A stretch of DNA of 63,874 nucleotides, counting the filler, from Phoronis australis (lineage: Eukaryota > Animalia > Phoronida), in the NCBI GenBank assembly GCA_002633005.1. It is 14 parts of 14 records of this genome, joined end to end, with 100 filler letters (N's around TTAATTAATTAA, not from the genome) between each part and the next. Parts side by side here need not be neighbours in the genome. Positions count along the whole stretch, not along the records: positions 59,175 to 61,558 come from NMRA01003698.1; positions 61,659 to 63,874 come from NMRA01003790.1; 12 more parts are not named here. One strand, written 5' to 3'. A program made the translations under genes and the position numbers. Under the pieces are notes generated by a model that searched no databases, was not told the origin of the DNA, and saw nothing but the letters and a program-made list of their open reading frames with translations. Position 1 is the stretch's first letter, and every line of letters starts with the position of its first letter. This document shows positions 1 to 63,874 of this stretch, in pieces.

Positions 1-2113
1 ATAGAAAGAATGATGGAAGTTTGAACAACTTTGTGAATTTCAAAAAGTTTTTATTCCGATGGTTTTATAACTATAAAATGTTGACATTTTTCAGCCCCAT
101 TCTTGGAGCGGTTTTCGACAGCTTATCAAAACAACATCTCAGGAGATTTTCAACATTTTACGAAAAGAAGTGACATTTGGTTTCTGAGTGGTTGTTCTGC
201 AATTATAAATGAAAACTTTGGCAGTACTAACAGATGTGTTCACGTATCTAAGTGCACGTGCCTATGCATATATACGCATGATGTGTGTTATTACTATTTT
301 TAATTTTTCCTGTAATGATTCCTTCATGTAATCTTTACCTGTTACCCATGTTATATGTAGTACTTGACCATACACCGTGAAATAATAATAAAAAATAAAA
401 GAATCTAATTTTATACTTTGTGTTGCTGACAGCGTACACTGTACTTTCCAATTGCCCCGATCTTGGCGGACTATACCACTTCTTGAATTTTGCAGCATTC
501 CCAGCACACCATTAGAATATCCCGTTTTTGACACACACCAAAATTGACATATTATCTTACACTTTTGTAATTTCCCAAGCGACATAGCCACATTTTCCCG
601 TTCAACTAAAAAGAAAAAAAATGGACGTTTCATGTTTTTGTGGCACTCGCAATTTCCCGTTTGACTAAGAAACAAAACCGCCGTAGGAAGCTTTTGTGAG
701 TTACGTCTCCAGTTTAACAAGAACTCTCTTGTGACACTTTTGCGTGTAGCTGCGAACATTTCACCCCTGCGTCAAGCATAGACCCACATGTACCGCTTTT
801 CAATCCACTTTTTCCATTCTCGAATGTTGACCGTGACAACTATGAAATACGTGTTCATACATGTACCAACATTGTCTCTTTGTTGTGAATACTGTGTGTG
901 TTCACTTTCTTTAGTTACGTAACAATTGTAAAGATAATTTTCAATGTGACTTGTTGTCGTTAACATACATTACACATACGAGGAATGTTTCTTTCCTAAG
1001 AAATGAGTGTATTTCTAAACTATTTATGTAAAATCCTACATTGCTACCAAACTAATGAGAACTATCCACAATATATCCTACATTGTTATCCACAATATAT
1101 TTCAAAGCTACAAAATAGATGTTTGAAAATTCAGAAAACTCTTAACTGCAAATTTCGGATAGATATTTGGAGTTATTAGTTATCACATTTTCCAACTGAT
1201 TGCACCCCCTTAATTTTTATTGTAGAATAAGGTTGTGTCAAACGGCACCAAAGATCCAATTAATATAAAAAGATGAGTAATTTTGGACAAATAGCTGATT
1301 AAATTCCTGTGAGGGACCCATATATTATGAAATCTTTGTCGTTTCAGGGTAGCAATCTTTTGAATTATTGAACTTATTTCCCGCTGTAGGTTTGCAGGGA
1401 AGCTGCCTCGCCATCTATCGTTTTTAACTGGAAAGATTAACCAAAATTGCCGAACTTAAAAGTCACCTTGCAAAATTAGTTTGCTCTACTTTCTGAATTC
1501 TGGAAGGAGACATTTGGATATTCTGTACCATTGACTGTTTTGATATCTATTATACAAGCGCCCTGGACCCACGGTCTACATTTGTACTCGAAATCGAACT
1601 TAAAATGTCTTTCTACTTTACTAGGCCATCGTGTGAATAGCGCGTGGAATAGTCAATAGAAGGCGCTGGCTACAAATACAATCTCAACTAAGCAACAAGT
1701 GGTCTCAAGTGAGTCAATTATATTATCTGAAGAACATTAGGTAGTAATATCTTCTTATTGTTACTGATTAAAATTAGTTTCTCCTCCTCCCGGCCTAGTA
1801 TCAAATATTGACACTTGGGTTTTTGGAATTTACATTTTGGTGGAATAGTATGCGAAAAACTCACAACAAATGAACTTTCCGTATTCCGTAGTTTTAGCTT
1901 TTCAATCTAATCTAACTGTTTATTTAACGATATGCGTTTCACATTTTTCACACGAAGACTCCAGCGGACGTTTAATAACACATCTGGCAAGGGATCGAGT
2001 TACAGCACCCCTGCTTTAGAAGTTCAAACCTTCAGACCTACTTCCAGGATGTGCGGTTCAGGTCAACGTCATGTAATTCGCTAGTTTCCAGACTTGTCAA
2101 GCATAGTAAAAGA

Positions 2114-2182
2114 ATGGTTGTGAAAGTTAAGTTACTGTTGTTTCTACTGCTCGGGATTTATCAAAAGTATAGCCATGCAGAG
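2114..2182 (+). CDS. CTHRC1: CTHRC1-like secreted collagen triple-helix protein, exon 1 (signal peptide)
   Basis: ATG at 2114 gives MVVKVKLLLFLLLGIYQKYSHAE (basic N-terminus, hydrophobic core, SHA cleavage-like site). It ends at a GAG|GTAAGC donor in phase 0, compatible with the acceptor at 5322. Confidence 0.75.
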
Positions 2183-5100
2183 GTAAGCCTACCTACGTCT
2201 ACATGTAAATGTAGGCACCGTTAACTGATACCATATTGATTCTAAAATGGTGATGATTAATATGCTTTTTAAACAATGCTCACGCGTAGTCATAGGATTC
2301 AAGTTTAGTTGGTTCACTGCTCAACACTCCCAAGGTGTCATTGGCGTAGGGAGAAAATGGGTTGGAAAAAGGGTTCGTGACCATTGTAAAAAAATTATCT
2401 AGCGTGCGCGTGTGAACTTGCCGTTTTGAATGCTTCTGTTTGCGCCTGTGTAAAATATGGCATCTACCTGTCAAAAGACGCCACACAGGCTGCTTATCCC
2501 AGTATACAATTTCTGTTACCACTTTTTATAAAAGTGAAAATCACTAATTTAACTTTGTCGGGTATTTTGTGGTGCACACAAGAAATTCAGAAGTCAAATT
2601 TTAAGTTGTTTTTAAGTTGGAGCATCATGTCTATTTTGTAAATTTTTGGTTTAAAGAGCTTCAGTAAGAAAATACATTTAAAAGGTTTTACTTAAAAACA
2701 GGAAAGAAAAAATTTTGATCGTGCTTATGTAGACATTTTTGAATGTGGAATGGCTTTTAAAGTGTTCGCTGTGATTCTTGAATCACGCAGTCGGTTATGT
2801 TTACTGAATCCTCGCACAGTCGGGGATATAATTTAAAGGTTGGTTTCGTAATCCGCCCAATACACTTTGAAACAATGTGACAATTATAACGGCTAACCTT
2901 TGTACTGTTTTGAGAAGGAAGTATTACAGCAGTGCTGTGTTTGACATCACATCTGAACTCTAACACTGCACCCTTGGCACAAAGTGAACTGAAGGTAGCG
3001 TGATTCAACACCTGGAAAGCCGAACGTCACGAGCCACAGAGATTTTCGTAAAACAAATCCATGCGAAAAATAAATGTAAGAAAATCGAATTACTTTTATG
3101 GAAATGCTCCGAACAACTATTGGAGTCTTGAGTGAGATGAATTTTTGTAATTCAGTTTCAGTTTAGCGCAATTTATTCATGCCTCATGGTCGTCGATTAT
3201 GTTGCTTTAAGACGTGCTTTCATGTTGGCACTTTCAGGGTCCCCACACATTTGAGACGACGCTAAAATGAAGCCCAGACTCAATGTTCATGTAGTATAAT
3301 CGTACAAAGAGTGCCAACTCACATTAATTCAGAACATGAATGATTTCTTTTGACAAATAAATAAATCTCGTTTCATAAATAATTGACAGCACACAACTTC
3401 AAATCACGTATTTGTTTATGAATATATAGAAATTTTGAAGCCTAATCTTTGAAACACAAATCACGGGAAATTAACTGGCAAGGCTCGCTGACGTTGGTTA
3501 CTAACATATTTTGGTTTAGAGTAAATCAGGCCGGAATTTATGTTTCAATTTGCCTCATATTCGGGTCATAGTCAATTTAACTACAGCACGTCGCTGTCAG
3601 TAGAAGACTTCGTGACAGATCTGTTAGCACAATTTTGCTGATGACCCTGCCCCCTAGCGATGGTCTAAACATCATACATGTAAAGCATTATGGGACACTT
3701 AAGTCCAACAAAATGATCTCAGGGATTTTTATGCAAAGAAAATATGAGTTCTGCCATCCAAGGAGGCTGAGAGAGAGCCAGCGCCAATAATTAAAATAAA
3801 GTATTGGTTAACAACTTTATTAGGAGACGCAACTAGTAATGCAGTATAGCACGCTGGAAGCCAAGAAGCGAGACCCCAGGTAACATCACTACGAACATAA
3901 TGGCGCAGTGCATGGAACATGTGTGAAGTGGCCGCTCTTTGACAGTGTTGGTCAACCCTATCAAAGCCGCAGGCGCATTTGCGATGGTTCTCGATGATCT
4001 GAGGAAGGAAAACAATTTCTAACATACAGGGAAACTCAATAAAATATTTGACACATATGGTGTATTTTGAACTACAGTTCTATTTTGGGATGTAATGTTC
4101 GAGGAATTGAACAAATGAACGTGTTCTATAAATGTATGTGTGCCGTGTTATACTCTTGATCATTCTCGTGTCAACTTAGCATATGTCATATTTTTCACCC
4201 TCCTGTGAACGAACACTGCTGTATACGTCAGAGGTTTTGCTTCAATGTTTAGGACCCTTTTCAATTAATCGCACTGGTACAAACATTAGTTATCTGTGAA
4301 ATTGAAAGGTAATTAAGTAAATATCTTGATGTGGAAGTGGTTCAGTTCTGAACCTTAGTTTCAAGTGATGCAACACGTTACTGAAAGACAACATTTTCAC
4401 ACCTTGGACCTCATATTGGATTATATTCATAATTTTTTACTAACTGGGAAATTGGGACAAAACAGTGGGTACACCATTTGAACAATTTGCTAAGCGAATT
4501 TTTTAGCTACGCTAGTACAGTTAAGTAGAGTTGATGTGTAGGTGGACTTTGGGAGATGGCTTGAGAAAATGTATATCAATTTGGACCACTGTGAGTAAGT
4601 GTTTGGTAACCCAAGAAAAACATCCACGTAGACCAGATTTTGGTAAAAATTGCATAAAAAGTTTGGTAGGCATTCGCTCAAGTGTGCTTAAAAAATCTCA
4701 CCAGAAAACTGAGCCGTTGTAGTGATATCTTGTATTTGGACACGGATCCTCATCAATCAGGAAAATCAATGTCGCCCTTGATATCACAAAAGTTGGTCTA
4801 AGCTCCCATTGTGTTGTACAGGGCAATTATCGCATCAGTCACGTCTTCACGGCAATAAAACACCGGCTGAATTAAGTTGAAAACGCCGGGGTAGACTTTT
4901 TATGTGTTTAGCGTTTGACAGTGAATTCCTCGTGTAACGTTAGTGTATAAACCTTTTTCCGCTGCAAAAAGTACAACAAAAATTAGTTAAAACATTGCGT
5001 TGGGTTTCTATTAGTTGACAGCAGTTTTGAGACGACACGCGTTTACATTATTGTATTGATTCAGCGTGGTAGATTATTGTCGTTTGTGTCGTGACATCGG

Positions 5101-5322
5101 AGTAAAGACTAAAGTCCGAATCGTTTGGAATACGTATTTAACGAGAGCTAGTTGTAATGTTATCATTTTTGTCAAATTACTGAAACTGCTGCCAGCGGAA
5201 TGGCGCCTCTAAATCTCCTTATAGCCTCAGACTTTTTATTTCTCTCATTTAATTAGGTCACCTGTTTTTGAATATCATCCGGTGATAATTGTCACTTTAT
5301 CTTATGCACCCCATTGTTATAG

Positions 5323-5638
5323 CTGACAAGCAGCTGCAAAGTGGTGCCACCTGGCAGGCAGGGAAGAGACGGCTTACCTGGCCGAGACGGTCGCGATGGC
5401 CCCAGGGGCGAAACAGGCGACATTGGTCCTAAAGGGGAAACAGGTTGGCGCGGGGATACAGGGTATAAGGGAATCGCAGGTGTGAAAGGGGATAAAGGGT
5501 CATCTGCGTTCGGTCGGGATGGAGATTTAGGGCGTCCAGGCGTTGCAGGCAGAAAAGGATCTCAAGGTGATAAAGGTACAACGGGTATTCCTGGAAAAAA
5601 AGGCCACAATGGAGATGCAGGAGAAGCGGGACAGCCTG
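5323..5638 (+). CDS. CTHRC1: CTHRC1-like, exon 2 (collagen Gly-X-Y domain)
   Basis: TATAG acceptor, then LTSSCKVVPP followed by ~31 Gly-X-Y triplets with one AF interruption. Donor G|GTAGGT is in phase 1. Confidence 0.9.
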
Positions 5639-8600
5639 GTAGGTAGAAAAGACCCCGGATGATGCTAGTAATTACACGGTGCCGCACTCATTAGTACATT
5701 CAATCATAAAAACGGCTCACACATGCACGCGGACCTTTAGCTCACCGAGCCACAAGCACGGCTCATCGACCACCAAATACGGCAATCCGACCGCCAAACT
5801 TCACCGTCACAATCTCACAAACACGAAGGATAAGCATCCAATACCTCGTGCCCGTACGCACAAACTCGGCTCACTGACTTCAAGACCGAGTACACCTCGT
5901 TGGGCGGTATGCAAGTCCACAGATACACGTTTTTGGGAGCGCAAGCCGTGCTTAATAAGTCCAGCACCGACTTTGTTAGTGGTCGGTGAGCGTGTTTCAC
6001 AGGCAGGCGATCGGAATCTCTTAATGTTCATTACTATCATGCGCACACCCAGCGTAAGTAATTGGGGCCCCAATTTTTGAGAAAGTGAACAACTAAGATT
6101 CAGAGGTACTTTCAGAGTTATGAAGTGTGCATTCGACGAATTTTGGTTGTTGCTGCCTTTTAGTGGACTTTTATCTCCTTTTCTACCTTTTTTCGGCGTT
6201 TTTGTTTCCGTCTGAGGCGGACCCTTTAGCCTACTTTGCCAAATGAGGGGATCTTGTACGAGCCTCCCGAGCCCCCTCTAGATGCGCGCATAACTATAGG
6301 TGCGTTCCGCCGACATTATAGGCTTACATCAGTCATACACCTGTACACTTGTGGCAATAAATTCCGATAATTTAACATTCTAAGCTCAAGGACCAGTTAC
6401 TTCACTGGCCACCATTTTGTTACCACCAGGTTACGCGAGATAGGCCTCTAGGACTCTCACGAAGCCCTTGGCTTTCACTATTGTAGTATTGCTCCTGCGT
6501 GATCTAGCGAGCGTTTCTTGCACAAAATTCAACACCCTGCAGTTGCAACATCAGGAAAAGTAATAGTATGATACATACAAAGACAACTATTGTAGTATGG
6601 TATACAAACGTCATCTGATATAGTGTGATAGTATTCTTATGCGATTTGGATGGATATCTTGTTTTAAACTTACAAGAGCTATATGCAGACGTGAAAGGTT
6701 TGAGCATTACTTCAATAAGAGAAAATAAGATTGACGACGTCAATTAAGACAAAAGCGACACCAGTGAGCTCCATTTCGATCACAGAATTAACATAGAAAA
6801 TAGGAAGTGTAGAAAGCAATATTAAAACAGTCCATTCCGACCATTCGATTGCTTCAAATGCCGTACTCCAAGGACACATTACCAAAGCCAGGCTCAATTG
6901 CACACAAATGTGCTGGTAAACAAAAGCAGTTGTTAAAATAATTGAGCAGATAAGGATATTGACTGTCGTGAACTGTTTATTGTTTTATAAGGGGCATGGT
7001 CGTTTTTACGTTAGTTAAGGATATCTCCGCGATTTATCCAGTGAGACTTTATTTCGCCAGCAAAGTGCTGCTCAGGTTGATAGTTCGGTTCCGCGTTGGG
7101 GATGATCTAAACAAAACATTACTTTTCTTGCCAATAAATTGAAGACCTCAAAAAGAATAATAGAGGCCGGAACCGGAGCCAAAATAAGAAGACCCACAGA
7201 TTGACTGAAAGTCGATAAATATATGTTATCGCACATACACAGGAATACTACAGCCATATTCCATCGAGAATTCAATTCATCTGGGAATCATCCCATCAAG
7301 ACCGAAAACCTATCTATTCCTTATATATAGACTTATTTGCATCATCGTGGCAATACCTTGTTGCCGTGTACTCCGGCTTGTTGTTATACGACGTCATATT
7401 ATGCACATGTATGCCAAGTACGGTACCCAAGACCGTTAAGCGACCAGACAATCTGTGAATGTGTTGAATAACCAGTAAAGTTTTATTTCATAATAAACTA
7501 ATCAGAATTTTCAGTTTGTGAAACATGCAAGTTAAAGCGCTGAACCATTCAATAATATCAAACGTTTGTCGAAAACTTAGAAACAGCCCATCCGGGAATA
7601 TAGAAATTAAAACATTTCCTGGACCGAGTTGTGCAGGAGTGTCTTAGCTTCTGAACTGTAAATAGAAACATTTTCCCTGGCTGATCACATCATTAGAAAA
7701 TAACGGTGGAAACGGTGCTGATTTGCAGAACTTGAGGAAAGGATTGTATCGCAAAAAGCAGGGGAGTATGTTGCCAGCAGATAATTGTCTCAGTGAAAAT
7801 CACATACTCGTTATTAGGTCTTAATTTCCAGTATATACCTTAGTTCTCAGTGTAGATATACCTTATGCATCCATAAAGAAACGTTTTCGTTGGATTTCAG
7901 TTAGATTTTTGGCTGATTTTGCTGACCGGGGACGCTACTTAACTTTACCTATTTATGATGACCCAGATCGAAACTTCAGCGAGAGCCAAAAATAACCGCC
8001 TGATCACCGTTCGTCGGAATTTTCATCAGTAATTTTATATGTTTTTAGAGAATTAAGACTGCATTTTTAGGAACAACGCCTTGGATTGATGATTTGGGTA
8101 ACAGAAATGAACGAGCTCAATCAAATTTGGCGTTGCACACACGAATTTACTCCAGCAGGAGACTGCTCACCAACCGTGACTGAAACTATATAGCTTTTAC
8201 CGTTGAATACGGTCTCTACCGTGGTATACGGATTGGCTCTACTTCACCGTATTTCACAGTTGATATCGTGAAATAAACAACATCCGTATTTTCATATATA
8301 TTGGATAATTATGCTTATTGCAACATAATGACATGAGATGGCGTAAGACCAAGCAAAATCATTCGTGAGCACATCAAGATGTTAGGGATTCGTTTCGTTG
8401 TGTCGCGAACATGTGTGTTACCTTGGTTATCTCGCAAGATACATACTTGGTCTACGGAACACAGTCCAGGCAGTCTACGGAACACAGTCCAGGGGCCCGT
8501 TTCATGACAACTGACCTAAGACTAAAACACCAAAACTTTGTCTATGTTTACACAGAATTTCGGGCTAGGTTAAGAAGGAAAACGAAAATTCAGAAAAGAT

Positions 8601-9301
8601 CGTTTCGTGAACACAAGTAGAATTTTAGTCTTCGAAATTAAGTCGGTTTTTGGCATACGTAAGTATACAAAGCACGCTTTCGCAATCTGCTGCGAATTCA
8701 CATAACTAAGCGAAGCAGTGAGTGAAGTACGGTTTACGATTTCAAGAACAATCTTTGTAAAATTTAATTACAGTTTATTCGTATTTTTTCAAATATTGAT
8801 GATCGTATTCACCAAAAATAATTGGTTAATCATTCACATATTCCTCAGATTCTTTACAAACGTTCCGGTGTACGTGAGAAAATGGTTGATCGTGGGCCTC
8901 TGTACCACAATGCAACATTCTGACCCATTTCTAATACCTGTATGGCGGCGCTTCAAATGATCGCTAATATAAATTTCTTGATACATATGTACTGAACAAC
9001 AAGTTTCACCCGATTGCCTTAACAAACGTGTAATTTTAAATTTAGCATACGCGATCTTGAGATCAAATGTAATTTCAAGTTCAAGCACAACAATAGCACC
9101 ATATACGGATGTAGTTCAACGATTGCTTGAAGGGGAAGGTTCATCAACGCCATCTTAATTTATTGCAGTGTGTAGATGATGATTTTGACCTGACCTCATT
9201 GTATCTATGTCAGATTTGGCACACTTCTTTCATTGGGTTGTAAGTATTAAGTTCATACATGTATTCGAAAAAACTTCAAAGTTTCTGCAAAACGTTTTCA
9301 G

Positions 9302-9381
9302 GTGACTTTGCTAATTCGATGGTAAACATGCGACAGCTTACGTGGAATCAAGAACAGAGTCAAGATTCAGGAAAACTACAG
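9302..9381 (+). CDS. CTHRC1: CTHRC1-like, exon 3
   Basis: TTTTCAG acceptor and CAG|GTAAAT donor; phases 1 to 0 fit both neighbours. Encodes GDFANSMVNMRQLTWNQEQSQDSGKLQ, which aligns by eye with CTHRC1 NYKQCSW...DLGKIA. Confidence 0.85.
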
Positions 9382-10680
9382 GTAAATGTATTAGGCGTCT
9401 TAAGCTAGGAGCAACACAGGTTAGGTACACAAAATTTCAGGATCGGGCGTCTTGTAGGTGCCGGTTGGGTACAAGTTTGACGCAAGTTAGGCGCCAATAA
9501 GGCTTAGGATTGGTGCAGGTTAGCTCTGTCCAATTATGCTGTTTTGGTAAATGATCAACATGTAACTTCACTATACGAAGGATGAAAATGCCCCTGATTT
9601 TATCCAATGAAATTTGACGTCGTCTTGAGAGAAATCTAACGTAAACTAGTTTGATAGCACATAATATAAATTGCCACAACACTGGTTACGAGTTCCCATG
9701 ACCGTCTGAATTGGGCGCTTTTGCACACATAGGCAGGCACACCTAAGAGTTACCGTTTGGCGCAGGCATGAGTTCCTTGTCTGTGAACATGTCTTAAATT
9801 GTTCTGGATGTGTGTGCATTTTGTGCCTTCTGATGGTTTATTTCAATCCGTTACTCAACCGTAGACTGAAAACTCTTGGACTCCTGTTTTATACCGGATC
9901 AGCCGACCAACACGTATGTGCCACTGCGTTAACCTGTAAGTGCATGCTCGTCCAAGTCACTCTGTTGAAAAACAATAAGTTTCTAATAAGTTTCTAACAG
10001 TATTATAATACATAATTTGGTATAATTATCAAACTTACGAAAACGCACAAGAAATTTTCCACAAGATTTCATTCAACGTGGACGCCAAAAATGTGTTGCT
10101 TGACAACGGTTGAATGTAGTTCTATCTGCTTTCTTCGATGGCGAATCATTCGAAATAGATGTCTCTGTGCGCGGTTGGTTAAGTCTTGAAATAACGAAGT
10201 TGTTTTATCCAAATACCACACTTATTTATTCATCCGACATTTCGGCTTGTCAGTCGGAAGCAGGAGATAAATCTCATCTAGTTTATCGCCGTCAGCGGCA
10301 ATACGGTGACCTCCACGGGAAACCAGGTCGCAAGCTGGTCGGATAGAGACCGGTACATTTGGCGTCTCCGTTGTTCACAAGCACTTGTCGGTAACTGCCT
10401 GATGTACGCCCAAGGTACATGTACGGTACATACAACCTATAGTGTTATAGCCAACAAAGACGCAGCAAAGAAAAACAATGGTATGTCCCATATTTCATAA
10501 CCTGATACGACGCACATACGACGGTCGCATGGATGTCGCAAGTTAAACAATACCTTGCGATCTCTATACGACGTTATTTGGCTTGAATAAGAGAGTCGGT
10601 GTAATAACGTGATGTGGCCACACGATTCTCTGCAGTATCTACCACTGGAGTTGTTGCAATCCTTTTATTTGTTTTTCAAG

Positions 10681-10873
10681 GAATTTGACTTCGTAAAACG
10701 TGGCTCTAGCACCCTGTTAAGAGTGGCATTCTCTGGAAATACACGGTCGCGGACGAGATACAGATGTAATCGTTGGTATTTCACCTTTAATGGCGAAGAG
10801 TGTTCGAATCCTGGTAAAATCGAGGCCACCGTGTACCAGAACTCGAACGACAACATGCTGAAACCCATGTATT
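10681..10873 (+). CDS. CTHRC1: CTHRC1-like, exon 4 (C-terminal globular domain)
   Basis: Polypyrimidine-AAG acceptor. EFDFVKRGSSTLLRVAFSGN...CNRWYFTFNGEECSNPGKIEA contains the CTHRC1 signature RWYFTFNGxEC. Donor T|GTAAGT. Confidence 0.93.
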
Positions 10874-10950
10874 GTAAGTTTTGAGAAGCTTTCAGAAATA
10901 ATTACTTCGTTCTTTTATACTTGATAGATGACTAACATGTACAGTATTTA

Positions 10951-11029
10951 ACCTACTGTGTACTGTCAAGTATCAGGGACCTATTGTGTACTGTCAAGTA
11001 TCAGGACCTGTTGTGTACTGTCAAGTATC
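10951..11029. repeat. ~28-bp intronic tandem repeat, 3 copies
   Basis: ACCT(A/G)(C/T)TGTGTACTGTCAAGTATC occurs three times in a row. Confidence 0.85.
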
Positions 11030-11466
11030 GACGAATGCCAGAATTCGATCAAAAATATTCCCAATAACATGATTCAAGGACCCGTTTTAATTGCTATGAT
11101 ATACGTGTATTTGCTATAGTCTTGTTCTCTGTACTTCTTCTTTCCGTAAAATAACCTCTGTGTTGAGAATTACTGTCAGACTTCCTTGCGGTGAACAAAA
11201 AAGGGTAGCTAACGATAACCTACTTGTCTACCAAGTGGATGGCGTCTTTTGGAAAGTGATTTAGTGAAAAACGAGAAAAATTAAAACCCCTTACCCCTGC
11301 ACATGTGTGTTCTTCGTCTGTCAACAAAAATGCAAGCGAAAACGCTAGAAGGTTCTGGGATTACTCAAACCCCCAAAAAATGTCAGCAGAAGTGGCCCTT
11401 ACGTTCATTCACATTACGGACATTTTTGCTGATAGAGAAAAAGCTATCGTTTTAGCCAGCACGTGA

Positions 11467-11643
<177 letters not shown>

Positions 11644-11954
11644 TGAGATTTGTATATGTCAGTACATTCTTCGTAAAATATTGACTTTTACGCTTGACTC
11701 AACAAAAAACCTCTCAATCACCAAGGGACCGACACAGTTTAGTTGCTTCGACTTGTTTATTTCATAAGTGAGTCTACTGTGGACCAAGCCTTGTCGTGGC
11801 CTACTATGACAACCTCGTGAAAAAATATGGATTTTGATTTTTGTAATTCTGTTATTAAAAACTGTCAACAGCCAACCATAATATTGGCGAACCAGATTTC
11901 ACTTGCGACACAAAATGGCTATACGTATTTGAGAGTTTGGTGTTGTAAGTCCAA

Positions 11955-12229
11955 GGGTTTGTTTCATGAAACATGACTTAAGTCGTAATACTAAAATTTG
12001 GTCTAACGCTCCACATAACTATTTCTGAAAAACAAATTAAACCTCACTTAGATGAAAGAGCAAAATTTCTGAGAATTTTCACATAACAGCTACAATGTAG
12101 TTACTGAGACAATTTCCATTTATAATTTCTGTCACTCACTAGTAATTACTTAGATAAACATTTGTGAATTGGGAGCTAAGACAAAATTCCTGTCTTCAGT
12201 CTTACGTCACTTTTATAGAATACTGCCCC
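11955..12229. mobile_element. Decayed MITE (PIF/Harbinger-like)
   Basis: Imperfect inverted ends GGGTTTGTTTCATGAAACATGACTTAAG / CTTACGTCACTTTTATAGAATACTGCCCC. Related sequence lies in inverse orientation near 24060-24205, and a similar left end at ~8491. Confidence 0.5.
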
Positions 12230-12475
12230 ATACACTGTATCGGCTTCTGTATGTATCGTAATGCAGTGTGGCCTTCTGAGTGGAAAGTGAACGCGTACTT
12301 GTCAAATATCATAAATTTTCACTTTAAGAAGTGAAACGCCGTTTCCGACCAGCGAACACTTAAAGCAACGAGACAAAACAGTTTCATTTAAGAAAATAGT
12401 CTTGAATTGTATCCGGGTAGAGTTATAGAGAAAGAAGCATTCTTTCTATATTGACAGTTAGTGCGCATTGTAACT

Positions 12476-12630
12476 TACGGAAGCTCAGTAATGCCATTTT
12501 GAAATGAAGAAAACTATTTTTAATCTGATTTGACGGCTGCCACATAATAAAGTGACGGCTATTTATCTGGCGGCCGTCGGATAATAAAATAGTTTTCTTC
12601 TCTTCAAAATAGCCCTATTGGACTTCCGTA
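12476..12630. repeat. Palindromic ~155-bp element (MITE-like hairpin)
   Basis: TACGGAAG...TTTTGAA..GAAGAAAACTATTTT is mirrored by AAAATAGTTTTCTTC..TTCAAAA...CTTCCGTA. Confidence 0.7.
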
Positions 12631-14344
12631 GTAACTTTTTAGATATCAAAAGAAAAAATGCAAAGTTGTAGTTGAGTAGTCTCGTATCCTATTTTTGCTA
12701 CCATTGGAGTCTACTGAACATATCTGGCTTCTGGATTCTAGTGAAAATATGCCGGTTTTGATCACCATGCCTACTGATAACACTTTGTTTTGGTTTATAG
12801 TAGGCCTACAGATTACATTCTATTTTCATTTTCCATAAAAGTTATCCGAAAGGAACAGCATGCAATGAAAATCACTGGGCAGCAAATCAAGTAATATTTG
12901 TCTCAGTCAGAAAATTACAGAAATTAGAGGCGTACTGAAATGTTGAAATGTACATTCATTTCGGACCCGTAGTTCAATATGGCCTCGTTTTCGAGTTGTT
13001 CACCACACTCTATTGATAGTAGAAGCTGGGATGTAGACAAGAGTGAGCCCTTGGTCTGCTTGGCAAAAAATAGAGGAATAAGCATTGTACAAAGTATCAA
13101 TGTTGACCATTTTTGTAAATTTATCTTGGGACGTGAAAGTTTTTTGATTTTTTAAAATTTACGCCCTGTCCTGGAAAGAAGTTTCGATCCTATGTCATTC
13201 GGTTGCAACTCGGGATATCGCGTGAGCTAACCACGTGGGCGTTCTTTTATCAAGGCACATTTATGAGAACGACCAAAATGTCAACGAAAAACTTCAGTCA
13301 CCAGTCTATCTTATTTACATAGGTTAAACTGTTGCAATGTTAAGTTTGATAAATAAAGTTTTACTCGCTCAGGAGAGCAGATCTTTTAACTGTGGCTTAA
13401 AAGACCAGTGGCCGTTTGAATTATACAGTTTGAACACTGACTCAACTTTGTTAACCTAATATTCAGCGCATTTGCAGACTGTGTTGACTCACTAAACTAT
13501 TGAGTGCCACCATTGAGCTTGGAAATTCTTTGTTGCGGCCACCATAACCGTTGGAGCGCGTATACTGGGCTAACGCACATCCAGATTTTAGATCTGCGCC
13601 TGCTCAGCTGACGCATTCCTGGATTGTAGTTGAAATGCGCATGCTTGGCCGACGGATTTTGCGGTTAATAACCTTTTATTTCATGCAATGATAAGCGCTA
13701 AAATGTCGTCTTGCGTTAGTGTGCCTTGCACGCAACGCATTGTTATAAATGCAAAGTAAATATGTGTTTTTGTCACAATCCTCATACCAAAGAGCCTCTG
13801 ATAGAAGCCCGAGCACATATGTGGCGTCTTTTATTAAAAACCCGGCGTTTAGGAACTAAAATTACGAAGACCAAAAGAAAAATTGCATTTGGTAATCGTT
13901 CGTTCCAAGGTCGTGACAAGGTATTACATGCAATCATTGTTTAGTCGATATGCAGCGTCCAAACAAAAGGACAGATTCGACTTGTATTAGAGTCGCCGGA
14001 GCGAAATTCAGAAACCCGACTTCTATTGGGGATCAGTCGTTTATTATTTCAGGGTACCAATTCCCTTGTTTCTATTATAGAGAGACTTTTATTAGAAACC
14101 TAACCTACCATATTACAAACGTTATACTGTAATCTCATGGGTTCGTCATTTACAAACGTTCCCGAATGCGAGTTCAAAGGCTTATATTTGAAAGTAACAC
14201 CGCTTTAAATGTACCTTTTCGGATACTAGACAAGACACTTTTCCTGTATTTTATACCATTCTGTACAATAAACACTCACAAAATATTAAAATGTGAACAG
14301 GCTGAAACCGCAGACGTCTATAGCATGTAAGTTCATGCAAAGAC

Positions 14345-14469
14345 TATTCCATAAAAAGGCAAACAGCTCCACACCGTGCAGCAATTTTCGCTGGTGGACT
14401 TGAGACCATTCCATGAAAAAATTCAAAGGCAAACAGCTCCACTCCGTGCAGCAATTTTTGCTGGTGGAT
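14345..14469. repeat. ~70-bp tandem duplication
   Basis: AAAGGCAAACAGCTCCAC(A/T)CCGTGCAGCAATTTT(C/T)GCTGGTGGA is present twice. Confidence 0.8.
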
Positions 14470-16938
14470 TCGGAATGTGTTCCTATACTGAAAGCACGAT
14501 TCTGGAGCTTAGGCGACAATTCTGAGCTAATGGTTGATTTCCTAAATATGTTGCTATACTCCTGACCGGAAAAAGGTTCCGCTTTCCTCCAAATTAAATG
14601 GTCATTTTCATGCGTCCTTCTCCGACTTTTGTAACAAAGAACCCTACTATCAACTTAAAAACATTACGCTCGTGAAAGACGCCAGCGAAATTTGCTAAGT
14701 TCTTGCGACATCTTTCGAGAGATAATAAGAAACTTCGCAGAATCAAAATTCGCTCAGGAATTCTATGTGCTGTTAATAAAATGCTAAAACATATAACGAA
14801 GTGCAACCAATTCCGGCAATTTGTTATGGACAACTCGTTGAATGAAGAAAAGTTAATTGACGAATCGGCAAAAAAGAAAGAAGCCAAAAGGTGACGTTCT
14901 ATTTCATGGGGCTGAATACCGACGCATATCATCACTCCAACGAGTTAGCAGCAGAATAACGGTGTAACAGTATTTTAACACGGATAACCTATTTGTTCTA
15001 ATCAAGGAAAAGTGTAATCTTTAACGAAATTAGTTTTGTGTCATATTTTATTTCGATTTTTACCCCGACATTGTTACAGTTTCGTAACAAAGTTAGAGAA
15101 AAACGTCCTACAGCTTAGATCCACATGTTCTACTTAGTGACGCAAGAGGCTGTTATTGAGGCATTTAGGCAGGGTTTACTATCCTTCTAAAATAGGAGAC
15201 CACTGTGGAGAAGTTCATGCACCGTTGTCAATTTACTGAACAAGTAGAACGTTATCGACTTGAAACATACATGTGCGGTAAATAGACATCCTGGAGGAAA
15301 CGAAACAAGGTCACGGTGACCTTTTGGCGCTCAATGTACAGTGGAAAGAGAATCTTTGGATAAAAAACAATTCGCGTAATTGAAGGAAGGCGATTATCGC
15401 TTACTTGTGGATGCACGAGAGAGCGTGGTTGTGACTGATATGATGCATCCCCTGTATTCGATTACATTTGAAGCTGTGCTTACTAGTCACGTGCATCCGG
15501 ATAAGCACATGCGTCTGTACGTGAAGCAGGGCACAAGTGAAAATTCAATTTAATTCTGGTTAAAATTTAAACACGCTAACTTCACCACAAGTGCTGGTTT
15601 CCAACAATAGAAATGTGTACACTGTAGGTCTACATGCTATGTTTATAATTTTACAGGCCTGTTTTAAAAGGCAAGAAGACTTTCCTGCCGCGTGCGGCTG
15701 GGTTCTGCTCGCGCACGAAATTCTCTCGCACACAATAGCTCCCTCTTGCGGATGCATGTTCCTCATCTCAAGTCATTTTTGGAGACTCGCAAAGATAATT
15801 CTTTGCGCGCGCACAGACCAATCCTGATTAAACGCGATGCTGTATGTAGCTCACCAGTCCGCTCAGGGACAAAGTCGAATATTCTCATGTTTTCCAATAA
15901 GTTAAATATCATAAAAATAGACTTTTTCTTTTATTGCTTACTGTGAGTGTTACTGTTGTCAAATTCCATTGAGAAAATTATCAATTCTTTGTCAATACTC
16001 TTGTTCACGGGGACACGAGGACAATCGATATGTTTAAAATAGCGCAAAATGAACTTTCACCGTCAACTATAAACGTGCCAATTTTCATCGATTGTGTTTA
16101 AACATTAAAGACAGTATTTTTGAAATAATCTCGACCGATTTCACGATTGTTAACTATAGTCAGTCGGAATACAAACTGACATGTGGACTGAAGGGGGTAC
16201 TGTAGTCGTAACATTGCCATTATTGAAGGTGTGAGTACGTGAATGAAGGGCACGTGAGATATCCACAGAGCTAGGACGTTTTTGTCGAGCACGTTCAGTT
16301 GAAATGTTTCAATAATCACGCCACGATTGATATACCAAGACTTTCATTTCAATGTTACTGTTTATCTAGTAATTTTATTGTTGCTATATTATCACATACT
16401 TAGTTTTATGTATTTATTCATTATTATTTTCATTCGCTATTATTTATTTAAATTATTCATTATAGTTGCTCACAATCAACATAGTGGCTGTTGTCTGTCA
16501 ATAATCTAGTTTCAAAATATTATAGTAATGAACACCCCAAGAAACTTACTGATTAAGTTGCAGTAATTGGTGCATTGTGTTGCTCTTGTTTACAAATCAT
16601 TGATCAGCACAGGTCTGATGTACGCTCACCTATGTGGTTATAGTCGACATAATTTGGACACTACTTCAGCATTTTATGAGCCCCCAATAATTGGTCAAAG
16701 AGACTTCACAGTTATGACTGGGATAATTCAGCACCACTTCTTTGGGCGAATTGAAGAGCTGTGCTATCCCGTTTCCAACGAAATAGTGCTTGTCTAAATT
16801 TATTGTCAAAACGGCTGAACAGTATGCAGCTAAACATGACACAGATATGAGTCGTGTTTTAGTGCCAGGTTGACTGCAGTTGCATGGTTTGGTAACCTGC
16901 TCGATAATTTGTCTCAGGAAGTGTTGTAAGAAATGTTC

Positions 16939-17038
16939 NNNNNNNNNNNNNNNNNNNNNNNNNNNNNNNNNNNNNNNNNNNNTTAATTAATTAANNNNNN
17001 NNNNNNNNNNNNNNNNNNNNNNNNNNNNNNNNNNNNNN
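16939..17038. other. Artificial 100-bp contig spacer (first of 13)
   Basis: N-run + TTAATTAATTAA (stops in all six frames) + N-run. Identical spacers start at 19118, 20500, 23849, 28014, 33325, 36336, 40092, 48329, 51005, 57575, 59075 and 61559. Confidence 0.97.
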
Positions 17039-20000
17039 CTACATGGCTACGCAAAACTTTTTGGAAACGCAACATGGGATAGCAGACAGTCTCTGATTAA
17101 AGTGTCCGCACTTGTAGCAGACAGTAATGCGGCTGGAGTTTGATCACAATGCCTCACTGATTTAGCGTACGAATAGCAGCGGGTTGCAATGTAGCTGATA
17201 TGACCAGAATATCTGGAGCCCCTAAAACATAAAGGGTTTGAGGAAAGAGTGACAATGAAGGCCGAGAGGCAAAGTATTCGTTTATTGTGCTGATATTTTG
17301 CGATTTTATTTGCCAAATGCTCCAGTGTGTTTTGTTTGTTTATATATTGAATTATTTCATAAATTTAATGTCATTTAACGTGTTCAGCTGATGCTGTTCT
17401 TGATCGGGTTGAAACTGGAATTCCAGCAGTAGAGAGTGGTTTTGCTTTGGTCAAGTGACGACAATTATTTTCATTGTCACATGACCGTACACGTGAAAAG
17501 GTTATTGCACGGACGTGTGTGGCGTAAACTGCGTAATTCGGTCTACTTTAATAATACAAAGTTGAAAATTCAACACGCTACTAAATTTATTGACTTTATT
17601 TCCTCCTGTTATTTGTAAAATAACATTTTGTTCTCGTAATAGCATTACCTTAAACTACTCGTAACCCCAACACAAATTAGCCACAGCTGCGAACTGCCAT
17701 GCATTCGGCGACACTAACCAATATATCCATTTCTGCACCAAATAATAACACCAGTCGTTTATCCAAATGACTCTATGTGGCTGTAAAAGCAGCTTAGCGC
17801 TATCAGTAAATCATCAGCAATTGCAATTATTCAAATTGTTCATAATCTGATTAGATAGTGCTAAAAGGTTGCAACTCATGTGCACCGACTACCGCGGGTG
17901 TTGGGCTTGGTGGAAGTGATTTCTAAAAAAATGTTAACCAGTTTATACATGTAGCTTAATGAAAAATAATATTTTTATTTCTTTTNTTTACTCCATAATT
18001 GTCCAGCCGACTCTTGGGGGCAAGTTGTAGTCTCGAATTGAAGAGCTTTTACAGTCGGTGTTGTACAGACATAATACTTACCCTCCGCTTGAATTCACTG
18101 TCATCTCAACAGGTATTTGTCTCTAAATTGATTGACCCCCACGTACCGTTCGCCATTTTGACATTAATAGAGACTGGATGTGAAATAGTTTGGGAAGATT
18201 GAGAAGCACAGGGAAGAATATGACGTTCCCTGTAGAAGAACAGACTGTCGCAACTGCGAATTGTGACAGTTTGCCGCATTTTACTCGCTGCGACACTAAG
18301 TGTTTCGTTGGGCTGCACAAACTACCGCCGCCCTCAAGCTGTCACAGCCGAAAATCAACATCAGGCTGAATGTTTCTGCTTGACGGGATCAAAAGTTAAT
18401 AAACCCCTCGCACCCCAAATTGTGTCACCGGTTATTCGGACAGATTGTTTTTAATAAATCAACGCAATATGATGACGGTGATAATTCGTGCACTTGTGAC
18501 CGCTTGTGGTCTCACAGTGCTCCATGTAGTGAGTACGTGCCAATCAAGCACGGTGGCATGGGCGGAGCAGCACTAAAAATGTGGGGACTATTGTACCTCC
18601 AGTTCCCTACGGTGAGGTCATGGTGCATGATTATTCGATCCCTACTCACAAATGTACTCATTCAAATCATGAAATGCCTCAGGGTTGCCAATAAACACTG
18701 ATGTGGACCACTGACGGACCCTTAAAAGGGCATCGCCAATTTTACGTCCCAAAAACACATTCTACTATTTTTGGATGAGATGGATTTCGTTATTTGCTTT
18801 GGCCAGAGCTAGAAAACAACAAAGTTTAATGTGCCCTGGAATCTAACTTATATCTAATACTCCAAAATCGCATGTGTTATTTTTATATTAACTTAAAGTA
18901 TTCCTTTCTCGCCGTTGTCTGCCTGACAACCACTGAAATCAAGACCGACGACAATACTAAGCAAATGCACGCCATTTAGGGTGTGGGCTTGCTTCTCTTG
19001 CAAAACGTTATAGGTTCAATTCCCCACATGGAATGGTCTTAGAATGTCCTTTTTCTCCTCGAAAATGCTAATTCAAAACCCACAACAAGTTATTATTTAA
19101 ACACATTTTGCACCCCANNNNNNNNNNNNNNNNNNNNNNNNNNNNNNNNNNNNNNNNNNNNTTAATTAATTAANNNNNNNNNNNNNNNNNNNNNNNNNNN
19201 NNNNNNNNNNNNNNNNNCTGGGGGAATTCTGGGGATACATAAAATTACAGTCATCCTTCACTTAAGGTAAGTTCGTCTAACTGTATAATTTTATTACGGT
19301 AGTATTTGTTCAAGCTGGAAGGAATTAAAGACATAAACGGCTGTCTAAGGTATCCCTCTATGCGCAAAAGATACTTATAGCAACATGACTTAGATGGTTT
19401 AATCAGTTTGAGGCATAATTTGCCAAAAAAGCTTCTAGTGTATAGAGGGCTAACTTATGGGAGGGCCACGTCTCTACTGTCGCCAGTTGAGCCGGTGGTA
19501 GTGTCTATACAAATACGATTTGATTGGGTCTTAAGTGTAATGAAAGCGAGTAACGCAGACAAATGAGAATGATTTAACAAATGAACATTTTGAGTTGTCT
19601 CTGCATTATTAAAATAAATCTTGAAAAGCTTTATGGCACCTGATACAACCTTGGATGCTCTAAGCAAGTCAATAAAAATAAGCCCTCTTCTAGAGTCGAT
19701 GTGAACAGTTGGTGAATTTGTAAACTTACCTTACCAAGTGACAGCAATTCTGAAAGAAAGGAGTCGGCAAAGAAACTTGCATGTGTGGAAATACATCATA
19801 ACATGTGTGCCTCATCCAGTATCACGTTGAAATAATTGAGTTAAGATAATTTGTAGCTGTTTTACTTTATTACGTGGAAATTTATGGAAAGTATAGAGAC
19901 TATTGTGTTCCAATAGTTCTTGTAGAACTGTGCGTGTTGGTCTCTCATCTTGCAAAGCACGACGCGGTGACTTTTTCATTCTGGTTTTCAATCTGGGAAA

Positions 20001-21647
20001 ATGACGATACGGTGATACTCAAAACCTGTCAATCTATCTTTTGTCACTCCGTCAGATTTTGAGTTAGGGAGCTCATGCTAAATTTTTGATCACGAATTTG
20101 TTCAAATGTTGAGCACTACACTTTGGTTGCCCTTTGTCTGTTACTATACAATAGTCCTTTTTATTGAAGGTGGTAAATTTGCACTGAGTTCATTTATGCG
20201 ACTGATGAAGGATTTGTTAAGTCTGAGCTAGATGTAGAGGTCATTCTCTCATTATTGTTAAAGGGAGACGTGTGAGTCTAGCCATAGAGAATAATGTCCG
20301 TATAGCAATGTGGGTAAAACAGAATCAGAATGTCCATTAAATGATCAGGTGAGAAATGGATTCCTTGGTATGTTTCGTAACTCTTACAAGCACAAACCAA
20401 GACAACATTAAGACGTGTAGCCAAATGCATGGTATATGGAGAGACGCTGAGAAAAATGTTTTTAAACCTAATTTACTCTGATAAACTTGCACACACACAN
20501 NNNNNNNNNNNNNNNNNNNNNNNNNNNNNNNNNNNNNNNNNNNTTAATTAATTAANNNNNNNNNNNNNNNNNNNNNNNNNNNNNNNNNNNNNNNNNNNNT
20601 GGCTCGTTAGACCCCGACGTCTGTGTGAATAATCGTTTGATGTTAGACTGAGTAAGTGGCCCCCACTAAGACTGCGCTACTGACTTCGGCGACGCCAGGT
20701 CATCTAAGCACAGCAACTTGTAGGATGTTGCATGCAAGTGGAAGTGTCGAGATATGTGGCATTGTATTTTAACTTAATTGTCTCTAATAGATGTAATTTT
20801 GTGATTTGAAATATGCACCCATCACCGTAAGGTAAATTTCCTGTGGCAATGTACTGTACGTCTCGGGGTCACAACGATGATGTCATTTGCGTCTATTAGT
20901 ACGAGCACCACCTACAGTTTTTCGGTGCTAAATGGGGTTCCTGATGGGGTCGCACGATAGTAATTGGCGTAATTAGTTGATGTCTGGAGTAAAGGAAGGG
21001 ATGATATGTTTGTGTCGATCAATGATACATATATCTAACATGTTCAAAAGTCACTTGGCCGTTATATGGTGTCTTTGATATATTTTGGTACCGACACTCG
21101 TCATTTTATTTTTACTATTTTATATTCTTATTCGTTGGTAACTGCACGGCATTCTAGCATCTATTTTATTTATGTGATCTTGTATGACTATAGAAGCATC
21201 TACCAGTCTTCTCCCCATGATTTTTTAGTTTTAAATGTTGGGGGGTCAACATGCTCAAATTTGACCCTTTCACTGCTATGGTACAGTGCTATTAGGTGGT
21301 TGCAGCATGAAAGATGTTCAATCGATACATTCTTATTTTGCAGTGTTGTGCCACAGCAGTCAGAATCTTGCCATTATTATGAAAGTTACAACCTAAATAA
21401 TGACGCAAAACATTCACAATTAAATATCACCAAGAGCTCAGAACGCTTTGTTCTCTGTCCCCTTTACTATTGCGATTGTGTTTCGTCAGTCCCCTGCGCT
21501 CACAAATGCTGGTGAGAACACTGATCTACTCTTCCATTTACTCTTTGCATGCACAATACTGGGCTTGAGGATCATCAGTCACTGACTTGAATTAGACATA
21601 GAGGCTCTCTGCTTGCTTGTAAACGTCTTCTTTTTTGCTTCGTTTAG

Positions 21648-21814
21648 TGCTAGCCACAGAGAAAAAAGCTACCTTTAAAAAATATGATGAGATCGACGCA
21701 GCTCCCGAGGAGAAGGCGCGTGGGATTACTATCAACGCTGCCTGTGTGGAATACTCTACTGAAAACAGACATTATGGCCACGTTGACTGTCCCGGTCATG
21801 CTGACTACATCAAG
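21648..21814 (+). CDS. TUFM: Mitochondrial elongation factor Tu, internal exon
   Basis: TTTAG acceptor and AAG|GTATAC donor. [46 protein letters not shown] carries the EF-Tu switch I and G3 motifs. Confidence 0.95.
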
Positions 21815-22443
21815 GTATACAGAGCTATGACTTGCTTTCTGTGTTGTTACTCTAGTTAAATATGATATAAACTTGATAGACACTCGAAGATGGCATTAAT
21901 TTTCAAAGCTCTGTACATTGTTTTAGCAAGTTTTTTGTGATGTTATGTATTTACTTCTCAAGGGCTGGTGATCCAGAAATATGTTTGTGTATATTCATAT
22001 ACACATATACATATATCAGAGTATCTTGGCAACAAATTTTCCTTGAGACGACAAAGCTTTGTTGATCACGACGTTCAGTATATTTTTTATGGCCTTGACA
22101 GATTAGAGCCTAGGCTGTGATTTTGTTTTTAGACATTTTAGTAATGCCATTCACTTAGACCGTCGTGTAAAATGCCTGATATTTTCGAGATCATGGATTG
22201 TGAAAAAAAAACGATTCCATACGAGCAGTTGGTCAGTCAGTACTGTGACATAATGTGGGGAATGGCACTGTTGCGGTAATGGTCAGTCTTCAAGTGTGCA
22301 AGATGTTTATTGATACTTCAGGAAAGTTTTTGAGGAATGCGTCTACGGTAATGTTCTTTAGGTGAACGAATGTCAATACGCCTTTAATAACAAAATTTAT
22401 ATCTCTGCGTGTGACGTATAATACATAATACTGTTGTTTTCAG

Positions 22444-22548
22444 AACATGATCACAGGAACGGCACAGATGGAGGGAGCAATACTTGTTGTGGCTGCAACA
22501 GATGGCACTATGCCACAAACAAAAGAACACGTGCTCCTCGCTAAACAG
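22444..22548 (+). CDS. TUFM: Mitochondrial elongation factor Tu, next internal exon
   Basis: TTTTCAG acceptor and CAG|GTATTA donor. [35 protein letters not shown] continues the previous exon in frame. The remaining exons were not found (spacer at 23849). Confidence 0.95.
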
Positions 22549-23285
22549 GTATTAGGGCCAAAATTCACCTTATTTGGTTACTGTCTGGAAGAGATTGTGT
22601 AAAACCTAGTCTAATACAGGAAAACACTTAACCACGTTCAGTCGCCAGAGCAACTAAAAAGGCACTGGGCAAGAGCAAGCGAATCCCACTTGGTCATGTG
22701 GGATGCCATTAGCAAGTGGCAGGACGAGGCCGTGACTGAAATCACCCAAAACGGGGTATAGTGTCCTTTTAAGCAGTGCTTGCACTTCAGCCATAGTGTT
22801 TGTTATCTTTGCATACATTTGTGTTGCAAAATTGTCGTGTACTTTTGTGGTATTCGTTAGTCTTGCATAACGTATGTCATTGCCAGTTGCCCCAGTGCTC
22901 TACATTAGTCGGTGACGATTTGTATGAATTTTTTCAGGGCATTCATTTAATTTCTTAAATATTGGGTTTTGTTTTTCTATCATAAACATCAAAAGTGACT
23001 ATTTACCGGAATTGACGTTACGATAGTCTGATTTCATCACCTTGGGGTTATGTGGGACCCTGTAAAAATGACATGTAACTTTTGTGTACCATGCTTTATG
23101 TACTAAACGCTGAAAGGAATTGTTTTAAAATGTCCTACTTTTCTGTGAAGGATAACTAATATGGGACTTGTATGTTTTTCATGAAACAATTCAAAGTTCA
23201 CATAAAACGCATAACGAAATGATGATTTAGAAAGCTGCATCACAGAGGTTTCATCTTGAACATTTATGTCAAACAAAAATTAGCC

Positions 23286-23848
23286 TTTTTATGCGTCCAC
23301 ATATTTATATGTGGACGCATTATGCCGTCATCTCCGTCCGTCCATCCGTCCGTACGGGCGGCGTCCGTCCGGCGTACGCTGCTCTATCTCCAAAACCCTT
23401 TGACATATGTTCATGAAATTTGGCACATATGTTCCATTCATGAATGGGACGGCATGCCCGAACTTTCAGACGGATCCGACTACCGGTGTGCCCCCTAGTG
23501 GCAATTTTATTTTTCTACGCTTACCTTTGTATCTTCAAGAGTCCTGAATGGATTTTCATGAAATTTGGTATGTAGGCACCTAAATTAGTGAGATGACACT
23601 ATCCTCCCGTTTTCAGATGGATTCGACATAGTTTGCGCCACCTAGTGGCCATTTTTAGTGTTTTCGAGTCCACCCCTCTATCAACCAAACCGCTCAAAGG
23701 ATGATTGTGAAAATTGGCATGTATATGCTTACTATGTAGAGGACGGTTGACGATGATTTTTCGACGATTTCGACTACTGTGGCGCCTCCTAGTGGCAGTT
23801 TTGTTTTTTTTTCGCCTATGGCTGTATCTCCTAACCCGTTCGCAGGAT
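23286..23848 (+). mobile_element. Helentron-associated (HINE/DINE-1-like) non-autonomous element, 5' part, in a TUFM intron
   Basis: T-run, then the palindrome ATGCGTCCACATAT-TT-ATATGTGGACGCAT, a (CCGT)n-type microsatellite and ~150-bp monomers with CCTAGTGGC. The monomers are the reverse complement of the 37.8-40.1 kb array. Confidence 0.75.
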
Positions 23849-24232
23849 NNNNNNNNNNNNNNNNNNNNNNNNNNNNNNNNNNNNNNNNNNNNTTAATTAA
23901 TTAANNNNNNNNNNNNNNNNNNNNNNNNNNNNNNNNNNNNNNNNNNNNATTTTTTAATTTTAGTCCTTCCTCCTTTTTTGTCAGCAAATTGAAATGTCTA
24001 CATCGTCAGAAATTCGAGCCCCCCATATTAAAGGCTGGGTGCGCGCATGGTCAAGTAATTACGAGTCCAGAAATAACTTATAAAATTTATTTCAGTAGCT
24101 AGCAATTACTTGTGTGTGTTTTTGCTCAAGTGAAAATTGTTCACTAACAGTTATGTGTAGCCCAAGACCAAGTTCTAAGTCGCTTTTATTGAAACAGACC
24201 CCCGGATCGTTATGCTTTGAATGTGACAAATA

Positions 24233-24860
24233 TTTTTATTTTGTTTTTAAGTTTTTAAGTTTATTTGCATAAACTGATATTAACAAAGGAATACAGTAGA
24301 AAAGAAAACGATCACAAACACAAACACATTCACTCTCACATTCACACATTCCAGCTCTGCTTGAATTTATACTGAATGTATAATGGTTTCAAAAAATCCC
24401 AGCAAGTCAGGGAGTAATTCTCTAGATTTCATACTTTTCCATGTCTTGACAGTGTCAAATAAAATTGAGTGAAACCTCTGAAGTACAGGAATACATGAAG
24501 ACTTCGAACAAGTCTATATAAAGTACTGAGCTAATGTTAATACGTGATTAATTTCGTAGCCATGGTCTCCAAAGTATGCAAATAGCAGGACACGCTTTTC
24601 AGCCAGTAACAGGTTAGCTCCAACGACGTTTGAAATCCAAGTTTGTAATTTATTCCAAAACGAAGGTACATGCTCATATTCCAAAAACAAGTGATTAAAA
24701 GTTTCTACCACTCCGCAAAATGGGCATTTGTCGTTTTGGACTATTTTCATTTTCTTTAAAAAATATTTTGTGTAAACTTTTTTATGAATGTGATAATACT
24801 TAAAAACTTTCAAATGAGTAAACAGTTTAAAAGGCACAATATAAATCTGTTTAATTTCTG
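24233..24860 (-). mobile_element. 3' fragment of a non-LTR retrotransposon (L1/Tx1-like), zf-RVT region
   Basis: ORF 24514-24837 contains KCPFCGVVETFNHLFLEY.HV.SFW, the C-terminal CCHC region of an RT ORF2 with the last Cys lost. It is followed by a (TG)-rich 3' UTR and an A-rich tail. Confidence 0.8.
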
Positions 24861-26689
24861 GACAGCGAATAATTCTAATAAACTGTCTTCTACATCATGA
24901 ACTGATGTCTCTCTGGAGAGTAATACATCTTTTGTCCATCGCGTATCAATCCGATTCGGTGCAAAGTCGTGCATGCTGCTGGACTATCTGAAATTTTCAT
25001 TGCCTTGGCCAGAGCAATGTACTTTATCCAATTGCTTAATTAGTCTCTTTCCTTTAAAACCTCCCAGGACAAATATAATGCACAGTAAGAAAGAGCAATT
25101 GGCGTGTGTGAACTACTAGCAACTTTGGCAGTGTCGAGCATCAACATGTAACTGATCACATGGAACCCTATATTACCGACCTCTGGAGGACGAGGGGGCA
25201 ACGTCACTTATGTTCAAAACGCATTAAGTGGAATCACAGGCATTTCATGCGGCCAACAATTTCCCCTATGCCACCGACTGCGAATGTCATGGTGAAGTAC
25301 CTTCTGGACAACTGGTGACAAGTCACTGGTCTCACGTAATCAGCTTCAATTGCTTGCGTAAGTGCCCCCTTGGAACTTTACATGTTGAATGTGACGTCAT
25401 TGGACAGAAAGTTCTCTGTCTCAGTACCGGATTAAGGTTTATCGGGACCTCGATCTATGAAAATTTTGGGGGGCCCTAGTCATTGCAATTACTCCCCTTA
25501 GCCATTATACCTCCTCATGGTTGCCACAATTTTTAGCTGCCCTCCCCTCCACCCTCCTAGTGGTCTCCTCAGTCGATTGCTGAGGGGCGCCTGTGATGAC
25601 CTGTATCTTCCGAGACCCCGAGCTTCAGCTTTTTGGATTGCTCCCCCGTTTCAAGAACTTTTAATAGCTCTTGTAGGGACGATATTGTCTTCCACTGTTT
25701 TGCTCAACGAATAACCCGGCACTGTAGAGTTTCCAGACTTTGGCAAGTGACGTCAGCCGAATTTGAATGGTGATTACTATAGACTTGCCTCAACTTCGTC
25801 TTCATGCAGATCACGTAATAATTGAAAGTCCTTATAATTGGCACACAAACGATCCATCTGCCAAGTCAAGTTATCAAGACTTGCCAGCTGTTCCCAAGTT
25901 CAGGAAAGGCCACAGCACAACGGAGAACTACGAGATCAACTTACTGCCGCAAATGAATATTACATGGACATGTACCTCACGGCATAGTTACCGACATACA
26001 GTTAGGCCAAAGCTCACTGACTTGTAATGTACGTTAAAAGTAATAATGAGCGTAAAAATACAGGGTGATTCTTTCCGAAAGGAGCATCAAACTTTTGCAA
26101 ATATTTTTCCAACAAAGGCAGGAACTTCAAATTTCGCACACTGTTATAACGTATTGAGCTCAACTTAAAGCTGCTGTTGAACGTTTTTTAAAGCTTGCAT
26201 TTCGGCGTTGTCTTCGCAGCGGTTTTCCCGATGCTCGTTGAATTTAGTCCAACGATGAAAGAAGGGGCGTGAAATTATGTTTATAACGATGGCGTAGCTA
26301 AGCTGACGAGGTATTCTAATTATTAGACAAGGTGGCACTGAATAGTTAGGCTGCGGCCGCGGCCAATTTGCACTGCCAAAATATAGAAATTTTGGGGTAG
26401 GCCAAGTTTGGGGGCATTTTGTAGGTGGGCATTGCACGTAGGCTCAGTGAATGTGGTTTGTTTGTATTTGTGAACATGCTGTGAATAAAAAAGGCCACTT
26501 TCTTGGCTGTAGCTGCACTCTTCTTCAAGATGGCGGCCCCGGCTGCAATTGTGCAATGTTGGGTAGCGACCGAGAAATTGGCTGTGATTTTAGGTAGCCC
26601 TCAAACAAGCAAGAATTGCCAAAAAACTAGTTGGTTGACAGTACTTTTGGACCACATTTTCGGAATCGGTAGGAAATTTGCTTTCAGAC

Positions 26690-27327
26690 TCTAATGTTGG
26701 TTTTAGTCGTGCATCGGCAGGGAAGTGGTGTTTTTCGGGTGAAAAGTGCCGATTTTGCATTTTTTGCCCTTATTTTTCTTAGTCTAGCTTGGTTTTCAGT
26801 GGGAATGAAATGGTCAAAAATACAAGAAAGAATAAAGTTTCTGTGCTCATCTGCTGGGCTTTTTATGTGAAATAATTGAAAACATGCCATTCTTTGCATC
26901 CTGTTTTTGACAGAGTGAAGAAAAGGTTACAAATCAAGTGATGTGTGTTTTGCTAGGCAAAACCCAGTGAGAACTGTTCTGTGCCTCCTTNNNNNNNNNN
27001 NNNNNNNNNNNNNNNNNNNNNNNNNNNNNCTAATGTTGGTTTTAGTCGTGCATCGGCAGGGAAGTGGTGTTTTTCGGGTGAAAAGTGCCGATTTTGCATT
27101 TTTTGCCCTTATTTTTCTTAGTCTAGCTTGGTTTTCAGTGGGAATGAAATGGTCAAAAATACAAGAAAGAATAAAGTTTCTGTGCTCATCTGCTGGGCTT
27201 TTTATGTGAAATAATTGAAAACATGCCATTCTTTGCATCCTGTTTTTGACAAAGTGAAGAAAAGGTTACAAATCAAGTGATGTGTGTTTTGCTAGGCAAA
27301 ACCCAGTGAGAACTGTTCTGTGCCTCC
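26690..27327. repeat. ~300-bp direct duplication flanking a 39-N gap (probable assembly overlap)
   Basis: 26690-26988 and 27030-27327 are near-identical and lie on either side of the N gap. Confidence 0.85.
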
Positions 27328-28329
27328 CAACGTCTTACAACTGAATTCAAGCACATTGGCAGCAGGCGACTGGAACGCCACCCATCGGCATCCATGAACT
27401 TACCGATGCGCCTTTCAAAATTGAAAAAACTCACTGCTCCATAGAATACACCCGTCCAGCACGAAATTGGCTCACCATCGAAAAACGGTGATCAATGGCG
27501 TTGATCATGTACGCTCACATTGGGCCGCAACAGATTTGTGCAGGTCTAATATGCGAAGTTTCGGGTCCCTAGCGTGCAAAACTGTGCAGCCTACATGTAT
27601 GTCAAGGGAAACACGGTAAAAACCAGCCAGCAAAAGAGAGATTTTGTTGTTATCCGGTAATGCCATTAGGTATTGAAGACACTCAGAAGATTATGCCCGC
27701 AACGCTGTGACGATTTGAGCTCGTTAGGTTCGTTACTGAAGCTAAACAATCTTCACGAGGTAAAATCTTCACGGTTCATTTGGCGCAAACTTAAGTTATG
27801 TGCTGCGCTCACTAAGATTCGAGACGCGTAGCTCTCCGTATGCGGTGATCCTCAGGAACAAATTGAGACGATTTCTAAATTAGATGGTGTTATAAATCAT
27901 GAGCGAAAGTTCCTTCTACAACTGCCATATCTAAATGAATACATGTAGATAAAGTAAACTGTCAAAATAAACTGAAGAAATAATAGCAATAATTTAATGA
28001 AATAAAAAATCAANNNNNNNNNNNNNNNNNNNNNNNNNNNNNNNNNNNNNNNNNNNNTTAATTAATTAANNNNNNNNNNNNNNNNNNNNNNNNNNNNNNN
28101 NNNNNNNNNNNNNCGGTTCCAAGGTGGTTCTGCTAAATCTTTTTTTTCTCAATACGCGGTACATATGTTGTATTTGAAGTTCCCCAAGAATGAGGAAATG
28201 ATATTCTGCTAAACACAAGTGAAATATAGTAAAAATGGCCAATTTTTTCGAATAAGGTTGGAGATATCCTTAAACAAACCAACTCCCCCATCATTGTCAG
28301 CAAACTACTTTTGATTTGGGATACTTAAA

Positions 28330-29459
28330 TAAGCTACCTATACTGTCCCTTTAAGGATATGTAGGACCAGAGAAAGATGCCCAAATTTGGTTAACTTTGC
28401 AACATTATATCTCAGAAATGGCAGGCTAAATTTTAATAGAACTTTCGTACATTATGCTCTATGCACAGTGCTCCAAAATATTGCTAGGAATTGTCTTCAA
28501 AATGATCCACTTTCACATGAGGGGCTATCAAAAATGGACTGTAAAAATTTTTGAGATTTCACCAAGAATGTTTAAATATCAAACAAAATTTAGTCATGTT
28601 GCTGATATTGTTGTTTTGCTGTGAATGTTTCTTCTCTTTTGCTCAAATTTACTAAAAAGACATGGTCATGTTTCGGGTACACAGAGGCAGACCACAAAAA
28701 AAAACAATAAAAATGGTCACAAGTGGTGCGGAGTGTCAAAGCCATCCCAAAACGGGAAGGTGCTATAGTCTTCATAACAGAAACTAGTTTGCCATAAACC
28801 GTCAAGGATTTCTGAAGATACAGAGGCAAAGGTAAAAACTAAAACTGTCACTAGAGGGCACAGCGGTAGTCAGAGCCATCCAAAAGTCGTTGGCAGCTGT
28901 CGTCACATTTATTGGTCTTGATAACAATTGCAAAATTTTACAAAGCTTCTGCAAAAGATTAAGAGGACTTAACCACATTATGCAAAAAGATAAAATCACC
29001 ACTAGGGGGTGCTACAGTTGTCAAGCCTGTACAAAATCAACATCAGTCACAGCCTTCTCATCAGAAACACATCTGGTAAGTCTTTAAAATGATCCTATGA
29101 GTGCTTTGGTGGATAGAGAGGTGGATGCCAAAATGGACATAACATTTTTTTAAATGCCAAGTCTATATAAAAGGAGAAGGCGTTGTCATCTCCATAATAG
29201 GTACCTACTTGCCAAATTTCATGCAAATCTATCACGGAACTCCAAAAATACAGAAGCAGACGTAAAATAACTAAAATTGCCACTGGGGACACAGCGGTTA
29301 TTAGACCAGTTCGAAATTTACCATAGTCTGCTGCCAGCGTCATAGGAACACACCTGCCAAATCTCATTGATTCCATGCAAGGGGTTTAGGAGATACAGCT
29401 GCAAATGGCAGATGCTTAAAGGCGACTGCAATACGCACCCATATGTGGGCACATAAAAA
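28330..29459 (-). mobile_element. Diverged HINE-like element with degenerate ~150-bp monomers
   Basis: The minus-strand head TTTTTATGTGCCCACATATGGGTGC resembles the head at 23286. CACTAG(A/G)GGG motifs recur at ~28850, 29000 and 29280. Confidence 0.55.
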
Positions 29460-30759
29460 GACTTGTCTCGTTACTGGCTCAAGGTCAATTATTTTATTGA
29501 AATCAGAAGCAAGATGGCACTGCGGCAGCCATTTTCTTATTTTTGCAGTCATAGCTCGCTGTACCCTGAGGGATCTTTTTGAAATTTGATACGTGGTAAG
29601 ATCTCGTCATGGCGCTTTTTGTTTCGCTACAACTTACCATTCTCAAGTTAATCATGATTTCCAGATAACAGTTCTTTTATAGACTGATTTCTCATGAAGT
29701 ATCTCCAGCATCCAGTGACAGATCTTTAAGAAATTTGGTATGTAAACAGATCTCGTCAAGACAAAACAGAAATGTAGGATTGTTTTTCGGTCTGAATTAC
29801 CGTTGTTGAGTTCTTCCGGATTTAATGAAAAGATCTCAACAGTTGAACTTCTGTTTGTTTATCATACACACACAGGTCACACGTTTTGCCAAATCAACCC
29901 GAACTTTACACACATAGACTCAGCTAGTGAAAAGCTCGAGGAAGCAAGATGGAACTGCGACAGCCATTTTACAAAGCTCTAGCTCTGTGCTCATTTGAAG
30001 GAATCTTCTAAAAGTTAGTAGCTACGTGGATAGACTTCGTCAAGTGCTATCCGAAGTGTATGATACATCCATGAGAAATTTATGATTTTCTGATTCAATG
30101 ATAGCGCTCTTTTATTGACACTTTTTTGGTTTATCTTTAACTGTACAAGATTACGAACGTTTTTTTTTTAATTTCTTTAAATGTCCTCTCTAGAAAGCTT
30201 TCATTTCACTTTGGTTGCACTTTCATTCCGACAAGACACATTAGGCCTAAACCAAAAGCTAGCACTTTCACGGACAGCAGGCTTATCGCTGCCTTAGGGT
30301 TATCATTTTGCTAACCTGAACTCTTTTAAAATTGATTATCATTCAGTAGTGCAATAGGGGCAAAATTACATTCACAGATGGAATAAAAATAACGTTTTTT
30401 TAACTTCACTTTCATTTCTTTACATTTTGTTTAATAAACAAAATGTAATGAAAAATAGATCAAGATATCAACATGTCGTGAACACATCCACTAAAACAAG
30501 AAACTGTAGGAACACTGCATTTATCCACCTTCACTCTTATCAGGCTTCTATTGTGAGTCAGCATGCGTGAATAATTGGCTGATAAGCCACCTCTGGAACT
30601 ACTTTTGGCTGAATGGATGACCAGGCCATAAAATGATAATATTAGCCAAGACCAGTTACTAATGCAACAAAGAATAATGTCGTAGTATCACCTAGCCTTG
30701 GTGGAAAGCTGTATACTGTATTGGCTCTAATAAACGCTTAGAAAAAATCATTTCACGGG

Positions 30760-30855
30760 GAGGGGATTCTTATTGTAGCCTACGGCAGTTGAAAGCCGGT
30801 TTCCCAAACGGGTAAAATCGGAAGCTAGGATTCATAAAATTTACGCTTTGTGACG
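30760..30855. repeat. Interspersed repeat; inverted copy at ~50360-50460
   Basis: TGTAGCCTACGGC...CGGAAGCTAGGATTCAT.AAATTTACGC is matched in reverse complement by GCGTAAATTTGATGAATCCTAGCTTCCG...GCCGTAGGCTACA. Confidence 0.75.
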
Positions 30856-31320
30856 AATTTTTAGCCTATGACAGTCTTTCTACAAAANATCTCTTATCCT
30901 GGGCCGATTTGAAAAATTCAAAGTTGTACTCATATTTGTTTTCGCTCCTCTTTTCAAATATTACAGTAAAAACTACGTAAAACTCTCACCATAAAAAGTA
31001 CAGTCTGCTAGCTAGATTGTAATCAGCTGATCATATCCGCATGGGCGAAGCCAATTATCCTCGCTCGTGACTCGATGACTAGAGCAGACTGGCGGCATCC
31101 CTTTGATCGTGAGCCGAGTGCGACTCAGCCAAGGTGGATAAATACGGTCTACTTCAATTTTCCATACCCCGCCGTTTACCTTAACCACTGGGGTTAGAAC
31201 CAATTTTATTTAGTGGGAATGTTCATAGCATGAAAAGGCCAAAACAGTCCACTAATACTTCCCCATACTTCCCAAGATATTATCTCATTCATCAGCTGGA
31301 CACCATAAAGGCCTCTTACT

Positions 31321-31611
31321 GGTCTGGACAACAATAGTCCCTTACCACAGTGCCTGGACTACAATAGTCCATTACCACAGTGCCTGGACTACAATAGTCC
31401 CTTACCACAGTGCCTGGACTACAATAGTCCCTTACCACAGTGCCTGGACTACAATAGTCCCTTACCACAGTGCCTAGACTACAATAGTCCCTTACCACAG
31501 TGCCTGGACTACAATAGGCCCTTATAGCCACAGTGCCTGGACTACAATTAAGTCCCTTACCACAGTGCCTGGACTACAATAGGCCCTTATAGCCATAGTG
31601 CTTGGACTACA
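31321..31611. repeat. 30-bp minisatellite, ~9.5 copies
   Basis: Unit CTTACCACAGTGCCTGGACTACAATAGTCC; the distal copies carry small insertions. Confidence 0.97.
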
Positions 31612-32086
31612 AGCTCATACTGTTTGAGGATTAGAGGACAGAGATGTGTGTCAGTGATAAGCACATCCTGTTTGTGGCAACATTCTTTCCCCACCATTTT
31701 AGATAGCATGGACCATGAAAACNGGGGGGGTAACTTGACTTGTGAACAACACAGCTTAGTAGAGGAATGGGGGCAGAGCCAGTCATGTCCAGACTAAAAC
31801 ATGTGCTCCATAGCTACATCCGAGTCACCGGGTTAACACGTATGGATTTTGCCGAGACGACTTTGGCTGACACGCGAGAAACATTTAATTGTTGATAGTT
31901 TGATAAAACAGAACATCTGTTTTTTTCCAATAAGCGTTTAGAACCTTACGATATAGATCACATGCTGCCTTGTAACTTACACGAGAGCTAGCTCATGGCA
32001 GTTCCATATATTGCTTGACAACCATATATTGCTTGACAACATGCTCCAGGTGTAAAAGTGACTGTCTGGTAAGACAAGCCTATTAA

Positions 32087-33324
32087 AGGAGAATGCCACC
32101 CAAAAAACAACCTATTTTGTATCAATTTAGATCGAGTAGTTCTACTCGATAAGGGCAGGTACGGTTGCGTTACCTGACACCTGACGGCAGACGGAGGTGT
32201 TGAAATTATCCAATGATGTCATCGGTTTCACACGCAGTCTGTTCAACAGTTCACAACATGGGTTACTGGTGTCAGCCTATCGCTTCAATTCATCGTTTAA
32301 CACCAATAAATCATCAAACTTAGATGTAAAACCCTTAAAAATAAACAGAGTTCTGATAAAAACGTGTTGTTTTATTTCGCTGTTACAGATTTACTGGTAT
32401 TTCGACACACCGTAGCCTAAAAAGTTCGTCAGGCCAATTTACCAAGGTCCGTACCAGGAGTTTGGGGTCTGTTCAGAGATAAATTCGAAGTAATCTTCCG
32501 TGAAATACAGACAGGAGAGCCTAGATCTGTGTATACTTGTGATTTTTTTTTGAGTTCTAAACACACAAAAGGCTTGTTTTCCCGGCCAGTGGCTCAGAAC
32601 CCGATCAGGCCCGTCACGGCCGGACTGACTCGTTATCCCGGCCAGTGGCTCGGAACCTGATCAGGCTCATCGGGACTGGCACAAAGTTAAACCAGTTTCA
32701 GTTGGAAACTAAACCTCCAGTAACGAAAAGACTATAATAGTGAGCCAAAGAAATAATGTGCACGTAATTATTTATGTGAATTAGCCACGAAACTGAAAAT
32801 CTACTCACTTGTCAAGGGCCGCGAAGTCGGGTTACCCTTCCACAGACCGTCAGGGCAAAGGTTGTACAGTAACAATGACTTGAATATTGTATTTCGAAAT
32901 AAAGATTTCCCTAACATGTGACCATAGCATATAAAATAGAGCAATTGTTTCACAACAGCTGTCTGTCAGCAAACACTGAATTAGCGTGCGCCGGTAACGC
33001 ATTGGTTTATTCATTGCTGGCTTCTCAAAACAATAATTTTGCACTCACAAGTACTCCAAGGCAATACAAATTGTATCTAATGAGACAGACTTTGTTTCAG
33101 TTTCATATAAGCATTGGTTAGGATAATTTAAGGATGAAAATAATTCATTTTGAAACAGAACGCAGAATAGTAAACGTCTACATGGCAACTCGCCCGGCGT
33201 CAATCCTGACTTAGTCAAGAGCTCATCCGACGAAGACTTCACGGGTCGTATCGTTAGGCTTCACAGGCTATCAGTTCGAACCGGAATACACTGATCAAGA
33301 AATACTACAGAAGCGTCATGAACA
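32087..33324 (+). mobile_element. Kolobok-like DNA transposon left end with decayed accessory (KolX-like) ORF start
   Basis: Terminus TTAA|AGGAGAATGCCACC. At ~33220-33324 the frameshifted peptides SSSDEDF / GFTGYQFEPEYTDQEI resemble the acidic YQFEP N-termini of Kolobok second proteins. Confidence 0.5.
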
Positions 33325-33424
33325 NNNNNNNNNNNNNNNNNNNNNNNNNNNNNNNNNNNNNNNNNNNNTTAATTAATTAANNNNNNNNNNNNNNNNNNNN
33401 NNNNNNNNNNNNNNNNNNNNNNNN

Positions 33425-34629
33425 TACAATGCTTGTGCTGTTCAGAGTTCGACGAGGCCAAGCCACTACTGGACATGGTTAAGTGGACCTCCGGCATACC
33501 GCTGACAGAGGAACAACTGTCCCACTTGCCAGAGTGTCCCGCGACACACTCCCACTGGATGGTGACCTGAGCACCCAAACTGCTTACATCGTGTCGTGTG
33601 ACTCCCTCGCCCCACACCTGGCACCTTCTAAATAGACAAGTCCACAATAAACTTATCAAAGTGTGGCTCACCGATCTGTTCACTGAACGATGAACTGTCC
33701 TCTTCACTGTGTGTCGAACTGGGCCTGTAATCACTCCCACTACTCAATATCGCTGCAAGGCTGCTTAGAGGCTCTGGACTAGAGAAAACAGCACAGGGCG
33801 AATCACAACTGGTTCCAGGAATTGCACGCTCTGGGGTACGTTCGGAGGCACGGGTGACAGTAGATGAAGTGGCCTCCACTGGCTCCAGTCACTGTACTGG
33901 CCACAGCTCGCGAGGCTTCTCGCTTCAAAAACGCACTTCTCGGGTGTGGCGACGGGGCACTGCCGGAAATCAACACAGACGGAGTTTTAAAGGCTGGATG
34001 GGACACTCTGACTTCGTGACTGGCAGGGACAGGGTGGGCTACTGACTACATGGGCGTGGCGACGGGGCACTGCCGGGAATCAACACAGATGGAATGTCAT
34101 CCTTCTTCAGACGTTGTTTCGCAGGGACCTTCATCAGTTCATCGTACAAATCCTTTTCGTAATCGGACGGCAGAAAGTGCTTGCCACACACACGATAATT
34201 CTCCACTGCTTTGTACGTTGTGTAGACGGGTAACGCTGCGTTCTTCACACGAACGAGCCAAGTACGGCGAAGTGTGTCATCCATCAGAAAGCGATGCAAA
34301 GGTACTCCCAAAGCGCGCGTGAGCCGATAATTAGTACATCCTGGTACGCAGCAACAATGTGGCATGTTGACTGACTAGTAAATGAAAGCAAACGACGACG
34401 GAACTTAACACAACCGAGGGAAAACAATGACTGACTCGGCAGCTCTCACAGTCAGACTATATGAGAAGAAATTGGTGCGAAATGCTTGCCTCCTAAAACG
34501 TCACTTCCGGAGTAGTGGGCGAGTAATTAAAAAAATTACGAAAATCTGTAATTAAGTGGAAAATATGTCTAGAATAACCAATCAACCTTATTTTAGCTCA
34601 AAATGACATGGAAAAGGTTGCCTTCGCCT
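33425..34629 (-). mobile_element. Kolobok-like DNA transposon end carrying a degraded THAP transposase 5' region
   Basis: Terminus GGTTGCCTTCGCCT|TTAA at 34629 lies upstream of the THAP ORF. Downstream, broken frames give KFIV..CLFRRCQ...WECVAGHSGKWDS. Confidence 0.7.
34039..34365 (-). pseudogene. THAP (C2CH) zinc-finger ORF, transposase N-terminus
   Basis: MPHCCCVPGC...LHRF...RRTW...RVCGKHFLPSDY...RLKKDDIPSV shows the THAP C-C-W-C-H pattern and an AVPTIF-like box. It ends in a premature stop, with a ~45-bp local duplication (33945 vs 34056). Confidence 0.9.
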
Positions 34630-35602
34630 TTAAGGCACGAGAGTCCTATGGTAGCTCTAGAATAGAACTTAAGGCTTATGAAGCCTTTATTTTGAACTGC
34701 TTCTGTTCAAAAACAAAATGCTAAATTTCACTTGTCTGCCATATTGTGTAAGAAATTGGGAGAGTTCATCATAATTTAATGAATTCCAAGGCTGAGTCAT
34801 CTCTCCTGGGTTTTACCTGTTCATCTACAATATCAGCTAGTATACAACATGTATTCAATCATATTGAGTTACTTTTGAACTCAAATTCTTTTTAAAGTTC
34901 ATCGTGCACTGAAGGTCATTAATTGTCTGAATTTTTGATGTGATTCTGTGAACTTACACNACTCGTGAACACAGTCTCATGAACATTTACATTCATTCTC
35001 ATTATTTCAGCAAAGAAAGAGAAACTTCCTTATGTCAACTTCTTGCAGCACATAGCATTTTGCATATTGAATTCATTCTGCAACCAAGATGTCTTCGATG
35101 TTGTTTGTATGGACATACAACACAGGTGTGTCTTCTTTGGATGGAGGTTGGTACGCATTGCAGAATCTACATTCAACAGGACAAAGAAGCCAATTAGAGG
35201 TAGTGTTTTAATAGGAATGAGGTGAATCAAAGTCATATCGAGCCCCACGTTGAATGGTTAAAAGTGACCAACTTCAACTTGATAAAAGAAGAACGAAGCT
35301 ATTAATTTGGCTGAAAATAACACCTATATACCACATTTTCAGCCTGAAATGGCCAATGCAACCGTTAAATAGCCCATTCAGTTATTCAGCACATGTTGAA
35401 TAACATTTTGTAAGGAAACCGTGACCGTTTTTCGTACCTGCTCCGCAAGAGTTTCGAGTCGTCAACAATACACCACTCAGCAGCTGACGTCATTGAACGT
35501 GAAAATATAGTACTTAAATGAGCATGCGCAACAAACGGCATTTTACTGACATTATGAAAAATAAGATGCACATTTGCAATAAAAGCAACATCTTTTATTC
35601 AG

Positions 35603-35857
35603 GGGCCCGTTCCAACAAAACTGAATTAGCTAACTTAAGACAAATCTTAAATTTTAGTAAATTTTTAAATAAAAGTTAAATTTGTCTCAAAACCAATTAA
35701 AGAAAGAGATCTTAAGTTTGACTTAAAATGTTTGACATCAGTTTTTCCTTAATTTTGACAAACTTAACGAATGTGGAAGTTTCAAAGTTTGGAAGTTAAG
35801 ACAAAGCTTAAACTTAAGTCAAAAATGAACTTAAGTCAGTTTCCGAGGAACAGGCCC
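35603..35857. mobile_element. MITE, PIF/Harbinger-like, 3-bp CAG TSD
   Basis: CAG|GGGCCCGTTCCAACAAAACTGA ... TCAGTTTCCGAGGAACAGGCCC|CAG; the AT-rich interior has repeated CTTAA motifs. Confidence 0.75.
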
Positions 35858-36154
35858 CAGATCCTTTGATTTAGACATCATACTCAGTAACCAGGGGTAA
35901 CTTACTTTAACAGACACTAGTTTCACGGTGAGCTTAAAACTTTTTAAAGATTCACTTTATTTCTATTTTGTTCAATTTTCATTTGGTTTTAAATAAAAAC
36001 ATCATTTTAACAAAAAATCGCCTTTTCGTGAAAGGTCACAACCTCCGACCCCAGACCTCTGACATAAAAAGTAGTCGCAAGAGCTGAGTCGAGTTGAGCA
36101 AAGTAGATCGATTTATTGCAATGTTTATCGTTCAGTATATGGTATCAATAAATT

Positions 36155-36275
36155 ATTACGTGTAGTCAGTCGTTATCCCGCTTATCTAGAGCCCTCGTGG
36201 ATTTTGAAGAATTCTCCAAATTCCACTCGGGCTCTAGATTAGTGTTATGGGGGATAACGACTTTGCCATGTAATA
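36155..36275. repeat. ~120-bp imperfect palindrome (MITE-like)
   Basis: GTCGTTATCCC..TCTAGAGCCC.CGTGGA is mirrored by TCCACTCGGGCTCTAGA..GGGATAACGAC. Confidence 0.75.
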
Positions 36276-37777
36276 ATCTTTATGTATGAGCTCCATTTGA
36301 CCATCAAGAAAACAGCTGTTATCTTGTCTTTTATGNNNNNNNNNNNNNNNNNNNNNNNNNNNNNNNNNNNNNNNNNNNNTTAATTAATTAANNNNNNNNN
36401 NNNNNNNNNNNNNNNNNNNNNNNNNNNNNNNNNNNTCACCTTTCAAAACAAGGAGATGCTCCTTATCCTTGGAGGCATCCATCTTTGCCGCATAAAAACA
36501 ACCTCAGCACTGGACCACATAGAGTTACGTAAAATTAAATAATCTGCTTTATTTTTTATTTTATTTTGACATTTATAAACATTTTTATTTTACTACTTAG
36601 ATGAAGTTGTGAAAATACGCCGGTTTTGCGTTTTTACTACAGACTATTGCGCTTAATTTCAACTTTGAAAATGTGTTGTGGGGTGGATAAATTTAGGTGC
36701 GCTACCTAGCGAGAGTTGAAGTGCCGTTATGGCTGCAAGCGGGCCAAAGTACTCGAGTTTTGGAGCTCAATCGCATGAAAACAACAATCAGAATGTAAGT
36801 GTGAAGACGGGTGGCACCATGTGCATTGTTTTCAAGTATTTGTGGAGTGCACGTGGTTAGAAAAATCTAATTCTAATGTTTTCTGAGGGTGTTTGGTTGT
36901 TCCATTAGTAACATTTCATTGGTCTACGCTAGGTGGTGCTCACGTATGTTTTGTTTTGACCACTGTTTATGTCTGTCGGAAATTGCAAAATAAAAATTGG
37001 AAAATCTACTTTTGTTCAAAATTCTTTAACTGGTCATCATGTGCTGTGCAGAATGAAAATTGAAACAATTGAAACCCGGTCTAAATGCAAAAATGACTAT
37101 TCATACTGGGGAGCCCAATGTTCGTCCGCCTAAGCATAAAACCGACTTGATGTTGTACTCACCGAATTATTCCACTTCAAAGTTATGATAGCGCTTAACA
37201 ATAACACGAGATGCCATTGAAAATCCCACCACGCTGTCCCAGATGCCCCAGCAATGTTGACAATTTACGTTCCTCCGAAACATAACGAGCAACTTCCGCT
37301 TTTCGAGGTGAACGTCGTCTGCAACGCCGAGGTAAGAAAGGAATTTGCCACGGAAATTTTATATCAAATCCGATTTTTTTACGCGGAAATATTATAAAAC
37401 AAGAGCAACGCAGAGCGTTGAAATGCGCCCACAATTGCACCGCATACGGTATCCTTCTAGGGTTGTTTATAAAGTGGCCAGTAGAGGGCATATATGTAGT
37501 ATGTTGTACTTAGCAAAATGGAAAGGCATATTGGTCATTGTCTCCTCAATAGGCTAGGGGCAAAATGTGAGTAATCTTCATAATACAAGCACATCCTATA
37601 CACCAGTTGCTTAAAGCACCACAGAAACATAGAATTAAAAACAAATTTACCAACATACGAGATTAGCACAGCACTAGAATGCCAGAAACAAATTTCTACT
37701 TGGAACTTTTTCTTCATAGTCATGAAGTAACACAAAGTATACACCTGAAGACCTATGAAAATACAGAGGTCAATGTA

Positions 37778-40091
37778 AAATACTAAAATTGCCACTAGAG
37801 GCAAATACTAAAATTGCCACTAGAGGCATACCGGTAGTCATGCAGAATCATTATAAAGTCGTCATCGTCCGTTGTCAACATCACATAAATACACTTGCTA
37901 AATTTAGTAAAGATCCTGCAAACGGTTTGGGAGATACAGCCATGGGCGCAAAAAAAACAAAACTGCCACTAGGAGAAGCAATTGCCACTAGAGGCAAATA
38001 CTAAAATTGCCACTAGAGGCATACCGGTAGTCAGAATCATCCTAAAGTCGTCATCATCTGTTGTCAACATCACATAAATACACTTGCTAAATTTAGTAAA
38101 GATCCTGCAAACGGTTTGGGAGATACAGCCATGGGCGCAAAAAAAACAAAACTACCACTAGGAGGCGCCACAGTAGTCCAAATCGTCTGAAAATCATTGT
38201 CAGCTGTCTTCCTTGTAGTAAGCACATACACGGCAATTTTCACAATCATCCTTTGAGCGGTTTGATTGATAGAGGGGTGGACGCAAAAATACAGACTCGA
38301 AAACACTAAAAATGGCCACTAGGTGGCGCAAACTATGTCAAATCCATCTAAAAACGGGAGGATAGCGTCATCTCACTAAAAGGTGCCTACATACCAAATT
38401 TCATGAAAATCCGTTAAGGACTTGTGAAGATACAAAGGTAAGCGTAAAAAATCAAAATTGCCACTAGGGGGCACACCGGTAGTCGGATCCGTCCAAAAGT
38501 CGTCATCTGCCGTTGTTAACATCATATAAATATACTTATACAATTTCGTAAAGATCCTGCAAACGGTTTAGGAGAGACAGCCATAGGCGTAAAAAAAACA
38601 AAACTGCCACTAGGAGGCGCCGCAGTAGTCGAAATCGTTGGAAAATCATCGTCAACCGTCCTCTACATAGTAAGCATATACATGCCAATTTTCACAATAA
38701 AATACTTAAATTGCCACTAGAGGCATACCGGTAGTCGGAATCATCTTAAGTCGTCATCGTCCGTTGTCAACATCACATCAATACACTTGCTAAATTTAGT
38801 AAAGATCCTGCAAACGGTTTGGGAGATACAGCCATGGGCGCAAAAAAACTGCCACTAGGAGGCGCCACAGTAAGCAAAGTCATGGGAAAATTCAGCGTCA
38901 ACCGTCCTCTTCATAGTAAGAACAAACATGCCAATTTTCACAATCATACTTATAGCGGTTTGGTTGATAGAGGGGTGGATGCCAAAAAACAGACTCAAAA
39001 ACAGTAAAAATGGCCACTGGGTGTCGCAAACTAGGTCGAATCCATCCGAAAACGGGAGGATAGCGTCACCGCACTAATAGGTGCCTACACACCAAATTTC
39101 ATGAAAATCCGTTAAGGACTTGTGAAGATACAGAGGTAAACATAAAAAAACAAAATTGCCACTAGGGGGCACACTGGTAGGTGGATCAGTCCAAAAGTCG
39201 TCATTGTCTGTTGTTAACATCATATAAATACACTTATTAAATTTCATAAAGATCCTGCGAACGGTTTAGGAGATACAGCCATAGGCGCAAAAAAAACAAA
39301 ACTGCCACTAGGAGGCGCCACAGTAGTCCAAATCGTCTGAAAATCATTGTCAGCTGTCCTCTTTATAGTAAGCACATACACACCAATTTTCACAATCATC
39401 CTTTGAGCGGTTTGGTTGATAGAGGGGTAGACGCAAAAATACATAATCGAAAACAGTAAAAATGGCCACAAGGTGGCGCAAACTATGTCAAATTCATCCG
39501 AAAACGGGAGGATAGCGTCATCTCACTAATAGGTGCCTACATACCAAATTTCATGAAAATCCGTTAAGGACTTTTGAAGATACAAATGTAAGCGTAAAAA
39601 AATTAAAATTGCCACTAGGGGGCACACCGGTAGTCGGATCCGTCCAAAAGTCGTCATCTTCTGATGTTAACATCATATAAATATACTTACACAATTTCGT
39701 AAAGATCCTGCGAATGGTTTAGGAGATACAGCCATAGGCGCAAAAAAAAACAAAACTACCACTAGGAGGCACCACAGTAGTCGAAATCGTTGGAAAATCA
39801 TCGTCAACCGTCCTCTACATAGTACACATATACATGCCAATTTTCACAATCATCCTTTGAGCGGTTTGGTTGATAGAGGGGTGGACGCACAAAAACAGAC
39901 TCGAAAACACTAAAAATGGCCACTAGGTGGCGCAAACTATGTCCAATCCATCTGAAAACGGAAGGATAGCGTAATCTCACTAATAGGTGCCTACATACAA
40001 AATTTCATGAAAATGCGTTCAGGACTTTTGAAGATACAAAGGTAAGCGTAAAAAACTAAAATTGCCACTAGGGGGCACACCGGTAGTCGGA
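37778..40091. repeat. Satellite-like array of ~150-bp monomers with ~450-bp higher-order period
   Basis: GCCACTAG(G)-type motifs recur every ~145-160 bp. CCAAATTTCATGAAAAT-type landmarks fall at ~38394, 39092, 39544 and 39998. The same family occurs at 23286-23848 and 50908-51004. Confidence 0.92.
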
Positions 40092-40191
40092 NNNNNNNNN
40101 NNNNNNNNNNNNNNNNNNNNNNNNNNNNNNNNNNNTTAATTAATTAANNNNNNNNNNNNNNNNNNNNNNNNNNNNNNNNNNNNNNNNNNNN

Positions 40192-40414
40192 CTACCTGAC
40201 TCCGCTGGTTGACATTTTGCAAATGTCAACTAGCTGATCCAGGTATCATCACAAAAATACAAATGCTTGGTCCTACCTGACTCCGCTGGTTGACATTTTG
40301 CAAATGTCAACTAGCTGATCCAGGTATCATCACAAAAATACAAATGCTTGGTCCTACCTGACTCCGCTGGTTGACATTTTGCAAATGTCAACTAGCTGAT
40401 CCAGGTATCATCAC
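40192..40414. repeat. 81-bp tandem repeat (2.7 identical copies) with internal hairpin
   Basis: Units start at 40192, 40273 and 40354; each contains GTTGACATTT-TGC-AAATGTCAAC. Confidence 0.93.
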
Positions 40415-40706
40415 ACACACATTTTTAAACAGGCGGCGCCCTTCACGAAGAGCATTGGTTTCTGTTAGCTCATAAAATATAATAAATCAGGCACACGTAC
40501 CATGTCGAAATTCATCCAATGCCGCTGTCACAGTGCTTGAAAATCGAGAAATTCTCTGCTAAAACAAAAGCACTTCGACAGGATGTAAAGAAAGGGAATC
40601 CCTCTTGATAGAACGCATGCGCGTGAACTACGTCACTTCCACCTGGATTGGCTCGTTGACATTGTCCCGCTCCCGTCATGTACATGCATTGAAAGATCAC
40701 CCTTAC

Positions 40707-40838
40707 CCAATTGTTGTTTAGAATTTCTTAACGCAGGAACATCTGGTGTACCAATTTTCCAAGTGAACCCATTTTTCGGACGTTTTGTATATCCACACAG
40801 CTTGCCATCGTCAAAACGGCATTCGTTCAACGCAGCAA
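40707..40838 (-). CDS. Secreted MAM-domain-like protein, exon 2
   Basis: TTTTTCTTTTAG acceptor and G|GTAAGG donor, phase 1-1. VAALNECRFDDGKLCGYTKRPKNGFTWKIG matches the C-x-F-D/E-x3-C-G-Y/W...F-x-W start of MAM domains. Confidence 0.75.
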
Positions 40839-41531
40839 CTAAAAGAAAAAGAGTTACAGTCGTATTCTCTACAACAGGAAGTCTCCCGTGGGGCTCCACG
40901 TGACCAGCCAATTGTCAGTCTTGCAAGACATATAATTCTTCCACCTTCCTTCTAGTCAATCGGTTCGATGCAGTTTTCATTTATGAATGTTTTTTAATCT
41001 TGATATTTTGTGTTTTGGTGTTCGCCTACTACAAATCTACGAAATACTGAATTATTATACTCCGTTACATCCACATAAACAGAGACAGTTCTAGCAAAGA
41101 TGTGAGCTTCACACGAGTTCCTGGAATTTCATTTCTAATTAAATTAAATACTGAAATTATTTTAAAAAAGGATTAATTTTTACACGATGCCAGCTTTTCC
41201 TTTGAGATTTTTTAAAATTGTTAAAAGTGAAGGCTGAGAAACACATTAGTTAATACTTTGTTTCTCACGTCATCTATAGTATATCCCTCACTTGGATGAG
41301 ATCGGATAAGATCGTAGTGTGTCAGACACATTTGATCCTTTTTGGTAAATTACCTCTCAAACCAATTTTTTCGGAATCAGCTATTAGTCTATTGGACGTC
41401 TGGAGGCAGTTCCCTGGAATATTTCCTTTGAACTCGTCAACCCACTGGATATAAAATCTCTGACTTCCATTTTACATAAAAATCACTAATGCCGTTTAAA
41501 GTTATATTCCTTTATGAGTCAGGATACTTAC

Positions 41532-41580
41532 CAACAAAAGGCCAAAGAAACAATGTCAAACACCATGCCACGGAAACCAT
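41532..41580 (-). CDS. Secreted MAM-domain-like protein, exon 1 (signal peptide)
   Basis: AAAATG start, MVSVAWCLTLFLWPFV, and a phase-1 G|GTAAGT donor. Confidence 0.7.
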
Positions 41581-43752
41581 TTTGAGTGTAAATGTTTACT
41601 AAGAGGACTTTACATCTTTTTATCAATAATGTTACGCTACAGTGACAGATAGAAAAGGGTTGCCAGAAACGGGGTTTCTCCATTTCAAATAAAAGTGGCA
41701 TTAGTTTACATGTACTAAGAATTTGTTGTCCTGAAATGCTGGTTCAAAATATAATACGTTGCAAGGAAATATCGCAAAAACCGGTTTTCCCACATTCAGC
41801 AAAAGGTTGTACTTTGCGATACTTTGGACTTAGTAAAGCACCCTGACACACGATTATGTGGAGTGTGTCGGCATGCAATTCATAGCGGCAATGATTAAAT
41901 CTCTCGGGAAGGAGAGTGAAATGTGATGAACTGTGCAAGGGTGCACGGATATGTTGTATAGAGTATTTTTTGAAGTGATTTGAATTTTTCCAGACGTTGA
42001 TTGATGTTCTGTTCTATTTGACAACGCATAACCCAACTGTGTGCCAGGGCGTGCAGAAAAAACGTATAAACACCATGGTGGCTTTAGGGGGGGGGGCTTA
42101 ATTCGCTGTGGAAAACATCAACGCACCCTCGGCCACGCAAAGTAACGACAATCATTATCTCTGTCATTATCTAATGCTCTAATTACATTTGTTATCTTTG
42201 CACTGATATGCCTGTACTTATTGAGCGCAAGCCCTCTTGTTCCGACTACTGGCTATTGTTTAATATCTTATCAGTAAGCCTTCGTGCCTGTAAATATCAG
42301 AACATTTTGTACCCCTATTGACTACCCTTCAGTCAAAGAAACTATTCATACGGGTAAAAATCGTTGTTAAAGTCGTCTCAGTTTGTTCCCGCCTCTTATT
42401 GAAAGTAGTAGTAGGGCATGTTTGTTTTGTTGGATACCAGGCTCGGATTGCCGAATCGTGTTCATACATGTACATGTAGCCGTTTTAAAAGGTTGATCTG
42501 AAAGTACGAATGTCAAATTCCGACAGGGACATTAGAAGATGAAGATGTGAACAACTTTCTTGGGTATCCCGATCCTTGAAAATGCCGACTCGCTCTTGTG
42601 CGTGTGGTCAATAGGCCCATGAGAAAGTCACTAAAAACTGTCTTAGGTCAACTTTTTGTTAACCACTTAAAAATACGCGAAACATGTACTATGTAATCTA
42701 TTTTTACACTTGGCAACTACCAGACAATTTCGGTGGAGGGAAACATGAACGAGAAGGTTTTAAACGGAGTCAAGAGAGGTAGACCAATCCAAGAGGTAAC
42801 CCCATGAAACCGACAGATCTCAGATTGTTTTGGCATATAGCTTATTTGAACAAGTGGGAGGAATGATTATATACAAGCAGCTTCTGTAAAATCATTTTGG
42901 GGACAAATTTTGGTCGGACTTAATGCAAATTTTATCACATTTTAGCAACTGCCAGGATATACCATTAGACGAAGATTTCTTAACCTTTTTAGCCTGAATC
43001 TTTCTACGTGTAGCCTAGGTTTGTCAGAATATCAAAAAACATCAATAGAAATTTCATTGCAAGACCCTGATTTTAAACAGGTTTTAATTTCGGCTCTTGA
43101 GTGGTTTGATTATCGCCCTAAGAATACAGGCTACGTTCAAGTGGATGTGTACTGAGTGGACAGTATCCTTCAGAAAAAGTAATCAAACTTGAAAGAGTGC
43201 TCCTTGAGGTATCAGTTGACGTAAAGATTGTCGGGAATCGTAAAGTGTACACTCCGTGTCCACCTACTTACTGTAACTGCTGTCGCCTTATTGTCTGTTG
43301 GACAACAGACGGTGCTTTTGGGAGTTAGTCCCACCAAAGAAATGATAAATAACGCTAATTTCAAAATTCGTGATGGGTGGTGCTATAAGACAAGATCATG
43401 AAAAATGGCGGACACTCTGCCTTGTTATCCGGTCCTTCCGGTACAGGAGTCGTTTGTCATACGGCGACCATGACGGGGTTTTCCCGTTCAGTGACTTTAC
43501 CAGACGTAGAGGTTTCTGAGCGTGTGTTAACATCTAGCTTCTTTGTTAACTGCCAAGCACAGTCTTTTGTCTGGCATGACAATAGACCTATCGCCAGGAT
43601 TATGACGGACGGCTTAATTGACCAATCAGAACGCAGCATTCTTGGCACATCTTCGTCTGCGTTTCCAAGCCGCCATTTTACCCGACAATGAAACCATACC
43701 TAGTCGAGTAAAACTTACTTTAGTCTATAGCTCAAGAAATTGTCCGCTAAGA

Positions 43753-43935
43753 ATGGGGAAACGGTGTTGGTATGGCGTGTGTAGCACCGGCAGTCGTTAT
43801 GCTGCTCCAGAATAATATCCCGTCATTTTTGGCATGTCCTAAGCCGAAAAATGATGTTGAAAAGCGTAAACTATGGATCAAACTGTGCGGCCACACGAGC
43901 AGCTGAACTTAGCGATGTTGCTTGATAAATCGAAG
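43753..43935 (+). pseudogene. Decayed THAP-domain fragment (DNA transposon relic)
   Basis: Reading across one stop and two frameshifts gives MGKRCWYGVCSTGSRY / PKPKNDVEKRKLWIKLCG / RPHEQLN, which resembles THAP N-termini of the KRCxxGxC...PKP...WIxxCGRPH type. Confidence 0.6.
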
Positions 43936-44977
43936 GCTATAATAAACGCAAATACATTAGTTCCAAGATACGCACTTTTCAGCTCGGTGGCTATGGTGCA
44001 GGCTATCTCAGATTTTGACTCCCGACTTTCCTACGTCTGGCCGCCTTTGTCTCGGCACCTGCTGGATCTCAACACTCCGGAAATTGTTGTTTTCAAGGAC
44101 ATTTTTATTTTATTTTTTTTTTATTTATTTAAAACTAAAGGAAATTATTTTGTTTCGTATCAGAGGTGCATTTTTGTTATTCATAAACCATAGGCTGGCG
44201 TTCAACTGAACTTCTCTCCCGGTCAAAATTCAGAGATTCGATCGGCACAGGGAAGGGCACTGGATTACTGCCGGAACTGCTGAATTACTTTTTGACGTGT
44301 AACTCTAGTATACACTATGTCTGTAAAGTTAGAGAAAGCTCATTTTGAAGTTGTTCAAACATCATATTTAGACTTATGAAGCTTTAAAAAAGAATTTGAG
44401 TTATTTTTGTAAACACCCAATTTTTGCAACTACCACACCAGACTTGTAACCCTTTGTAACCATATCACGACTTAGTGATCATGCTACCTTCAAAATTAAA
44501 TGAAAGCTACCTTTGTGGAATGAAACTACAAAAAATGCCAAGTTCATAAGAATATAGGCCTAATTTAAATGTCTTAATGGTGCAAACAGATAATTCCATA
44601 GGCGGATTTAGGGGGGGCAGAGACCCCGCTACCCCCCCCCCCCTTGGTTGCCGCAAGCAAAATGAAACAGCAAGAGCATGAAGCGTGAGGAAATATTGAG
44701 TTCAGTAACCAGGACCGGTAGCTGAAGAGGGGGGCTCAGACCCCAGATGGCGGCGGAATCGTGTTCCTGTTTTTTTAGTCCACCGATAGATTTTCTGAAC
44801 AGAAGGTCCAACGGTCTACATCCCTGGCCCCTGCAACTTTCAGGCCGCCTGTGCACATACAATCGCACTTTGCCCAATTCCACGATACAACATATGTTGC
44901 CCCCCCCTGTGGTATCCTATATCCGCAACTGAATTCCAGACATTAATTTGACTTAGAAACAGCCCTAGACCTACCCG

Positions 44978-45541
44978 CTCGCTGGTTCCCTGCGTGCCGC
45001 TAGATGGGGCGGTAGCCGCGCCAGCACGCAGGTATCACTTAAATTTCCTCTGTAAATTTTTTTACACCGGCGTTTCTGATTGGCTAGTCGAATTCTCAAC
45101 AGGCAGCGCTTTGCGCAAACAAACTGTTATGACTGATGGACTGAAGTGTAAATGTGGTCTGTTGTACAGACAAATCGGTGTTTAAAATTATGTTCAGGAA
45201 ATGTGAAGCCTAGAAATTGTAATATTGAGCCTTTTCGGAATACATCTTTCTACTGTCGATGACTTTTGTTTACGATAGTGTCCTTATACAGTATGAATAA
45301 CACACTGGTTAAATCGGCCACATAATATGTGTTTATTGTGCATGTATGTGCTTCAAGCACGCGGCTATTAAACATCACTTCAGAAACGACAAGACTAAAA
45401 ATCGTTCACAGTCCGCCATTTTTTTCACGGTGTTGTAAAGCTAACCAATGACTGCCAAGATTACATCGACCAATGCTAAAGCACGTGCCATTACGTGATA
45501 CCTGCGTGCTGGCTGGGCTAAGCACGCAGGGAACCAGCGAG
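44978..45541. mobile_element. 564-bp MITE with 20-bp perfect TIR and 10-bp TSD (Mutator-like)
   Basis: TIR CTCGCTGGTTCCCTGCGTGC / GCACGCAGGGAACCAGCGAG, inner inverted repeat GCCAGCACGCAGGTATCAC, and flanking direct repeat GACCTACCCG at 44968-44977 and 45542-45551. Confidence 0.9.
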
Positions 45542-47178
45542 GACCTACCCGGAGCTAACTGTTTGCCTAGGACGAGATGAGTGTGTACCTCAGCTATGAA
45601 CCTGAATTTTTTATCAAAATATTTCGTTACAAGATTAGAAAAGCGTAAACAGAGCTATCGAGTCGACCTAGTCAGAGACTATAGTACATGTGTTGTCTGT
45701 AATCTATGACCTACTTTACTCCAGGAGTCCCACCGGTTGTGACCTACTTTTCATTTGGCGAAATAATTATTTAGCAGACGACAGAATAAAAATATCGGTG
45801 AATCTTCACTGATTTTATTCGAAAAATCATGAAATCTACGGAATCGTACAGATAATTCGACTTTAAGGTAAACACCCAACTTAACATGAACATATCGTAT
45901 CAGTGGCCTTGTCATTTGTCTGGTGAAGGTGGCCCCGAGGCCGAGGAGTTCTTCGAATATTCGCTGGCTCTTCGAGCACTTATTTTTTCATCGTCACCTT
46001 TACAAATTCCCATATCATGAACGTACGATTCTGTGTTGAAAAGCATCGCCTCTTGTCTCTGTCGAAACGTTTTAGTCAAATAGCGCAAAAACACTCATCG
46101 ATTTCACCAGGAACGTCGTTTAGCGACAGTGTATTTGCCTCTGACATCTCGTTCGATTGTCGGGTATCACGTGACTTTTCGCACAGGGGCGGACCTTGCG
46201 ATAGGTCAATAGGCAGAACAACTATCTACCACGCTTATTACAGACCACTTATGAACACAGTCAAACCTAGAGTAATTGGTACGTTGGGAAAGAATAGATT
46301 GTCGTAACTTCGGTTGTAGTTGGGCGATTTTGATGATTCAAAAACTAAGCATGAGCACCATTTGACGAGGATTTCAGAAATGCTATTGGTTTATGTTCAA
46401 ATATGTTATAACTTAACTTTTATTTTTAACAGCATAACCCAGTCAGGTTAGGTAAGATCTTATTGGAGATTAGAACAATTATCGAACAAAAGAGACCTGA
46501 CCCTCCACCCATTAATGCCAGAATGGAGTTAATCAGTTGTGTAAGATATTGGCTACAGGGGTAATCTTCCCAAATTATTGTTGGACTATAGAATCGAATA
46601 AGTTGGGAGCAACGGGACAACGCCGTAATGGTTAATGGTGATTTTGCGTGTTTATCTTCACTAAATGTTATAGGTAAACATTTATCAATCAGGGTTTTTG
46701 AGACAAAGCCATACGACTCTTTGAAGTAATCCAAATCACAATATGATGACATACCTTTTGTTGGACAATCACGCAGGTAATATGGAGTGAAACTTTTGCC
46801 GAGTTCAAATGTGTGATTTTTATAAATTTAGAGTAGGACGTACGTCTGATTAGAACAGTAGAATAGAGTAGCCAGATTCAGATATATCTATGAAAGTTTA
46901 GATGAAGAGCTAGTTGCCAAGGAGTTCAGACTTTCAAGTTAATCTTATTCGGTATAATGATTGCTGGCACTTGCATTTCGTGTAACGATCACGAGATTTT
47001 CCTGTCATGTTAAGCGCTTTATTGCAAAAAGCATGCAGAAAATTTCAACGGCGTCTAATCGCAATTGACTTCCTAGGTGTAGTCTGCTATTTACATCGAC
47101 TTTGGTTGAGACTAGTCAACATGCTGCAGTTGAAACTTCTACGGAGGACTTTGGCATTGTTGTTCATTTACGTTGTAT

Positions 47179-47534
47179 CAGGAAGAGATAACCAGGAAGG
47201 GACAACTAGCTAAACCGCCGTTTTTGGCCTCCTTCCCCGGACTAATTTCAGGACTTAAGTTTCGTTTAAAAAGAAGCAGATGAATTTTATCAGAGAGATT
47301 AAAGCTTTTTCTATAGAAGGATATCAAAAAAACTCACTTTTCAACCTTAAACAGATACCAGGAAGAGATAACCAGGAAGGGACAACTAGCTAAACCGCCG
47401 TTTTTGGCCTCCTTCCCCGGACTAATTTCAGGACTTAAGTTTCGTTTAAAAGGAAATAGATGATTTTATCAGAGAGATTAAAGATTTTTCTGTAGAAGGA
47501 TATCAAAAAACTCACTTTTCAACCTTAAACAGAG
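47179..47534. repeat. 180-bp tandem duplication
   Basis: CAGGAAGAGATAACCAGGAAGGGACAAC... starts at 47179 and 47359, with a few differences between copies. Confidence 0.9.
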
Positions 47535-49398
47535 GTGTAATTGTACTTTGAAAATATCGACTTCAGCGCACGCAATCGCAATTTCCCACACGAAGTCACG
47601 GGTATTTAAGCTTTTCCGTCGATGTATAGATGGCGCAGTAGTCAAGTCCTCCCTCATTTGCATATCAAATTTGCATGTGGGAGTTCTGAGACTCTCGTCA
47701 GTTTAGTTGTTGTCGACCGCTTGAGTGCATAAAGCGGTGACCTCCCGCTGAGAGCACGCGCTGATGAAGATACCACAGCTAACTCGATCGCTTTGCAATC
47801 AGGAGGTGAAAACACTCTTATGACCGCAGTTCTGAATTCCAGCTAAGCAAGCCCTATTTCGAGGAGCGGATTTGAACTGGTTTCGTCCCCAGACTGTGGA
47901 CTGCGGAGATGAGAATGAGGTCAACATCGAACTTTCTGCGGCTACCTATTGTGTTGAAAGTTTGAAGTGTCAGAACCATAGACGGAGCGCGCGGGATGTC
48001 TATGATTTCTGTTCTTCTTCAGTTGGCGAAAACATTGCTATCGGCATAAAGAATGATCGTGGGTTATTCATTTTGAGTTGGACACCTGTATCCAAGAATA
48101 AATATTAATACTCTGAAATATCTCACCCTCCGCGTTTCGTTTCTTTGACGTTCTTTGAGGTTGCGGTATCGTGAAACAACGCCGTCGGGTGAGAGAAGTT
48201 GCACCGAGTAACTGGAATTGGCTGCAGTTCTTTCCTTTAGAATGCCCGGACTCAACTGTGTCATTTTCTTGGCATGTCTCTTGCCTGCCGAAATCTTTCT
48301 GAGCATTGAAGACCTCGGCCTTTTCCTGNNNNNNNNNNNNNNNNNNNNNNNNNNNNNNNNNNNNNNNNNNNNTTAATTAATTAANNNNNNNNNNNNNNNN
48401 NNNNNNNNNNNNNNNNNNNNNNNNNNNNCTACTAGAAACAGACTGGTGCTACTCTATCTCATCAGGTTTCTGCAGGTAGGTGGAGCATCATCACAAAATA
48501 AGCTTTCCTGTGCTGTGAAATATGAAAACACAGGTCCTCACAGAAATCTCTACTTAACACTGATCAGCAGTGATCAGGGGAGTGTTCAGTAACAACAGTA
48601 TCTCGTTAGAAAAGCAAGATCTCGCGAGATTCCACGAGATATCGCCATGTATTTTCATTGAGACCACATGATTTTGGCTAGATTTTTCTTGCCGACAGAT
48701 AGTTATTAAACTCGACTCTGGTTACCTTGGTTGAAAATGTGAAAGAGAAGAGATGAGATGAAAACAGAGGCTGCACAATGGTGGCGCCACCGTCAGTGCT
48801 GGAAATGTTTTCACTGTGGGAAGGAAGAGAGACTAACATTTTCTTATCAAGCACTTGTACCCTTAGCTCTGCAACTTTCTTGTGTCTGTGTTGTAGCGAT
48901 CATTTGCCTTTGGTATAATAAGTTTTGTTACAAATTATTGTGACTATACTGAAAAAGTGCCTGACCACAATGCCACCTTGCAGTTTAATTAGGTCAGTTT
49001 TATACGTTGAGAAGAGGCTGTTATCAGAAAAGGCTGTTCTTCAACCAAAGAAATTTTTGATGCAAACACTGATTTAGTGTTATAGTTTGATTTAAAAGAT
49101 ACTTACAAGTTGCTCTAAGAGTTACTAGCTTTTCATTGTTCATTTCTGTGATATTTTCCAAAAGTACACATGGACGTACTTTTAGGGTGCGACAAATCCA
49201 AACTTGTGTTGTTGTCTTTCAAATGTACGCCTCTAGGCACAAGGAAATTTTGACCACCGCCTTGCTCTGTACCATCATGGGTTCAGTGCCCATCTGGGCA
49301 GTAACCTGTGATGGACTAGTGTCCCAACTAGGGCAAGTCAAAAGACTCTTCTGTATGTGGTACTGAAACTGTAGTAAGCAGCAGACGAGTTGAACCTG

Positions 49399-49799
49399 GG
49401 CCCGGTCTCTAATCTTTGTACTCAAAATGAACTCGAAACTATTTTTGGCAATTTCTCTGCTCCTTTCGTACCAACTTAAGATAATTGGTCATCAGACTGT
49501 GCTCGAATACATTATAGTTTATGCATAGGAGTTTCTAATTAAAGTTTGCCCTTGAAGACCCTTATATTCGTGCTACAAACTCGAGTAAAAACTCGAAATT
49601 TCGAGTTCAAACTCGAACTTATTGCTTTAATATTGGGTTTACAAACTGTGAACTAAGGGCAATAAATTATCTACGTAAGTTATTGTGTAATCGAGCATAG
49701 AATAATACGCACTTATCTTGATTTCGCCCAAAAGTAGAGTAGAAAATGCCAAACCTAATTTCGAGTTCCATTTCGATTAAAAAGATTAGAGACCGGGCC
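49399..49799. mobile_element. MITE, PIF/Harbinger-like (CWG flanks)
   Basis: CTG|GGCCCGGTCTCTAATCTTT ... AAAGATTAGAGACCGGGCC|CAG, with repeated AACTCGA motifs. A related left end at 61433-61558 is cut by a spacer. Confidence 0.8.
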
Positions 49800-52148
49800 C
49801 AGATTGCTTTGTACACGTCAAATTATAAAAACCGCGAATCGAAATTTGGCCAAGAAGCACGCTAGGGCCTACTTATCATTAATAGTTGGGCCTGCTCAAT
49901 GAGATAAATATAACTACATATACAGCTCAATGGGCCTGCTACTCCGGCAAATGAACACTGATGACAAGCACGCGCTCGCTCACTCGGTGCACACCTGTTG
50001 ACTCACTTCAATACAAACGTCACGTAACAAAATATGTGTTCGTCCAGATTTTTCTCGTTGCGGGGTGCGATCTAGCGCAGATTTTTACTTAATCTGCTTT
50101 TAATCCACCGGAACTTAGAATCTTAGAAAAGGCTATTTGGAAAACTTAAAGGAGGATTTCATGTAACTTGAGTCGAAACTATTTTTACTCAAGAATTCAA
50201 GTTGTCCTATCGACGATTGCAAAGCAGCGACGCATCACTGAGTCGGCAAGTTTTCGCCCTGGGATTTCAGCACAATTTTTTTTAAAAGATCGTAATTTAA
50301 CAACAGAGTTTGATAGCAATGCACCACAGTTTTGTAGACAGTCTGTCATAGGTTACACGTACGTCACAGCGCGTAAATTTGATGAATCCTAGCTTCCGAG
50401 ATTTCACCCGTTTCGGAGACCGGGTTTTAACCGCCGTAGGCTACAAAAAGCGTCCCCCTGGGCGCTTATTAAGGCGAATACGGTAGCCCTAATAAATGGT
50501 GACATCAGTGCTCGAAACGATGATTTTTATATAACCTAGCAGCAAGTTTGTGGTGACTGGCTCCAACGGCCGGGTGACTGAACTTCGGGCTGGGCGAGTA
50601 GATTTTCTGGCTCCCGCACTCGCCCAGCAGGGTTTTTCAAGACTAAAAGCCTGGGTATATCCCTGACTTCCACACTTTCCAAAAGAGGGAAAACTACGAA
50701 GGAATGGCTGAGGAGGGTAAAAGTCTAGTTGCCGTGCGTATTGGTATGTTTTTTGGAGATCGATTCAATATCAGACAACTTGATTTTTGGTGACGTTGAT
50801 AAGTCTTTTGACCACACCACCTTGCAGGACGATGCCATGTTTGTCAAGGCGCCTCGTTTTCAATCAACACGACAGCAGCGCCCCGCATTCGTGAAATAGG
50901 TGAATGACGATGATTTTCCACGACTTCGACTACTATGGCGCCTCCTAGTGGCAGTTTTTTTTGCGCCTATGGCTGCATGTCCTAAACCGTTCGCAGGATC
51001 TTCANNNNNNNNNNNNNNNNNNNNNNNNNNNNNNNNNNNNNNNNNNNNTTAATTAATTAANNNNNNNNNNNNNNNNNNNNNNNNNNNNNNNNNNNNNNNN
51101 NNNNATGATAATATGCATTTTTAATTAAACAAAATTAAATTGGACCCTAAAATTTCAACAAATTTTAAATCCATTTCATTCCTATCAAATAATATAGAAA
51201 CTGAGAGGTGTTGTGTTGGTGACTATCCAAAAAGAGCATATTTGTATTCTAAAATGTTTTGATGCACTGCAGCGTTGACTGAACATTTATTTTGGTGAAA
51301 TATGTAATTTTCTAAAAATGAAACTGATCACAGCGCCCCCACGAGGTAGTAAAAGTGTAACAAAAAATATTTTTGAAGAAAATAGGAAAAAATGACTCTA
51401 TCCCCAAAATTGAAGTAAATTAAATTTTAAAACTATTCTATATTATTTTAATGAAAATATTTTACCAGGTTTGGGCCACTTTTTGTAATTTAGAGAAGTT
51501 TTGACTGGTTCTGTTGAATACATTTGACCAATCAGGTTCGAGTTTAGGTTGAACCCTGGAAAGGTCAACATGGTTCTTGAAAAATGACTGAAGTTACCTT
51601 TTTAGAAGTGTTCCTAAATGGAAATGGTGAGATGAAGTGAAAAAATTTGATCAGGAATGGATTAGGACATGATAAGTGATTATGACATTGAGTGTACACT
51701 TTCAGGATTTTTCCAGGTGAGAGAGTGGCGAGGCAGTAAATTAAAAAAAGTACATTTTCTCATATTTTTGTCAAAAAAATAAAAAGTGTACACTCAGGGT
51801 TGAAAGCAGAATTTTGTAGCAAACAGTTTGATATAAATATCATTAAAATCGGTTCAGTAACGGCCATTTAACAGCTGAAAGTTTGACCCCTACTGAAAGT
51901 CACAAGAATTTACCGGTGAGTGAAAAATTTGTGAAGTGCTCGCTTTACTTCAATTTTTAAAAATACTCATTAATGTCCAATTTATTTGTAATGGATATCA
52001 TTAGAAAGAAGAAAAATTAAATATTTTACTGGTATACTTTTCATTTTCCACCACTTAGTATGCTAATAGATATGAGCTTGTGAAAATCATGAAAAATGGC
52101 AAAATTTCGCTCTTGCTGAATTTCCGCCATATTGGTTTGCTCACCCTA

Positions 52149-52302
52149 CCTAAGGTGTTCCTCTATGCGCAAAAGGTATTTATAACAACATGACTTTGAT
52201 GGTTTAGACGGTGCAAGGCATAATTCGCCGAAAAGCTTCCGGCGTACAGAGCGCCTATAGCCTCTACATCGCCCCTGCTTCGGGCCAACAGAGGCGATGG
52301 TC
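52149..52302. repeat. Interspersed repeat arm in intron 1 of the helicase gene
   Basis: Near-identical reverse complement at 63702-63855 and a diverged copy at ~19345-19447. Confidence 0.88.
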
Positions 52303-52351
52303 CTTGCCTACAAGTAGACGAGTTGATGACAACACAAGAAACCAAACTCAC

Positions 52352-52495
52352 TTGTGGTAATTGCGTGGTTTTCCCACTGCCTGTTTCACCGATGAGTATG
52401 ATTGAGTCATGTTGACGTACTTCAGCTGCCAAGCGATGTTTCAAAGGAAAAATTGGAAGGGCCTGGCGTTCAGCGTCAACGTTTTCATGTCTCAT
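52352..52495 (-). CDS. DHX33: DEAH-box RNA helicase, first coding exon (DHX33-like)
   Basis: MRHENVDAERQALPIFPLKHRLAAEVRQHDSIILIGETGSGKTTQLPQ has the LPI motif and Walker A GETGSGKTTQ. Donor CAA|GTGAGT; in-frame stop upstream of the ATG. The family call is secure; the paralogue assignment is tentative. Confidence 0.8.
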
Positions 52496-52580
52496 GCTCA
52501 AAACTTCTGCCAGCGCACACTCTTTTTGAAGTCACCATGTGTTTCCGGTTGGTGCGCCACCTAGAGGAAGGAGGTACTTC

Positions 52581-52712
52581 GCCTCCCGTTCAGTATACCA
52601 GTTCAGTAACGCTATGAGAACCTCGCTAAAAAGCAAGACTTTACTTCACAATATTACGTGAGATATTGCCGCGGATCTTAATTAAAAAAACGTGACTTCA
52701 GCCAGATTTTAG
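52581..52712 (+). repeat. Short interspersed repeat, copies at ~48584-48682 and ~53548-53658
   Basis: Shared GTTCAGTAAC...CTCG(C/T)TA.AA..GCAAGA...GAGATAT(T/C)GCC...GATTTT. Confidence 0.75.
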
Positions 52713-54928
52713 GTCCTACCGGGGTTCTCCGTAAATAAGCCCACCCGATGACGTTACAACTTGTGGTGTGAAGTGTCTAGACCGGGATCCCAGAGCTATT
52801 TTGGGCATGAAAAGGTAACCAATTTTCTTTGCTGCCACAGTGCTCTATGGGTNTTTTCAATTTAGCCGGTGGAGCGTGAGACCCCTGAGGTCCCAATCGA
52901 GTCCTCACGACAACTTCGCGTTATGACCAGTGAAGTAATACACGAGTAGTCAGTGTCCTGATAGGATTCTATTTCCGTTTTAACTTAAATCACACGCAAA
53001 TTCGTACATGCAGAACCCAGTCGAACATTACAACGCCAGTTTTATTAAATGATGAAATTCAATTTTCGTGTTATAGCTAAAGAGGACGATTTGTTTTTCT
53101 TTCTTACATAGGTCTCGTACATGACCGTATTCTTCAAGCCATCATGTGCTTGAACTTTCTGTCGGTACCTTTGCCTTTGCAATGATGTCTAAGTTGAGTG
53201 ATGCTTCTTCAAAACCGTTTCTTTATGTTATTCCATCACTCTGTGCGAGACCTCGTTCAATGTTATTTATCCGGATAGGGTTGACGTGGCAAACATTTGG
53301 ATCCTCGTAGCCATCGAAATCACTGATTATTTATCTGCGCCAGCTATTGAGGTATGGTCCATACGGAAATTAGTTGCCGAGACGCAGATAGTGTAAACTG
53401 ACGTTATTGTACAAAATGTCTCAATCTAGGGACGTTGACGGTGAACAACGTCTGTAACATGATGCAAAGGTGTGCAAGTGCTTACTGGATACGTCAAGAG
53501 ATTTGTCACGGTAGAGACGGTACGCATGTATGGAACGCACCTAGCCTGCCTCCCGTTCAGTAACGCTAGGACCTCGCTAAAACGCAAGATTTCGCGAGAT
53601 TTCGTGAGATATTGCCGAGTATTTTAAATGAGAACACGTGACTTTGTCTAGATTTTAGCTAGATCTTAGCGTAGGTCCCAGATTTACTGAACGCACGCCT
53701 GGCCTCTGTTGTGAGGAGTCATTTTTGACACGTGGCGAGTCATTTCTGAAGCACTGACGTGTCAATGACGCGGTCGAATAGTCAGTGCTGTAGTGGGGCG
53801 TAGGCGCACGTAGGCAAAGCCAATCACCTTTTGGCATTTGAACGTAGCGCCTACGCACCGTAAGTTACGTTCAGTACTTAAGGTGACACGGTGGGGTTTT
53901 GGTGCCTACTTACCTCAATTTCACCACAACACCACTGCGAGTAGTTGTCAAACATGTGTCGATGTTTTTAAAAGAAGCAATCCATATGTACACCGATTCA
54001 ACGCAAGGGTTCGGATCCCACACACTCGGTGTTGAATCGCTAATATTTCAGGAACAACTGCGCACGTAATACCTCAGTAAACTGTTTGACTTCCATCAGA
54101 CTGAGAGTGACATCTAAATTTGAATGCTCAAGATAAGTGATCGCGTTTACTCAAATTTTGTCTTCACTGCAATGTTTGTGATCCTGAGAAGCCGCGGCGT
54201 GAGAAGCGTAAAAAGTTACGGGGTCCTACGGTGCGTTGTTGTAATTTTCAAGCTTTCTGAAATACGAAAAGCGAAGTACTGTTATCACTAAAAAGTACGT
54301 GCAAAAGTCTTTATTCCTAAAAGACATGTTGACGGTTCCGTGTGAGTCAGGAAGGCTGAAATGTCCGGGTACCTGCGATTGTGACAGGACTGCAAAACAG
54401 TTCAAGTACAAACAGACTCATGTCGTCTACCACATGTTTTGCAGTTGTTGGGTAGTTGCATTTATCATCGAGAACTAACGGTTCACAGGCTGTAATGTGG
54501 TCCTCAGTACTTGAATCTCACGAATCCTTAAAAAAGTCATAGTCGAGTCTTAAAACTTCAAAAAATAAACTATCTAACAACATGCCGTCTGTTTTTGAGA
54601 CTAATTTCCAGGAAATTTTTTAATAGACAAAATTGATGCACGTGTTATATACATATTTCTTATGAATGTTTGTCGGCGTCGGGAAAGCACGGCCGATGTG
54701 TTGCTGGGAAATGTGCTAATCAGAAAACCAAAAGTCATAAAATATGTGACTGATTTAAGCAGTGAGACTTCATACTAGACCGGGATCCCAGAGCTTTTTT
54801 GGGCATGAAAAGGTAACCAATTTTCTTTGGTGCCACAGTGCTCTGTGAGTATCCTGATGCTTGGAAATGGCCGTCTGGCAGGTTCGCTCTGGTGGGTGTG
54901 GTCAGGGGAGCCAAGAGAGTGACACTCG

Positions 54929-55582
54929 AAAATTGAGCTAGATCAACTTTTCTGGTAACCACTTCAAACTACCTTGGATACCTACTACGTAATCCACTGT
55001 ATCAAAATTGGCCACTGCCAGACAATTTCAGTGGTGGGGAGTACCCGCCAGACGAACATATACAGGGTACAAAAATTGAGCTAGATCAATCCAAGAGGTA
55101 ACCGCTTGAAACCAGTCGCAAAATTTTCACCATAAGCCCAGGTATCACGAATGAACACTGCCAGACAAATCTAGTGGTGGGTTACCCCCGCCAGACACGC
55201 CCAAATACCAGAATTGAGCTAGATCAATCCATCAGGTAACCGCTTGAAACCAATTGCACGATGTTCAGCATCACTGAACATGGCACAAAAGTTAGATGCC
55301 AGACAATTTCTGCGGTGGGGTGCCCTTGCCAGACGATTATCAAAAAGGGCTAAAATTGAGCTAGATCAATCCAAGAGGTAACCGCACGAAACCAGTTGCA
55401 AAATATTCACCGTAGCCCCGGGTATCACGAATAAGCACTGCCAGACAAATCTAGTGGTGGGTTAGCCCCGCCAGACACGCCCAAATACCCGAGTTGAGGT
55501 AGATCAACCCACCAGGTAACCGTTTGATAACCAATTGCACGATGTTCAGCATCACTGTACATGGTGCGACAGCGAGATGGCA
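54929..55582. repeat. Tandem array of ~140-bp monomers with ~280-bp dimer period
   Basis: AATTGAGCTAGATCAA-type landmark at ~54931, 55074, 55212, 55354 and 55491; alternate monomers are more alike. Diverged copy at ~42640-42830. Confidence 0.88.
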
Positions 55583-56399
55583 GGAGTAGAAACAAAATTC
55601 ATAAAAGCCTATTTGCGCTGAGTAAGCACCAAGTTGAGGAACCAAGCACTTTTTACATAAGGTGAGAGATTTTTGTCTGCAAATTTATGTCAGGGCATGA
55701 AAAATCAGAAAAATCGCGCCTGATCGGTTGGAGCGACCTCACAAGTCTACGCAACAACAACGGAATACTCCACATGATATATTCTAATTCACAATTAAAA
55801 ACAGAACATAGAAATCCGTCCCGTTTTACCAGTCTAAAGTACGTCCCCCTGTTTTCGGACGAATTTTACCCAAATCCACATCTCATTTGATGTAACTCTT
55901 ACAACGAGGAATAATCGAAATGGCGTCTTTTGCTGCCGTCTGCGTTATGTATGCACACCAACTACCGTCATTTCCGTTGTACACGTGCTTAACCACGACG
56001 AGCTATTTGACATGGGCGTTGAAAGCTGAAAACAACGGAGGTTTCGGGAGATTCTTGACTATTATCGGTGAGTAGTTTTCTAATATAATTGTTCATGAGT
56101 GTTGACTGCCAAGTAGTAGCGTGATTTCAAACAGGTGGATTACAATTAGAAAGCCCGTCATAGGCCCAACCTATTTTCTTGGTAAATCGACCTTCACATG
56201 TGCCCTGTGACATGCAGTTTTTACTATTTAATGAAAGCTCTATTCGTTTTGACCGTCGTTTCGCTGGGTCCGCATCGATATTTTCCGGTCCCTGAGTTAC
56301 CTCTTCTCTATATTCCGCAACTGATATTTTCTCGGGCCTATGTTTCTTAGCGCCGATCCTCTCCCGACGCTATATTCTTTCCCAAATACTGTTTTCCCA

Positions 56400-57574
56400 G
56401 CCCAGATGTCCCTATGTTCCCAAATGGCCATGGTGGGACAGAAGCTGATGTCTCAGCATACACAACTCAGAATCTCCTTAAGAAGATCAAAGACCAATTT
56501 GGAGGCAGAGATGGGCTACTCTTCATCTTCGGTCTCAAATCGTGCAAAGACACCTATTCCAACAACAGTGCAGAATTTGAAATCATGTGCACCTAAGATA
56601 CCGCAGCAACTTGAACTGTTTTACCGAACACTTCTCTGTGGCATTACAACATCAAACTCTCAAAGAGAATCCATTGACCGCAAAGTGACCACAATGGCAT
56701 CTGACGCCATTTACAACGTTACCCGTGGTAATGTGAGGCCGTGGAAGCACACGTCCCTGAGACTTGGTCTGTCTTCTCTGTCAGGTTCAAAACTGTCTTT
56801 GCAGATTCTAAACAGAGCAGGACATTCCATTGGCTACAAGGAAAGCAAAGGCCNTCTGACGCCATTTACAACGTTACCCGTGGTAATGTGAGGCCGTGGA
56901 AGCACACGTCCCTGGGACTTGGTCTGTCTTCTCTATCAGGTTCAAAACTGTCTTTGCAGATTCTAAACAGAGAAGGACATTCCATTGGCTACAAGGAAAG
57001 CAAAGGCCTTGAGACTGAGTTTGCGTATTCCATAGAGTTGTATGAACGCGAAGCACCGGGTGGTATTCGACTCTTTCCAAATCTAGCCACTGCCTCTGTT
57101 TGGGATAATAATGACGCACACGTCGAAGCATTAGATGGCATGTCAACACTGCCCGCAACTGTTGATCATAGCTACCAGAATGTGGTGGAAGATGAAAGGG
57201 AAGATACTTCTGCTGCACTGTTGTTTCGAGAAGGAAGGAATCGTCGACAGTTTGTGGGGGTAGAGCAGGAAGTGCAGCCATTCAGAAAATCTCTTAAGGA
57301 CGTTACTTTTTCAAATATCAACATGAACTCTGCTCAAACAATCTTGTCAGAGGCACTGAAGTAAACTGCAAGAACAACTTGTTGGATCTCTTTTGGTTTT
57401 TGAAACTAAGGGAAGGTAACACTCCACTGCATGCTGGATTTAAAGCAGTTACACACGGGACCCCTTGCTTCGTCAAAGGATCTGTTACATGGACCACCAA
57501 TCACCAACCAACAACAGTGTTGTTTAAGAAACTATGATCCGCACAATGTATGTAGCCAGAGAGACTGGGCAAGA
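56400..57574 (+). pseudogene. Degraded large DNA-transposon ORF (Academ-like transposase region)
   Basis: Motifs DAIYNVTRG..RPWKH.SLGLGL.SLSGSK...ILNR.GHSIGY...ETEFA and WDNND...EALDG.STL..T....YQ, recognised from memory as Academ-type transposase. Intronless, with frameshifts. Confidence 0.6.
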
Positions 57575-58567
57575 NNNNNNNNNNNNNNNNNNNNNNNNNN
57601 NNNNNNNNNNNNNNNNNNTTAATTAATTAANNNNNNNNNNNNNNNNNNNNNNNNNNNNNNNNNNNNNNNNNNNNGCCACCGCCAAGTTGTTAGATAAACA
57701 TTGTTACAAAACAGCAAGCATAGATGACAGAATAAGTATTCACAGTGTTCGGTTTACAATGATAGTATTAGACAGATAGCGTAATAGAATGCCTTGTCCA
57801 ATGAGCTACATATTAATTTATCTCATTGGTTTTGGCTCAGTCACCAGGGTCCAACTTATTTGTTTTCTTCAGACCACACGCCTGCTAGGTGTCGCTACCT
57901 TTCGTGAAACAACAATGGTCGCCACTGACTGAACAGGTTCGTTTCCCTACAGACTCTGGTACACACTAACAAAAACATGCGATGGCATTCATGTACACGC
58001 TGGAACATTGGCATAACCACTGGGGACACAACAGCAGGACCGTTAACCCTTTTCCTGTTCACTGAAAAAGGCTCTCGGCTAGCGTTCTGTTCGATGTTGC
58101 GCTTCCCTCGGCCCGCTCCTGCTCATGCCTTGCAAAGCGCCTCTAGGACTTGCCACTCACCACCCCCCCCTTTCTCCACCGGACGCCAACAATTTAACTT
58201 TTTTGACCCTATGCATGCGTTCTCCATTTGTGGAAATATATAGCAACCGAGCATATCATTTAATGACGCGATGACAAGTGATGCGTCTTAGCTTTTTACG
58301 CTAAAAACTATCCAATTTGGTAAGTGTAACTGAGCGAGATGCGTTCCGTATAGCCATGTTCTTCTCATCTCATCATGGAAGCAAAGCACGAAAGTACATT
58401 ACTTTCTAGCGGGTGTCTTGCGTCTACGGAATATGGCCCTGGTATCCTACATGTAAAATACTACTGTTTGCAAATTTCAATCATATCATATGCAACTCTG
58501 TAGGGCCGTGAAAACAGTTAACGCCGCAGATCCTCCGCTCCCTCCCTTGAAGCTTGTGGCTAAAGAT

Positions 58568-58649
58568 ATGGACTTCAGCGACGTTAACGAAGTAAATCTG
58601 GGCGATGACGTGTACATCTGTGCCGTAGTCACACCAGTCACCCGATCAC
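58568..58649 (+). CDS. Candidate isolated coding exon, product unknown
   Basis: ATG-initiated MDFSDVNEVNLGDDVYICAVVTPVTRS with a strong C|GTGAGT donor in a locally GC-richer patch. No recognisable homology. Confidence 0.25.
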
Positions 58650-60746
58650 GTGAGTATAGGACCGGGTAAAACTACGTACTTTACTGAATCCAATATTGAA
58701 ATACTATTGTAAATTTATTTTCTTTGTTGTCACCGAGTTACTTTTGTTGAATGGGCTTCAGCAATGATAAATGTTATTCGAAGGGATATTTCGTAAGTTA
58801 CATTCCCTTGGCGTTTATGCCCGTGAAGGCGAGCGTAGACAACAAGCTGCGAGCTAAGCTGCAGTCCTCAAGTAAACTGTAGCTCGGCTGACACCTGGAG
58901 GTGGATTTCCTGCATACAACAAGCAAAGTGTTCGAAGTCTTACTGAATTCCCTACGTTAGTAGTAGACATCGTAAACATAGTACACACGATTACAATGCG
59001 AGAGAGATGTGCTTCACACAGTTATCGTTTCGATTTGCAAAATATAAGCACCCGTGCCAGTGGCGGATTTAGAGNNNNNNNNNNNNNNNNNNNNNNNNNN
59101 NNNNNNNNNNNNNNNNNNTTAATTAATTAANNNNNNNNNNNNNNNNNNNNNNNNNNNNNNNNNNNNNNNNNNNNGCATTGCTGTAGATGATGTTCAAATA
59201 GCATTGCTGTAGATGATGTTCAAATAGCATTGCCGTTTAGTTCCTGCCACACATTAACATAATTAGGAACTTGCAAATACATCTCTTGGAAATTGGTATT
59301 GAAAATGAAAGACCACTCAATATTTTTCGAGCCTGGTTCTGCTAAATTCTGCTAATAACATCTCAACCCTGATTCTGATAAATTCTGCTAATTTGATGGC
59401 TGGCATGACATAACTTGTAGTCAATAATGACGCTGGTTTCCAACAGTTTGTCTAATCTGATTTACATCTGACCAAGACTGGGCCATCAGTGTCATTCCTA
59501 TCTTTACACCAGGCTCATCTGGCCGTGACATCAGTACACAGACAGACACACTATGTCTAACAAGGTAATTCTGTTAATTACAACACATCATCTCCATCAC
59601 GACCAGGAGCAGTAACGATGCTCACTGTGAGGACTACTCACTTCCTAGTGAGAAACACATACACACATGTGGTAGTTACATCAAAACCAATGTTTCAGAA
59701 GTAATTTTGTGTATTGCTGATTAGACAAAGATAAGTCAGATTATATTGGCACATGCTAGACACAACCCAGCAAACTATTTTCATTCTTGTTACCTTGTCT
59801 GGTTTGCTGACTTTTTGCCTAACTTCAAAATGTAAAATGGCGCCAATTTACAATGAGGACAGCAACTTTTTTGAAACTTTTGTAATGGAGTGGTTCACTT
59901 CTGTGTGCCCGGCATTGAGAGCAAAATGAGACATGCAGATTTGCATTTTACGTTGAACTCGCTAAAACAACCTAGCAATGAGAAGTACATAATTGAGATT
60001 TTTTCGCTGTCTTCTTACCAAAGTCTTTTTAAAGCTTCAAAATGATGAATGTGCTACAGAAACACAACTACCAGGTAAATGCTGTTCATGCCCCATCGCC
60101 ATGTATTTTCTTTTCCATTGGCGGGAGTAGGATCTATCAGCTGCAGGTATCTCGTACAAACACAATTAAGCAACTGAATATAACTGCAAGGACTGCTTTG
60201 ACGCAACTTGAGAGTACATCAGATGTAAGCTCAACATTCGCGAGTTCATCAACCCAAAATTCACCACCAAAGAGCACACTTGTAGGTATTATAAGAAATT
60301 ATTGAGGGGTTTTAAGAGATGGGTTTTTCAAGTTCAATTCAATAAATGAGTGTCGAGTAGGGTTTATAACTCATATCTTACAAAAGAATTATGTTACGGG
60401 GGAAAACACTCTCTGAAAGGACAATTTTTGAGCACATTTCCAAAAAAAGAAAATGGATCCCTTATACTCAATCTGTCTCTCTAAAACGAAGGGATTCTAT
60501 CATGCCAACTGTTATAAGATAGGCATCCCAATTTTTAGGGGTAATATAGTGGAGTTCTTCGCACTAACTAAGAATATTGTTCATCTAAAAAACGGTAGCT
60601 GCCAGGGTACATATGGACATTGGCAAGAGCTATTATATAGCAATTCATGCTGAGCCAGAAGGATGTCATAGACTGTTAACTTAGCAATGTCACAATTGTG
60701 GCATGGTTGCAATCCATCCACACAAATACATGCAGGTGCTATCTAT

Positions 60747-60987
60747 AGGGCCTTTCATACTAACGTCGACGCGTCGATGGTTTGGGGAGTTGCGGTCAGT
60801 ATGAACGCTGAACTCCGGTCCTGGATCGCAGTTAAGAGCTCCAGTTAACATCGCAGTTAATAGGTGGATTTAAGACTGCAGCGTCGACGCTGCGGTGCAG
60901 TATGAACGCTTANGAACGGTCCAGTTAACTGCGCTGTTTACGTCGACGCTCCGCTCAGACCGGAGTTAAGTCAATATGAAAGGGCCT
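60747..60987. mobile_element. 241-bp MITE, PIF/Harbinger-like, TAT TSD
   Basis: TAT|AGGGCCTTTCATACTAAC ... GTCAATATGAAAGGGCCT|TAT; interior has repeated CGTCGACG and CAGTATGAACGCT. Confidence 0.8.
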
Positions 60988-62731
60988 TATCAGTTCCACA
61001 AATGTGCCAAGTCACATTTATTACCCCACAGTTGGCTCATGCCTCCCAAAAACAATTACATACGACTCACAAGCGCTAACAAATATAGTAACAATTTTTC
61101 TTCACAGATATGTGCATAAAACCACATCCAGATCTGTAGCTTTACAATAGCTTCGCAAATGAGAATTAACAAAAGCGGCAGACAGAGGTAAAAGCACTAT
61201 GATTCTGCTAAAAAGTAATAAATCTCAACAATGATTCAACTGTAAATAAGACCTCAAAAGAATATAAATACTTGCAAAATATGATCATTATATTTGTCCC
61301 AATTGGTGACTAAATTATTAACCACACCGTAGCGCTAGTGAGAGAGTAGTCCTACATATACAAACACACATACATGCAAGTAGTCATGTGGTACATTTAT
61401 TTCACTAACATCCCCACCATGCTGATTATCAGGGCCCGGTCTCCAATCTCCGTACTCAGACTCGAATCATGCTCAAACTCAAACTTCATACTCAACTCGA
61501 GTACAGACTCAGCTTTGGTGTATTCAATGTCATACTCAAAAAATCTGTACTCGAAATTNNNNNNNNNNNNNNNNNNNNNNNNNNNNNNNNNNNNNNNNNN
61601 NNTTAATTAATTAANNNNNNNNNNNNNNNNNNNNNNNNNNNNNNNNNNNNNNNNNNNNCCAGTGCTGATTGTGCGTGTTGGGTTCTGCTTCCCTCTGCTA
61701 TGGAACTGCTTTCAAACAAACATAGCCCCACCTTTTGAGCAATTTCGTAACTCTTCACAAACCCAATAATATGTACTACTGCATCAAACAAAAAAATACT
61801 TGTGAAACATTGGATTCTTGATAATAGTTTATGGTTTATCCACGCATATATTCTCATATACTAACTAGCTAAATTTGCAAGTGACCCAACTGCATTTCAT
61901 GGATTTGTGCAAGTTATTGTGGCGAAGTTTTCTTCAAAGCAACGTACCTAGTAAGTTGTCATGGATAGTATATTTGAGAATGATTTATTTGACCTTATTT
62001 TTACAAATTTCTCAAATGAGTTGAAAACAGAAATATAAAAACAAAACAAAAATAATGGATCAACTGAAATTTTTTGATAAAATCACATCCTTTGTCAACA
62101 GAAACAGAAATAAAGTAAAATCAAGCACGATATGACAAATAACATTCGACATGTGGTGTAATGAAAATGTTAGATTACAATGACAAATCTCAAACCCCTA
62201 ACAGCTCTGGCTTGGGGACTCGGTCATTAGTCAAAGCTACGACACTAATAAAGGACTGCTAATATTTGACAATTCCAAAGTGTACTATCCTGGAAGAAAA
62301 ATTCTTGTTCGTTCTGATGATATACATATTTCATAAACTTAATTATTGACAAAAATAGTGGTTAATTTTGCATTCTTCTCCACCTACCTACAATGTCAGG
62401 TTCGGTTCATTAAAGCCATTTCCATATCACACAATAAAAGCACACAAACAAGTGGTGGAGACTTTAGCTCATCAAACATCAACCAGACACTTGAATCAAT
62501 TAACTGCAGGTGCCACAAAATGATAATTTGAGTAATACATGTAGATATGTAATTACTAGTACAATTACAACCCATACATTATACCGCGAAACACAAAAAC
62601 ACTAATTAAGCATTTGCTGCAATTGCTAAGGTAAAGATCTACAATAGTCGCAATAAGTGCAGTCACAAATGTTGTAGATGTGCTTGCGGTGAATTATATG
62701 AGCCTCTGTTAGCTATTCGCTAACGGGCAAT

Positions 62732-62804
62732 TGCCTATTAGCTGAATGGTTAGCATGCTTGCCGGGTTTTATGGGGGTCGCGGGTTCGATCCCCGGGTCG
62801 GGTG
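62732..62804 (+). promoter_or_regulatory. tRNA-like Pol III internal promoter in the 5' LTR
   Basis: A box TAGCTGAATGG (62739-62749) and B box GGTTCGATCCC (62783-62793) at tRNA spacing; T-arm CGGG-TTCGATC-CCCG. No clean anticodon arm. Confidence 0.85.
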
Positions 62805-62824
62805 ATCTCGGCTATTACTACAAA

Positions 62825-62838
62825 TGGCGTAGTCGGCA
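62825..62838 (+). promoter_or_regulatory. Primer-binding site complementary to tRNA-Ser 3' end
   Basis: TGGCGTAGTCGGCA lies 2 nt after the LTR and is the reverse complement of ...TGCCGACTACG-CCA, the 3' end of metazoan tRNA-Ser(AGA/TGA). Confidence 0.85.
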
Positions 62839-63042
62839 AACGGATGATCTACCGATGAAGCACTGCCAACTAGTACCCACGGACCTCGGGACGGCGTGCG
62901 TGGAAGGTTCCAGGAGTCAAGGACCTGCATGAGAGACAACCTTGTGTTCACCTGTGTTGTGGTGGTAAAGGTACCAAGGGACGTTGATGACCTGTATGCG
63001 AGACATCCTGGTGTTCACCTTCCTGTCGCGTGCCCGTTCCGT

Positions 63043-63056
63043 AGGAAGGGGGGGAA
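63043..63056 (+). promoter_or_regulatory. Polypurine tract
   Basis: AGGAAGGGGGGGAA immediately precedes the TGT of the 3' LTR. Confidence 0.9.
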
Positions 63057-63530
63057 TGTTGTAGATGTGCTTCCGGTGAATTATATGAGCCTCTGTTAGC
63101 TACTCGCTAACGGGCAATTGCCTATTAGCTGAAGGGTTAGCACGCTTGCTGGGTTTTATGGGGGTCGCGGTTTCGATCCCTGGGTGGGGTGATCTCGGCT
63201 ATTACTACACAAGAATATGCACCAAAATAGATGGAAGATTGTTTCTTGTAAACGGTGTTAGTGACTGAATCAGTGAGTGGTAAGGACAATGATCACCATC
63301 TCTAGCTGGCTCCAGTCGGGACGGTGAAGCTCCTAAAGGAGTGGGCGCAGTAAATATAGGAGGATGTGCAGTGTAAAATTAGCCAGCTGCCGAGTTGGGC
63401 TATACTGAATAAAGGACTGCTTGAAGAAAAAGTTTGATTACGGGAGTATTTCTATTTGTTGAGTTGGATGCAATTAAAATACATCGAGGCCCGAGGCCGA
63501 GGGCCTCTAGTCTATATGCCAAGGACGGTG

Positions 63531-63855
63531 ACCTCTATACGTAACAACATGACATGTTATAATCAATATGACGTATAATTTGCAGAAAAGCTTCCGGCGA
63601 ATGAATCATGTACCATCTCTACTGAGTACTGCCCTGAGGCCAGCTAGACGGTGGTCACTGAGACCAATCCAATGCTATTGTCTATGAGTATGATAGGCAA
63701 TGACCATCGCCTCTGTTGGCCCGAAGCAGAGGCGATGCAGAGGCTATAGGCGCTCTGTACGCCGGAAGCTTTTCGGCGAATTATGCCTCGCACCGACTAA
63801 ACCATCAAAGTCACGTTGTTACAAATACCTTTTGCGCATAGAGGAACACCTTAGG
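63531..63855. mobile_element. MITE-like element with long diverged inverted arms
   Basis: Left arm CCTCTAT..TAACAACATGAC...ATAATTTGCAGAAAAGCTTCCGGCG is mirrored by right arm CGCCGGAAGCTTTTCGGCGAATTAT...GTCACGTTGTTA...ATAGAGG. Confidence 0.6.
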
Positions 63856-63874
63856 AGGTTTTCGATGTGTTTAA

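Follow-up and report, generated by a model that had tools for sequence, protein, structure and literature searches.

A multi-copy, Helenus-type LTR retrotransposon of Phoronis australis with a tRNA-like putative promoter and a hairpin–palindrome module in its LTRs

The Phoronis australis genome (GCA_002633005.1) contains a non-coding LTR retrotransposon of the Helenus type, located at positions 62670–63209 of the window, the 63,874-nucleotide stretch of DNA that was analysed, on the piece beginning at 61659 (NMRA01003790.1). We hold with good confidence that this element belongs to a multi-copy family with a 4-bp target-site duplication (TSD), is likely transcribed by RNA polymerase III (Pol III) from boxes in its 5′ LTR, and is likely copied by tRNA-Ser-primed Gypsy enzymes of the host. 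Of this reading, the anatomy, an empty site, many different flanks and the primer complementarity are observed directly. The features of the element are as follows.

62666–62669, plus strand: 5′ TSD copy, CAAA, identical to the 3′ copy at 3/4 positions
62670–62822, plus strand: 5′ LTR, 153 bp, TG...CA
62708–62724, plus strand: hairpin 1 of the 5′ LTR, 6-bp stem and 5-nt loop
62719–62742, plus strand: 24-nt imperfect palindrome, 11/12 pairs, with a perfect 10-nt core at 62726–62735
62732–62804, plus strand: tRNA-like segment, 73 nt, with box A at 62739–62749 and box B at 62783–62793; unscorable as a tRNA
62767–62770, plus strand: T4 run between boxes A and B, a candidate leaky Pol III stop
62823–63056, plus strand: non-coding interior, 234 bp
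62825–62838, plus strand: primer-binding site (PBS), 14 nt, 2 nt past the 5′ LTR, complementary to the 3′ end of tRNA-Ser
63043–63056, plus strand: polypurine tract (PPT), 14 purines, abutting the 3′ LTR
63057–63209, plus strand: 3′ LTR, with hairpin 1 at 63095–63111, palindrome at 63106–63129, tRNA-like segment at 63119–63191 and T4 at 63154–63157
63210–63213, plus strand: 3′ TSD copy, CAAG

The two LTRs, each 153 bp and bounded by TG...CA, are 94.8% identical, with eight differences divided equally between transitions and transversions (4 + 4; K2P 0.054), and two changes specific to this copy fall in the boxes of the 3′ LTR, at 63134 (box A) and 63171 (box B). Between them, the interior begins with AA, followed by the PBS, and ends in the 14 purines; it includes a 32-nt direct repeat (62922–62953 and 62989–63020, 88%), and its predicted fold is unremarkable (z −0.28; 118/300 shuffles equally stable). 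With a total size of 540 bp and two LTRs, the element lies below the 1000-bp limit for TRIMs. In six frames, no stop-free stretch exceeds 83 codons, and the three longest frames of the element (83, 81 and 76 aa) returned zero Pfam matches in a scan that covered 149 of the 222 stop-free frames of at least 62 aa in the window. The initial annotation had described a 540-bp LTR–PBS–interior–PPT–LTR unit lacking gag and pol, and the 153-bp LTRs, PBS, PPT and absence of a Pfam domain bear this out. Within the window, we found no other copy or solo LTR.

The PBS is identical over 14/14 positions to the start of the template oligo for human tRNA-Ser (PMC3299991), and by eye 13/14 positions pair with Aplysia tRNA-Ser-TGA, two as wobbles (Kojima Fig. 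S2C, PMC10886601). Self-priming was considered and is ruled out because the longest self-complement to the PBS region reaches 6 nt at most; the tRNA-like part of Helenus elements likewise lacks self-complementarity to the PBS (PMC10886601). A retrozyme was also considered, and this reading was abandoned because Rfam gives no ribozyme match over the element at E ≤ 10. Across the whole window, Rfam returned zero matches reaching the gathering score.

Evidence for insertion comes from a DNA run (X1), in which the joints 62665>63210 and 62663>63208, represented by two contigs each, describe a single junction. This joint skips 544 bases, equal to the 540-bp element plus one 4-bp copy. TSD length, which the initial annotation had proposed as a check, is 4 bp by both the CAAA/CAAG flanks and this skip. 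One locus in one sample thus shows an unoccupied site and a target duplication of 4 bp; the site may be an allele or a paralogous flank. As a probably polymorphic insertion, the locus is usable for testing Pol III transcription in vivo.

The empty site also bears on whether the unit is a retrotransposon at all. Two tRNA-derived SINEs or tRNA pseudogenes duplicated in tandem around unrelated DNA would account for the lack of coding sequence and for the imperfect TSD of the assembly (3/4). Such an arrangement does not explain the TG...CA ends, the PBS 2 nt past the first repeat or the PPT abutting the second; there is no A-rich tail, the interior is repeated too, and the empty site lacks exactly the unit plus 4 bp. 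Because of that empty site, and barring a misassembled joint, the tandem arrangement is refuted, and we consider it extremely improbable.

Reads and contigs place the retrotransposon in a dispersed family. Exactly before 63057, ragged ends stack in 48 X1 contigs whose sequence there is diverse (agreement 0.36), and the same position collects 85, 72 and 88 ragged reads in three RNA runs; behind 62822, there are 33 and 135 such reads. Summed contig depth is 47–89 over the left flank versus ~10^3–10^5 inside the element, this depth not being a copy number. Since DNA contigs and RNA reads both show varied flanking sequence beginning exactly where the LTRs end, the family is multi-copy and dispersed, which disposes of the prospect of a single-copy unit raised at the outset.

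Each LTR contains the ~70-nt tRNA-like segment with A and B boxes that the initial annotation reported, and the boxes follow canonical tRNA spacing: T8 of box A is 62739, T54 of box B is 62785, and position +1 is 62732. In the window, the combined A and B pattern occurs in the two LTRs only, and shuffled LTRs reproduce it in 6/20,000 cases. Both box changes in the 3′ LTR are peculiar to this copy, as reads carry the canonical letter at 63134 in 278/282 cases (114/115, 86/89 and 78/78 by run) and at 63171 in 86/87 (32/32, 25/26 and 29/29). A variant inside box B sits at the degenerate position 60 (62791). These counts are from the 40 of 228 family variants listed, so box conservation covers those alone; at the two deviating positions, the canonical letters prevail.

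The segment is not a working tRNA. ARAGORN found 0 tRNA genes in it, the RF00005 search suggested in the initial annotation gave no match to the LTR segment at E ≤ 10, and Rfam detected the T-arm alone, through the tmRNA model (9.1 bits). Its folding is ordinary, with z-scores of +0.52 and 0.00. Rfam likewise gave no 5S rRNA match over the element at E ≤ 10, and the boxes are of the tRNA type. The LTR has no evident TATA or polyadenylation signal, and only ~60 nt precede the boxes.

The element has two T4 runs only, 62767–62770 and 63154–63157, the first being the TTTT between boxes A and B that had been pointed out before. For human Pol III, T4 is a very efficient stop in vitro, although some leakage occurs in cells (PMC3141230); given that efficiency in vitro, the 5′ T4, which lies early in the predicted transcript, could abort most transcripts. 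The earlier remark that the interior lacks T4 is correct, but its use in support of Pol III read-through did not survive, because 4,392/5,000 shuffles (88%) lack T4 as well and the absence is uninformative. The 383 nt between both T4 runs are free even of TTT, as in 78/5,000 dinucleotide shuffles, which is suggestive, with bounds that were set post hoc.

RNA data were drawn from three runs of one study, with ~18–19% of each run used. Coverage of the element runs in both directions at a depth no greater than that of an unrelated repeat (63656–63874), 76–82% of the placed reads continue into unlike sequence, and no stacked RNA starts or ends were seen within the element in the three runs. On account of the two-way coverage, the reads running on and the lack of stacked ends, the pattern fits passive inclusion in longer RNAs, and it is compatible with the presence or absence of a short Pol III RNA.

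This pattern is also what would be expected if the boxes were passengers, relics of an old SINE insertion in a TRIM transcribed by Pol II from U3 or through host-gene read-through. The T4 inside the tRNA-like segment is in keeping with relic boxes, as is Kojima's remark that use of Pol III by Helenus lacks validation (PMC10886601). Relic boxes would not be expected to retain exact T8–T54 spacing, to show the canonical letters in nearly all reads at the listed positions, or to be conserved across Helenus (PMC10886601); the mere ~60 nt 5′ of the boxes and the absence of an evident TATA or polyadenylation signal also argue against Pol II. We regard Pol II transcription with relic boxes as quite unlikely and retain Pol III transcription as the favored reading.

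Just upstream of the tRNA-like segment, the initial annotation had placed two small hairpins, and both were recovered (62708–62724 and 62726–62735). The second is the core of the 24-nt palindrome, which arises in 13/10,000 shuffles and has no exact match in a metagenome collection; the pair of hairpins arises in 15/5,000 shuffles and in 5/759 window tiles. The palindrome is centred between 62730 and 62731, adjoining the predicted +1. Its right arm is tRNA positions 1–11 and ends in box A, and its left arm, the reverse complement of those positions, doubles as the 3′ arm of hairpin 1. Judged by sequence, the two hairpins form one module, in which the left arm is predicted to be able to pair with box A or with the upstream hairpin. 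The two local states are near-equal in predicted energy (−12.3 and −10.8 kcal/mol), and the left arm with the transcript 5′ end gives a predicted duplex of −14.5 kcal/mol. For the 10-nt core, the predicted values are −16.4 between two molecules versus −2.6 kcal/mol as a hairpin, a comparison in which any palindrome favors the dimer. In the full-length fold, the pair probability is 0.18 for the core hairpin and 0.77 for hairpin 1. A family variant at 62724/63111 (C to T) changes the closing pair of hairpin 1 to G·U and converts the sole mismatch of the palindrome into a pair; it occurs in all three RNA runs, in up to 92/169 reads (X8).

These elements suggest the following cycle for the favored Pol III reading. 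TFIIIC would bind boxes A and B, with Pol III starting near 62732. A fraction of the polymerases would pass the T4 at 62767 and stop at the T4 at 63154. The predicted RNA would be ~426 nt long and, like that of Cassandra, would carry a short terminal repeat (R), here of ~39 nt. Since +1 falls inside the palindrome, the full hairpin–palindrome module would be present in the 3′ part of this RNA only. There, since the left arm repeats nt 1–11 of the transcript in inverted form, it could find a partner in the 5′ end of the same RNA, in the adjacent box A copy or in a second RNA. Such pairing would favor dimerisation or circularisation and so assist both packaging in particles of a Gypsy helper and transfer of the minus strand over the short R; the Gypsy reverse transcriptase and integrase would finish the cycle. 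The likely role of the module would be that of an RNA dimer or 5′–3′ pairing signal. Speaking against this order of steps, the dimer palindromes of Ty1 and Ty3 are near the 5′ end, whereas the intact core here would be near the 3′ end.

We then surveyed the module in the animal consensus LTRs of Kojima Data S1, read by eye. The core was defined as 8–12 self-complementary nt ending 1–3 nt before box A, with G·T allowed. By this definition, 54/76 non-wasp animal Helenus LTRs carry it (PMC10886601 Data S1): 18/18 from chordates, 33/51 from bivalves, 3/3 from nemerteans, 0/3 from Lingula and 0/1 from a ctenophore. The core-bearing hosts include bivalves, nemerteans, coelacanth, sturgeon and carps; the families are not independent, as 14 ostariophysan fish LTRs count as one lineage. 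The 18 negative bivalve LTRs are a separate LTR type with a GC-rich, acceptor-like stem. Most core-bearing LTRs also have the left arm and the upstream hairpin, which are degenerate in some. In an overall reading by eye of the wasp Helenus LTRs, the module was not seen; several of these (e.g., Helenus-3_NVit) have a different, single long hairpin just 5′ of box A.

Core sequences vary between families with pairing kept, as in GGGTTAACCC, GAAGTACTTC, GGAGATCTCC and GGCTGCAGTC. The non-standard pairs seen by eye in the cores are plus-strand G·T only, with no A·C, under a scoring that permitted G·T. In sturgeon and paddlefish, A is replaced by T at box A position 9 and T by A in the arm; in Helenus-1_PiIm and Helenus-2/-3_PiNo, box A reads TGGC and the arm GCC. 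Judged by eye from such consensus sequences, the left arm appears to track box A across families.

The palindrome might instead act on DNA, by helping to position TFIIIB or to open the strands where Pol III starts, or might have arisen repeatedly by fold-back copying of the RNA's 5′ end. Its centre lies within 1–2 nt of the predicted +1, as DNA-level action would have it, and template fold-back yields precisely a left arm that is the reverse complement of tRNA positions 1–11. A protein-binding site, however, would not leave the core sequence free to vary between families, and plus-strand G·T without A·C, within the limits of the scoring just given, points to pairing in RNA. Fold-back would produce perfect palindromes and leaves the common upstream hairpin unexplained. 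We place action on DNA or convergent origin on the unlikely side.

Returning to the module as an RNA signal, a possible and tentatively held reading is that one old lineage of TRIMs driven by Pol III, recognisable by a conserved RNA switch, is common to bivalves, nemerteans, coelacanth, sturgeons, carps and the phoronid. The switch would consist of a start-site palindrome whose left arm switches partners among the upstream hairpin, box A and the 5′ end of the same RNA, serving as a cis signal for an uncapped, very short-R Pol III transcript to dimerise or circularise in a Gypsy particle. If true, this reading would replace the separate molluscan and fish origins that Kojima suggests for Helenus, and would give TRIMp3 elements their first named signal for packaging or strand transfer. 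The module, at a fixed distance from box A, offers a test of single versus multiple origins; it is a candidate cis signal for how TRIMs stay helper-dependent, which Kojima describes as not known (PMC10886601), and a search pattern for further families. The main text of Kojima, figures apart, contains no mention of a hairpin or palindrome (PMC10886601), and our literature searches found no description of the module, so that, as far as the literature was searched, the cross-phylum module appears to be unreported.

Apart from the element, the window contains host exons and other repeats. Its contigs are joined by 100-base linkers at 17 places (16939–61658), each linker comprising 44 N, a 12-mer (TTAATTAATTAA, at the two linkers read) and 44 N. 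The window strings together short contigs, and neighbouring pieces are not necessarily adjacent in the genome. The following coding features were identified.

5344–5643, 10681–10872 and 11497–11640, plus strand: Cthrc1 exons, collagen repeat and CTHRC1 C-terminal domain
21647–21814 and 22441–22551, plus strand: two exons of a mitochondrial-type EF-Tu
24517–24894, minus strand: zf-RVT fragment (LINE 3′ end), from Pfam
34042–34374, minus strand: THAP domain fragment, from Pfam
52352–52495, minus strand: one exon of a DHX33-like RNA helicase

The Cthrc1 exon is at most 58% identical to any match, and 46–50% to Lingula. Cthrc1 is a patchy family, reported among spiralians for phoronids and brachiopods and not for molluscs, nemerteans or annelids, and also reported for deuterostomes, priapulids, cnidarians and sponges (PMC7058181). 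For the EF-Tu exon, the closest named animals are a nemertean (92%) and a chiton (88%), in matches crowded by bacteria; the DHX33 exon is 57–64% identical to all top matches. A very abundant, unclassified ~160-bp repeat is present at 63694–63855, 52149–52310 and 19345–19450, with an internal hairpin at 63705–63737. DNA contigs and RNA reads both cover it heavily, and reads link 63451 to the repeat on the opposite strand. A 454-bp tandem array of ~3 copies spans 37787–40091, and its unit recurs elsewhere in the window, at 23462–23848, 28701–29399 and 50905–51002, the pattern that a satellite of mobile-element origin would be expected to show.

Among known systems, the closest is Helenus, the tRNA type of TRIMp3 (Kojima 2024), comprising TRIMs below 1 kb with tRNA-like LTRs, PBS and PPT (PMC10886601); the LTR-tRNA promoter design was therefore already described. 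The phoronid element shares with it a size below 1 kb, two LTRs with TRGCY..YGG and GGTTC, a tRNA-like part that is no functional tRNA, PBS, PPT, the lack of an ORF and a dispersed, repeated family, and with animal Helenus the 4-bp TSD; animal Helenus families use PBSs common to Gypsy elements (PMC10886601). Unlike the element, no listed family is sized 153/234/540 bp, and the known Ser-primed families rely on different tRNA-Ser ends. Searches of the Kojima supplement found control motifs but neither the PBS motif nor the palindrome core of the element; line wraps there may hide inner matches, although a PBS stands at the start of an entry. The initial annotation had allowed for an exact match to a described Ajax or Helenus family, and none emerged by size, motif search or the animal consensus read by eye. 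On sequence grounds, the element agrees with Helenus in every testable respect and matches no listed family, which makes it a new family. With it, the class described in 2024 gains one family, a primer type not seen there before and a probable new host; two later papers only cite this class (PMC12859917, PMC13570524).

The module-bearing families are Helenus-1_MoPh, -1_LimFor, -2_MyGa/-2_MoPh/-2_LimFor (mussels), -1_CGi, -2/-3_PiNo, -1_LiLo, LTR1_LCh and LTR-11_DR, in which hairpin, ~10-nt palindrome and box A follow one another in the order and register of the phoronid element. Helenus-1_MoPh and -1_LimFor share with that element the 8-mer GCTAACGG at the left arm, and the mussel Helenus-2 group is similar in LTR (141–156), interior (226–268) and Ser primer. 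Differences lie in the core sequence (GGCAATTGCC) and in one additional base on each side of the core, and there is no evident interior similarity by eye. The T4 inside the tRNA-like segment is a further difference of the phoronid element, a T4 at the matching place not being general, by eye, among module-bearing Helenus.

Ajax, which the initial annotation gave as described from a phoronid, is the 5S type and is from two nemerteans (PMC10886601), so that the phoronid attribution was wrong. It resembles our element as an animal TRIM with a small-RNA promoter and an LTR of 154–163 bp, and differs in being 5S-derived, with a 5-bp TSD and a tRNA-Leu primer (PMC10886601). The bivalve biv-TRIM, with interior hairpins and no canonical PBS, is a different element (PMC6934838). 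Cassandra also has a Pol III promoter inside each LTR, and its transcript is reported to run from the 5′ to the 3′ small-RNA segment, which leaves a short R of 18 bp (PMC7215508, PMC10886601); in contrast to the predicted transcription here, that of Cassandra is validated, in plants and from a 5S (type 1) promoter. Finally, Ty3 has PAL6, a 6-nt dimerisation palindrome at a hairpin apex near the RNA 5′ end (PMC11381356), and Ty1 has the RNA dimerisation palindromes PAL1 and PAL2, also near the 5′ end (PMC6844567). Those palindromes are experimentally tested and lie in Pol II transcripts, unlike the predicted 3′-proximal core of the phoronid RNA; as a functional analogy only, all three are short self-complementary sequences in the RNA of an LTR retrotransposon.
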